The notes beneath the pieces are model-generated. The model saw only the letters and a program-made list of their open reading frames with translations. It did not search any database and had not been told where the DNA came from. Made by a program: the position numbers and the translations under genes. This document shows positions 1 through 64,000 of a stretch of DNA of 64,000 bases, piece after piece; position 1 is the stretch's first letter; each line of letters begins with the position of its first letter. The DNA comes from Oopsacas minuta (lineage: Eukaryota; Animalia; Porifera): contig JAKMXF010000303.1 of the NCBI GenBank assembly GCA_024704765.1, forward strand, positions 62,001 to 126,000. The letters are read 5' to 3'.

Positions 1-153
1 GAAATACCAGATGATAAATTGTATCCAAAGTTTAAAGAAGCAATATTTATTGAGACAATCCTGAAGCCTGGACAGATGCTGTATATCCCACCTAAATGGT
101 GGCACTTTGTTAAATCTCTTGAGGTAAGCTTCTCTGTCAGTTTTTGGTGGTAG
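1..153 (+). CDS. KDM8: 3' end of JmjC lysine demethylase/hydroxylase KDM8 (JMJD5), truncated by the window edge
   Basis: Frame 1 reads EIPDDKLYPKFKEAIFIETILKPGQMLYIPPKWWHFVKSLEVSFSVSFWW*, matching the JMJD5 C-terminus (L.PG..LFIP..WHYV..L..SFSVSFWW), including the third Fe-binding His. Confidence 0.85.
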   Translation, partial: EIPDDKLYPKFKEAIFIETILKPGQMLYIPPKWWHFVKSLEVSFSVSFWW

Positions 154-188
154 AAATCAATACATATTATTCAGTGGTTATAATAAAA

Positions 189-290
189 TCTATATTATTA
201 AATCTCAATTGTTGTTTGTTTGTCCGTTGTTAGGGAAAGAATTTATGGTATGCGATTTTGAAGTTGTCGCAAAACTATGTATTTTCGTGT
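189..290 (+). mobile_element. Possible Helitron-like 5' end fragment
   Basis: Starts TCTATATTATTAAA followed by TTGTTGTTTGTTTGTCCGTTG. A similar stretch starts at 4084 (TCTATATTATT...TTGTTGTTTGTTCGTTG). No matching CTAG 3' end was found. Confidence 0.25.
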
Positions 291-897
291 TTATCAAGGA
301 AGTAAATAGAATTCAATAAAACTTAACGAAATATATCGAACATCTTGAATCTGATTTTCACACTTTTGGATTAATCATATGTAAATTTATTGTTGTTTTG
401 TGAATATAAAGTAAACAAATTCTCGAAATCTCAAAATATACGTACAGGCTTGTTCTAAACGGCGGAGGTACAAGAGTACGATATTACAAGTACAAATGAT
501 TTTGAAAATATCAAAAGTGTGTGGAAATGATTAATTTATATTGAAAGGTGTGAAAATATGATTAATCATTAAATGGTGTCTGCGTGAAACGAATTTCTAG
601 CATCATTTGAAATTCATGCAAAAATGCAGGCTCATAGTAGTCACATTTGAATTGGTCATGTAACTCCTGTTATTCATACCATGGATAGCTGATTTGGGTA
701 CTTTGGAGTGGTAGTTTCATGTCAGATGATAATACATTTACACATTTAAAAATCAATTCGCGAATAGGAAGGAATTTATAATCAGACTCCATATACCCTG
801 TTAGTTTGGATTGTATTTCAGTCGCTTCTAATTCTGCAAATATTGTTTTTAGACTGTAAATGTAGTAAATATCCGAAACGAAATCACCCTAAGAGTA

Positions 898-966
898 CAG
901 TGGAACCTGCATAAACCGACAATATTTTCATGTCCCAACGACTGTTGATGTATGCAGGTTCTACTG
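898..966. mobile_element. 69-bp Tc1/mariner-type MITE
   Basis: TA|CAGTGGAACCTGCATA...TATGCAGGTTCTACTG|TA: TIRs with TA target duplication. A related copy lies at 52782. Confidence 0.75.
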
Positions 967-2198
967 TACCCGAATTAGCTATTTCACTGACTCAAGAAGA
1001 TAACAACATTTTAAATTTTTACCACCTGTAGCTAGCCTCATTTCTAAATTTTTGATATTTCAGCCTAAAGATAGGGTTGTTAGATTTTCAAAGTCCAAAC
1101 CCGGCCAAAATTTCGTTTCAACAATCAGCGGTATTTTGGAGTGGCAGGAGTGATATCTATCTCTTTCCCGGGGCTATTTTCACCAATAATTTACTGAAAG
1201 TTTAACTTGAATATAGAGCGCGTCTCACTTCTTTTTTTGGCAAAACACCACTGCCAACAATATTAAACATGTTTACTGACAGCTACTAAAAAGAGTTTCA
1301 TTATACTACAAATACCCTTGGTGATGTCACATTTGCTACGAGCGAGCTTAGCAAGCGAGACAAATTTTTCTTGTGTTCAGGTCGAATTTGTGCCCCGTTT
1401 AGGGACGAATGTGGACAATAGCGTGGCAAAAGTTTTCAGTATGCACTTCACAAGAAATATAATCCTTCAAACCAGGACTTCGGACAAATGGCTTCAAATC
1501 CAGACCGTCCGGGTAGAATCAGATGCGAGTTTATCACTTCAATGTTTTACACATATTATGAACCCTTAATTCCTATAGAAAACTGCCCGAGGTGTATAAA
1601 TAGAGATAGAGATCATATTATATCAGCACGGGAAGATTCACTTTCGAAGCTCCTTATTCCCGTGTGGAACCTGCTTCGGGGAAAGTCCCCGGACACTTGT
1701 GTAGCGAGTGCAAGCTCTAAGAGTAATTGTCAGTTGTCTGTCAATGCGAAGACACTTCGGTGGAGCTAAGACAGATAGTCTGGTAGTTCGTCTAAGTTAA
1801 AGTTTGATAGTGAATGGCAACTTATGTTGTTAACCCAATGGGGATTACTCTCCTCGTGCTAACTTTTTGCCATAAAGCAACTAGTTGAAAATACTCCGTG
1901 AGTTACTGCCTGGTGTTGGAGTCATGTATTATAATTATATTTGACATTTTATCATGCCAAATTGGGTTTGTTAATAGATTACGCTCTACCATTCCTTTTA
2001 GGTATGACCGTGGAATACTTTCTGGGTGATCTCCAATTTAGGCTTATGGAGGGTGAAGCTTTAAAAGTGACATAAATTCAATAACAGTATATTCTTGTCA
2101 GAAACAACATACAATTGATATATCTACCACTACAAACTGCAAGAGCTTCGAGATCGTAATGAAGATAACATTTCAAGGACTATTCTTCTTGACTATCA

Positions 2199-3365
2199 TG
2201 CTATTTACAAGTCTAACTACGATAGTAATAATATCAAAACTGGATGAACCAAATGGAGTTGGAATTAGTATGTCAGTGAAATTACAAAATATGGGAAAAA
2301 TGAAAAAAAGATGACAACTATATCCAAATGGGAGATGATGATGGTAGTAAGATAGGAGATGAGGATAGCTGGGAAGCTTCAGTGAGAACTGGAATGGAGG
2401 AATTCTGGTTTTGAGTGATCTTACCAAGAAAACTTTTATGTTTATAGACGAGTATCGCAATCAGATGGAGTTAAAAGGTTTACATCCACTCAACTTAAAA
2501 CACGAATATCTCCGCGATCGAATTGTTAGGGTTGTGAAATACTGTAAAGTATTCCCAACTCAAACCAATGGAGTATTTGGCTATATGGTAAGATTATTTC
2601 GAATGCGTTTCAATGATAATACTAAATTGCTTCAATGTGCTGTTCTCAAAGTGAGCTCTACTACCTGGCAGGGAGTACAATTGTGGCAGAAAATAGCAAT
2701 TGAATACAATCATGATAATGCAAAAATAACAGCTCAGAGATTTCAGACCTACACCAAATTCAGGATAGCAAGAAATCCATTGCAGAGATTATTATCTGGT
2801 TACACAGATAACGACTTTGGAGAGAATTTCGTCAAAGGAATCATAATTTCAAATTATCTAACAAATCTAACATTGCACGAGATTAAACAAATGAGACAAG
2901 AGTTGAAGACAGGAAGAAATAATTGAACGATAGGTTTGAGTGATAGCATTATTAAACAGATTAAAAGATTAAAAGATTGGAAGTTGGAAGAGGCAAATCC
3001 GAAATTACATTTTTGGAATTCATAAATAATCTTGTCTATCGTTACAGAACAGATGGACAATGGGAATTAGACAAACATTGGGCTCCTATCACTAGGATTT
3101 GTGACCTCTGTGCTATCAGGTATGACATTATTACAGATTTCGGAACATTATGCGAAGATTCAGAAATAATACTGGACTATGTGCAGGAAGGCATTTCAGG
3201 ACACAAAGTCCAATTTTCTAAAGAAATCCAAATACAACAAATGATCGTTGTAATGAAGCTTTCAGGAAAATACCTTTGAAACTGAGAAGAGAGCTCTATC
3301 AAATATTTGAGCAAGATTATCTTTTTTGGCTATGACTATAGAGAAGACGAAATTCACATTTGTTA
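2199..3365 (+). pseudogene. Carbohydrate sulfotransferase (CHST/HNK-1 type, Sulfotransfer_2) pseudogene
   Basis: Motifs LLQCAVLKVSSTTW (5'-PSB-like), FRIARNPLQRLLSGY (3'-PB-like), HWAPITRICDLCAIRYDII and LYQIFEQDY are spread over several frames. There is an in-frame TGA at 2924-2926 and frameshifts near 2300, 2410, 2975, 3215 and 3325. Confidence 0.7.
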
Positions 3366-3537
3366 ATACAACATATGTATCGCTGGATTTGCTTATATTC
3401 TGGGTTTTAAATAGATATTTTTTTATAAATAAAACTTGTAATAGATACGTAAATAGACAATTGTGGAAAATGTGCTAATCAAAGGAAAAGTTAAAATGAT
3501 TTATTAAGTTCTAAATATCCCCGTAATCGTATCTTAA

Positions 3538-4042
3538 CCTGTAAGGGCTTACCTAATTAACGGAAGGGACAAGTTTCCTTGATGGAATTTCAAATTCGTT
3601 GTTTGCTCTACATCTGGCCTTGTAAATCACAGAATATTGTATCATGACGGTTGTCAAGCATTTGTTTTGATTCTTCACGTTAGTGGTACTCCATTTTGTA
3701 GAGAAATCGAAAAAAATGAAGTTCATGAGGATCTTGTAATCCCCATAAACAACTTTTCATCATTCTAATTACGAATATATATATAGACTACCTCCCTCAG
3801 CTAAGAATAGGAGACCAAAATTAGAGAGGGAAAGTTCCTGGTGGAATTACTTTAATATTGTACCAATGATACAAATTTGTTATATTGATTATCATCAACG
3901 TGAAATGTCATAACAAAAGCTTGATAACTGGTATTCTACAATCTTCTATGATTTTCTAGGTCAAATATGTGTCAAGCGACAAATTTGAAATTCTTCAACA
4001 ATAACTTGTCCGTTCCGTGAATTAGGGAAGCTCCTTATAAGG
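3538..4042. mobile_element. Degenerate TIR/foldback element
   Basis: CCTAATTAACGGAAGGGACAAGTT...GAATTTCAAATT near 3555-3597 is an imperfect inverted copy of AATTTGAAATTC...AACTTGTCCGTTCCGTGAATTAGG near 3982-4026. No clear TSD. Confidence 0.5.
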
Positions 4043-4231
4043 ACCCAAATACTACGTCGAAACCTAGTCTCAAGAATCTAGAATCTATATTATTTTTATC
4101 TAACTTTGTTGTTTGTTCGTTGTTGAAGAAATTTATTATGCTAAGTATTTTGTACCGAAATTGTAATTCAGAGATTTCTTAATTTTGATGTGCATCACTG
4201 AATTCGGTCAGAATTTTTAGAGTAAAAGTAT

Positions 4232-4273
4232 GTGTACTGAACCCAGCGCGCATTCGCGTTAGGTTCAGTACAC
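4232..4273. repeat. 42-bp hairpin/palindrome upstream of TANGO6
   Basis: GTGTACTGAACC-cagcgcgcattcgcgtta-GGTTCAGTACAC: a perfect 12-bp outer stem with a GC inner stem. Confidence 0.7.
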
Positions 4274-4494
4274 AAGCAATTAAAATGTCAAGCCGCATGC
4301 GGAACAAGTGCCAATAAACCTTCCTCAACATCAAGAATTTGAAATAAAGACTCTGATCCTCTCCCTAAGGTAGTAGTTACTTATCCCGCATTTTGATTGA
4401 CACTTTTCATATGTGCAGGAAGCACTGATTGCATAGAATTCCAATATAGAATGGAGAGTTACTGCTGTCTAATAGTATTATATTATTTAGCACA

Positions 4495-7400
4495 ATGTCA
4501 TCAAACTCAGATAATCCGTATTTAGATTCTAAACTAATATCTCAAGCTATTGAAATGCTAACTAATCCCTTACAGAGGGAATATGTAGATGAAGTTTCTC
4601 CTGATTTAGCTTTCTTTAAAACTCTCCAAGATACCTCAATTAATTTTACAAGATTTTTAAACTCTAACAAATCGATAAAAGATGAAATTGACAAATCTAT
4701 CGTACATAATTTTCTTCCACTTTCTTGTATTGCAGCTGATAACTTAAAGCTAATATATTATGAATACACTTCTCATCTACTCAGAGTTTCTAATTTCATT
4801 GCTGTAGACAGAAATAATAAATTCATCAACATATCACTACAAAATCAAATAACAAAACTATTTCAATTTATATTCTCTCTGTGTATAGTACCATTCCTCG
4901 TACCAGGTAACGGTCCACCTCTATCAGAACGTTCTGTTACTCTAAAATATCTGACAAAACACAAGTCTAAACTAACATTAGCTACACTCACATGTCATCT
5001 GATAAGATGTTGTGACGTAATATTGAAACAGAGCTACATTACCTACTTAGTACCTCACATACGTGACGTAATAGCCTCCATATTACAGATTTCTTATTAT
5101 AATGGTTGTAAGGAATCAGCTTATAGTATATTTGCGGATAGATGTGTTTGGTACAGAGATAGATGTAGCGAGTTGTTAGCTAGATTTGAAACACCGCTGG
5201 TAGTCAGTGAAATAATGGTGTTACAAGGTCTAGCTAGACAGGCTGAAGCTAAATGGGTAATAAAGGTAACTTCACAAGAGCTATCTAAGATACTGGTCGG
5301 GCCGTTAGGTATTCAGTCAGTTCTGCGAGGATTCCTTGACGTCATCACAAAGGATCTATCATCAGATATTATGGACTATACTAAACTCAGAGTGATTGCT
5401 AATGTAATAGCAACTTGTCCAGGGAGAAATAGAGATGAGTACTATACTTCTGTTTGCGATCAGCTGTTAAATATATTGCATTTACGTAATGAATCATTGA
5501 AGTGTGACGTCATAACTGCAGGGATCTCTGTAATAGAAGCTTTAGTCGTGAATCAACCATTATGCGCTGAAGGAATGTTGCTGAATAAAATCACTTTACC
5601 GTTAGAGAGAATTACAACAGATATAACAGCCGATCTGATTGAAGATGAACTAACTCAAACAATTAATGATATTCATGACGTCATAACCAGAATCCCAGAA
5701 TGGTATAAACTAATAGAGACCTGGATAAGTAAATATATATCTCTTCTATTCCACTTGTATTGCTTTGATGTCGGTAAAATAACTTCAATCAGATCTGTTT
5801 TATATAGAATTATTGGGAAATATTTTCTCTACACTGAATCTGAACACTGTATATCCTTTGTTGAAGAAGCGTTATCTTATTTCCACAATAGACATATGTA
5901 TCCAGGTGATGTAGGTATAACGTTACATCATAACCTCGCTATCTCACTGGGAGATGAAGGTTCTCTGCAGGTAACCAAGGGAGACTCTGATAATGACGTT
6001 ATGATATTCTTACCTGAGTTATTCTTGTTATTAGAAACAAGTGATAAGTGTGTATGTTACCAATCAGTGCTTATTAGTCTCTTATGCTGGTTAGCTGAGT
6101 TAGTAGAATCACATGAAGACTACTGTACGTACTGTAGTGGTTATAGAGAAGGTGTACTGTATTTAGTAGCTCAGCTGCTGGAGGAGAGAGGAGAGTACAT
6201 TCTAGCCGAGTTAGACACAGAACCAATTCTACAATGGATTACTCGTATAGTCCTTATTCATCATGGAGGTATAGACAAGTATTATAATCTGGATGAGTAT
6301 AATGCTGGAGTGTTTGGAGGTACTAGTTCATTATCTATGGCATTTGGTAGGTTAATTAACAACACAACTTATTTAATTAATACAATTTCACCTGTAATAC
6401 AATCTCTAGGTAGTCTAACCTTCCTACTCTCCAGTAGCAAAGAAGTTAGTATTGAGATTAGCAGATTGCTACAAGAATTGCTTCCTTATTTAGAAGAAAT
6501 GGGTGAGAGATTCCCAGATGAATTATTACGCGCCCAATCAGCTGATCTCAGGATATGCATTGCTACCTGTGGTGCTGTGTGGTCAGACCTGTTAGCTACA
6601 TCTAGTTCTACTAACAAGTCAGTATATGCTACCGGTAATGAGGATATGACAGAATCTACAGATAAGGTAGAATACACATGTAGGAATATTAACTGTATTT
6701 GTTTGTTTATTTGAGGCGAAAGGGAAATCATTGCGTTGACTTTCAAAGCTTGTAATTTATCGAATCGTGAAAGTTATAATCTATAGTTAAACTCTTTATA
6801 GATTAATCAGATCCATAAATGAATTAAATACAAGCAATCACATGTGTTGATCAATTCCATTTATTATAGTGCCCTCGTTTGTTTGATTAATGTCTCTTGA
6901 TTTGAATCTAGGGCTCAAACTTCTCAGAAGCACTCTCTCACTCACTGGACCCCATGCTTCCTATAAGAGCTAATGGTATTCAACAGCTTTCTAAACTGAT
7001 ATACAAAAGAGATGAAGAAGCGTTAAGTAAAGCAGATCAGCTGTTTAAATTATTCAAAGAGAATCTCAGGAGTGAGGACTCCTATTTATACCTGGCAGCC
7101 ATCAGCGGGATAGCATCTCTAAGTTATGTTAGGCCGAGAGAAGTATTGTCAGATATTTCAGCTCAGTTTGCTGCATTTACACAGCAAGCTACTGCTCCCT
7201 TGATTGAGGAGATATCTAATGACAAACCTAACTACAAACCTACTCACACAAATACACTAAATAGTGTAGAGTTTCGTATTAAGTTAGGAGAGGTTCTTAT
7301 ACGAGCTGCTCGTGAATCAGGAGAACTATTTCCTCACTATGGAGATGTGATATTACGTGCTCTGTTAACTGGAGTACGGGATAGAGACCCCATGGTCAGA

Positions 7401-8147
7401 GCTAGTGCTCTGTCAAACTTATCAGAGTGTTGTGTGTTGTTAGGCTACAGTTTATCTAAATGTGTAGAAGAAGTGGTGAGTTGTATGGAACATCTGATCC
7501 CTTCTGAACAAGATGCTACTGTAAGATGTGCAGCAATACTGGTTATATCAAGAATATTAGACAAGCCTCAAGAACAGGTATGGTAGTGTTGCATGATGTA
7601 ATAGGCTATATTATATGTCTAACATATATATGCAGTCTGTCTACTATTCCAAACAACTTGCTATCATATTTGAAAAGCACCGTTTGCGTTTGTATTTTGC
7701 GGAAGTGCGGATTACCAAAATTTACTATCACATACTAAAACAAAATTTATACACAATTTACTATTAATATTGGGAGCTTAGTAGTGTGACGTACTTACAT
7801 TTGCACATAGATATATTTGGGATCGATTTTTCCACACAAATAAAATCCGTGTATGACGAAAGTTTTTGGATAATGCCATCTTTAATCCAATACTTAATTC
7901 CACTCTGTTTTTGTATTTACAGATATTACAAATATTTGGAGGAGGTATTCTGCGTCGTTCTTACCAGCTGTTAAAACTAGTACATTCATCTGATCCTGAC
8001 TTAACAACACGTACACAAGCACAATCTGGTATAGAAAGACTCAACAGAATAATGAAACAATTCCTTACTCCAGTCACTACAGGAGAGCTGAGAAAGAATA
8101 TATATGTTCTAGATAAACCTCCTGATGTATTCGATTGGAAGAAATAG
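4495..8147 (+). CDS. TANGO6: Transport and Golgi organization protein 6 homolog; exons 4495-6666, 6912-7577, 7923-8147 (~1020 aa)
   Basis: HEAT/ARM-like helical protein. Exon 2 has DPMLPIRANG..FKENLRSEDSYLYLAAISG..RIKLGEVL..GVRDRDPMVRASALSNL, typical of TANGO6/Rtp1. Both GT-AG introns are phase 0. Confidence 0.85.
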
Positions 8148-8253
8148 TGATATTTATTATAAAAGTTTATTGTTTGTTGTTTTGAGAAATCTTGCGAATA
8201 AATGAATGCACTTGTACTAATTGTCCTTCTAGCTTGTACTTTCTCATAATATA

Positions 8254-8417
8254 CAGTGGACCCCCGTTATATCGAAGCTCGAGTCACCGCGATAATAAGC
8301 AGATTCGATATATCCAGTATAATTTATGTTACTTTGACGGTTTGGGAGCATATTTGTGCAATGTTAGGATTTGATGTATATCGATATATCCGTGTGTGAT
8401 ATAACAGGAGTAAATTG
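8254..8417. mobile_element. TA-flanked CAGT MITE between TANGO6 and STUB1
   Basis: TA|CAGTGGACCCCCGTTATATC...GATATAACAGGAGTAAATTG|TA. The interior is shared with the copy ending at 42541 (TGTTACTTTGA(C/T)GGTTT...). Confidence 0.65.
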
Positions 8418-8468
8418 TAATTATCTCTACATATACAATTATACATACAAGTTACTTGCTGTAGCTAA

Positions 8469-9696
8469 ATGAGTTCAGGAAGTCCCAAAGACCTGAAAGA
8501 AACTGGAAATCGCTACTTTAGTCAGGGTAACTTCCCAGAAGCAATCGGTCAATACTCTAAAGCTATTGTTAGAACACCAAGCAATGCTATTCTTTACACA
8601 AACAGAGCTCTTGCTAACCTTAAGCTGAACAACTGGCAAGAGTGTATTGATGATTGTAACTCAGCTCTAATTATAGAAACTAATATGGTAAAGGGGTACT
8701 ACTTCATGGGACAAGCTCTGGTAGAATTACAGCTATATGATGAAGCTATTGAAGCTCTCAAGAAGGCTTATACTCTATCAAATGAACAGAGAAGATTCTT
8801 TGGTGACGACATAGCTTCTGCTCTGCGATTAGCAAAGAGAAGACGATTCGAATTATTGGAAGAGAAACGTATTCGACAAGAAATAGAATTGCAGACTTAT
8901 CTTGATAAGCTTATTACAGCTGACACAGATAAACTGATGAGTAAATCACAGGGAGAAGACGAGAGAAAAGATGTGTGTAATATATTAAATAATAATTTTA
9001 CAATTCTATAGATAAATAGCAGTATAGTTTACTTTTGTAAATCTATCCTTGAGATTTGCCTAAGATTAGTTGAATTTAGCTAGAGTTTCTGAAATGAAAT
9101 GAATGGCTAATATGAAATCTAACCACCAATAATGGTAATAGTGTGTTATGATTTATGAATAACTGCAATAACTTCAATTTCCCCTGATTATTTAGGGGAA
9201 ATTGAAACAATGTAAAGATTAAAGTGACGTGTTCTAATACTTGAGACTTACAGCTATGTACCAGGTTTCTGTCCGGCTTAACATAAATGTATTTCTAATT
9301 ATTAATGGAAACAGGACTTGTATCTGGACAACAATGATACTTGGAAAACATGAATATGTAATAATAAATATATCACAGGTTGAAGAGACAGGAAAACAGA
9401 AAAAGAAAGAACTCAACGAATTGTTTGCAGCTGTAGATGAGCGTAGAAAGAAGCGAGACATACCTGACTATCTCTGCGGGAAGATTAGCTTTGACATAAT
9501 GACAGACCCAGTTATAACTCCCAGTGGTATTACATATGATAGAAAACATCTGGAATCACATTTACATCGGGTAGGACAATTCGATCCAATTACACGGGAA
9601 CCACTAAACGAACAGTCGTTAATTCCTAATCTTGCGTTGAAAGATGTTATAGATAATTTCGTGTATGATAATCCTTGGCTAGACGACTGTAACTAG
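8469..9696 (+). CDS. STUB1: E3 ubiquitin ligase CHIP (TPR + U-box); exons 8469-8972, 9379-9696 (273 aa)
   Basis: TPRs ([18 protein letters not shown]) and a U-box ([47 protein letters not shown]). One phase-0 GT-AG intron. Confidence 0.95.
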
Positions 9697-10280
9697 CTTT
9701 TAATAGCATTCCTGAGTTTGAATGCATTTGTGAGGTAATTCAACTTTGATATATTTTAAGATTTCCTGTATTTTGTTAAGTAAATGTTTGTGTTTTTTCT
9801 TCAACTAACAATGAGTTTTGATTGTTTTTTCCAAAATGCTAAAATAATTGTCAGATAATTGAAAGATGTCTGTGAGCGCACCCCCTACATTCTGTATTTA
9901 TTATCAAAGGGATAGGATATTCATTGTTTAAGTGGTGGGGTAGTTACACCCAAGCTCCATCCTGGTATGCACTAACTGGTGTATGGATATCAGCTAATTT
10001 ATATCTAGGCGGGCGAAATTCGGCGAAGGTTCCTATCATACCACTAAATTCAATATAATTATAGTCTCTGAATTGAAGTGCATAGCCTGCGAAGCTGAAT
10101 GAAGACCTATGTGGAACCATTAAGCTACAATTTTTTATTACATCATAATTAAAGTACGGTATAGTATAGTACGATTATGCTCAGTGATCTATTACTCTAA
10201 AATTATCCTACGGACATAGCATGAATCCGTTTCTGACCGCACCTACGTTCTCAATTAATTCTATCAATTTAAGTATAGAT

Positions 10281-13200
10281 ATGAGTAGCAATCTGTCTCC
10301 TTCTTACCTAAACGCTCTGGTATCTAATTACTACATACCGTATGATGCTAGAGCATCAAACAGAGACAAGAATAACTCTATATTCTCTCTAATCAAAAGC
10401 AGACATATCTCTAACTCTACACATGAAACTATTTATTGTAAAAAGAAAACTTTTGATGTTTCATTTAATCGTACTCATCCCTTCTGGTCACATGACATGC
10501 TAGGTCATTACAGCAGTATACAGAGTATACGTCTATCTCCTGATGAACGGTTGTTAGCTTCAGGCGGTGAGGACGGACGTCTGTTAGTCTGGGATATACA
10601 ACAGGCACTACGATCAGCTGATCTCAATTGTCCCAGGAGCGGTAGCACAGAGTTGGTGTCTATGAAAGCACAGGGGTTCTACTCTGTAGCTTTCGGAGCA
10701 AGAGGTGATCAGGTAATTTAATTAAAATATTCTGTCGTATAAATACAAATAAGAATCGTATACCTACATGATAGATAGCAGGATCAGGAAATGGATTCCT
10801 TATCTTGTCAGACACAAACACTCGTGAAGTTATATCTAACGTCAGAGAAACACAGGTACGAGAGCTAGCAGCTCACCCTTCCTGTGAGGCTCTATTCGCT
10901 AGTGCGTCAGATCGAGGAAATGTTTATATCTGGGATAGACGTATGCCAAGACAGTGTGCCTTAGAGGTAGTAAGCTCTAATACCCCATTCAGAGGGGTAC
11001 AGTTCCATCCTCTTGAGCCTAGGTAAGTTCAATTCAATTAATATATTCATGTCCCCATTGAATTGATATTTTGTCGAAATGTGGAAATTTTGTGCTTAGT
11101 AAGCATACCGGTTATAAGAACATGCCAAATATAAGGACATTATGTCCAGTCCCCAACGATGTTCTTATGACCGGCATCCACTATATCTCTACTCACTATG
11201 ACGTGATCTACGTTACACCCATATATGGTCATATTCAAATTACTTCATACTGAGTAGAGATACTAACTTTATCATGTCAAATTTAAATATTTTGTATGAA
11301 AACATCATTAGACCATTGAGTATGAATTCTGAAATCTTATTTGTAGTATTTATCGTACTACGGTTATCAAAGATGGACATATTTACGCCAAAAAATGCTT
11401 ACTAAGCACAAATTTTCACACATTTCAACGAAAATTTGCATTTTGGGATTGATGAAATATATTTCTATTTATTCTGACAAAAACGTGTACTTTTGAAATA
11501 TAGAACTCCTCAAATTTATATTTAATGGACCCAAGTTTCAAGACCCCCTGTTCGAGCGCTTACAATCCCTTTTTAAAGGATTGTATGAATAGACATGACA
11601 ACTGTCTCATAGATACAATTCTTATGAATGCCAATAGAGGTAGAATTACATTATACAATTACTTAAGCGAAATATATCTCATCCATGAGTAAGTGTAGAG
11701 ACACAACTAAGGATATTATATTATAAAAGAGAATAATTATATGAGTAAATTTAAATACAATACGAGATAATATGAGTGAAGAAGAATCAAAACAGACCCG
11801 TATCTGGAGGGAGCGTGCTGAGGCAGCAGAGGAGAGTGAACAGAGGGTCAGGAAGGATTGTCTGTTTGCTTTGAAAGAGAATGAATTTCTAAGAACTCTA
11901 CAGAGACAGGTGGAATTGAGTCAGGCTACTCTCTTAGAGACTCAATCACAGCTGGGACATGCCCTAGCACATGAGAATGAGTATAAAGCTAAGCACCTAC
12001 ATCTTACTCGTGATATGAGGGAGTTATGTCATGAAATACGTATTATAGTGTCAGATGTACTACCACCCAACAGTCTAGACTCTCTACTCCCTCAGGACTT
12101 TGATCCGGACAGCTTACAGCCGTATCATGTCAAGACTCTTATACATATGTTAAGAGATGCGTATTTGAAAGCTGAGCTAAGAGTAAGGAACAGAGATGCA
12201 GAGCTGTCAGAAGTAGGAGAGAATACTGAAGAGATGGAGGCGGTATTATGTAGATGGTCACATCTCCTCTCTCAGATATCTGATCCTCCCAATATACATG
12301 GGATACATCAGCTGACCAAGGACTTTAAAGTTAAAGATAAACTGACAAACTCGTGTCTTAGAGAAATGCATGTATCTCTGAGTACATTCTTATCTGCTAT
12401 GGACCATGGATACAGGATCATGGAGTCAGAACTCTCCCATCTGAGGGAGAGAGTAAGTGTCTGTATAGGGGAGGATTCAGTAGACAGTGCTCAGCTAGGG
12501 TTAATCCTGACAGGACATTACACAAATAAAAAGAGACAAATACAGGAGTTAGAGAGTAAAATAAAGGAATTAAAGCAATCTCGTGTTAGTGAAATGACAG
12601 GAGCTATATCTGCCCTCAAGCTAGAGATGGTAGAACAGCGATCAGAGAGTGATCGATTGAAGGAGATAGATATGCAGAGGGAGTTGTCACAAAAACTGGA
12701 GGAGTACAAGAGTGAATCGCTGTGTTCCCGTAGACAGGAGGAGATAGGACACAGTAGAAAGGTTAAGGAGCTGTCGGAGAGTGTATCTGTAGCAGAGAGA
12801 GGATCTGCTGAACTTAGAAGAGAGTTAGAATCAGTAAGAATTAAAATGAAATCTTCCGAGTTTGAGAGGAACAGGTTAAGTACAGAACTAGAACATCTAC
12901 AAGAGAATCAGAGGAGAAATGAGGTAGATGGATGTGAAGAGAGGGGGAGAGCAGAGAGAATATGTGGAGAAGAGTTAGATGTATACAGACAACAGGTACG
13001 ACAGCATTCTCTAACTATTGTATCTCTAGAAGACAAGCTAGTCAGGACAGTAAGAGAGTGTGATGATCTCAGAGATAACCTCAGAGATAGCAATATTCGA
13101 GTAGATGAAGAGAGAGATAGTATACATAGAGAAGAGATTGAGAGTATTAAGAGAGAGAGAGACCGCAAGGAAGGAGAGATAATGACATTGAGGAGTGAGT

Positions 13201-16200
13201 TATTACAAGAGAAGAGTACAGGAGATAAGCTCTGTTCTGAGATAGCTATACTCAGATCCACCAACACTCAACTGAAGAGAAAGCTAATCACAGAAGTAGA
13301 GCACTTCCATCTATCAGAGAATAAACTAGAGAAAACTCGTGGCCTTGTTTCTAAGCTAGAACGTAGCCTAGAGCAGAGGATCATGAGGGGACACTCACAA
13401 CGCGAGGAGTTGGTTACGCTTAGAGAGAATATGCCACACGTGAGAGAGACCGTGGATGGAATACACCAGAATCTAACTACCCTGTCACATGATTTCACTG
13501 ACTACAAATCCATTCAGGAATTAGACAACCCTCTGACAATGACAGGTATAAAATGTACAGAAGAACAGCATCAAGTTACTATTAGTAAACAGGCTCAAGC
13601 TATTACCGAGCTTAGATCTTCCCTAGAACAGATGAGGGAAGCTAATGTATTAGTCCCTACTCATCAAGAATCATTGAGGGAAGTAACCAGGTTGAGGAAG
13701 GGATTAAGAGATGCTAAAGCTGCTCTGTCTGGAAATGATTTAGTGTATGCTCTAATGAATGGAGACATTGTAGAAGAAGAGTTACAGAAACAGCTTAGAA
13801 CCAGGGACGCAGCTCACCTACAGGAGAAACTACTACACGAGAATACAACCAAATGTTTGGAGATAAGCGAGGAGGCTTTCAGACAAATAATAACAGCTGT
13901 GAAGGGATCAATGAAAATACAAATTCCTCTGGAGTGTAGTAACTCACTAGAGAAATTAACTGATACAGAATTAGAATTGGAGCAAGTTAGTAGGACCAGA
14001 CAGATAGAGGCTGTAAGAATACAGCTTAAGATTATGTATGAGAATATGAAGCAGAGTCAGACACTAGTCACAGAGTATCAGAAGGATCAAATAGATGATC
14101 TACGTATGTCTCTAGATGGAGTTAAAGACGAATTACATTCCCAAAGAGAACTGAATCTATCTCTCCAAGCTCAGAGGGATTATTTCAAGACAGAGAATCT
14201 GGTAGTTAAGAAACATCCATCACATAAATGTGGACATACAAAAGAGAGTATAGATAATATGTTAGCAGTAGAGAGGAGGAAGCATAAGGATAAGATGAGA
14301 CGTAAGGATCAGGAAATAGTAGCGCTAAGAGCTACTCTAACACGTCTCAATGATTAGGCTCATATTATATCTCTCATAGTTATACTGATATATAATTTAC
14401 CCTGTACTCCATCCATTACTTTAATTAGAGAAACATTCTGCTTTAAACTATGTGTTACTCGTAACTTAGACGATTACATTTAGTTGTTTTTATAGAATTA
14501 TGATTCGCTTTATAATTGAATTCCTAATCAGACGTGACGGGTACTAGGGTGCATAGTTTCCTCTTTTGTTTGATAACACACAGCTGACCACTTTTTATGT
14601 TCTCTACAGGTAAACCTCCGAAATGCGGCACTATTGGGAGTAGCGCTTGTGCCGGATCTTCAGAGGTTGTCCAGATATAGCAATACCTTATATGAAGGTC
14701 AATCAGTAGAATGTTATTGTGTCGTATCTCGGAGGTGCCGCTTTTATTCTTAATGTAAATAGAATCCATTAAGATTTGGTGGTACAATCCACAATAAAAT
14801 TTTCCATATTTGGCAGAAAAGTTAACATGGGTGAAATTTGATTATGGTAGTTTGGGTATTATAATACAGTTTTGATAAGTCTCACGGATCTAAAGTGAGC
14901 TCACGTATTCGAATACAGTCTCACTTTGACTTTATATTTCTCTGGGTAATTTGAAGTTATAAGAGTGATTCAAAATGAAATTCAGACTAATATACAATAA
15001 TGGTTGCTTGGTTGGTAGAATTCCTATTGGCCATCCGTTTCATTTCAAAAATTTGCGAAATTCAACTGTTCCTAAGGAAATCTCGGAGAGATGTTTATAA
15101 AAGTTGACAACTATGTATTTGTGAAAATCGTTCAACTAGTGCCAAATAGTTTCACAACTACGTACCTTATAAACTGTATACAGGTTATCAAATTACATTT
15201 TTCACAATTTGGATGAAATCCGGACAAAAAGTACTAAAACCCACCATTACAAAATATTTTATGATACGCTAATAAATATAAACACTGCGTATAATTGTGT
15301 GTATTTCTAGTTTCCTGTCAACAGCTAACATTGACTCAGGAGCTGCTCTGTATGACGTCAGACATCCTAATATCCCCTGTATTCAATACAAACTTGGGAC
15401 ATTAGCTCGGAGAAAGGAACACGTGACACACATTACATTCAATAGTTCAGGTAGTCAAGTGCTGGTACAGATACGAGAGCATGACCCCTTGTTATTTGAC
15501 GCGTCATCAGGAGAACCAATCTGTAGGTTCTTCCATTTAGAAATGAAGAATCGAATTTCCAAACACGAACAGAAAGGTTGCTTCTTAGGAATGGAAGATG
15601 AGTATGTTGCTGTAGGGTCTGAAGATTTTAGGATCTATGTTTGGAAAGTACCCCCTCGCTCATCACAATCTCTCAATACATGTTCTAACGAGATGTTAGA
15701 TCTCTGCCATATGCCGCACCTAGTTCTACCAGGACATCGCTCTATCGTGAGCAAGCTGTTGTTCTCTAAGAATAACCAGCTGTTATTCAGTGTAGGAGTA
15801 GAGAAGATGGTCAAGGTAATAACATATACAGTAGAAATCGTTATTTACCATTTAAATGCTTTTTCGGTCAGAATAATAAAATCCGACCCGATTTCAACTG
15901 TAACTATAAGAGCAAATAAATTGAGTGAACCAGAATAATTATTAATAGAGTGGTAATACCGACTAAACAAGATCTGACATTAATGCTCAATACACAAAAT
16001 AGCTGATTAGTAGTATCGTCGTAAAATATCAAATTAGTCATCATCACTTGGACTGAGAGAGAATTCATTGTCACTAGACTGTACCAAATCCTGACTTAAT
16101 TCTACATCCCCGGTATCTTTGTCTTCAGTCTTCATAGGTTCTCCTGTAACCTCAAAATCCAGATATTCATTACCCTCATCTATGTCCGCTTCATCCAGTG

Positions 16201-18716
16201 CATCATCTAATTGCATCATCCTCAGGTCCTGTCTGTCTATCTCCTCCTCTGTCATATCACGATGTGTTACTGCCATGGTAGAGGATAAATCAGTCCTCCT
16301 TCTACCCCTCCTCTTATTCAGTTTTATGCGGGAACTGAGCTCGTTATAGAATATACAGTCATCCTTCATCACGAAGAAATATGAGTCCTCGTAACCTTTG
16401 ACCTTATTTAGAAAGCTCCAGTTATACTCCCGTTCCAATTTATACATGTACTCCTGTCCCTCCAAATAATTCCTCTCTTCTGCTTCATCCTCTTTACGCT
16501 TCTCAATGGTATCAGGAGTAGGTAGGAAGAATGCTATATACTCCTCATTGTCCCTCTCGTCTGTCATAGCACGCATTATAGCTCCAGAGGTGTTAGGTGT
16601 CGCATTAGTCTCCAGCCTAGCCTGGGGATTTGAATCGAATATAACGTGAGTACAAGCTAGGTTCCAGTTACCGAAGTCTGGGAATAATGGGCGGATCCAT
16701 TCCGGTTCCATGTTCTGCTTACTGTAGTGACACTTTATTTCCTCCTTAGCAGCTTCAAAAGTGTTCTCTATAGCAATAATCTGACTGTTCTTATCTTTAT
16801 AAAGATCCATGTGAATAGACTGTCTGTCCCGTCCTCTGCTACCTAGACCTATCTTGTTTTCACTGCTCTCTGCTCCTATGTGTGTAGTACGTGCATACTC
16901 ACTGGATATGTACTCTGTCTTCCTCAACCAGGAGAATGTCTTGGCATGTTGTCGGGCCCGTTTTGACTCAGCAGGGGCAGGGGTCTCCTCTTCAAGTAAC
17001 TCCTCGTCCTTCGGGTCCAGTTGATAAGGGAGGTCGGATTGTGTGTAGATTGCTGGGTCGATGAGATTGATTGGAACTCCCAAATCCACTTCAGTCATGA
17101 GTTCGTGTTTGTGCTTGCTTTCCAGAGAAGTCGTATTGTACTGTACAAATCGGTTCTGCTCGAACGGATACACTAGGAACTTGGGGTCGAATGGAATGTC
17201 AGGGAGGTTGTTAGTGTACTTTACGCTACAAATCAGATCCTGTCTGTTGCTACTCAGTCCGCTGGTGCTACGGCGACCGGATCCACCCGACTTGCTGCTA
17301 CTCCCTCCGTCGCTTCTCACTGAGGACGGCATTTTAAATTGAGCGCTTATTTTGTAAGAGGCTAGAATGATATTTATAAATTATGTTGAATCGTTCACTG
17401 TCAATACCAATCAATATTCTACTACAGTAGGTGCTAGTTATTGTATAAAATGAAATTTTAGTTCAGAGTGGGTATCCCTCAATTTTCCATTAAAAATATA
17501 TTAGATATAGTTATATCATTATTGGTATGCATGGTTAAGATATTTGATATATATGGAGTGATAGATACGTATTCGTATTATTTCAAGGAAACAAGGATGA
17601 TGATGTAATAATTATTCATAATCCAGCAGGTGATAGCTATTGCTCAAGTTTATAATTAGAAGTAATCATAGGGTATTAGTCCAGTTGCTAAGACCCTGTT
17701 AGGTGAATTGCTCATTTTTTTAAGAAAGTGCCATTTTATGTCCAGATATAGCCTATTGTAACCTAATTCGATAGAAGGAGGACCCATTTTTTCGGGGGGC
17801 CGGGTCCCCCAGACACGTGTAACACGACGCCACTGCCCGTGAATAATTCTCAAACGATTTGATGGATTGACTAGGTAGGTCAAAAAAGCAGTACATGATG
17901 CCATCTTACCAGAAAAACAGCTTTCACAATGACTTGAAATCATTTGAGAAAGTTATACAGATTTTTGAATCTTCCCCCAGTGTTCGGACAGACGGACCTT
18001 GGGGGACAATTATTCACGAAATAGGGAAGATCCAGAGTGGGTCCTATGGAGTTAGCATACTATACGCTACATCTGGATTCTGGACCAAAAAATGGCACTC
18101 TCTTTTAAAAAAATGAACAATTTTAAGCTTAGCAGCTGGACTATCTATATATATATATTTCTTGTTTGAGGATATCCATCAGCATATTTTCTCAATAAGA
18201 ATATGCAGTAGAATTCGGTACTACAAATACTTAAGACTTAAGTAAAACAGTAGTACATGTTAACTTGTGTAGGTATGGAGTCCATGGAAACTCCCAAGCA
18301 GTCAAGCACAGAAGCACGTATCTCACGGTCATATAGGTAGACGTCATTATTCTCGCTGGCAGTATATTGAGTTGTTAATGACAAATGGTCGTCTCTCTCC
18401 GCAACTAATCCCCTCAGATCCTCATGAACTGACTCTAGAGGAGGATCCTGTGGTAATCGCATTCTATGACGTTCTAATTGATGATTTCTCTAACAGCAGT
18501 ATGTTCTTCTCTTTCTCTCCTGACGATCTTGAAGTTACAACTCCCTTCAGCAGCTCACAGACAGAAATGGAGACTACTTCCAGTTCGTATATTGATCCAG
18601 ACTCTGACCTGTCAGGAGAATTCTCTACTGATACACCTAATACTACAGATACATCTTCTAGTGGTGGTCATACAGTAGGAGAGGATGAAGATTACTATTA
18701 TGATTCAGATTTTTAA
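10281..18716 (+). CDS. DCAF5: DCAF5-like WD40 protein; exons 10281-10712, 10775-11022, 15311-15815, 18273-18716 (~542 aa)
   Basis: WD40 motifs (GHYSSIQSIRLSPDERLLASGGEDGRLLVWD; GHRSIVSKLLF). The junctions rebuild DCAF5-like text: HPLEP|SFLSTANIDSGAALYDVRHP and GVEKMVK|VWSPW. Exon 4 has LEEDPVVIAFYDVL (cf. VQEDPRMMAFFDSL). All junctions are GT-AG and phase-compatible. Confidence 0.8.
11040..11480. mobile_element. Foldback/TIR element in DCAF5 intron 2, with an internal CAGT-MITE remnant
   Basis: GAAATGTGGAAATTTTGTGCTTAGTAAGCAT (~11076-11106) is inverted at ATGCTTACTAAGCACAAATTTTCACACATTTC (~11395-11426). The interior ends GTTCTTATGACCGGCATCCACTATA like the 59784 family. Ends are approximate. 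Confidence 0.6.
11772..14357 (+). CDS. Single-exon 861-aa coiled-coil protein, FHAD1-like C-terminal region, nested in DCAF5 intron 2
   Basis: Uninterrupted 2.6-kb ORF with E/R/K/L heptad composition. YRQQVRQHSLTIVSLEDKL and HQVTISKQAQAITELRSSL resemble, from memory, conserved FHAD1 segments. No FHA domain is visible. Confidence 0.75.
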   Translation: MSEEESKQTRIWRERAEAAEESEQRVRKDCLFALKENEFLRTLQRQVELSQATLLETQSQLGHALAHENEYKAKHLHLTRDMRELCHEIRIIVSDVLPPNSLDSLLPQDFDPDSLQPYHVKTLIHMLRDAYLKAELRVRNRDAELSEVGENTEEMEAVLCRWSHLLSQISDPPNIHGIHQLTKDFKVKDKLTNSCLREMHVSLSTFLSAMDHGYRIMESELSHLRERVSVCIGEDSVDSAQLGLILTGHYTNKKRQIQELESKIKELKQSRVSEMTGAISALKLEMVEQRSESDRLKEIDMQRELSQKLEEYKSESLCSRRQEEIGHSRKVKELSESVSVAERGSAELRRELESVRIKMKSSEFERNRLSTELEHLQENQRRNEVDGCEERGRAERICGEELDVYRQQVRQHSLTIVSLEDKLVRTVRECDDLRDNLRDSNIRVDEERDSIHREEIESIKRERDRKEGEIMTLRSELLQEKSTGDKLCSEIAILRSTNTQLKRKLITEVEHFHLSENKLEKTRGLVSKLERSLEQRIMRGHSQREELVTLRENMPHVRETVDGIHQNLTTLSHDFTDYKSIQELDNPLTMTGIKCTEEQHQVTISKQAQAITELRSSLEQMREANVLVPTHQESLREVTRLRKGLRDAKAALSGNDLVYALMNGDIVEEELQKQLRTRDAAHLQEKLLHENTTKCLEISEEAFRQIITAVKGSMKIQIPLECSNSLEKLTDTELELEQVSRTRQIEAVRIQLKIMYENMKQSQTLVTEYQKDQIDDLRMSLDGVKDELHSQRELNLSLQAQRDYFKTENLVVKKHPSHKCGHTKESIDNMLAVERRKHKDKMRRKDQEIVALRATLTRLND
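16034..17332 (-). CDS. PAF1: RNA polymerase II-associated factor 1 (432 aa, intronless), antisense in DCAF5 intron 3
   Basis: LICSVKYTNNLPDIPFDPKFLVYPFEQNRFVQY..TSLE..DLGVPINLIDP and WLRKTEYISSE are PAF1 hallmarks; acidic C-terminus. Confidence 0.95.
   Translation of the reverse strand: MPSSVRSDGGSSSKSGGSGRRSTSGLSSNRQDLICSVKYTNNLPDIPFDPKFLVYPFEQNRFVQYNTTSLESKHKHELMTEVDLGVPINLIDPAIYTQSDLPYQLDPKDEELLEEETPAPAESKRARQHAKTFSWLRKTEYISSEYARTTHIGAESSENKIGLGSRGRDRQSIHMDLYKDKNSQIIAIENTFEAAKEEIKCHYSKQNMEPEWIRPLFPDFGNWNLACTHVIFDSNPQARLETNATPNTSGAIMRAMTDERDNEEYIAFFLPTPDTIEKRKEDEAEERNYLEGQEYMYKLEREYNWSFLNKVKGYEDSYFFVMKDDCIFYNELSSRIKLNKRRGRRRTDLSSTMAVTHRDMTEEEIDRQDLRMMQLDDALDEADIDEGNEYLDFEVTGEPMKTEDKDTGDVELSQDLVQSSDNEFSLSPSDDD
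17679..18141. mobile_element. ~460-bp foldback MITE with long imperfect TIRs
   Basis: TA|GTCCAGTTGCTAAG...TTGCTCATTTTTTTAAGAAAGTGCCATTTT matches the reverse complement of AAAATGGCACTCTCTTTTAAAAAAATGAACAA...CTTAGCAGCTGGAC|TA. AATAATTCTC and AATTATTCAC give further internal symmetry. Confidence 0.75.
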
Positions 18717-18945
18717 ATTATATCCGATGAATGAGCTCATTTCAACACTTCATTTCAATACTCTACTCTGCTCTGCATCTCTGGGAGATCCTCTCTCAGG
18801 TCAGTAATCTAATTTGCTTATCACAGTTGAATCAAATTTCTAAAATATTGTATATTAATTAATTAATCCAAATAATAAGCATTTTCTATATTTCAGAATA
18901 AACATCAATCAGTAGAATTAATAGAAAGTTTGTAATTGAGATGCT

Positions 18946-19087
18946 CAGGGCCTCAACCTGGCGACTTTCAAAATCGTGAGATGTAGGCTGGTAGTATTAA
19001 ATTTCTATGAAAAGAAGAAGCATTCTGTAGTAATTGTGACCTGAAGTCGTGCGACTCACGACTAGATCGTGAGAGTTGAGAGCCCTG
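18946..19087. mobile_element. hAT-like MITE
   Basis: CAGGGCCTCAAC...GTTGAGAGCCCTG termini. The TSD is not convincing. Confidence 0.5.
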
Positions 19088-19514
19088 GATACTATGCAAT
19101 GTTGGCAGTATTCTTTTGGTAGACTCTTAAGTATTGGCTAGGCTAATTGTCCGGTGTAACAGTGACTAGTATCCTCATACTCAGAAAATACTGTTCTCTT
19201 GAACTAAACATTATTCCCAACTTTACGAGCAAATTTTGGAATAATTATTATGTAGTTGCGTACGAATCCGCGAGCAATCAAATACTTCACTATATGTACA
19301 ATTTTGGAAGGGGAGGTTAACTCGGACAATTTGAACCGGCATATCGAGCCCCGTTCTTGTCTGTTTATGGCGCTCTTTTCCTCCGGACCCAAAATTACAA
19401 AATATTTACAAATCGACGTATCAAAACATCCCTGACTATTGTTATACTAAATATGTACAGTTTTGGAGAATAGTATATTATAACTAGTGTAAGAAAAGAA
19501 CTAGAACTGAGTAT

Positions 19515-19730
19515 ATGTCAAGCTCTGTCAAACTATTTTCCATCGGTATTGGACTGTTAAGTGGGACTGTATTCGGAATATATCTATCACAGAATTATGA
19601 AGTACCCAAGGTGTTGAATATTGTGAAGGTATTCTCACAAGAAGCTGGAAAGGCTATTGAGAATATAGATAAGGTAGAAGAGATTGCTGATAAATTGAAA
19701 GCTTCAGACTCTGATAAACCGAATAAGTAG
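19515..19730 (+). CDS. STMP1: Short transmembrane mitochondrial protein 1-like (71 aa)
   Basis: GLLSGTVFGIYLSQNYEVPKV matches the STMP1/C7orf73 motif G..VGMYLAQNYDIP. ATG start, one TM helix. Confidence 0.75.
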   Translation: MSSSVKLFSIGIGLLSGTVFGIYLSQNYEVPKVLNIVKVFSQEAGKAIENIDKVEEIADKLKASDSDKPNK

Positions 19731-19963
19731 GAATTATAATTGTATGCTCTTGCTACATTAATTAAATACTATGTCTTATTTTAAGTTTTATTTTTACAGC
19801 TCCAACTGAGAGATACCCGATAAACTGAATTATTCTATCATTCGTGATATTTTAGTTACTAATATTATCTATCCTTATCTATTAGTGTGTATGAGAGGGC
19901 ATATTCTCTTCAGTTTGGGATTTGGTATTTCCAGCAAGACTCAGCACTAATGAATTGTGAGTA

Positions 19964-20030
19964 CAGTGGATGATAGTTATAAGACCACGTATTGCTACTC
20001 ACAAGGGGTTCTTATAACCGGTATCTACTG
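19964..20030. mobile_element. 67-bp CAGT MITE
   Basis: TA|CAGTGGATGATAGTTATAAGACC...GGTTCTTATAACCGGTATCTACTG|TA. Same TIR family as 59784-59947. Confidence 0.7.
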
Positions 20031-20099
20031 TACTAAAGATGGGATCTATCAGTAATGCAAGATAACGATATCAATTCTAAAGATATAAATAATTATAAT

Positions 20100-20900
20100 C
20101 ATTAGACGGACAAATAACTTGTTGTCTGTTGTTGTGCTATGACAGAAAGTTTTATTCTTTTCTCTTCTTGAGTACCTCCTAGCTTCTGTAGTAGAGCTCC
20201 TTCTCGAGAGAATACTTTTATTTTACCAGCTGATTAGCCTCTGTATCGGAGAAACAGAATGAGTAACATCTTCTAGCCTGTGTATTCCTCTTGTAACTAC
20301 AAGTAATGAGAGAATTGTGCTTATCAACAATTAGTGATAATACGTATAGACACAGGTTGTCTACTGAGCTCATAACATATACTTTACCCTCTAACAGCTT
20401 AACGTAATCTAACAAGTAATTGTGTATTGTGTTAGATGAATTGTTTGTGTCGAATTAATAATTATTAGTCATTACTGCTTCTCTCTTGTGATTACAATCT
20501 GCAACAAACACATCCCCGTTAATTAATCCTCCTTTTTTACCAATTCTAAAAAATGGGAAATGAGACACATTGATTGACAATACTCCTTTCCACCAGATTG
20601 ATTGTTATGTTAACCTGTCCCTCACATAATGTAATATTGTATTCTCCTGTAACAAATAATACTCAATGTTATTTACTGTTTTTTTTTTAATCTCTTGACT
20701 ACAACAAGATATCTACATAAGCAGATGTAATATATACCGGCATGTTATGAGATACAGGAATAAGCATGCGAAATTACCTAGCAAACGGTCATTGTATACT
20801 AAATATTTCCACTGTATGCTTCTTCTTTCATATCTTTTTTATTACTTCTTTCACGAATTACATGTTCCCCTTAAGAATTTCTTGGATAGAGACAGCCTCG
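20100..20900 (-). pseudogene. Decayed NHL-repeat (beta-propeller) gene
   Basis: Fragments in different frames read FRIGKKGGLINGDVFVADCNHKR, DYVKLLEGKVYVMSS..LCLYVL and KIKVFSREGALLQKLGG. These are NHL blade motifs broken by stops and frameshifts. Confidence 0.55.
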
Positions 20901-21628
20901 TGTATTTAACAATAGAAGTTATCTAGGTATTTATTTCTATGAGAGAATATCTGTTAAGAAGCCTCGGTCATGATAAACTTGTTTTAGCTCCACATGACAT
21001 TCATCTGAGCTGAGAATGCGAGGCGATGCCGATATGTATATTCAACTATTATTATTAGACGGGAATTCTAATGGGTTTTCCATATGGGAAATCCGATAGA
21101 AAGAAAATCATCCCCATTCCCATGGGAATTCCCATACCCACGCTGGCAACCCTGCATATATAGTAAATCACCCATCTCCCACGAGATAGGTTGGCGATTT
21201 GACAACATCAGTCATCTCCCTTTATCATACATTAGAAAATAATGAATTCAATAAGGTATAATTCATATAGTTTTAATCGCTAGAACAAAATAAAGTAAAG
21301 GAATCAAATATATTTAGGGATTACTTATATGTTGGCGGCCTACATTGTCGGCTAGCCGACAAATAAGGAATTATGGCCGACATATAAGGATTTAGCCGAC
21401 AAATAAGGAATTATGGCCGACATATAAGGATTTAACCAACATATAAGGATAAGGACTATATAAGGATTTATAAGGAACATATAATGATTATAAGGAACAT
21501 ATAATGATTATAAGGAACATATAATGATTATTATAAGGAATGTTATATTGCTACACTAAGAGAAAGTATCTACATATATGTGCATATCTCTAATGACAAC
21601 TATTACACTGTGACAAAGTACCAAATTT

Positions 21629-24600
21629 TCATTTGTTTTTATCTGTATTCCTTTTCTTCGTCCTAACATCGTTAAAGCTCCGTTTCCTTTTATTAGAAGG
21701 GCGCCCTTTGGATCGAACACGTCTAGGATTTAGGATTGTTGCGATACTTGGAATAATTGCTCCACTTTCCTGTGGTATAGGTCTTAGCAATTGGTCCATT
21801 TCAGCTAATTTACCTCTCATAAGCGAAAAAGTTGAATGGTCAAGTGAAGCAGATGAGTAATGTTTTAAATTCTGTTGTTAGCATATCACACCTTTCGTCT
21901 TTCGTTAGGATAGGATTATTTTGATCATTTTCTTGTAATTCTATTGCATTCTGACTACCAATACAGCTGTAGATATTAGAATTGTGATCTGCTTGATTCT
22001 CTATCTATTATGAGACGATACATTAATAGTTGAAAGAACACAAGGACACAACGTTGATAATTTGGCAAGTCATTACGTAATTTTGATATAACCGAGTGCT
22101 GTTGCAATAATATCTGTGCTGTATCGAATGACTACTTACCTTCCAGAAATCAACTATAGCTTTGTCGTGTATATTCGTTATTTTCTCGTGATGATAAACA
22201 ATAAGCATGTGACGACATGGTAAGCCCCATGATGATGGGAATAAGCATATGCAAGATGTCAACGTTGTCTTACGGCTGGACTTAGTAAAAGCCTTCGATA
22301 ACCCGAGGTCCATTGATGTTAATTTCTCCTTGTTGGTACCTCCCGACAATCCTTCTCTTTCAACTAGAATAAAGACAAAATACGTATTTGAATTAGCATA
22401 AATTATTATACGTGCACTCGAACTTCTTATCCGGACTCCGATATCCGGGTACCTCCCTCAACCGGGCACCATTTTTCCAAAAGGATTGAAATTGATTCGA
22501 CCATTTCAATTTTTAGTAAATATTCCTTATAGTAGAGCTGTTTTACTCGTACTTCATATCTAACACGTTTCTTTGTAACTAAAAACCGTCATAACAGCCA
22601 TATCCGTCCATATCGATATTTGTCCTATTGATTATAATTGGATCCAGAGTTGGAATCGGGATCGGGTTTCTCGGGTACGGTTCTGAAAAGTGGACCCGAT
22701 TCCAACTGATTGGCCCTCCCATAGAGTTAATGTTATTTCTCAGATTCGGGCAAATTCTGACTTCCGGACACCCTACGGTCCGGCACTACCCGGATAAGAG
22801 AGGTTCGAGTGTACTATATTATTACAACTTCTTCCTTACCTGACTCTCTGACAATAGAGTTAACTTCATAAATCTTTCCTTCGCCAACGTTAAATATGGC
22901 ATCAACACTATATTGCATGCACTGATCAATTTGTGCCTTTACAATCGCCAGTGCAAATGGTGTTAACTTAAGGTTTCGTTCTATTGGATGTTTAGATGAG
23001 TATGTAGCCATTTTAAGAGCTAACCGGGTTGCACGTCCTTCATTTTGTTCTGAAAGGCTCTTCCTATTTTCATCAATTTTATTCGCGAGATGTGTAAGAA
23101 GAGTATGTGCATTTAAAAACTGTTTGATCGTTGAGTGAATGGATTCTAAACGTTGTGTGGAATGAGCACCCAACGTGAGGTGTTGCCAGGTCCATCGTGA
23201 TGCCCATTGAATTCTCTTGTCATATAATACACGTAAAAAAAGTTGAGCAGAATGGAAAACTTTCTCGTTATTCGAGTTTTGCCTGGATTGAACTAGAGCC
23301 AAAAGTTCTTTCCATTCTTGATCAAAATCATCACGAGATTCTGAATCTTGTTTTTTACATAGATTCCACCATGAATTTAAGAAAGCATTCCAACTTTCGC
23401 ATAAGTTTTCATGTCGGCCACTGAAAAGAGGTTTAATATGTTTGACAATATTTTGGCCAATGTGAAAAGTGCAAAGGAGATGTATAGTGGAAGGGTATAC
23501 ATTTCTGATCGCTGCGGCCATAGCTGGGTCACCGTCTGTAATAATGATTTTGGGTGGATGTCGAAATGGTTTCAGGAATTCACTGAATGCCCAAGTAAAT
23601 GCTTCCTCTGTTTCACGATCAAGTAGTGTACATGCCAGGACTTGAGTATTTCCATGTTTATTGACTGTACAAAAAGCGGCAAACTTAAGGGTATATTTAT
23701 TTGTACCATGGGTGGTATCGAAGAGCACGATGTTAGCTTCAGAATTTTCAACCCAGCGTTCAAAACTATCAGTTAATGTCCAAAAGACTTTACTCATTGA
23801 GCTGTCTTCTGCTGTCTGTATAGCGAAATACAATCCTTTGGTAGATAATTGTTCTTGTAGATAACTGACGAAGTTCGTTGCATCAAAACTTCTTTCTTCA
23901 ACACTTGGCTGAAATTTATTGTACACATCTTGATAAGACCAGTTATTGGAAGATGTTTTTCATGTGCTTTACTTATAAAAACTTGATTAATTTTTGATGC
24001 TGTGAGACCTGCACGTTTAAGCTCAAAGCCGAGGGTATTAAATTCGAATGGTATTTGTCGAAGGGAAGACTCCGCTAGACTAGCGCTATGACTTTCTACT
24101 AAATCGTGATTGTGTACAAAATTTCCTGTAACTACTGCCCAACCTTCAATACATTCTTCTAAACGAATGCTATATGGACAATTACACCTTTGTGTAATGG
24201 TATTTCGTTTTTCATTTGTGAGTTTGCCCTTTTTAGCTCTGTAGCAACTTAAAACCCTCTGCTTGCCTTTTCTAGATGTAGGTGTATAAGTTGAACTCCA
24301 CACTAAGTTAAATCTCCCGCCACCAGTAGCAAGATCCAACGCCCATTCATTTAAATCTAATTTAGATGTCACATGAGATTCCCAAGGTCCTTTGGGCATA
24401 TCATACGGTAGGATAGTAGACCTTGATAGAATCATTGTATCAATTCTTCTTCTGACATCCGTATGGGTTATTGATTCAGAAACACTCTGATTTTCAGAGA
24501 CTTGCTCTGGGTCTACCTGGGAACATTCGTTAGGCGGTGAGTTTGTATCAATAGGATCTGGAAATTTCGAAATTATATATTGACTTTCAGTTGAAGAAAT

Positions 24601-24786
24601 GGGACCAAATGGACCAGTATGATGATCAGGGTCGTAATTATGAAGATAATTGGGGTAGTCAATCATTTCAGTTGGATGTTCGATTTCATTGTATCCAGTT
24701 AGAGAACATGAATTAAAATCGAGGAAATAATTTTGTGAAGCTATAGCTGCAAAATATTCATCTGATTGATCGCTTGGTTCAGCCAT
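21629..24786 (-). pseudogene. MULE (FAR1/MuDR-type) transposase with frameshifts and introns
   Basis: Contains a C..RCNC..HNH DNA-binding domain, DDE core (VLFDTTHGTNKY; IITDGDPAM..LCTFH; STQRLESIHS), SWIM finger (CICLFPSSWGLPCRH) and C-terminal NPRRVRSKGRP. There is a 1-bp frameshift near 23941 and a probable second near 21855. One intron spans 22364-22839. Confidence 0.88.
22415..22811. mobile_element. Tc1/mariner-type MITE nested in the transposase intron
   Basis: CACTCGAACTTCTTATCCGG...CCGGATAAGAGAGGTTCGAGTG|TA terminal inverted repeats. Confidence 0.75.
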
Positions 24787-25672
24787 GATAAATAGCTACG
24801 ATGATTAATTCGCACAAATATAATAAATATTATCCGCAGATGGTAGGACTGAGTTACTGTGTCCCAATCAGAAAATGACCTTTTGAACCCGAAATTCAAC
24901 CAAATTTGCCCAAAAATTGCATGTTAGAAATATACGTTCTCCTCTTTAGGATTACCACGATTTTGATTAATACGAATTATTATGCATATATGGAGAAATT
25001 CGAGGCAATTTATACGAAGTTAGAAATAGAAAAATTCCTTATATGGTGCCTAAATCCTTATTTGTCGGTTAAATCCTTATATGTCGGCCATAATTCCTTA
25101 TTTGTCGGCTAGCCGACAATGTAGGCCGCCGACATATAAGTAATCCCATATAATTAACTCACATGAACCTTGATCCCAATAATGATTTGAATATTTGTCG
25201 AATCTGACATTCTGGCTTATAGATCTATTGGCTAATATAATGAATATAAAACATTATATTCATGGGAACTTTCTGTGAACAATTACAGAGTTAAATTGGG
25301 GCAAACATGATAGTTTCGGGAGACAGTCTACTGCACCTAGCAGCTCTTTCCATATCTGACACTCCATCACTGGGCGACAATTGAGGTAATGATTTATGAA
25401 TTGTATACAGTAGTGCGGAATAATTGAATATAATGAATTTCTGTGAGAGCCTTACATATCTATTCTGAGTAGAAGAATACTCTAATATTTCGTGCTCGAC
25501 TTTACATCTATATTATTCTCCAAATTACGATAAACTTAAAATGTTTTCATTGATCGTGTTTAGTCCAGTTTATTTTCAAGGATATAATAACTATCGAAAA
25601 GTTGATAGATTTCGCTGTTTCAATCCTCTATAATGTAGTAATGCTGAACAGCAACAAAACTTTACGATCTCT

Positions 25673-25882
25673 TCAAAGTCCTAGGAAGGTAGGACAATCG
25701 GAAACTATCCTCCAATTTCCTAACACGTAAAGACACACGCATAAGGAACCCAAAATTATGCGCTCCTTGAGCTGAGCACCTTTTCTTGGAATGCGGGCGT
25801 AATAGCCAAAGTAAAAAGAAGTGGCAAGGATTGCACCTCCTTGATATAGTTTTCTTCCCAGATGATCTTTTTTGGGGTTCAT
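25673..25882 (-). CDS. Small putative two-TM membrane protein (69 aa), possibly DMAC1/DUF4536-like
   Basis: MNPKKDHLGRKLYQGGAILATSFYFGYYARIP..ERIILGSLCVCLYVLGNWRIV has two hydrophobic segments and an ATG start, and is divergent from WDR18. The family resemblance is weak. Confidence 0.45.
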   Translation of the reverse strand: MNPKKDHLGRKLYQGGAILATSFYFGYYARIPRKGAQLKERIILGSLCVCLYVLGNWRIVSDCPTFLGL

Positions 25883-27006
25883 TTTCGAACGGGGGTGCAC
25901 TTGAAAGAAATGCATGATTGTATGTGATTATGTGAAGGAAGTAAATTCTTGCGGTTATATAAGGTAGAATTTGGTATTGCGAGGCACTATTGCACACTTT
26001 CTGATTTGATTGGCTGTTTTAACGTATAAATTTAGTGTTTTGAGTACTAATGATATAGCTTAAGTAGTTGAATTACAATTACAGTAGAAACATACAAATC
26101 TGACACGGTTGAAATTAATTGTGTCGGATTAGTAAATCGTCTGACTATCCAGATTAATTTATATTGTCGAAACTCGTCGGAATTGTTCAAAAAAAGGAAA
26201 AAGGGGGTTTCTCTAACGGGCGATGATCGTTCTGAACGATGAACACCAATTAGTATGGAAATACTATATATTCTATACAATATCGAAAGGACACTTTTCA
26301 AATCCTGAGAGTCACCTTTGCTATTAAATTATACTAACAAAGGTGTCCACCGTTCGAAAGGATCATCGCCAGTTAGACAAACTCATTCAAAAGAATTTTT
26401 CTTACCAGCAACCTATTTGGTGACGCGGATCATTTGTTTGCTGCCATGTTTGTATAAGTAGGTTGCTGGTTAGAAAATCCATTTCAAATACCAAGGTCGC
26501 AGCCGAATAAGGATATATTCGGTAGGATCAAATAGTAGTCGAAATCGAGCTTTTTTGCCCCCAAAATGTACAGAAAAGAGGAAAAAATAATCCGTTTCAA
26601 CTACTAGACCAATATCAAGAGGTACAGTGAAGATATATTTCAACCAAACTAACATTTGTGATTGACATTTTCTGAAAGTACCTGGATGTTATCGGGTGTT
26701 ATTGAAATCACAAAAGTAAACATCTCCATTTGATTCATCGATTACTAGACTCAGAGTTAGAGGACTTGAATATTCCCTGCAATTCCATATTTACCAACTT
26801 TGAAAGTATCTATCTTTAGTTCATAGTTGAGGATACATATGTTACCCTGGAATTATGAATTCTATTCCCACAAATAATTTCGTAATACAATTTATTGTTA
26901 ATAAATGTTGGTCTAAATAGAATTCCCAAGAATCTAATATTTTACACTAGATAAAATTACATGGCCTTTAGTAACATAACTAGAATTACTACGTATATAT
27001 GTCACG

Positions 27007-28371
27007 ATGATCTCAAAATTAGCTGTCCTGATCTCGCATAATGCAGACACACAATCCTCTTGCTGGACACGGCTCTTAGTAATAGACCCCCTCACTGGAA
27101 ACACACTAGATAAGAGAGAGGCTACAGGAGTAGACGGACGCTCAGTGACTATAGTAGGGTCCCCCAACTCACAAATAGGAGACTTACACTTCATCGCTTC
27201 AAGCGTGACCTCACGAATCACACGATTCCTTCCCAGCAGAGTTTCAGGCAATGTACACAGCACACAAGCACCTATACGCTGTCTCGTATCCTCATTAGAT
27301 GGAACCTACTATCTGGGAGCGGTGGGAGAGAGAGTACATGTATGGGAGAGTTGTACAGGTAATCAAGTGTGTGTACTATCCCAGCATTATCAGTCCGTGT
27401 CTGCACTAGCATTCTCTCCTGACGGTAACTATCTTATTTCTGGAGGGGAAGATGGTATTATATTTGTATGGAGATTCTCTCTAGTAATATCAGCTGCTTA
27501 TATGACACAGTTCAGTTTGGTAACTGTATCACAATCTGTACAGCACGAGTGTAATGAGGCTAGACTCAAGTACACACTTTCTGAGCACTCTCTCCCCATC
27601 ACCTCCCTTATCTGTGGGGTGGGAGGGATGAGGGGATTCCTCTACTCAGGTTCTGTGGATCACTCCTGTAAAATATGGGACCTGCTACGCGGGGTGTGTA
27701 TTGCTACTATTGCTGTTGGGGGAGTAGCTAGTTGTCTAGCTACTGACGTCACTGAGAGGTTGTTATTGATAGGAGAGAAGCATGGAGAAATTATAAAGAT
27801 AAAGATTAGCTTCTCACTACCTCATGTGGTTACATCTCTAGACATTGGTGAGAATAACCGCGATGAATCTTCTACAGCTACACAGCATCTGACAGAAGTC
27901 ACAAGTCTGGTTACACTTCGTGACAATATTCACTTCGTGTCTAGTGACCGGAGTGGTCAGCTGATTACCTGGCATCTGGACAGCTTACAGCCTATCAGAC
28001 GGTTAGAACTACATGATGCTATAACAAGTGTACTGCTACTACCTGTAGCTATTAGCAGAGCTTATTATGGTTACTCTAGTGGAGGTAAGTACTCAAACTC
28101 ACTTATTAAACCACCTCCTCCTAGTTGGATTACAGGAACAGCTAATACACATAGAGAAGGGCTAACTCTCTTCAGACAGCTTAGAAATATACCTATAGAG
28201 ACAGGTGAGGGGAGAGTATACACGGGTAATGAGGGGATAGGAACAGAGGAGACAAAACAAACAGAAGAATTCATTAACACAAGAATTGCAAATAACGAAC
28301 ATTTCAAGAAGTTAACTGCTAGTCTAGATGATATGTATAAGAAGGCGATTGAGTTAGATTTCAATTATTAG
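27007..28371 (+). CDS. WDR18: WD repeat protein 18 / Ipi3 (rixosome subunit), 454 aa, intronless
   Basis: APIRCLVSSLDGTYYLG..VHVWESCTGNQVCVLSQHYQSVSALAFSPDGNYLISGGEDG..LSEHSLPITSL matches the WDR18 pattern. Confidence 0.85.
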   Translation: MISKLAVLISHNADTQSSCWTRLLVIDPLTGNTLDKREATGVDGRSVTIVGSPNSQIGDLHFIASSVTSRITRFLPSRVSGNVHSTQAPIRCLVSSLDGTYYLGAVGERVHVWESCTGNQVCVLSQHYQSVSALAFSPDGNYLISGGEDGIIFVWRFSLVISAAYMTQFSLVTVSQSVQHECNEARLKYTLSEHSLPITSLICGVGGMRGFLYSGSVDHSCKIWDLLRGVCIATIAVGGVASCLATDVTERLLLIGEKHGEIIKIKISFSLPHVVTSLDIGENNRDESSTATQHLTEVTSLVTLRDNIHFVSSDRSGQLITWHLDSLQPIRRLELHDAITSVLLLPVAISRAYYGYSSGGKYSNSLIKPPPPSWITGTANTHREGLTLFRQLRNIPIETGEGRVYTGNEGIGTEETKQTEEFINTRIANNEHFKKLTASLDDMYKKAIELDFNY

Positions 28372-28552
28372 GCAGCTGCTAGATTGCACCTTATTTTAGT
28401 TCCACGACTTGGGTCTGATGTCACCTCCCCGGATTTATGCACCCTCAAACGGTAAGGTTGGCTTCGCCTCCCTTCCTCAGCTCCGACCGCGACCCTGGGG
28501 GTGGGGATCCAGCATCCTCTGCCCCACCCCCCCATAGGCTTAGGCGCGGCCA
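28372..28552. other. GC-rich island with a strong hairpin between convergent WDR18 and FAM210B
   Basis: About 60% GC in an AT-rich background; GGGGGTGGGG...CCCCACCCCC 10-bp stem at ~28496-28532. Identity unknown (MITE remnant or structured RNA). Confidence 0.4.
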
Positions 28553-28759
28553 CAAATTATCACGTTCGTGGCACGCCAAATTGCCCATTGCAAAGCAGTA
28601 AGGAAATTTTCATGTTTGAGTGCGGTGATGGCTTGTACTGCACTGCATACTGACTCATAGCTGTTACACAAAACAAGTGAAGCAGTTTCTTAATTATAAA
28701 ATCATAAAATTTCACAATATAGAACAAATAAGATATCAAATGAACGGATAGTGATATGG

Positions 28760-29263
28760 TTACTTGTCTTTTGGCTTTTTGATAGAGGGCTTCATCCACC
28801 CAAGTTTCCTAAGATATCTTGCTATGACCGGAACCCCTCCTATCGTGATGCCTAATCTGAAAGGAAGGAGTAATTTGTGCAACAAATAAGCAGCAGCAAG
28901 TGTTGAGAAGCCAGCTGTTTTCTGACTTACTTCCATACCAAAGTAGTTGAGTACTCCTTCTACATTAACTCCCACATGTATCACAGCATAACATGTTCCT
29001 AATGATATACACCCTATTGTTAGATAGAGTCCCATTGCTAGAGGTCCATACTCCTTTAGGAGTACTTTTAATTTCTGTGTTCTAGTCATATTTTTTTCTG
29101 TTTGTTGATTACTGAAAGAGCGACTATGTGGGGGTATAGGGAGTATACTGGGTTGGTAGCGAGTAATGCTACAGCAGTGAGTAAGTGTAGGAGAGAAGAG
29201 AGTAATCTTTGATTTGAGAGAATTACTGAGTATAGGTATCCAGCGTATACGAGAAATTAGCAT
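28760..29263 (-). CDS. FAM210B: FAM210B-like mitochondrial DUF1279 protein (167 aa)
   Basis: Presequence-like N-terminus. KLKVLLKEYGPLAMGLYLTI..AAAYLLHKLLLPFRLGITIGGVPVIARYLRK is the DUF1279 signature. Confidence 0.85.
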   Translation of the reverse strand: MLISRIRWIPILSNSLKSKITLFSPTLTHCCSITRYQPSILPIPPHSRSFSNQQTEKNMTRTQKLKVLLKEYGPLAMGLYLTIGCISLGTCYAVIHVGVNVEGVLNYFGMEVSQKTAGFSTLAAAYLLHKLLLPFRLGITIGGVPVIARYLRKLGWMKPSIKKPKDK

Positions 29264-29328
29264 TATGGTCTGATAATCTATCCAAATAGTTTATAGTTTC
29301 TACCTATTAGTTAAGTGTGTAGTGAAGT

Positions 29329-29910
29329 ACTGTTGTATGACAGATTTACTACCTCTATTACTGGTACCATGGATACTCTATATCCATAACAGAATTATTA
29401 CCCTTTGATCATGACATGAAATTGTATAACTCAACTCTTAGTTCTTATCACACTGATAATATACATTTTCAATAGTTTCTTTGATTCTGCTTGAGAGTTA
29501 TATTACATAACTACAGTTTTAGTGATACGATGATCATTGAGTAGTGGATGACCTACTAACTTTCATGATTTGTGTTTCTTAGTAATGTGTCCGGATGGTC
29601 AATTAATTGTCTAACCCTAACGTAACTGTTGTAATTCATCAAATTCATATTTTATTTTAGAATATATAATTGCTATTATATTTAGTAAAAGTAACAATTT
29701 CGAAATATATAAACTGAGTAGACATATTGCCATTAGTATAACTCTCAAGCAGAAACAAAGAAACTATTGAAAGTGCATATTATCAGTGCGATAAGAACTA
29801 AGAGTTGAGTTATACAATTTCATGTCATGATCAAAGGGTAATAATTCTGTTATGGATATAGAGTATCCATGGTACCAGTAATAGAGGTAGTAAATCTGTC
29901 ATACAACAGT
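29329..29910. repeat. Long near-perfect inverted repeat (arms ~29329-29505 and ~29733-29910)
   Basis: About 175-bp arms. By manual comparison the outer ~118 bp are identical and there are 5 mismatches in the inner part; spacer ~230 bp. Confidence 0.9.
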
Positions 29911-30197
29911 TACTCATGGAAAATTGAAGAAATAGAATTCGAATCCACAGTTAATTGTGTCAATAGGCAAAAAACGTGGGCTTATAACATACCTATGAGT
30001 GTAAATCATAACATTCTTTTGAAAGTTAATCATATTAGAAAAATAGTTATAAATTATGTAAAAACATTTCGAATAATGTTCGGAAAATAAAGAGTCTAAT
30101 ATTTCAATGAAAATCGTATCAAAACTAAATTAGATGAAAGTAGAAATGTTGCCATTATAAGTAGTAAGCTAGCTAGTTGGAAGGGAGGGAGAGATTG

Positions 30198-32080
30198 TTA
30201 TTCTGTTATCTCAATCTCTGAAACTACTTTCCCATTCTTATTTGCCATTTGACCATTCGTCTCCACTTTTTTCACAGGCCTCCTCCTCTTGATATAAGTT
30301 TGATAGTAAAAGTTACCAAACAGAATTAGGAAAGTTATGGCATATGTAACAAATGTAAATTGCATCCACATAGGGAAATTACAATTTGTTCCAATGGTGT
30401 ATGCGCCTAATACTACTCCGCTGCCAAACTGGGCCTATGAGAATATACAGTATAAATACTCAATGAAAATTGGTTACAATATTAGTGAATATTAATTTAC
30501 CAATTGTAACTCTGTTAAGTATCTCTTCCACCAAAGGAAGGGCCGTAGCCCCTTGAAAGAAGATAGTCCATAGTATGTGTACATCACAATATGAACAATA
30601 GAGTTGAGAATAGCACCAAGAGTAGCTACAGTGAAATCTCGTTAATACGAACACATTTAATACGAATTTCTGGTTAAGACGAACAGAATTTAACACAAAT
30701 TTAGTCCATACAATGGTTACTCAATTGTCATTACTCCGGATAAGGAGTACAAATTTCGACGGTCCCTTGATGTACGTATTAACGAGGTTCTACTGCATAT
30801 CGAATTATATAATCTCATAATGTTATAAATAATTAGCTCTAACCAGATCTACTAAAACAGCTAAAATAATAATACTCATACCAAACGACTTACGTACATT
30901 GTCCTCCTGCCACACATATACAAGAGAGAAATAATATATATAATGGGTATATTCAAGTTACGTAGTATAATTGATTGTATAATGAATTTTAACTGACCTG
31001 CTACCCAAGCTATTCCCATCCACCAAATAGCAAACATAGTAGCATGATGGTAGATGTGGAGGAATGTTATCTGGTTATTCTTTTTCCGTAAAATGAAAAA
31101 TATCTACAAACAATGGTAATTTACTGAACTTATTCGTGAACAACTTTAATTACAACTTACTGTATCTAAGAACTCTATACATTTTGAGAAATAATACCAC
31201 CACAATGCATTAGCTACCTATCAGGGAGAGAGAGATAAAATAAAGGTAAAAATTTGAAACCTATTAATCTGTTAAGCCCGAGATATTTAATCCAATTATT
31301 GCCGAAGTACTTAATAGCTCCTACTCCACGAAATTATTGGAAGCTTGTTCAGTAATAGAGCAAAACTTAGAACTGAATGATTGCAAAAAGATAATTAACA
31401 ATTATAGGAAATTTATTAGATGTTGAGCTTTGCCAGTAAAGTATATACCCTCATATGTCCTGGATGTGTAGAGTATATCATAGGTTGACATAGCCACGAG
31501 TATTCCACTTCTTGAGCACCAAAGAAAGCCTGAAATATGAATATTAATACGTAATTGTATATCATAACATAATAAGTGTGTAGCAGTTATAATATTAATA
31601 TTATCCTTACTTCAGTGGCTATGTAGGTAGACAATCCAACCATGGCAAAGTTGTAGAAGAATAGGACGAACTGTAGGTCCCACTCTTTCCTGTTCTTCAT
31701 CAAAGTGGGTCCTAGTAGGATGATGAGCATATATAATGCTACCAGGAAGAAGGTAGGGAAAGGAGAGCTCATCAGAAACCAGTCTTTAGTTCGGGGATCT
31801 AATCAAACAGGTAATTATAACTACATAATATTCTGCCTAACTCTTATCCAAGTAGTTGTCACTAATAGACAATTAGAGAACTGTACAAGTAAAGAACACG
31901 GCATGAATAAGTATGATTTAGAATAAACTCACCTTCCAACTCAAGCGCAACTCTGTACATCTCGAACGGATCTAACGTTATCATCTCCATCTCACTAAAA
32001 AGCCTACCTATAGAACTTGTATTCAAGTATCTATCTTTAGGAAGCCACTCACTCCCCGGCATCATCTCTACTCCTGCCAT
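30198..32080 (-). CDS. Very-long-chain fatty acid elongase (ELOVL4-like); exons 32080-31933, 31798-31611, 31529-31449, 31217-31161, 31103-30998, 30906-30898, 30625-30501, 30434-30198 (316 aa)
   Basis: [27 protein letters not shown]|[20 protein letters not shown] (HxxHH), [12 protein letters not shown] and [11 protein letters not shown]. The exon sum of 951 nt is in frame. Confidence 0.93.
30629..30795. mobile_element. CAGT MITE abutting the ELOVL exon-7 splice acceptor
   Basis: TA|CAGTGAAATCTCGTTAATACG...CGTATTAACGAGGTTCTACTG|CA. Same family as 43393 and 45017. Confidence 0.8.
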
Positions 32081-32529
32081 TACCTAACTATCTAACCTGG
32101 GTAAAATGGGACATGAAATATACCAAAGTTATAAAAGTTATAGTTTGTATCATTACATACACAAAGGTCAGGCCTTATGGATAATCATAGGCTCATGACA
32201 TACCCAGACACATGTTAGTGTTTTGAATTCTCTATTTCGAACTCTCAAAGACTCGAAACTTAAGTTTACGGCCCGACTGATCAGGTTCACGGCTCTGACT
32301 GCGTTCAGCGGCCTTAAGAGAACGGAAAAACAATTAAAGTTGTATTTTAGTGACGTAGATTGGTTATTAGAATATGCTCTAGCTATCTACACTGAATTAA
32401 AATATTAAAGTATTGCATTTGACAAGAACATGGGTATGTTCACATACGCAGGTCTTTGTGGGTCTTCTCGTGTGTAACTTGTTCAAGATATATGCACAAT
32501 ATAGTGTATACTCATTTATACTGAAAGGG

Positions 32530-33944
32530 TCAAGAAGGTAGTAAATCTGAAGCAAGAGCTTCTAAATCAGGAGCACATACCATTCGTCCAGATAAGTAAC
32601 CAAGGTGAGTTAAGTGTCCCTGAGCAGAGCCAGGAGGATGATCTATAACCACAAGTTCCTGCAAGAAATCAGCAGGAGTTGCATTCAACAAATCAAATGT
32701 AGCATCTCCTATTTTCATAGATACTCTCCCTGATTCATGAATCCGTATATTACCTAAGCTTCCTTGTGGCAGATCTTTTAAGCCAGACAACTCAGCTTTA
32801 CCATGCTTATGGGATGCTAAGTATTGCATTTCTGTTTCATCTGGCTTACGTGGTCTCTTTATCTGTAAATTATAACCAATAAATACCATGTGTTAATTAT
32901 GGCTAATAATTAGGTGTTTCCCAACTTTTATCACCTGTGAACTACCTCCCGTAGACTGTAATACAAATTTTGAGATCCTGAGGACCCCGTGTTGGGAACA
33001 GCTAAATTAAGTTTATATATTACTGGAAATTTGTCAGGCAGCTGTAGGAAGAGAATCTGTGCTTTGTCATCTGTAGAGTTGAATAGTTCTGATGGAAATG
33101 ATTTGTCTATTTCTTGATGACCTGGTGAGACACGAATAGGATCCAATCCTGGCCAGGGGGGAGTCAGCATGCGTGGCTTAGAATTCCAGAGAGATAGCAT
33201 ATCATCTTGACACTGCTTACCCAATATTTTAGCGTTAAGAGCTCTGTCTAGCGGTAGGACACGGGGAATAGAGTCGTCATAAGGATCTAAGTGTTCTTCA
33301 GAGTTGTCCTCATCTCTGTCTGCATTAGAAGATGTGGGTAAATCGGCTAGAAGTATAAATATATAAAAACTGGTGCCGAACGTCGTAAACCAACACAGCA
33401 AGTGAAGTGTAATATCTCCAGTTATCCCGCTTAATCGAGCCAGGTGGCCTGGATGCGAATTTATATATTAAGCATTACTGTACGTAAAACATAATGATTT
33501 GAGTGATATACTTATACAATTACCATCTGTTTGCATTTCTTGCTCCAAAATCAAATCAGCCTTCTTATCAAGTTCAATTTGAGATTTCTTAATTACTTTC
33601 TCAGCAAGACCGCAAGAGAATATAGAGGTTGTAACAAATACGTTATTCCTTCGCTTGTTCATCTCAATTTCTCTTTTACTGTCTGGAAACTGTTGTTTTG
33701 AAAATTGGTATTTATTCGATGAGTTAGTTTTCAATTTGTTGTGGAATATTGTAGCATCATTATTTGGCCGTTTATCTTTTTGTCTTTCAGAAGTTTCCTC
33801 TGAGTTTTCAGAGGGTGCAGGTCTCTTACGGTTATTAGGAATGTTTGGAGTGAATAGCACCTTTTTAGGTTTATTTGTCCCAGTCAATTTTAAATCTCTA
33901 CTCGGCCGTAAGGTCGGTAGCTTTTTCGTGGCATCAAGAGACAT
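32530..33944 (-). CDS. POLR3D: RNA polymerase III subunit RPC4; three exons (33944-33524, 33346-~33030 or ~32950, 32862-32530)
   Basis: N-terminal LPTLRPSRDLKL..KVLFTPNIP, middle ILFLQLPDKFP, and C-terminal LKDLPQGSLGNIRIHESGRVSMKIGDATFD..FLQELV are RPC4 features. The exon-2 donor is ambiguous. Confidence 0.9.
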
Positions 33945-35592
33945 AACTAGACAACACTACACTAGGAAGTTAACAATTATGACGTAATTATTTATTTAAT
34001 ATTCTCTGAGCGATTATAATTATTTGTAAATTTAATGAATTTATTGATACGTATTCTGTTGCTAATTATATTGTAGCGTATACCAACTCCAGACAGTACT
34101 ATATCATCACTTTAAGATCTAGCGAAGTAAGCTAATGAGATTAACTAGTATCTTAAGTTCTAGTAACGAACTTATGTCTCTGGTATGCGTATAATTTGAC
34201 CCCTGGATGGGTGTGGTACAGTATAAACAAATTTACAGACTAGTGATATTAATCTAATAATCAGATTATCGTATGATTTGGAGGTTGATCGTGTGTGATG
34301 TATGATAAATGACGTGAGTTGAGAGCGGCCCGAGTTTGTAGTATTCTAATATAATTTTCCGAATACCCCAGTTCATAACATGCTCTGCCCATATAATTTT
34401 CTAAATTTAGTACCATGCTGGCCGTAGATATGGATATCCCTCCGGATGGATATCGACGTTTTTGGTCAGATCCAATGGGTATTGTCACAGATGCCAAACT
34501 AGCGGCCCACCAAAGCGTGAGCTTTTGCATTTAGACCCGCGAAAAAGCGTGGACTCGCTGGTTAGCGGTGAGAGTTGGCATTGCTGATTGTGGAATGTGG
34601 ATATCCTTTTCGATTTTGTACTTGAGAAATATTTTCCACGGTTGAGGGATTTATACGATAATTAGCCATACTACATATTTCTTTTCATGTAATTGGTTGA
34701 AAACTTGTACTAATTGAGAAATAATAGCAATGCCATGTAGTCCCTTATACTTATACATATATACAAAGTTATAATTGACAATCTCTTCACTACATTATCT
34801 ATATATGAAATTGAATTCCATTAAATCAGTCGCGATGTAATGAATGGAAGATTCCAAGATAAGTGTACCAACTACATATATGTACCGGGAATTCACAACA
34901 AAAATCATTTGACTCTGAGGTAGACTGCCAAATCAATCTACCTCACTCAGAAAAGAAATACGCCTCGTACCTCTCCTGTGGATATTGTTCAAATACATTT
35001 ATGTGATACAATTTGACCTACGAAATGGGTAAACCAGAGTGGCATAACTACAGCGAAAGCCCACCAGGAAAACTGTAGTAATAAGGAGTCAGGCATCAAT
35101 GTCTACATAATATGCCTCAGGTTTTAGAAAAATCCCTCAATATCAACGGATAGCCTGGATTAGGATAAGGATGATTTTCATCTCCACGGAAAGCCTGAAG
35201 TTTACTCAAAGATATTTCGATATCAGAATTTATTTAATTTCAAATCGAATAATAGTGCAATATTGATACTATCCCAAATCTAAAGTGCTACAAAAAGGTT
35301 GGTTGTATCGTGACCTACATATTATCGATACTATAGTTCTATATATTTACTTGTTCAAATAGTAATCAACCTTCAAGATAATTTCTTCTAATTAGAGTAA
35401 TTGTCAAATACGACTAAGCAACGGCCCAGAGTTTGTTAATTGTTATGCAGGTACAATACGTCATAAAACAAACTTGCACGCTAGTTAATATTAAAACAGC
35501 CCCAGAGTAGTACCAGTTTAAGAAAACATTCTCTATAATATATTTATAGCAGTACAATACATTGATTGTATGAATTAGCAATTGCAAGCTGG

Positions 35593-38500
35593 CTAAAAAC
35601 GCTTTATAATAAAATGCATAACTAAACAAGGGTCGCGCTCCAAACAGCAATTTTTTGATAGAATTCGAGCGTAGACAGTCTGGAGGGTCTGTGCCAGTTG
35701 TAGTTTAAGAGATATCTGAGTCTTCTTTAGATTATGTTGAATTGTAACCTGTAGAATATCTGATTAATATGTATTGTTAATTTGAGATGTAGAGTATGGT
35801 TTATTCTAGAGCACTATTCCAATTACAACATATACATACAGATGCAGAGGCGCCGAACTTTCTAATAACATCAACGATGCAGAGGGGGCTCACATATATA
35901 GCTCTATGAGGCTGTAACCAAGCTTTCTCAAGACCCCCCCGGTTCGGCGCCTATGTACAGACATTATAAAGTAATTACACAAGACGAGAAGGTCAAAACA
36001 CATGTATTTTTTATTTTCTTTCAATAAGGTAATTTGGATCATTTTCAAATAGGTATACCTGTTCAATGCTCTATTCGGATTAGTTAAAGTTCGAATAAAC
36101 GAATGTGTACTGAATAGATAAGTACCTTTATACTTGGAATTCTAGTTAGTAGGTTGATGCTGTGTTGCTGAAATATGAATTGGCTAAAAACAAGAAAAGT
36201 TTTAAAATCTCAAACTGAATTACATTCAAATATAATAAGATGTAATAATTTCAAAAACAGCAAAATTGACAATATTTGAACATTAATTCTAACCATGAAT
36301 CCCTGATCCCATATATTCCTATTGAGTAGAGGGTCACTATGTAAGGAGAGAGGAGGAATTAGTGAAGGAGCAGATATAACAGTAGGAACTTGTGATGGAT
36401 CTGTGAGTGCTGTTGCTATTCCTCCCTGTAGAACTGCTAATGGTCGATCAACTATAAATAGAATTGTTATGAGATTACTTTACGCTCGTTTGTTAGGAGC
36501 TTAAGGCTATTGACAGGGCATCGGGGATTTAATAACGTCATAGCGGCCCAGCCACATTTGATAAGATTATTTACTTGTAGACTGCCAAGAATAAGTTTTA
36601 CGACTCTTATTCTCTTATTCGATTTAATTGATATCATTTATTACAATTTCAGTACTTTTCCATCTGATATGCATTCTCAATCCAGAATCTCGAAATTATA
36701 TTCTGTTATTGTATGCGCTACTATCGTTATATACGTGGTTATATACAGAAGGTACAATATTATGTATTTACATTTAAGGGGCTGACTCAGGTGGAAGGGT
36801 TGAATTCACTGGATAGAGGCCAGTGTTGACTATTTGACTCCGTACTGACAACCCTCCTGAAAGTAATCAGCCCAATTAAGTACGTAATCCTATAGGAAGT
36901 TTGTACTACACATACCTTGTGGATTTAAAGACTGGGGGTGTGCCCCTAGAGCAGCAACAGTGCTATGAGCACCAATAATGTGGCTAGTAGCATTTTCTAG
37001 TGATGTGAGTAGAAAGGACTGTACAGGAGGAGCTATACCTGTCACCAGTTGCTGAGGCAGACTTACTGAGGTAGGATAGACTACAGCTGCTGATACAGAT
37101 GGTAATACGGTTTGTAGAGGGACGGTGAGATGCGGATGATTGGTCTGAGAGAGGTGGGGTAGAGGGTATATAGATGATAGGTTTGATTGGAATCTATCTG
37201 GAATAGAATAAGGTTCTGTTCTATTAGATTGTCTGCGTGTACGCATCCTGCTGTTAGTAAATTGGCTCTCTAATCTACATAATAGATAGCAGTAAATACC
37301 AAATAATTTAATAAAGAATAATAGTTACTGACCTTTCTGAAGACTCGTTTAGATTATTCAATAACCAAACAGCTTCAGCATTTTGTGCTAGCTCATCATC
37401 GTGTATATTAAACAGCGCTGGGTCCACAAGTACATCTAGTAATAAAATAAATAATACGGGGAACTAATTTCTCAGAAGTATATTGGCTCTGAAAAGTGCT
37501 AGTAATGAATTCTCACAATCCATTCACCCCATTATGCAGTGGATCCGGCTTAATGTCATACCCCTCGTGCACGAGTGTTTATGACATTATCCGGGAAGTA
37601 AATTTCCTGCTAATTTCATTATTCTCGTGTGAATAGGACATTATCCGGGATAATCTGGGAATACAATTGGAATACGTAGTATGGATGTACGTGCTATGAC
37701 GTGTTTAGTACTAAATGGCAGTACGTGTAGACACACCTATATGCAAACGAGTCTTTCACACTGTTTACTTAAATATAGTATATTTCCACAAGTTTCCTTC
37801 TAATAAACTCGATTTCGCGGATAATAATAAGCTATTATCCGGGAAGGATACCAAATCTGACTACATTTTTATGAGAATAAGACTCAATAACAGAGTTGTT
37901 TTAGTAGAAAGAAACTAAAATGGTTTCGAATTTGAACATTTTATGATAATAAACGTGATCCACTATAACAGTAAGGTTATAAAGAATATCCTAGCCTCAT
38001 ATTATTGTAGATGCAAAAGCATGGAGGCTAGCGGAATAGTATTCATCCATGGTGGAGGTGCGGGGAGTATGATAGGAGAGAGCATGTGGAAACAGCTGAT
38101 CAGAGAGCATGGTATCTCTGTAGAAGGAATTAAAGACGACTCAATAATGTTTGACTGTCCGGGTGTAGCATTTCAAGAAATAGATAAGGGGCTTTACAGA
38201 CCTCGGAGCCTGTTTATCGACCCTGATGCACAGGACGTAACCAGGATACGTAAAGGAATGTTAAAGAAGTTATGGAGCCCTGATACTAACTTCGTTACTA
38301 GTAACAAAGACACAGGTAATTTATACACAGAGGGGTATTATACAACGTATTATTCTGTGAATGAAGGAATAACAGAGAAGATTAGACGACTTGTAGAACC
38401 AATTGATCAGCTGGAGGGGTTCCTCATATCCAGGAGTGTGAGTGGTGGAACAGGCAGTGGATTAATGAAGAGAGTTATGACAGACCTAATGAGAGATTTT

Positions 38501-39754
38501 ACTAAGCGACCTATTGCAGAAGTATGTCTATTTCCGTCTACGAGATATTCAGATATGCCAATAGAGCCATATAATGCTATGTTTGGTATAGATACTACAG
38601 ATAACAGTAACTGCTATAGCATGCTACTCAGTAATGAAGGAGTAGGGGAGTATATAGCTAATGCATTCTCTAAGCCATATTGTACTATGTCAGAGATAAA
38701 TTCTGTTATAGCTAGATTAATGTGTAATGTAACTTGTCAGGCACGTATGAGCGGAGAGAGGGTCTTAGAGAAATTGATTAAGACAGCAGCTTATTCCTGT
38801 CGTGCATTCAACATTGCTATGCCCAGTTATTCAGTATTATGTCATGAAGATAACAACAAGCTAATTGAATGTAAACTTGACCTCACAAGACAAATATTCC
38901 AGGATTACACTCAGTTGTTGGGTTACCCATTAAGTAAATCAGTAGGAAATTATCTAAACTATCAAGGTAACACGTCAGAGTTAGAAGCTCATGGGATACT
39001 GACGTCATCAGGTAGTTTTGATATTTCTAAACTGTCAACAAACACATCAATAAATGCTATAGAGAAATGGGTACCAACAAGGGTATTTGAGGATAGCTCA
39101 GCTCCTTATTGCGAGCTAGCACATGTAAGTGTAAACGTGGGTGTGTGTCAGGCACTGAAAGACCTGGCTAAGAAGTACGATAAGTTAATGTCTACTAGAG
39201 CATATATTCACTGGATAGTAGGTTGTGGTATCAGTAGTGAGTGTGTGGGAGTAGAACGAGAAGAAGTACAAAGTTTTATTCAGGATATTTCAGAAGTATT
39301 AGAATGAAATAGCTTATGAGATTGTGTTAATTAATATGTTTATGGAATTATAGACTTTATTATTAAAAGTTTAAGATAATATCTTACCGTCCACAGGATC
39401 TACAGGGTTAACATGTGTATGTGCTATAGAAGAGGAGTTCTGTCCATCTAGAATGAAGTACGAAGCAGTATCCATGTAAGTTGATGGGAAGTTAATAGGA
39501 GAGGTATTTAGCTGACTATATGTAAGGATGTTAGGAGTACCTACATATGCAGACAAGAGGGAGGGGTATACGAGGAGAGGGGACCAGACGGGCTGTGTTA
39601 TTACAGGGGTGTTACCAGGATTAACGCCAGTAGGAGGTGCTTGTGATAGCAATATGTCTGGTGCTACGTTAATACGTGGTATAGCTGAGTTTATAGAAAT
39701 ACCAGCTACTGGTGGCCACACTTGTCCTGCATGGGATGAGTTAGAATTTCTCAT
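35593..39754 (-). CDS. Uncharacterised Pro/Ser/Leu-rich protein; hand-built exons 39754-39388, 37435-37333, 37250-36916, 36451-36294, 36167-36126, 35748-35593 (386 aa; 5' and 3' ends may extend)
   Basis: Six segments join by GT-AG with consistent phases (1,2,1,0,0) into one open frame of 1161 nt. No family recognised. Confidence 0.6.
35845..35955. mobile_element. hAT-like MITE in an intron
   Basis: CAGAGGCGCCGAAC...GTTCGGCGCCTATG termini; flanks TACAGATG/TACAGACA (6/8) resemble an 8-bp TSD. Confidence 0.55.
37537..37965. mobile_element. ~430-bp CAGTGGATC MITE-like element directly upstream of the tubulin gene
   Basis: CAGTGGATCC...GATCCACTA|TA termini. The interior is clearly homologous to 48413-48958 (AGTACTAAATGGCA..GTAGACACA.CTATATGCAAACGA; GGGAAGGATACCAAATCTGA). 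Confidence 0.7.
38021..39307 (+). CDS. Highly divergent alpha-like tubulin (428 aa, intronless)
   Basis: Colinear with tubulin over its full length: IHGGGAGSMIG..W..EHGI, RPRSLFID, DTGNLY..GYY, SGGTGSG, IEPYN, NE, RAYIHWIVG. The ATG at 38021 is preferred over 37943, which lies inside the MITE. Confidence 0.88.
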   Translation: MEASGIVFIHGGGAGSMIGESMWKQLIREHGISVEGIKDDSIMFDCPGVAFQEIDKGLYRPRSLFIDPDAQDVTRIRKGMLKKLWSPDTNFVTSNKDTGNLYTEGYYTTYYSVNEGITEKIRRLVEPIDQLEGFLISRSVSGGTGSGLMKRVMTDLMRDFTKRPIAEVCLFPSTRYSDMPIEPYNAMFGIDTTDNSNCYSMLLSNEGVGEYIANAFSKPYCTMSEINSVIARLMCNVTCQARMSGERVLEKLIKTAAYSCRAFNIAMPSYSVLCHEDNNKLIECKLDLTRQIFQDYTQLLGYPLSKSVGNYLNYQGNTSELEAHGILTSSGSFDISKLSTNTSINAIEKWVPTRVFEDSSAPYCELAHVSVNVGVCQALKDLAKKYDKLMSTRAYIHWIVGCGISSECVGVEREEVQSFIQDISEVLE

Positions 39755-39784
39755 CTATTGGATAGCGCATAGATAAACTATATA

Positions 39785-40077
39785 CAGTAGAGTTCGTCTA
39801 TTAGCAATTGCCTTAATAGCAAGATTCACTTATTAGCAAGTTTTTTCAGTTCACGGAGCAAAGTTATAAGGATTTACGTATAAACAAATTCACTTATTAG
39901 CAAGAACTATTTAGGATATATACACACACGTGTCCTACAATATCCTTATACGTATTATATTATCACATATACGTATGTACGTGTACATACAACAATATTA
40001 TTTATCAAATTGATTGAGTTGTTCTATTAGCAAGTTTCTCGTGCAAAACCCGACTTGCTAATAAGCGAACTCCACTG
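39785..40077. mobile_element. 293-bp CAGT MITE
   Basis: TA|CAGTAGAGTTCGTCTATTAGCAA...TTGCTAATAAGCGAACTCCACTG|TA, with internal TATTAGCAAG repeats. Confidence 0.8.
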
Positions 40078-42399
40078 TAGTATATATTGTATTAAATATA
40101 CGTATGCATTGTATATACTTACCAAACCATTTGTCCCGCTAAGATTACGATTCTCCATTTTCTAGAATAATAACGGAAATATATCAAAGTAAATCTACAG
40201 AATTGACATAATTAAATAATACATCAATGAATATTAGAATATCTGTTCCATTCCAATTCTAAATATTATAATTCTATCTTACCTTTGTTAGAAATTTAAT
40301 GTTTGCATCCTAGAAGAATATAATATTAATAAATAATTAGCTCTTAAGCTAACCATACGCCATGCCACTTTGTTCCATGTTTGATGGATAATTGGACATT
40401 CACCATAATAGCATGTATGATGGCTAAGGTCTCACAAAAACAGTATTGTAATGCAAACAAGATAAAGGCATTGGTGTCAACACTAGCAGTACATTTATAA
40501 TTCACACAATGGAATATGAAAAATTTTCTGAATATGTATCTCATCTAGCTGGAATAAAGACGTGTCCATTTTGTGAATTCCTAATTCTATATATTATACA
40601 AATTTAATCAAATTTTATTAGGGAATTTCTTACAAATATTCAAAAGGAAATTATCTGAATAAGAATCCCAGTTCGCCTTTAGAGTTATTTTACGTCCTCT
40701 AATAAAATAGCATTATCTTTTCAATCTATATAATATTATAATAAATAACCTTGAATACACAGAGAACACATTCCCTTTTCTCTGAATCCCACACGAGTTG
40801 GAGAATCAAATCATTCTTCTTTTTCTTACTGTAACTAATGCGACACACGTAGAACTACAAAGGTATAGGACGATAACAAATGTAGCAATTAGTAATGGAA
40901 GTCCGGGATAGAAACTAGAACTATTGTAAGAGTTTGTTAAACATGAATAACAAATCGGAGAGTGAAAGGTTAAAGAATAATCGTGCATCCATAAAACCTA
41001 AATGCTACAAGGCTCTAGCAGAGATAGCTTCACTGGAAAGCGAGATGGTCAAATAGCTCAGTATGAAATGCTATCGTGTAATCGAGAGAGAGTTGAGAGA
41101 ACTCTAATATCAGTGAAGACTTACCATTTTCTCAACGAAGAAATTCTCCATATTTTGATTCCTATCTGTTATAAAGTCAACTTTCACTATTTGATTCATT
41201 CTCTTTCCGAGATCTAGCGATTGTTCACATTCTTTGCTTCCACTCTGAATAGCAAACTTTAAATTAGGCGGCCAGTATATGGTGTTACTAATAGAGAGGG
41301 AATATATTAACTACCTTTATGGCAAGGTTGAATTTGTTTTTGGAAATTAACGCTAATTTGAATAATTATTAATAAATCCTTCCATCTGTTCACAAATTTC
41401 AGAGATATGGAAATCTATAAAAATATGTAATTTTAGGCTTCAATAATTACATTTTTTCCACAATTATTGAAAACTTACATTTCTTGAGAATCGAAAGAAA
41501 AGAAGTGGGCTTGTAGTGTTGTTGGAGTATGACCCTATTGCAGATGTCAAGAAGACTTAAATACATAATTTTCACAATGTTTAACATATTACAATAACTA
41601 ACACTTACAAGAAGTTGAATGTGTCCAGTCCATTTGAGTAATTTGTGCTGAAGAAGAAAGTTGAAAGCTAACATGTATTTTTATACAAATTAATCAAATT
41701 ACCTTACATTTAGTTGAAGTAATAATTGTTGAATATAAGGTTGTGGTTTTGTTTTGGAGCAAAATGGTTGATGTTCCTAGGGAAATATGGGAATTTACAC
41801 TTTCAACTTGTTATCTAACTTGTTAACTCACTTCTATCTGTTCACTTGGAAATACAATTTCACAATATAAACAGGGCACAGGTTTCTTTTCACACTCCTG
41901 CTGGTGAGTGGAGAATCTATCCCGCGTGAAAATAGATCCACAACTGAATGGACATTTAATTTCTATAAACTGACAGACACACAGATGATCCTATGAGAGA
42001 TTACCATATTAATTAAGATAATGATTTGATTATATAATAACTATAGGAATAATATCTATACAAATAATGGAATAATTTGTATGTTAAACTTACTTCTAGT
42101 TCTCTCAGTTCTCCTTTCCAAACACAACCAGGTTTGGAATTGTTACAAAGTACACTCAGAGACAAGACTTCTCTTCGAGCGAAATTATCAGGAAAAAGCT
42201 ATAGAAAAAGTAACTATGAGCTAATTTCCAGTACTCTTAATTCGATAATGAAGTTACACATATTAGATATAACAATAGAATAGTAACAGTAGCATGGTAC
42301 CACTGCTCAATCGTCATTATTATATGTTTTCAAGCGATAATTCGATATATACGAAAATTTCGCTATATTCGTGTTCGTTGTAACTTGTAGGGGGAGTTG

Positions 42400-42541
42400 A
42401 CTATGATAGCAACGGGATCTAGAGACAGCGATAATTACTTTGATATAGCCGATTGAATTTGTGTTACTTTGATGGTTTAGGACCTTATTTGTTCAATTTC
42501 AGACTTCAATGTAAACATTTCGATATAACTGGAATTGACTG
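42400..42541. mobile_element. Partial copy of the 8254 MITE family
   Basis: Shares GCGATAAT..GATATA.CC..TGTTACTTTGATGGTTT and ends GATATAACTGGAATTGACTG|TA. The left end is uncertain. Confidence 0.55.
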
Positions 42542-43392
42542 TATCAGTATTCGATACATTATGCATTGGCAAAAGATCTATAACCTAAACATATCCCTCA
42601 AATCTTGCATGTTTCGAATCTCCGTTATACCTCGTATAAATATTGTAAGATAATCACCAAGCCAGTATAATTCCCAAAAGAACTGATTAATGTGTCGAAA
42701 GCGAAATATGATAATCCAAAGGTCAGGAAATGCGAAGGAAAAACGTCAATATTAGCGCCTTTAGGTGAATTAAAGCTGAACAAATTCTGTCGATGATGTC
42801 ATTGAACTTTTCAATGGTAACATCGTACAGAGAAGTGTATTACACTTATTCAGGCTGTTTGTTGCTAGTGTTACATAATTAAGTGATTGAAACGAGAATT
42901 CAACCAATTTGTTATTGAAGAATTTCAATGACAGAATTGTATTGTCAACATCTGGGTATATTGTATTATGAAAATCAAGACTCATCATCAAAAGATAAGT
43001 ATACGTTTATCAGAGTATAGACATGTTGCAATACGACGATTCAAATCTACATAAGATGAGGTATACTGTATCTTGTAGATTTTCGTTATTAATAGGTAGT
43101 TCAAACAGTATTGTGGCCTACATTAAGAGTTGTAAAGAATATACACTGATTAATGGTCCCTGCCAACACCTTTATTCTGGTTAATCGTGTCGAAAATGCC
43201 TGGCATCGATTGACCCAAGCGTAGTCCTGCATAAATCGATAAAATTATTGTCCAGTCTTTCTATCACATTTATACTCTAATCATGCATTAGTCATTGAAG
43301 AAGAATGAAGGGAACTGAGAGAGCAATTTTATATAGACTTTGATTTCAATACTGGTAATTATAATGTATAGGGGCACAGTAATATCATTCTA

Positions 43393-43558
43393 CAGTAGAC
43401 TCTCATTTATACGAACACCAAGGGACCGTCGGAATTAGACTGCTTAATGCTTATCCGGAATTGTAATAAAGCCAGTCATTTAAAGAATCTTGAGATGAAA
43501 TTCTGTACGTTTTTTATCCGATATCTCATTCGAATTAAGTATTAACGAGAATCCTCTG
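43393..43558. mobile_element. CAGT MITE (30629 family)
   Basis: TA|CAGTAGACTCTCATTTATACGAACAC...GTATTAACGAGAATCCTCTG. Confidence 0.6.
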
Positions 43559-45016
43559 TTAGAGATAGTGTATTTGGTGTGGGTCTTAAAAGAGATCCTT
43601 GCCATACAACAGACTAAGTAAATACAGTTGACTTCGGTTGATGGGAACCAGTTAATCGGGACACTTTCCAGGAGGATTCAAGCTCAACCCATTAATAGAT
43701 ATAATACAAAATATTTCGGTTAATCCAGAACTCCTCTAAATTGTGGCAAACTAACTCGAACAAATGTCCTAATTTAGCGGAGTCTATCGTATTATGATTA
43801 ATATTTCACTAACCTGTGTTAATGAGAGGGCTTTGTTATCGATAGGACATCTCTGACCTGTCAACCTAGACAACGAAATGAACACAATAATAAAACACAA
43901 CAGTATGTGAAGTAGTTTCTGTAATACAATTACAATACAAATAATTGTGGATCATATCACTATGTCTGTGAGAAGCTCAATTGTACGGGTTTATGGGGTA
44001 AATAATGCTCAACTTGAGACTGTTGGAAAATCTTAGTTAATTTCGAGAATTTGTTTCACTAATAAGGAATTAATAACTGTTGGTATCGTAGACAGACACA
44101 TTATTAGTGCTCTCTTGTGGAAAAAGATTTTCTCTAAAAAAGAAATTTCTTTAGATCGAAAACCGTCACATTTTCTCTGTGACTAATTTTCCGCGATCTA
44201 AATTACTCAATCTAGAAAAAATTGGCTATGACAAAATCTAACTAAAATACACTGGAATAATAGCCATGGTTCTTCTCCACTAATTCATAACAAATACGCA
44301 ACTCAATTATAATATTCACTCATTGACTACATCGATAGCTAACCTGCAAGGTGCCCACCCATATCTGGGAGTTATCTTATCTATCTCAGGTTGGGTTACG
44401 AACCTCACCTGTGATATAATTGAACTCAGATCTCTATCCTATCCTATTACTTGTAACGATAGAAGTATGGAGTGAGGGAATTTATCATAAGAGGCTCACT
44501 ACAATCTCTAACCTATTTCATTGGCAATGAAGCACTCTCTCTAGCCCTACACTCATGCAAGTGTGTGTAGTGTGGGACATGTATTGAGGTATTTTGTGCC
44601 AGGAACCATGCAACAATATCACAATATATTAACTAATCTAACAATGTTTAATTAGCACATAAAGCTAGACTGAGTAGGAGGGTACTTTTAGCTGTATTTA
44701 GAGAGTGATTATTAATAAATAGTTTAGTACAAAAAAATACACTATCGCATATATCTCAAGACATTTGGCTTGTATTGAAGAACTTTTTAGGAAATGTAAA
44801 CAATAAGGAATTGGACGAGGTTACATAAATTACACTTTGTAATGCATATAACACTAATCAGGACACCTCTTTATACTAACAAATATACAATGGGAATAGT
44901 CAAGGTTGAAACCGCTCGTACCGAATATTAGGACCAACCGAATACCCGAATACTGATTTTCGGGGAGTCAACCTAATACTGAACGATTTGGAAAATATAT
45001 TTGGTCCAACCAAATA

Positions 45017-45108
45017 CAGTAGAGTCTCGTTAATACGTACACCAGGGGACTGATAAAGTGTACAAATTTGTACTCCTTAACCGTGTTCGTATTAACGAGA
45101 CCCTACTA
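45017..45108. mobile_element. Short CAGT MITE (30629 family)
   Basis: TA|CAGTAGAGTCTCGTTAATACG...CGTATTAACGAGACCCTACTA. Confidence 0.7.
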
Positions 45109-47886
45109 TCCGTAGTGTTGCAACTTTGGGGATAATAAACTGGCCAGGATTTACTGTACATTTCAAGTATGTTAGTAATAAGATGGACAGGCTCAGTACA
45201 GCATAACAGAATTATATTTAGAAATGTGTAAAGTTAAAAGAAATCTATATTAGCTTAAACTTTCATCACAATACTCATAAACACACGCCATTTTACAAAT
45301 ATTATAAGTTATTACCTGAGGGCGTTATCGATACAGTTTGCACAGAATCTGTGTCCACATGGTGTTTGTAGTGGGTCCTTCTGAGCGAGGAGACAAATAG
45401 GACATTCCAATCGCTTCTTAAGGGGTGGAGAAAAGTTAGCATCATACCCAAATGTCCTTGGAGAGGTAGTCATTATTCAGTATTTGCTCGAATAAACTCA
45501 AATAATTTCTAGATTATTATTAACAGCCAAGTCTATATCAGTATTGTCATATAACCTCTTATATATTAGCAGAACTAGAGAGAATTGCTGGTATAGAAAT
45601 GTATTACAATAGAATATTATTGTAATCGATATTTGGGGATTAATACATAGAACTAGAGTATGATGTACTGAGAAATGTGGAAAGATTAAGAAAGTTTCAC
45701 ACATCGGATAATCGAGGGATTGTGCCTATTTGCTCTTTTAACCACTATTTTCTATGTAGTATACATATGCAATTTTGAAAATATCATTCTAGCGTGAGAA
45801 ACTAACAAGCTTCCCAGTAAACTACAAAAGAATTTTTTAAGTGCATAGTATAGTATACAATATTATAAGATAAAATGGTAGAGAAATATTCAAATATCAA
45901 AAATAATCACATTTTCACACATTAGCATGTTCTATAATTTAGAGTAGAAGATTTCTTTTAAACTGCTAGCTAGTCAGTGGAAGATTTCTCTTAAGTTATG
46001 AAACATCTATGATACCTATCAATTACTGTCCCCAAATCTCCTAGTAAGGGCCTATATATATATATGAGCCAGATATTACGGGATTTCTGTGATTCGTTTA
46101 TATTCATAAAACAAAAAATAAAATTACTTATGAAAAACTGCAGTGTGAAAATTGTAAACAGTTCATATATGGCAGTGGCTCTTGGAGGAGTTTAGGCATT
46201 TCCTGGGGAGGAATAGTTTCTATGGACTAGGGGTTTCCGTGTATAAGGAATTCATTGAGAGTACTTCACAAGCTATCAAGGTAATCCTTCGTATGATTTA
46301 GTGAGGCTCATTATAATGATTACTTTAGTATCCAAATAATATTCATTAGTATGAACATTTGTAGATAAAATGATTCGGATGTACATATATTACAGTAGAC
46401 TCTATCTAATCCGAACATGTCCGAAGGTTATACGTATAACTTCTGTAAAATGTTCAAAAATTACTATTTGTATCAAATTCTACTGTGGACAAATACATAT
46501 TACTGTATTACACATGTTGGAAGGCTTTTCATCGTTTGTACAACTTTCGGGGAAATATCCACCTACCCCTACATCATATAGTATTGTTTCAATGCATTTC
46601 GCGAATCTGAACGAATTATTTTGCAATTGGGACAGAGCTGTTCGGAATATCGAGGAAGTACTGTAATGCACATTTCGTATATAATTCGTAAATATTCCTT
46701 ACATAAGCTGATACCCGAAGTGAACTATGGTCATTATTCAACCTCTTTTTGAGTACTACTGCAAATATGTACTTTTGGAAGCAGGGACATAGCAACTGTT
46801 TATGATATAATTATTAGCTTATTCCTGTTTATAGGTCAAACCAACTGATTATTCTGACATACAGTTAAATCTGTTTAAATAGCCTATATATAAAGTCCGG
46901 GGAGTATGACTTTTGTGTACAGAAACATTTGTGTACGAAGCTAGTGCGACTTTTGTGTACAGTTCTGTATAAAATTATATGTAAATCAAATTTTGAGCAT
47001 ATCAGGTTGTAATAACAATCTAAGTACCTAATCGAAAGTTTTGCATATCATTATGGACTACTTGTCTATCCGATGGAATCATTTTTGAAAAATAAATAGG
47101 TTCCTCTCAATTGAATTGTTCTCTCGAACGCTCTAAATTGCTCTACCACCCTATCAACCTATGAACTGATGGAGAAGCCGTTTGAAGTCCTGATAGCCAT
47201 TCTTCTCCCCTTGCGAAATACACAATATTCCCTCCAACAAATATCACTTGGACTGGATGAAAATTTTGTTACCCTTGCAAAACCTAGCCTGAAAGTGGGA
47301 TACAAGATCAAATTGAACTCTGGATGCGTGAAAGCAGCATTGATGAGTTGGGGGATTACCAAGAATATGGAGGGATAATAACTTGGATTGGTGATGAGTT
47401 ACCACACTAGGCCTCTCCTTACTTACCTTAAAAGCATTGCTTTTAGATTATCTCTCTAGGACACAAATATTATAGATTTTAGTGTTACCGTATTTGGATA
47501 TGATAAACAATTAGTATAATATGTTATAAGTATAAATACATTCAATTACGGATTTTAACGACAAATTTCTATTCCTGCTGCATCCAAATCACATTGGGAC
47601 GACTTTGGGGCAACTCATACTATGTATTGCAGAATGTTATCGAGCATGTCAACAACTTCTGGCTAAATCTGTTAAATTTGCAATAATTGGGTTTCATCAA
47701 TAAAATTTTATACAAATTAATACTTCCACTGTTTTTGATTTAACAGGTGGCTACTTACATAAATATAACGATGGGTTACGTTCCTGAATTCTATGGTTTA
47801 ATGAGATTGGTGGTGTTACGTTCCTAAATTCAGTATGATACTTGATATAGTTTGCTAAATACGAGATTTATGTAATAGCGAAGCTA

Positions 47887-47966
47887 AAATAGCACACATT
47901 ATATGTAAATAGCACACATTTATGCGTAAATAGCACATATTATATGTAAATAGACAGATTATATGT
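47887..47966. repeat. Minisatellite, ~20-bp unit x4
   Basis: AAATAGCACACATTATATGT repeated imperfectly four times. Confidence 0.7.
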
Positions 47967-48412
47967 AAGCGGTAATTGAGGGAAAGACTAGACTATACAA
48001 GCCCACTACTTGCTCTAGCGGTTAAACATTTGATGTTTCAAACTTGGGACTTTTGACCCCCCTCAACTCGTGACCAACTATCAACTACTTTGTTCCAACT
48101 TTCTAGAAATAGGACAAACAGACAATCAAGATTACAGTACTACCTCGAAAATAGTCGGGACGATTATATATTTCAAGCCCTCCTCAGAGAGTTTAAACGT
48201 TTTTCATTGGGATAATATTTTCGGGCACCAGCAAAATCCGTACACAAACGTCGCATGAGTCGCATAAGTTTGTTCACAAACATTGCATGAAGTACTGTAC
48301 ACAAATGTCTCCCTCCGAAAGTTCCGCTATCGTATTTCAATTATTATCAACCTGTGTATAGCGGATGTTACTAAATAACAGGTTAACCCTCGTTAGTACG
48401 AACATACAAATA

Positions 48413-48958
48413 CAGTGGATCCTGTCTGAGTGTTTTATGACATTATCCGGGGTCTTCTTTAATCTGGGAATCCAATTCGTGTACGTAGTATGTATGATTG
48501 TACGCAGTGTTTCTCCAAAGCGCGTCAATTAATGCACTTTCCCCGCCGAATGACGCGCTTAGAATATCTAGTTGCATTAAAATGAAGAATCTATACATAG
48601 GGCTTAATACGTGTATATGCGACACCGATGATCCGTGCCATGTTCGTGTTCAGTACTAAATGGCAATACATGTAGACACAACTATATGCAAACGAATTTA
48701 TTCACACTGTTCACTTATACACAGTATATTTCCACGTATTTACTCCTACGTACTAGATTTCTACAATTAACCTTCAAACTGGAATTCACGTTCAGCTATA
48801 TGATATTATAGGGAAGGATACCAAATCTGAAAACATCTTTATGACAATATCAGGGATATGGCATAGCGCGATGTGACTTTGACTGAGTTTTTAGTACAAA
48901 GTAACGAAAATGGTGTTGGATTGGGACTTTTTATGATAATAATCGGGTTATTCTATTA
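48413..48958. mobile_element. Second copy of the 37537 element, with an internal insertion
   Basis: TA|CAGTGGATCC start and extensive interior homology to 37537-37965; extra GCGCGTCA..TGACGCGC hairpin segment. The right end is approximate. Confidence 0.65.
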
Positions 48959-49230
48959 AGTGGCAGGATACAGTATATGTCCCTAACAGAGTTAGATTTC
49001 GACTTGTTATGCCAGAATTCCGAAAATTGGAACAAATCGGAGTAAAAAGCGAAAATCCCCTCTGATAAGTACATAAATTAGACTATCATATCCGCTAAAA
49101 ACAGTATAGAACTTAGAAGCTAATTTACAGTTTATTCAAGATATATATACAGAATTATTTCAAAGAGATACATATAAAGAAATAGCTATTACACACATGT
49201 ATAGAATTATGCAAAATTATTTTAAGATTC

Positions 49231-49692
49231 CTAATACTTTGAAGTGAGAATTCTAGCAAACACTTCGTAGTTAATCATTCCATTACCATCAGTTTCTGCT
49301 TCATTAAGCATTTCATCTACTTCATCCTCTGTTAACTTCTCTCCTAGAGTTGTCATAATATGTCTCAGCTCTGAAGCACTAATCTTTCCGTTACCTTCTT
49401 TATCAAACACCCGAAAAGACTCACGTATCTCTCCCTCACTATCTTGTTCCTTCAGTTTAGTCTGAATTAGAGTGAGGAAAGTATCAAAGTCTACAGTCCC
49501 CGAGTTATCAGGGTCAGCTAGCTGCTGCATATCCAGGACCTCACTCTCTGAAGGGTTCTGACCTAGAGAACGTAACACGGTGGGGAGATCCTTCTTAGAA
49601 ATGGTGGAATTATTTTTATGGTCAAACAGAGCGAATGCTTCCTTGTACTCTGCAATCTGTTCTTCAGTAACTCCTGCTTGTGAATGTGCCAT
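49231..49692 (-). CDS. Calmodulin-like / myosin light chain-like EF-hand protein (153 aa, intronless)
   Basis: [71 protein letters not shown] follows the calmodulin scaffold, but the loops are non-canonical. Confidence 0.92.
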
Positions 49693-50561
49693 TCCGTGTC
49701 AGCTAAGTTAATAATAAACTAATTTTAATAGTTAGCTATTATATAAGGTTGTAATCTCCTAGAAAATTCATATCACAGTATTGTATCAGATATACGAAGG
49801 CATGAGGTAGGTAGATACCTTTGTATAGGATTAATTCATTAAAATTAGATATCAATTAATATATTAACAAATTAAATGATATTTCATAATAGTGCTATAA
49901 TCTATGATACATGATTGAAATGATGCACATTTAATTCAATAGGAATCCTTTTGGGTCTCAGGTATACATATTGAATTATAAAATCAAAAAATTACACAAA
50001 CAGTTTAGAATCCTATTACGTACACCCGTACATATATAACACAGTTGTGATTCAAATATAATCAGCCTGTATTGAGGTGATCATGTGTATGTATTTCCGA
50101 GCATATCAAATATTCATTTAAGACTCTTTAAAAGTACATAAAATTATGTTTAATGCAAACAAGTTTGGTTGATTTAAGATATTACAATTTCGCAATTGTC
50201 TGAACGCTATAAATTCCGAGGTACTTCACCTGTTACGAGATTAGGTATTATCGCTACAGAGCACGTGAGTAATGAGCATAATTTACAACATTATTAATTG
50301 ACGAATTCAGAAATCAAACTATACGTACTCGGTATGTTATGTCCGTATAAGTAATAATTGAGATATATGGATGGTACAGATTACCCCGTAATTAGTAGAG
50401 AAAGCAGAAATATTTGAAATTAAATAATTTCAAATCTTCCATATATTAGAATCCATAGTCCACACTGCCATAATCATTTCACCTAAAATACAATTGTCCA
50501 CTATAGTAGATTTACCAAATCTGAGTAAATATAGATAAGAAATAAACTCATCCTAACCGAC

Positions 50562-53500
50562 TTACTTTGAAATTTTGGAACGGAGGAAATTTAAAAATTC
50601 ATAATAAGACATCGTCTCCTCGAATTTGTCCTCAACCAAGCGCTTAGGAAATTCCATTTTACAATGTGAGGTATCTGTAAGAACCATGAGTACTGGAGAG
50701 CGAGCTCGACTCCACTTGATCTGTGACATGAGTAGACGTATTCTTTCTGAGAGCATGTTCTCTATGACAGGGAACTCTTTTATACTTGTTGAGTTATCCT
50801 CGACTAGTTCCCTGGGAGAACTAACACCGAATACTTTCTGCAGGAATTCAGGGCTAACATTAGCACCTAGGTATAGGATAAGGTGCTCTCCAGCATCTAG
50901 GAGGTACGTCCCTGTAAGAGAGGTCTTCTCAGCAGAACAGTGCATGATCTGTACAATAATGTGGTCTCCTTCTAGCTCGTTAGTGAGTTCTGACTTCTCT
51001 ATGATGTCATGTAGACTGTATAGAGTGGGGTATATACTGGAGAGAAGTTCGTCTAGAGGGAGAGTCTTGAGGAGGATAGTTTGGTAACTACGCTCATCTA
51101 ATTGTATCAAGCTGTTTACTCTAAGCAGAGGGTGTTTGAGTAGGCCTAACAGGTATAAAGGAAGTAACCGTAATGAGGTAGGAAGAGTCAGAGAATTTGA
51201 TCTATTAGCTGGACAGAATACAGAATATGATTTGATGAGATCTCCTACGACATTAATCAGTCCAGTACGTGCATCTCCTAGTGAAGACTCAATTAATCTA
51301 TCTACTGCCATCTTAGCAACAAATGCTGCGATAGCTTGTGTATTAGCAGACGCATATACATCCATTAATTTCTATAAAAGAATAGAAAATGAATAAGTAA
51401 CGAGAATTAGGGTAGGCTCTTTCGCCTGGAGATATCCTTATTATTCAAATTTACGGCTCCTTTGGGAATTTAGCTCCGCAATCATATTTATTTAAGTTCA
51501 TTATATATGATGTAATCAACAATAAATTTCATATGAGAACTTGAACATGTATAATTCGGAGCGCAAGTCTCTACTAAAGGCAATATAGATTACGTAATGG
51601 TAATAAATTCACAGTTATTCACAAATGGGTTAAGTATGCTGAATCGGAAGTTAACACTTTGAAAAGTCCAGTTACAGTTCAAGGCAGTAACACAAAGGTT
51701 CGTATGCACTCTACAGTAAGTGTTCCCTAATTATCCATGGTCTCTAGTTTGATCACAAAGCAAATTGTGTACCACTTCCACACAGGGCCTTTATTCACTG
51801 GTGGACAAGTATAGAATTTTAAATCTATATTATTTTACCGTAGTAACAGGTAGAGCAATAGTAGCCACCCTAATTCTCCTCTCTCCTCGTACACTAGTGT
51901 ATAGTAATGCGGACTGAACGAATGCTACTTCTACTTCATCAAGTGTCTCTTCATAAGATAGCTGAATGGCGAATGAGTGATCAGGATTTACATTAGGCAG
52001 TGCTAGCAAATCAGTAGATCGTACGAAGCAATTACCATGAAATGTATGAAGTGCTAAACCTAATTTAGGTTAATCAAATTAATTATAGACATGAGTGAAT
52101 GAAAAATCTGTCAAGTGACTAACCTGGTGAACATCGAATTCTCATGACAGCTTCGAAACCAATTCTCCTAGTGAAATACCTGTGCAGGTCTTCTTGAAAT
52201 GCTTTAATTCTATTTGGAGATTCTTGAGAAAGTGCGGGATAATAACGCACCTGTAGAACATATAAATTTGACATTGATATAGTCTCGTGTACTCGTAGAA
52301 AGGTTGATAAATTAACCGTATAAAATACAGTATTATACCTGTCCAGAAGAGTATCTTGATAATGCAGATATAGATAATAGATCAGTAAACTGACTACATG
52401 TCACGAATACGTCTACTCCTACTTGTTTCTCACAACAATCCAATGCTAGCTTCTTGTAGAAGTCTGTGCTAGCAGACAGCTGTAAAGATTCTAAGTTACT
52501 AGTGTGTTTCTTCAAATAGCTTGTGGCCTGAATTGATACACATAGATATAATTACAGTGGATCCTTATTAATACAAATGGTGAATCCGAATTCCGAATAA
52601 GAAGGAAAATGTGTGCACAAAATCTGGTCCCTACAATAATTATTCAATTGGTTTACTCGAACTGTGGATAAAGCGAGGAAATATTGACAGTCTGTTGGTG
52701 TTCCTATTAAGGTTCCATAGTATATTACAAATTCTTTAATAAGAACGGAGCATCGAGCAAATGAACAATGGAAAAGATTTACAGTGAACCTGCGTAAACC
52801 GACACTGGTTGAGAAATGAAATTGTGTCGGTTTATGCAGATTTATTTTTATTGTCTAAAGCTATTCAGGATTATACACTGAATTTCTCTTACATCTATCT
52901 TATGTAAATACTAAATCAGTGTTTGGCAACCTTTTTCGAACTTAGGCACACTCAACAATATACATATTTTGATCGAATTTTTTTGTAGAACTTTGATCAA
53001 ATGATGAAAAAAGCAAATTTTGAACAAAGTTCTACTAAATGTCTTCAGTCGAATTTTGATCGAAAAATTGTCGTGCGAATCTAAGACGTGCTAGCACTTT
53101 TTATTTTATTAATTAGAAACGGGTACCATTGGGAGGGGATTAGGGATTTAGTTCGCTACCTTATGGCTCTGGGAGTTTTTATTTGTGTTCGTCATTCAGC
53201 TACTAAGGGACGGGAGTGTGGAATTTATGCTAATTTTTATGATTGGATGGAGTTTTGTTGGTTGACTATTAGAAAAGTTTGAAAATGGCAGATTGTTGGA
53301 TTTTTTTGTTTTATTTTCTCCATTTTCTATCAAAGTTCCAATTTTTCTATCAAAATTCGACAATTTTTCGATCAAAGCTCGACTGAAGACATTTTAGTAG
53401 AACTTTGATCAAAATTTTCCTTTTTCATCATTCGATCAAAATTCGATATAAGAAAATTTAATCAAAATATACAGATTCCTATAATATTGTTATGAGCTAG

Positions 53501-56500
53501 TCACTGATTCTTTTCAATAAGTCAGTGATATTCTGGCTAACAATGATGCACTAACTAACAAGTAAGAATAAATTATAACTTACTTGCTCAGAACTCATAG
53601 CACCATTACCTCTAGTAGGTCGCTGAGCAATGAGTATAGTAATCCTCCCTCCACATTGTGATATCATCTTGTAAGCAGACTCTGCTGCCACACCCACACA
53701 GCTGTCACTACTATGTGAGTTTCCCCAGATAGAGGGCAGATCTCGAAGCAGCTGTTTAAATGACTCTTTAACTTCTTTCAGGTATACCAGAAGATCGTTG
53801 TTTGTAGGAAGGAATACTTCCTCTAGATCAAGAATGTCGTAGATGTGAGCAGGGAGGTTACCTCTTATCCCGTAGAATTGAATAGAGTGATTGAATGTTA
53901 TTAGTCCTACCTGAGTTCTGCTGTCCCCGGGTATTTCATCTATACACTCAATCAGAGTCTTACAGAATGCTGACAAAGCACCTAACAGGATAATTGTATA
54001 CAGTAATCTCTCATTATAACAAAGTGCTCTGGAATCCGGTTTCATTAAAGCTATAAGCGGATTTCGTTGTTAGTAGAGTAAAAATTAATTACTTTAAAGT
54101 TATAAGTGGTAAAGAATCACTTCGTTAAACCAGGAGTTTACTCCAACCGGGACGTAGTCAATGGTAAGACCGGTAACATATCTATACTGACGAGTGACGA
54201 TGGCCGGATCGGTTTACATGACATTGCTACAGTCTTGTTCAAATGATTTTTATTCTATGTTGCACATTGTAACACACCTGAAACCACGGAGGCGTTGGAC
54301 ACATCCAATACAAATACATATACAGGTGGTTGAGGTGGTCTGAGAGCATAATCAGAGTTAGCAATATATTCTACAATAGGAGACTGTACTTCTGAATAGC
54401 TACCAGTTATATTGTTAGCCTTCATAGCATCATCTGGGTTAAATCCGTCTGGTAGAGCGTTAGCTCTATGACATATATTACATTTCCATTTTCGTCCAGA
54501 CAGAAATGAGATGTAAGGGTTAATGTAGGTTCGACAGTTGGTACAACGGATGATACATGAAGTAGATACTATAGGTAGCTTGTCACTTTGTATGTCCTGC
54601 AATGAATAAACAATTCTATAAGATTATGTACGTATTGAATAAAATTAAATTTCTTAATGCAGAGCAATATGTCAGTTATTAGGAGGAGCAGAATATTAAC
54701 ACATAAGATAAATGTGTTATCAAATTATCCTAGATAATAGCCTATCATTTATAAATATTTAAATTCAACAATTACAACATCACAATAATACCCTTAGGTG
54801 CTTGCAGAGAGGGTTCCCCAAAATTTCGGCATTCCACTAATCCATGATAAATTCCCAGTTAAACAACTCAGTGAGTGCTCCAAAATGACGATTCAACATA
54901 TGTCTGGAACGAAATGTCAGGATCCGTGATATTGATACTATTATATCATGGTAGGGGATAACCATAATGAAACTTTGGGGGTCACATCACCAGGTTGCGC
55001 ATCACTGTACTAGTAGACTGAGACCTCATCATGTACAAACATGGTATTAGTGTCGTGCTAATCTGTTGGGAGAGCTAGATTCGTCAAAAATTAGCTAATT
55101 TAATTAAGTGAGGCTGACCCTGGCTGCTCACTCAATTGAATATTTAATTTTGATAAGTGACAATATACTAAATCGGATTCACAAGTGATCAACAAGGATG
55201 TATTACGAGTGTACGACATACTCTGTACCCTGTGAAGTGTGAGCCGTATGGTTGCCTTATTATCTAAGCTAAACATTGTTTGTGTAAGCGGCAATTGTAA
55301 TTTGTAGTGCTAGCGAACTAGGAGAGAGGATTAGAGGCATCAACAGGTTATTTTACGCTGAAACTAGCAGTAATATACTTATGTCTAGGCCAGTAGACTA
55401 TTCATCTAGATAAGTCAAGGACACTGGCAAATCCAACTGATTTAGCCATTATTTCTATTGGGAGTATCAACTAGTAAGATATTGGAAATCAGTGTCACTG
55501 AGTAAGAGAAAAACACTCATTTAGTGAATGTCCTAAGCCCAATGGACAGGAGTACTTCATGACATTATCCTAATCTGTAATAGAATGTTCCGAAGACAAG
55601 AATATAGTTTTGAGTGTATTAGGAAATGGGGGATATGACAAGATTCACAGTTTGTATATATGTTTTGCATATATACGATGTACGTAACCACGGTAGACTA
55701 GGGCGTAAATACACTAGCTGAATGAATATTTGATATGGAGTCATTTTAAGCAACACAAACATAGCAATGTACCAATACCAGAGATATAATAAAGTTATCC
55801 ATACTAAACACTATGTAATGATCATAACTGTAACTATATTCATTAGGGATATCCGTCATTAGGTTATTGTCTGTGTGTTGGCCACTTGGTGGTGGAATCT
55901 TATTAACAAGGAGATTTAAAAATCAAATAGCGCATATAATATGAATTCTATAAATTATTGTATATAGAGAGTTTAACAAGAGATATCGCTATCTGTATTA
56001 CAGATTGGATATTAACTCCCATAGAACCTACATAATATAAAGGGTCTGGATAATTTGATCGAATGTTTTGCAGAAATTTGATCAAATTTTCTTATATCGA
56101 ACTTTGATCGAATGATGAAAAAGGAAATTTGATCAAAGTTCTACTAAAATGTCTTCAGTAGAACTTTGATCGAAAAATTGTCGAATCTTGATAGAAAAAT
56201 TAGAACTTTGATAGAAAATGGAGAAAATAAAACAAAAAAATCCAACAAGCTGCCATTTTCAACTTCTCTAATAATCAATCCAACATAACTCCATCCAATC
56301 ATAAAATTAGCATAAATCCCACACTCCCGTCCCTTAGTAGCTGAATGACGAACACAAATAAAAACTCCCAGAGCCATAAGGTAGCGAACTAAATCCCTAA
56401 TCCCCTCCCAATGGTACCCGTTTCTAATTAATAAAATAAAAAGTGCTAGCACGTCCTAGATTGAAATCAGTCGAGTCCGGCGCATTGTGGCATTACATGG

Positions 56501-59500
56501 GGGGTCAGGGGGTGCCCCCCTGAATATTGTGGTGTCGTGGAGCACAACAATTTTTCGATCAAAGTTCGACTGAATACATTTTAGTGGCACTTTGATCAAA
56601 ATTTCCTTTTTCATCAATCGATCAAAGTTCGACATAAGAAAATTTGATCAAAATATACAGATGCATATAAATAGACCGATAAAAAGAATTTCAAAAATTA
56701 GGGAATTGATTGGTTAGTCCCGGAAATGACCTGGCTTAAACAAATTGGATACTGGATGAAATAAACCAAATATTACTAACCCTGAAAGGTTGAATGAGTA
56801 CTCCCAATGGTAGCTTGCTCTTGCTGAGAAGAGACTTTGAATAAGGAATAGAATTGAGTGTAGAACATAGCATATATGGGTCAAATTGTGTCTTTGTTCT
56901 TACACCAGTGCTGACTTTAGGAAGAGGAGGATCTGGAATATACTTAGGTAATATGTTCCTTGTGTCAAGAAGATTAATGGGCTCTAATTCAGGAGGCAGG
57001 GCCTGTTGATGAGTCTGGTTGAATTGATTCACGGGAGCTATGGTAGATAAGGTGATATGAAATTGGCAAATTAGAAATGGGATAGGATATTAACAAAAAT
57101 TTTAAATCAGAAATAAAAGTTTTCTAAAATACAATAGGATTTCCTCTTCAGATTGTAGATATATTAAATTTCTAGAGATTGGAAAACCATCAGTATAGGT
57201 CAGCTGTGATAGGGTTTCTCATTCAGAATGTGGAAATTGTATTATAGTACTTAACACACACACAATTATCCCTTAAAAGATATGAAATACGTAATCTATG
57301 TGAAACATCATATCTAACATTATTAGGGATCTTCTATTGGGAATGTGTGTTAGATAAGATTAACGAAGTGGATATACTTAGTAAGCTTGTCAACTAACCA
57401 GAGCCTGGTATACGAGGTTGTCCAGGTCCAGTTTGCATGGGATGCTGGGGGAATAAGACAGGGGTAGAGCCAGGATTAGGAGTCAGGTTATTCTGAAATT
57501 GAGCTACTCCAGACTGTTGTGTAGGAGGGTATTGAGATTGTCCTGTAGTTATATTGAGTTAAGCATATACGTGTACAGTGCAGTAGAAACCGAATTATTA
57601 ACAAATGTTCGTGCAAAATATGTTATAAATATTCGGTTTCTATACGATAATTAATTAATAATATTAGTGAGCATTCCCCCACCACTTAAGAAGAATTTGG
57701 GATGAATTATGATAATTAAGCATTTATTATCGTACCAAATACCAGTTCTTAAGATTGGTCACCCGGCTATTTTTATGGATCTACGCTCTTGACCCAATCA
57801 TAAAATCAGACCTCTAGTTAGTGAACAAAAATTCTGTCCCGAGGGTGTTCACTATGGAGAGGTTAGACTGTAATTGAATACCTTGAATGGGTAGTGGTGT
57901 AGCAGGTAATACAGGAGCAGGAGGACCTTGAGTTATAGAGCCTCTCTGTATATTCTGTCCCCAGGGCTGAGAGGAGGCATCATAGTTAAGAAAGTGTGAC
58001 TGATTGGGGGACGGGTAGAACTGTGAAGATGTGGAGGGAGACATCTGGGGTTTGATACCTGGGGGTGTAGACATATTTGTAACTTGAGAACTCTGAGTAG
58101 GGTGCATTTGAGGCTGGTGAGGTGGGGCTGTAGATCGGTGTATAGGAGCGTTAAGCTGAGAATTTAAAACTCCTGGGTGTGTAGGAGCATGAAGCATGGA
58201 TGTGATCTCACCAGAATGTTTAGATGGTGTAGTGCGAGTAGGAGGAGGAATAATTTGAGGACTTATCTGAAATATAAGTTACAAATGGTATAATATAGAC
58301 TGATTCATTGGAAATATTAAATTTATCTGTATTAGATAAACTATACAGTCGAATTCGGTTAGTACATACTCGGCTTAAGACGTACTTTCGGTTAGCGTTT
58401 AGAACGACTTTTCTTCAAAACGGTTTTTTATTCCTGTACTAATTGTATACTAACCGAAGTATTTAAACACAATTGGATGTACAATACATATCTTGGCTAA
58501 TCATTCGTATTTGTAATGGGTAGAAACATGAACCAAAACCTGAGCTGCACTCTCAATCTGTTGGCTGCATTTTTCACATGGGAATTTGTTTCTCTTTCCT
58601 ATAACAATGTATCATATTATAGTAATGTCAATATACCAACCTGACTCTTGATATTAGCAGCACTAGGTTCTACAGATGTAGATTTCTGCTGTCCATTAGG
58701 AGCAATAGCAGCATATTGGGTAGCTGGATTGAAACTAGTAGAAAGTACAATATTTAATACTGCCGTATAATTAATTTATGGATTAATTATGTTGAGGCTC
58801 TCCTAATGTTACTTAATTAACACTTACAGAGGAGGGGTGCTGGCTAGCTGGAGATTGGGTATTTTGTCGGGACCTGCCAAAAAGGAGGACAATTGCGGTG
58901 TGTCGTTTCGGAGTGACACGATACCCAAAAGATGTAAAATTGAGACAGTAGCAAATATATATATATATATATATATATATAATAGTGATAAGTATTGATG
59001 ATATACCGTATTCCCCTGAATAAGCGGGGGGTATTCTCCTGCAGGAAAATACGGTATATTTACAAGGGTGGAGGGAGATTAATTATATTTTGAAGGTTGC
59101 TTTAGTTATCTTACTAATATCTATATTATTAAATCTTAATCTATATTGTACCTTTTGACTGGGATATTCTGAGTAGCTGGGTTCATTTGTAGATTGTTCA
59201 TACCTTGAACTAACTGAGTCTGAGAATGGGGAATATTGGGACCTGATAGAGATGGCGGAATGTGAGGATTTGAATGAGAGGAGCGGAGATGGGGGTTTAA
59301 TTGAGAGGGGAGGGTATAGGGGTTAGATTGAGAAGGCGGAATATGAGGATTTGGTTTAGAGGGCACCAAATGTGGATTGATCTGAGTGCCTGGCTGTTGG
59401 TGATAGTGTGCAGGATGTGAGGGCTGTGCAGCTAAGTTAGGTACAACATTCTGGTATGACTGTTGTGCTTGATGATAAAGCTGTGGATGTGAGGAAGCAG

Positions 59501-59567
59501 TGGGTTTATATACAGATGACTGAGGGTACCCGGGAGCTGTAGAGGGATCAATTGGATATTTCGACAT
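50562..59567 (-). CDS. SEC24: COPII coat protein SEC24A/B-like; exons 59567-59152, 58734-58641, 58266-57882, 57542-57399, 57037-56781, 54596-54278, 53981-53584, 52527-52339, 52250-52124, 52059-51839, 51371-50562 (1119 aa)
   Basis: P/Q/S-rich N-terminus, KLPLGVLIQPF, zinc finger RCTNCRTYINP..WKCNIC, RPPQPPVYVFVLDVS, IGFEAVMRIRC, RSTDLLALP and SYYEFL. The exon sum of 3360 nt is in frame. Confidence 0.93.
52555..52850. mobile_element. Two adjacent CAGT MITEs in a SEC24 intron (52555-~52720 and 52782-~52850)
   Basis: TA|CAGTGGATCCTTATTAAT..TATTAAGGTTCCATAG, and TA|CAGTGAACCTGCGTAAACCGACAC..GTGTCGGTTTATGCAG (898 family). Confidence 0.55.
52960..53474 (+). mobile_element. Foldback element copy A (long TIRs built of TTGATCAAA/TTCGATCAAA motifs) in a SEC24 intron
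   Basis: About 130-bp inverted arms end ...ATCAAAATATACAG. The ~300-bp interior is nearly identical to the reverse complement of the copy-B interior. Confidence 0.85.
56046..56660 (-). mobile_element. Foldback element copy B, inverted relative to copy A
   Basis: Same arms and interior. The identical spurious ORF MLALFILLIRNGYHWEG... occurs at 53088(+) and 56452(-). There is an extra ~85-bp GC-rich insert at ~56461-56545. Confidence 0.85.
58955..58981. repeat. (AT)n microsatellite
   Basis: About 13 AT units in SEC24 intron 1. Confidence 0.9.
59006..59054. mobile_element. 49-bp TA-flanked mini TIR element
   Basis: TA|CCGTATTCCCCTG...CAGGAAAATACGG|TA. Confidence 0.6.
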
Positions 59568-59783
59568 TGTGTGATGGTAGTTAAAAATGCGATAATTGCA
59601 TAACCTAAAATATCTATAAGTTATAGAGTTGTAAATTGAGCAAATACCCTTATTGTAATTATTGAATTAAAATGAGCATTAGGCAATGAGCTAATTTAGA
59701 GAACTCGATGAAATGACATCACTAATGCAACATATATGGCCTTATTGATATTATCCATGGTGTTTAAGGGTGTATAATGAATA

Positions 59784-59947
59784 CAGTGGATGCCAGATAT
59801 ATTATAAGAACCCCATTATGAGTAGCAATACATGTTCTTATAACTGGCATAAAATACAAGGGAATTCATGAGAATAATTTCCCAGAGGATTGTGCTTTTA
59901 TCCGGGCATGTTAGTATATCCAGTGTTCTTATATCCGGCATCCACCG
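59784..59947. mobile_element. CAGTGGATGCC MITE upstream of SEC24
   Basis: TA|CAGTGGATGCCAGATATATTATAAGAAC...GTTCTTATATCCGGCATCCACCG|TA. Confidence 0.75.
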
Positions 59948-60620
59948 TATTTTCAATGATCTTTCAGAGAAGAGAGAACTACATAGTTCATAAGACAAGG
60001 TACGTAGCTAAGGTGATACATTAGCCAGGAGGCAAGATAAAACTTGTCACCTAAAATGAACTCTCCCAACACTCACATCCCAATTTTTCAAGAACTGGCA
60101 ATAGAATACTCCTCATAAATTCCTATGATTATATTCACATCTATTACACAAGGTTTGTAACTGATAGCTTGGATAATGCCCACGTATGTATAGATATGCA
60201 CAATGTAAACCTATACATCGAATTATTAGCTAACAAGTCCCCATCAATTCGATTAATTAATTAAGATCGCTTAAATGGCTGAACTATTCTAATCAAAATC
60301 ATAGAATCTGTCCAATTGAATAATTAACTGAGCAAGATAATAATAAGAACACAATATATGTAGTAAGTGACGAGTTTGCTAAACGGATCAAATTCAGATA
60401 CTATATAAGCTAATAAATTAAGTCCACTTGTGCAAAGGAATCACAGCTTTGTTGGCTATAATGCACGTTCGAATATATACAAAGATTAAAAATAATAAAA
60501 GAACAAAATGCGAGGTTATCTATATTGGTGCTTATAGTATATATTTCTTAGTCAGCTATGGACTAATTGCTGTGATTTCATGGGAGAATAAAATACGTAT
60601 ATGTAATCTAAAGCAGTGTG

Positions 60621-61661
60621 TCAGGGTCTCTGATATAGAGAAGAGTTAGTCAGATAGAGCGAAGGGTCCATGGGTGGGATCTGGGAAGAGGTCTGCATGT
60701 AGGGTTGATTCGGTCTCATCATGCTAGGATAAGGAGGATAGAAGAAGTCATCACGGGTCGAGTGAGCTTGCTCCTGACTGGTGGGAGTACTGTTGTCATT
60801 CTCTTCCGATTGTTGAGGTAGACTAACAGTTAGGTTGGGAGAAGTAACCTCCTGCTTTGGGAAGGAAGATAGATTATGATACACGTGAGATGGCTCAATA
60901 ATACCAGCATACTGTTGAGGTGTCCCGTATGTTCCGTCTTGGTAGCAAAAAGGGTGGTGATCACTACTACGGAACCCTTTAGCAAAAGCGTTGTACTTGA
61001 TCTTCAGTTTGGTGATCTTAGGATTCTGATAGGCTGTTACAGCATAGAATACAGTCTCTTTGAATGTATGTGTACTGAAACTTGATGGTTTTCTGACACA
61101 CTTGTCATCTGTCACGTCCATCAAGACTATGTGGATACGTGCTTGGTATTTGTGCATTGAGTTCAGGATAATATAACCGTTCTGGTCGAGGTTGTTGTTA
61201 GTTAACTTCATTTTCTGGAAAGATATCGGCTGTTTCATCCAATCCCTGCCCACGCTGGGGGAGTCTGGGTGTATGTAGAGGCGGCCTTGTACCGGGGGGT
61301 CAGCCTTCCCTGCAACCACCCACTCGTTCTCATGGTACTTGTAGCGATTATCGTCATAAGGCGCCAGATCCATAACCATAATATAGCGCTCGTCCATTTC
61401 TAGACCCAAAACACGGATACGAATTTCTGGGAACATTCTTCTACCCGCCTTGGTGATAATCATCTCTGTGTTCTCCGTGTGGAATTCATCCCATAAAGGA
61501 TTATTCTCCAGTACTACACGGACATTTGAAGACAGACCGTTTGATATTTCATGATCAAGAATTGGTGCCAATGATTCCAAACTATTATTAGAAATGGACT
61601 GAATTGGATCAACAAATTCACTCTCAGAATTATGAGCCTCTACTAGGGATTCAGCCATCAC
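60621..61661 (-). CDS. T-box transcription factor (346 aa, single ORF)
   Basis: Complete T-box: LWDEFH..TEMIITKAGRRMFP..WVVAGKADP..RLYIHPDSP..WMKQPISFQKMKLTNN..IILNSMHKYQ..F.AVTAYQN..ITKLKIKYNAFAKGFR. Subfamily not assignable by eye. Confidence 0.95.
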   Translation of the reverse strand: MMAESLVEAHNSESEFVDPIQSISNNSLESLAPILDHEISNGLSSNVRVVLENNPLWDEFHTENTEMIITKAGRRMFPEIRIRVLGLEMDERYIMVMDLAPYDDNRYKYHENEWVVAGKADPPVQGRLYIHPDSPSVGRDWMKQPISFQKMKLTNNNLDQNGYIILNSMHKYQARIHIVLMDVTDDKCVRKPSSFSTHTFKETVFYAVTAYQNPKITKLKIKYNAFAKGFRSSDHHPFCYQDGTYGTPQQYAGIIEPSHVYHNLSSFPKQEVTSPNLTVSLPQQSEENDNSTPTSQEQAHSTRDDFFYPPYPSMMRPNQPYMQTSSQIPPMDPSLYLTNSSLYQRP

Positions 61662-62288
61662 TAACAGTACTAATGTAATTATTGCCAGATAATTTGCAAA
61701 GTTGCTAATTCGAAGCAGCAGAACGTTAATTAATAGGTTTATACAATTTAATTTAGTTGAGTGAGTTTAAATAGCTGCTGAGAGTATCATATGCTCAACA
61801 GCTCTGTAATTAGCATGTTACAAGATGAATACGATCCTCGCATCCCTTCATGTACATACATTGAATACTTGGATTTAGCAGTGATAAATTGGAGGATGCT
61901 TGGGAAGTAATATTCCTCAATCCTTGTTTTTGCGTCATCAGCTGCTAAAAGATTAATAACCAAAATATTTTTTACCTCAAATAAATGTACATTTTATTAT
62001 GGTAATTAGATAATGAATTTATTCATAAATAGCAATTATTAAATATCTTCTGTGGTTACCACTACCATATTCTGCATTTTAAGAAATACAAAACTGATAA
62101 TGTGATAAATGCAAATTTTCAATCACTAGAATAGATTGCATTAGTTGCTGACAACTATGCGTATATCCCATGGCCCTTTCGCAAGCAGTGACTGACTGCT
62201 TGTGATTGGGGTATACTGTTACTGTAAGTATTGTTGTCTGAGTGATTCACTGCAGTGTCACGGTTACGAAAGACTAGAGGGTCATTAA

Positions 62289-62900
62289 CCCTTTTGTCGT
62301 TCGTGACCCAAATTTTGGGAATTGCTGAATTAGAGTCAAAATTTAAGAATTGTACCGTTTATTTCCGGAAAATAGCTATCTGAAAAATTGTAAAATTCAT
62401 AAAATTGAAGTTGAAATATGAAGTTAGCATAACATCATTTGGTCTAAGAATAAACACTTAATGCAGAAAGGCCTTGAAGCAGAAGATCCCTTATTATATT
62501 ATCAAGAGCTCTAATATCAAAAACATATATTACATAGTTATAGTAAGAGCTATTCGAAATGACTTCACTAGTATAGAGCCTAACTGACTGGACACTGCCA
62601 CACCAAAGTGTTATCAATGCAAACAGGGGTTCATCCAGGTTCTCAGGGTCATATGCCTAAAATGGATTCTAATTCATTTCATACGCTTAGACTATACATT
62701 TTGCATTATGATATAGGAGTTTCTGCCTATAGAGAGAAAATTTTCATACACCTAGATATATATTTGCCCAAATTTATGCTCCTGTAGGCGCGCCGCATAC
62801 GCCGGAATAACACCCTGAAAGTAACTAATCACTGATAAACAAATGCTCCCATGCTTTACAATGCAATGTGGGTTTAACTGGTACTTTTGTAGATGACGGG
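62289..62900. mobile_element. Possible non-autonomous piggyBac-like element
   Basis: TTAA|CCCTTT at 62285 and GGG|TTAA at ~62898-62904. The TIR match beyond CCC/GGG is poor. Confidence 0.3.
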
Positions 62901-63585
62901 TTAATTCGGATTATTACAAGATAAACAAATATGAGACTGAAGAGAATAGCGAAACAAATTTTAGAAACAATTGCTGAAAATTACAATACTAATATGGCAT
63001 TAGGATATTTCGAACAGATCGAGTTCTTGATTTGGTTTCATTGCAGTACAAAGCAAAGTCTAAACCCAATAAATGTATGTGGAATTTAGTATTAGGAGAA
63101 TAGGACCCTGGCCTGCAGAGTATTTTAATTAATCTTGCCCTGAAGTCCAATCTGTAAGAAAAGTGCCTGTATAATATATCCCGACACTCGCTTTGGGTAG
63201 TAATTTTACTAGTAAAATGTTGGAGTTCTATTCCCCAATTCTAGCTGAATGTGTTATTGTGTGTATCTTCGTTACCGATGTTATAATGTAAATTAGGGAA
63301 CATCTTATTTCACCTCCTTCATGTCACATATTAGCGCAATTTTCAAAAATATATCTAGCATAATTAGTTGAATTATTTTCAATAATTAAGATACTCTACA
63401 CTGTAAAACTATTGAAGACATAGTGATGCTAGTATGACCTCTGGTATATCTACTTACTAGCATCACACATTCATTGGTTGTAAACAAGTATTATTTGGTG
63501 TAATTAATTCTAACAAGCAATCCGCCTGGATATTATATTTATGAAATTGAGTAGAGAGAACTTGCCTAAACACAATAAATAATTC

Positions 63586-63625
63586 ACACTTCCAGACACT
63601 TCCAGACACTTCCAGACACTCCCAA
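63586..63625. repeat. 10-bp tandem repeat
   Basis: ACACTTCCAG three times plus one degenerate unit. Confidence 0.8.
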
Positions 63626-64000
63626 TACATTGATAGTATCCATTTGAATATTAATTATTAAACCACTTAAGTTACCTATTATTAATTCAAATTGACAGAG
63701 GTTTATTTCATAGAATCTTTGGGATAAATGAGCAGTGGTGTAATGAGAGTTTTAGTGACGTCTGGGTCTTATATCAAGTGAAGGAATGGAACAAATGCTG
63801 TGAGATATATCTATGCTTGTGGTAGTCATGACAAGATTGCCAACATATACTATCTTTCAAAATTATTTGTATGTGAGTATATTTGGTCGTGTAGCGACAA
63901 TAAGCACTACTAAATATAGCAGTTTAATACTTAACCTGCCAAATCTGATTCACCAAGCTGTCGTGCAGCGAACTGGCAAGCGAAGCGAGTAGATTGTATT

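Follow-up and report, generated by a model that had tools for sequence, protein, structure and literature searches.

A stretch of 64,000 nucleotides from Oopsacas minuta (the window) contains a gene for a highly divergent tubulin, tubulin A, which we judge with moderate confidence to be a glass-sponge-specific, alpha-derived protein that binds GTP but is GAP-dead, acts through longitudinal contacts and is possibly paired with the product of a sister family, B. Tubulin A is a member of the tubulin/FtsZ superfamily with the eukaryotic fold, and the resemblance is far beyond chance. Judged from its orthologues (family A), the gene is shown to be functional, vertically inherited and under purifying selection. 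The gene model has two parts:

Positions 38021 to 39307, forward strand: complete intronless coding sequence of tubulin A (428 amino acids and stop), from the open reading frame, Pfam, orthologue starts, the AF2 model and Foldseek.

Positions 37943 to 38020, forward strand: in-frame upstream extension of the open reading frame, outside the tubulin A protein, absent in the orthologues and with its frame broken by an indel.

The open reading frame containing tubulin A (37943 to 39307, forward strand) was confirmed to be present. Because every orthologue starts at the homologous Met and a 1-nucleotide indel at position 37965 (read sets X2, X3 and X5) disrupts the frame that starts further upstream, at the ATG of 37943, the ATG at 38021 is taken as the true start. 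The Pfam Tubulin profile (PF00091) matched residues 6 to 207 (E=1.1e-36, 127 bits against a cut-off of 33), and no sequence match to Pfam Tubulin_C was found in the protein. End-to-end alignment with alpha-tubulins extended over residues 6 to 426 at 141 bits (beta, 124 bits), and the earlier note's description of an intact, intronless frame of 428 residues, alignable with alpha-tubulin throughout, was borne out. Identity to alpha, beta or gamma tubulin is about 25-30%; scores against individual anchors were 142-156 bits for alpha, 124-134 for beta and 99-110, the lowest, for gamma. AlphaFold modelling gave a confident model (pLDDT 92.1, pTM 0.93) with the complete three-domain tubulin fold, including the intermediate domain, H11 and H12. 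The TM values of this model against solved tubulins were 0.87-0.91, and its best 50 Foldseek matches were all alpha-tubulin chains.

The motifs that bear on function, with residues in alpha-tubulin numbering here and throughout, lie at the following places:

Positions 38054 to 38077, forward strand: T1 loop GGAGSMIG (residues 12-19), with Q11 replaced by G and the alpha-type Ala12 kept; family-invariant.

Positions 38213 to 38236, forward strand: T2 motif FIDPDAQD (residues 65-72), invariant in family A and common only to sister family B.

Positions 38441 to 38461, forward strand: T4 signature SGGTGSG (residues 141-147), from the alignment.

Positions 38744 to 38788, forward strand: remodelled T7 loop and helix H8, RMSGERVLEKLIKTA (residues 242-256), from the alignment and the AF2 model; no N249, no E254, and a shortened loop.

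Positions 39251 to 39304, forward strand: helix H12 and C-terminus, from the alignment and the AF2 model; the protein stops right after H12, without an acidic tail.

The nucleotide pocket is largely that of an ordinary tubulin. T1 reads G-G-A-G; D69 of T2 is retained within FIDPD, at a position where all other tubulins of the compared set have D-L/T-E/D-P; and T3 has D98 and N101. The published tubulin signature is [S/A/G]GGTG[S/A]G (PMC10056924), and by its letters the SGGTGSG of tubulin A, which fits it, is an ordinary signature with no deviation (its Thr is Ser in two orthologues). T5 is EPYN with E183 kept, N206 and N228 are retained, and the base-stacking Y224 is Met or Ile in family A. 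The protein begins M-E-A-S-G-I-V, without MREC or MREI, has an H1-S2 loop shorter by 4-5 residues with no Lys at position 40, and ends in ISEVLE. The alignment agrees with the earlier note on the retained pocket motifs (SGGTGSG, the Asp of FID, the D..N of DTGN, EPYN and the nucleotide-contacting Asn residues), on Gly for the Gln of GQAG, and on the missing MREC start and K40 motif; alignment and model likewise agree with it on the end at ISEVLE with no acidic tail.

The T7 region is altered in sequence and in shape. Tubulin A carries RMSGERVLEKLI where alpha has RFDGALNVDLTEF, a replacement that had been reported before and that the alignment confirms. In the AF2 model H7 runs to residue 244, a turn occupies 245-247 and H8 spans 248-256, leaving a T7 loop of about three residues with a net deletion of two. 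D251 and E254 have a role in GTP hydrolysis (PMC10056924, PMC7018511, PMC8764682). The claim that the T7/GAP loop has been lost holds in part: N249 (V, A or G in family A) and E254 are gone, no acidic residue being found at position 254 in the family A alignment, and the loop is shortened, but G246 remains, and at or beside the D251 position there is a conserved acidic residue (E/D250).

Few known proteins are as conserved as animal tubulins, and animal alpha isotypes are normally >70% identical. With canonical alpha-tubulin, tubulin A shares its fold, its best sequence and structure matches, the alpha-type Ala of T1, D98, the Y after T3, a long S9-S10 loop, HW-VG-G and ERE in the H11-H12 region, and the pocket residues D69, N101, T4 signature, E183, N206 and N228. 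Its identity to canonical alpha is about 25-27%, and it differs further in lacking MREC, K40 and the acidic tail, in the changes Q11 to G and Y224 to M/I, in the shortened T7 without N249 and E254, and in an M-loop, H10 and H12 that are unrecognisable. By the alignment, motif-level conservation in family A is highly non-random. Conservation is highest in the nucleotide pocket and on the two longitudinal faces, by which subunits join end to end, and lowest in the M-loop, on the lateral side, and in H12, the helix that binds motors; within-family identity is 0.78 for T7 and 0.45 for H12, among the lowest of all segments. The plus-end face is the most alpha-like part of the protein (H11-H12 loop 61% identical, T4 59%, T2 48%), and the M-loop, H10 and H10-S9 are 0-5% identical to alpha.

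The earlier note missed a sister family with complementary losses that is co-inherited with A. Family B comprises the O. minuta 'Tubulin alpha chain' KAI6661566.1 and seven orthologues. A is sister to B with 96/95 support under the mixture model, the internal topologies of the two mirror each other, and both have the unique motif FIDPD[AG]QD, an extra residue before T3, and -2 and +3 indels. The families occur together in at least four genomes, and one assembly gave B without A. Like A, B is intronless, lacks the catalytic Glu and comes from the same assemblies, but it is only about 23% identical to A and lies at a separate locus, adjoining an EMP70 gene. Its GTP signature is lost, by absence of N101 and a deletion inside T4, whereas A retains the pocket; it keeps D251 and L252, often with Lys at 254, and has an H11-H12 loop almost identical to that of alpha. 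Most members have long acidic Ser/Asp tails, whereas A is tail-less.

In the reading that we favour, tubulin A would still bind GTP, since almost every residue that contacts the nucleotide is conserved, although binding might be weakened by two changes, Q11 to G and Y224 to M. It is predicted to be unable to stimulate GTP hydrolysis in the subunit beneath, since its T7 loop is shorter and both N249 and E254 are missing, and it would escape the usual alpha-tubulin controls, having no MREC start, no K40 and no modifiable tail. Because the pocket and longitudinal faces are best conserved and the M-loop and H12 least, A probably lies outside the normal microtubule wall, and more likely works by head-to-tail contacts as a non-hydrolysing partner. 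Its preferred partner would be B, giving a GTPase-dead A-B pair in which the GTP signature is missing from B and the catalytic Glu from both members. To judge from sequence, this is the most likely partnership, but the T7 of B is itself poorly conserved (0.40), which speaks for no particular orientation of the pair, the H11-H12 loop of B is 86% alpha-like and also fits pairing with ordinary beta-tubulin, and there is the assembly with B and no A. The A+B pair has been kept throughout the sampled glass-sponge divergence, at a distance from alpha like that between recognised tubulin classes. With A keeping the pocket without the GAP loop, and B a more alpha/beta-like H8 and an alpha-like H11-H12 without the GTP signature, the pair is a natural experiment on which tubulin features are needed for nucleotide binding, hydrolysis and lattice formation, and it bears on the evolution of new tubulin partnerships and on the organisation of the syncytial, streaming cytoplasm of glass sponges. 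The published glass-sponge genome papers that we examined make no mention of tubulins.

It is conceivable, if on the unlikely side, that A is instead an alpha substitute which pairs with ordinary beta-tubulin. As the remodelled minus-end face of A would be unable to dock on or activate the beta GTP site, an A-beta dimer would terminate a protofilament at its minus end as a cap or anchor or, once incorporated, would leave GTP unhydrolysed and stabilise microtubules locally. Such a role might fit the syncytium of glass sponges, with its long-lived bundles of microtubules. The alpha-like plus-end face and the exclusively alpha structural matches are consistent with such a role, and so are the E254 mutants, which give hydrolysis-deficient, stable microtubules (PMC7018511, PMC8764682). 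Engineered alpha E254A and E254N share with A the loss of the catalytic Glu with GTP binding kept (in A, predicted); they are, however, point mutants of a normal tubulin that still build a normal lattice, whereas the changes in A extend over the entire T7/H8 face as well as the lateral loops and the outer surface. A natural parallel is the coccidian (Toxoplasma) alpha3-tubulin, which is without D251 and E254, has non-conserved M and H1-S2 loops, and has been proposed to have slow or absent GAP activity and to stabilise polymer (PMC10056924). Like A it is a natural alpha-type tubulin without the canonical GAP residues, but it has an MPREI start, a very long tail and a clear alpha isotype identity, and A is far more divergent and tail-less. 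Against an A-beta dimer stand an overall identity to alpha of about 25%, the requirement of conserved cofactor surfaces for folding and dimerisation with beta, and the co-inherited family B, which it leaves unexplained; and since the lateral segments are nearly unlike alpha, with an M-loop variable even within the family, normal lattice incorporation of A is unlikely.

Rather improbable, in our estimate, is a stronger form of the A-B pairing, in which the two would make a glass-sponge-specific heterodimer, descended from two alpha copies, with one permanent GTP and no catalytic residue, and this heterodimer would assemble into a filament or scaffold that is non-dynamic and separate from microtubules. 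If true, an animal would have a second cytoskeletal system made of tubulin, which might be linked to the giant syncytial tissue of Hexactinellida.

Descent from alpha was assessed with a maximum likelihood mixture-model tree that covered alpha, beta, gamma and Asgard tubulins. A+B fell on the alpha side of a 98/94 split from the beta, gamma and Asgard sequences. The AU test rejected A with beta (p=0.039) and A with gamma (p=0.034). Two other placements were not rejected: A next to canonical alpha with B excluded (p=0.089), and the A+B pair grouped towards beta and gamma (p=0.20). Membership in the beta class was discarded on the AU result, the lower scores and a T1 and T3 of alpha type, not GQCG and G98; the gamma class was discarded on the AU result and the anchor scores. 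Tubulin A has the alpha-derived states Ala12 (alpha-type, yet also in one beta anchor), D98 and VHW-VG-G. D98 is present in A and B and absent from the beta, gamma and Asgard outgroups, and Y/F103 is alpha-like but not alpha-specific, F occurring in one Asgard outgroup. The S9-S10 stretch has 29 residues in A, 30 in alpha and 22 in beta. B carries VHWYVGEGMEEGE[FL]SEARE, where the beta and Asgard outgroups differ. In a general position-signature test the Asgard outgroups scored like A and B, so that it carried no information on the class. On these comparisons family A most likely descends from alpha-tubulin, the AU tests allowing several deep positions, and we infer with good support that the A+B pair arose by alpha-tubulin duplication before the sampled glass sponges diverged.

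When 1.84 billion representative proteins were searched exhaustively with a profile, family A scored 882 bits; ordinary alpha-tubulins, at about 180 bits, were the next full single-domain proteins, with nothing in between. Beta and gamma followed at about 145 bits, which places alpha first by ~35 bits. The best 150 of the 4283 matches were alpha-, beta- or gamma-affiliated, with no delta/zeta-type sequence recognised among them; all named matches above 126 bits were alpha, beta, gamma, alpha-like or Asgard tubulins, and 30 matches that were looked up were alpha, beta, gamma-labelled, Asgard or unnamed, none being named delta, epsilon or zeta. Relatives of family A were seen only in assemblies that share the glass-sponge microsynteny. 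The proposal of a lineage-specific tubulin class therefore stands as to lineage, and 'new class' is too strong, given that alpha descent is most likely and the AU tests allow more than one deep position. The earlier note's idea that the protein caps, nucleates or regulates instead of polymerising normally stays a hypothesis.

We consider it quite improbable that A and B are the delta and zeta tubulins of glass sponges, or lineage-specific duplicates of these, which would make A a fast-evolving copy of a known centriolar class with a basal-body role alongside epsilon-tubulin. Delta and zeta, two sister classes without acidic tails, occur together with epsilon (PMC4202323), and so resemble A and B as divergent, paired families and A in being tail-less. 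A language-model feature search, which is not an alignment, placed A (0.95) and B (0.94) nearest to 'Tubulin delta chain' clusters, and the AU test permits A+B outside the alpha group. The profile ranking argues otherwise, as do D98 in A and B, Ala12 in A and VHWYVGEGMEEGE-SEARE in B; and the FIDPD[AG]QD motif and indels, being unique, derived and shared, point to a recent common ancestor of A and B, not to a split before the last eukaryotic common ancestor. A 2014 survey found duplicated delta, epsilon or zeta genes in no species. Membership of A in the delta, epsilon or zeta class is thus disfavoured on two grounds, the alpha-derived residues and the search ranking. Divergent, E-hook-less, lineage-specific tubulins loosely grouped with alpha/beta have been named 'kappa', 'theta' and 'iota' in ciliates, Naegleria, Entamoeba and others; for some of them, which no longer have the P-loop, a structural role has been suggested (PMC4202323, PMC11321004). 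Several of these protist orphans share the G-G-A-G T1 motif with A, but they form no supported clade with it under the mixture model, lack FIDPD-QD, and none is from an animal. A FastTree grouping of A with them looks like long-branch attraction.

Orthologues of tubulin A with the same synteny were found in six further assemblies at 54-72% identity. Five of the six are intact, and the remaining copy (L007) has a 1-nucleotide frameshift that amounts to one missing G in a run of G. The six intact frames, that of the window included, encode 427-432 amino acids and are 63-72% identical. Family A has a dN/dS of 0.09-0.23, and against a 96%-identical relative about 9 non-synonymous and 15 synonymous codons have changed. 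Selection, which had been suggested on the strength of the open frame, is upheld by the dN/dS and by the intact orthologues, and the gene likewise survives the check for a young pseudogene, which would show dN/dS near 1 or disrupted orthologues. The recorded sequencing runs that hold the gene include none of RNA, and the runs examined look like DNA. That tubulin A is a decaying, non-functional alpha-tubulin retrocopy with a coincidental open frame, as its lack of introns, its divergence, the missing RNA run and the L007 lesion might suggest, is effectively refuted by the intact frames, the dN/dS, the non-random motif conservation and a fixed, nested syntenic position in seven loci, the L007 lesion itself lying in a G homopolymer of a copy that retains 81% of the family-invariant sites.

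The surroundings of the gene, on which the earlier note was silent, are as follows:

Positions 39388 to 39754, reverse strand: conserved exon of a Pro/Ser/Thr-rich host gene, ending in a GTAAGA donor; the following intron contains tubulin A.

Positions 36890 to 37250, reverse strand: next conserved host-gene exon, preceded by a TACTAAC...CAG acceptor; 57-79% amino acid identity in 7/7 related loci.

Positions 32530 to 33944, reverse strand: RNA polymerase III RPC4 gene in three ORF pieces, a synteny anchor (Pfam RNA_pol_Rpc4, 6e-23).

Positions 27007 to 29263: WD40 gene (forward strand) and FAM210 gene (reverse strand), synteny anchors from Pfam.

Tubulin A sits antisense inside the host-gene intron, and this position is conserved. 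A Pfam search of the two host-gene exons gave no match; the exon at 39388 to 39754 has full-length matches of 71-81% amino acid identity in five of seven related loci and partial matches of 69-71% in two. RPC4 occupies the same position in L001, L005 and L007, and the order of WD40 and FAM210 is the same in L007. The conserved order is WD40-FAM210-Rpc4-tubulin, with host-gene exons flanking tubulin A on both sides.

The family A tubulin lies within an open reading frame at window 37943-39307 (+), and the start at 38021, which gives 428 residues and was the one proposed in the earlier note, is the true one. The homologous Met is the first residue in all family A orthologues, and three read sets have an indel of 1 nt at 37965 that would disrupt the frame from the upstream ATG at 37943; this ATG was ruled out as the start. 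Pfam recognizes the tubulin GTPase domain (residues 6-207, E=1.1e-36) and returned no match to Tubulin_C on this protein. Against solved structures the protein aligned end to end with alpha-tubulins at 141 bits, as had been claimed from the sequence, and with beta-tubulins at 124 bits. Each motif listed at first reading was found: T1 is G-G-A-G, with Gly in place of Gln11 (alpha-tubulin numbering), FID is retained with the T2 Asp, as are D98, N101, EPYN, N206 and N228, and SGGTGSG conforms to the published tubulin signature, [S/A/G]GGTG[S/A]G (PMC10056924). The alignment likewise confirmed that the MREC start, K40 and the tail are missing, and RMSGERVLEKLI occurs where RFDGALNVDLTEF would stand. 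Loss of the T7/GAP loop, also proposed, holds only in part: N249 and E254 are lacking and there is a two-residue deletion, but G246 and a conserved E/D at or next to the D251 position stay, and T7 is better described as remodelled.

A word-based search identified five full-length relatives (427-432 aa, 63-72% identity), all of them intact and intronless. A sixth, L007 (ERZ20067936 ptg000409l, L007:6001-7265), is the deepest-branching family A orthologue, at 54-58% identity, and its sole interruption, one G missing from the G-run directly after SNEGVG, divides the gene call into two pieces. Of the sites without variation among the other six members L007 retains 81%, with 36% identity at variable sites, and since the invariant sites are largely kept the lesion is either an assembly error in a homopolymer or a very recent frameshift. 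In all unsaturated family A pairs dN/dS was 0.09-0.23 (Nei-Gojobori), which, with the five intact orthologues, bears out the suggestion that selection has kept the frame open; the earlier note had associated a young pseudogene with dN/dS near 1 or disrupted orthologues, and on these sequence comparisons the pseudogene reading is excluded. Of the 24 differing codons listed for a 96%-identical relative in sequencing run X5, 9 alter the amino acid. None of the runs containing the family A gene is recorded as RNA; runs X1-X3 have the even coverage across the locus that is typical of genomic DNA, and coverage in X5 is limited to the coding region, which is compatible with DNA or RNA.

The genes upstream of the tubulin and the host-gene exons on either side of it are as follows.

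Features flanking the family A tubulin (window positions)
27007-28371, plus strand, WD40 gene, upstream
28760-29263, minus strand, FAM210 gene, upstream
32530-33944, minus strand, RPC4 gene, upstream
36890-37250 (ORF 36890-37246), minus strand, host-gene exon, with a TACTAAC...CAG acceptor near 37250
39388-39754 (ORF 39371-39754), minus strand, host-gene exon, with a GTAAGA donor near 39387

The order WD40, FAM210, RPC4 is repeated in related assemblies, and both flanking minus-strand ORFs are found at 57-81% amino-acid identity in 7/7 related loci. The host gene is Pro/Ser/Thr-rich and its two flanking exons had no Pfam match. Because a splice-like donor and acceptor lie on either side of it, the tubulin is most likely antisense within a predicted intron, and in all eight genomes it seems to be nested in this way in a predicted host intron of ~2.1 kb. 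Such a position agrees with a report that nested genes and microsynteny are abundant and conserved in glass sponges (PMC10282587), a name that we apply to the related assemblies on the basis of common microsynteny. Just past the host-gene exon, window 39780-40080 is a short dispersed repeat, where all three genomic runs show a 5- to 20-fold rise in read depth and many contig breaks with loose ends.

A profile built from six family A proteins was searched against 1.84 billion representative proteins. Family A itself scored 882 bits, the two L007 pieces 314 and 235 bits, and two multi-domain alpha-tubulin fusions 220 bits (summed over domains), followed by a continuum from ~180 bits downward with ordinary alpha-tubulins at its head; canonical beta- and gamma-tubulins scored ~143-147 bits. 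The best 150 matches were nearly all alpha-affiliated. No protein bridging family A and ordinary alpha-tubulins occurred among these representatives, in keeping with the lineage specificity proposed earlier, and among them family A is restricted to its lineage.

One long-branch match of this search, P0118 (KAI6661566.1, database name 'Tubulin alpha chain [Oopsacas minuta]'), belongs to a second divergent family, B, with seven orthologues at 55-71% identity. Under LG+C20+F+G4, with full sampling of the two families, A and B were each recovered as a clade (100/100). The two clades are sister to one another (96/95, stem 0.37), with branching orders inside them that mirror each other. As both sit on long branches, independent characters were sought, and four are common to A and B only: FIDPD[AG]QD in T2, where the rest of the tubulin set has D-L/T-E/D-P, one more residue ahead of T3, the deletion of two residues at GYPL / SCPL, and the insertion of three after S8. 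Both families are present in Oopsacas, ERZ25069837, ERZ25072740 and ERZ20067936; assembly ERZ25071281 yielded B without A, where clustering at 90% identity may conceal an A copy. Family B is missing N101 and has a deletion within T4, and residue 254 is Lys in four of its seven members; the family retains D251 and L252, and its H11-H12 loop is near-identical to that of alpha-tubulin. This pattern is complementary to that of family A. Most family B members (P0185-P0191) end in long Ser/Asp/Glu-rich tails (SDSDSDSD...EVEE), and the Oopsacas copy stops early, at EYNDGC. Family B has a conserved synteny of its own (loci L008-L011), in the order LRR/FBXL15-like gene, tubulin B, EMP70.

The AF2 model of the family A protein is confident (pLDDT 92.1, pTM 0.93) and has the full fold, with H7 running to residue 244, then a 3-residue turn in place of the ~8 residues of the alpha-tubulin T7 loop, and H8 at 248-256. 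Segments of the nucleotide pocket are among the most conserved within A (T1 0.87, T2 0.93, T4 0.83, S6/H6 0.85), as are the longitudinal faces (T7 0.78, H11-H12 loop 0.80), and the M-loop (0.36) and H12 (0.45) are the least conserved. The minus-end face (T7, H10, H10-S9) has 0-11% identity to alpha, yet is conserved within family A. In alpha-tubulin D251 and E254 act across the longitudinal contact to stimulate GTP hydrolysis, and E254 mutants give stable, hydrolysis-deficient microtubules (PMC10056924, PMC7018511, PMC8764682). We infer that family A would bind GTP, would be unable to serve as a GAP, would be unsuited to normal lattice or motor binding, and would act via head-to-tail contacts. 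In our preferred model its partner would be family B, in a putative GTPase-dead A-B pair; in a live rival model A would instead pair with ordinary beta-tubulin and serve as a cap or a stabiliser.

Tail-less, GAP-less alpha-type tubulins exist in protists, as coccidian alpha3 and the alpha-like forms of ciliates and Naegleria (PMC10056924, PMC4202323), so the kind itself has precedent. The novelty lies in an animal tubulin pair that is class-level-divergent, is co-inherited and has complementary losses; our literature search found no description of such an animal pair, and tubulin is unmentioned in either glass-sponge genome paper.

We conclude with moderate confidence that A and B descend from alpha-tubulin, on the basis of sites at which the outgroups differ from alpha, S9-S10 length and structural matches. 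A split separates beta, gamma and Asgard tubulins from the alpha side (98/94). AU tests marginally rejected A with beta (p=0.039) or gamma (p=0.034); rejection was not reached for A with canonical alpha minus B (p=0.089) or for A+B on the beta/gamma side (p=0.20). By diagnostic-site count A and B look alpha-like, but Asgard outgroups match the 'alpha-diagnostic' sites equally often, so many of these are ancestral and the count is uninformative. D98 occurs in both families and Ala12 in A only (B: S, C or T). Family B retains VHWYVGEGMEEGE[FL]SEARE, where beta has LHWYTGEGMDEMEFTEAES and Asgard sequences SHWYTDSGLTEE and THWYENNGVSRE, and family A retains VHW-VG-G and ERE. The S9-S10 stretch of A is 29 residues, of alpha length (alpha 30, beta 22), and the best 50 Foldseek matches of the A model are all alpha chains.

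Membership of A+B in delta or zeta, two sister classes found together with epsilon (PMC4202323), is improbable. Delta-tubulin clusters were nearest to both families in a language-model feature search, a lead only, because B, with its alpha-specific motifs, gets the same answer. Against membership stand the alpha-derived residues, the motif unique to A and B, which implies that the two split recently and not in pre-eukaryotic times, and the absence of delta/zeta-type proteins from the best 150 profile matches. No delta, epsilon or zeta tubulin was found among 30 proteins checked by cluster or in PDB searches on two orphans; P0105 proved to be a canonical gamma-tubulin, and P0010 is an orphan of alpha-like type.

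P0010 (467 aa, ENA contig of 1563 nt) and family A both have an unusual HW-VGCG in H11 (HWLVGCGLES against HWIVGCGISS), a likeness that may be convergence; T2 of P0010 is canonical (DLDP) and its T1 is GQCGTQIG. A FastTree tree of 123 matches grouped A with Paramecium and foraminiferan orphans, which was rejected as long-branch attraction because mixture-model trees lack the grouping and those orphans lack the family A motifs. Gly for Gln11 in T1 (G-G-A-G) occurs in P0052, P0053, P0072, P0074, P0080, P0081, P0096, P0123 and P0137, very divergent alpha-like tubulins of protists (Paramecium, foraminifera and metagenome sequences) that form no supported clade with family A, and the substitution looks like a recurrent one in divergent alpha-like tubulins.

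Elsewhere in the window, an RNase MRP RNA gene lies at 1623-1861 (+; Rfam RF00030, 98.9 bits, full-length match), and 49231-49692 (-) encodes an intronless calmodulin-like protein of 153 aa with four EF-hands (EF-hand_7, E=7e-28).
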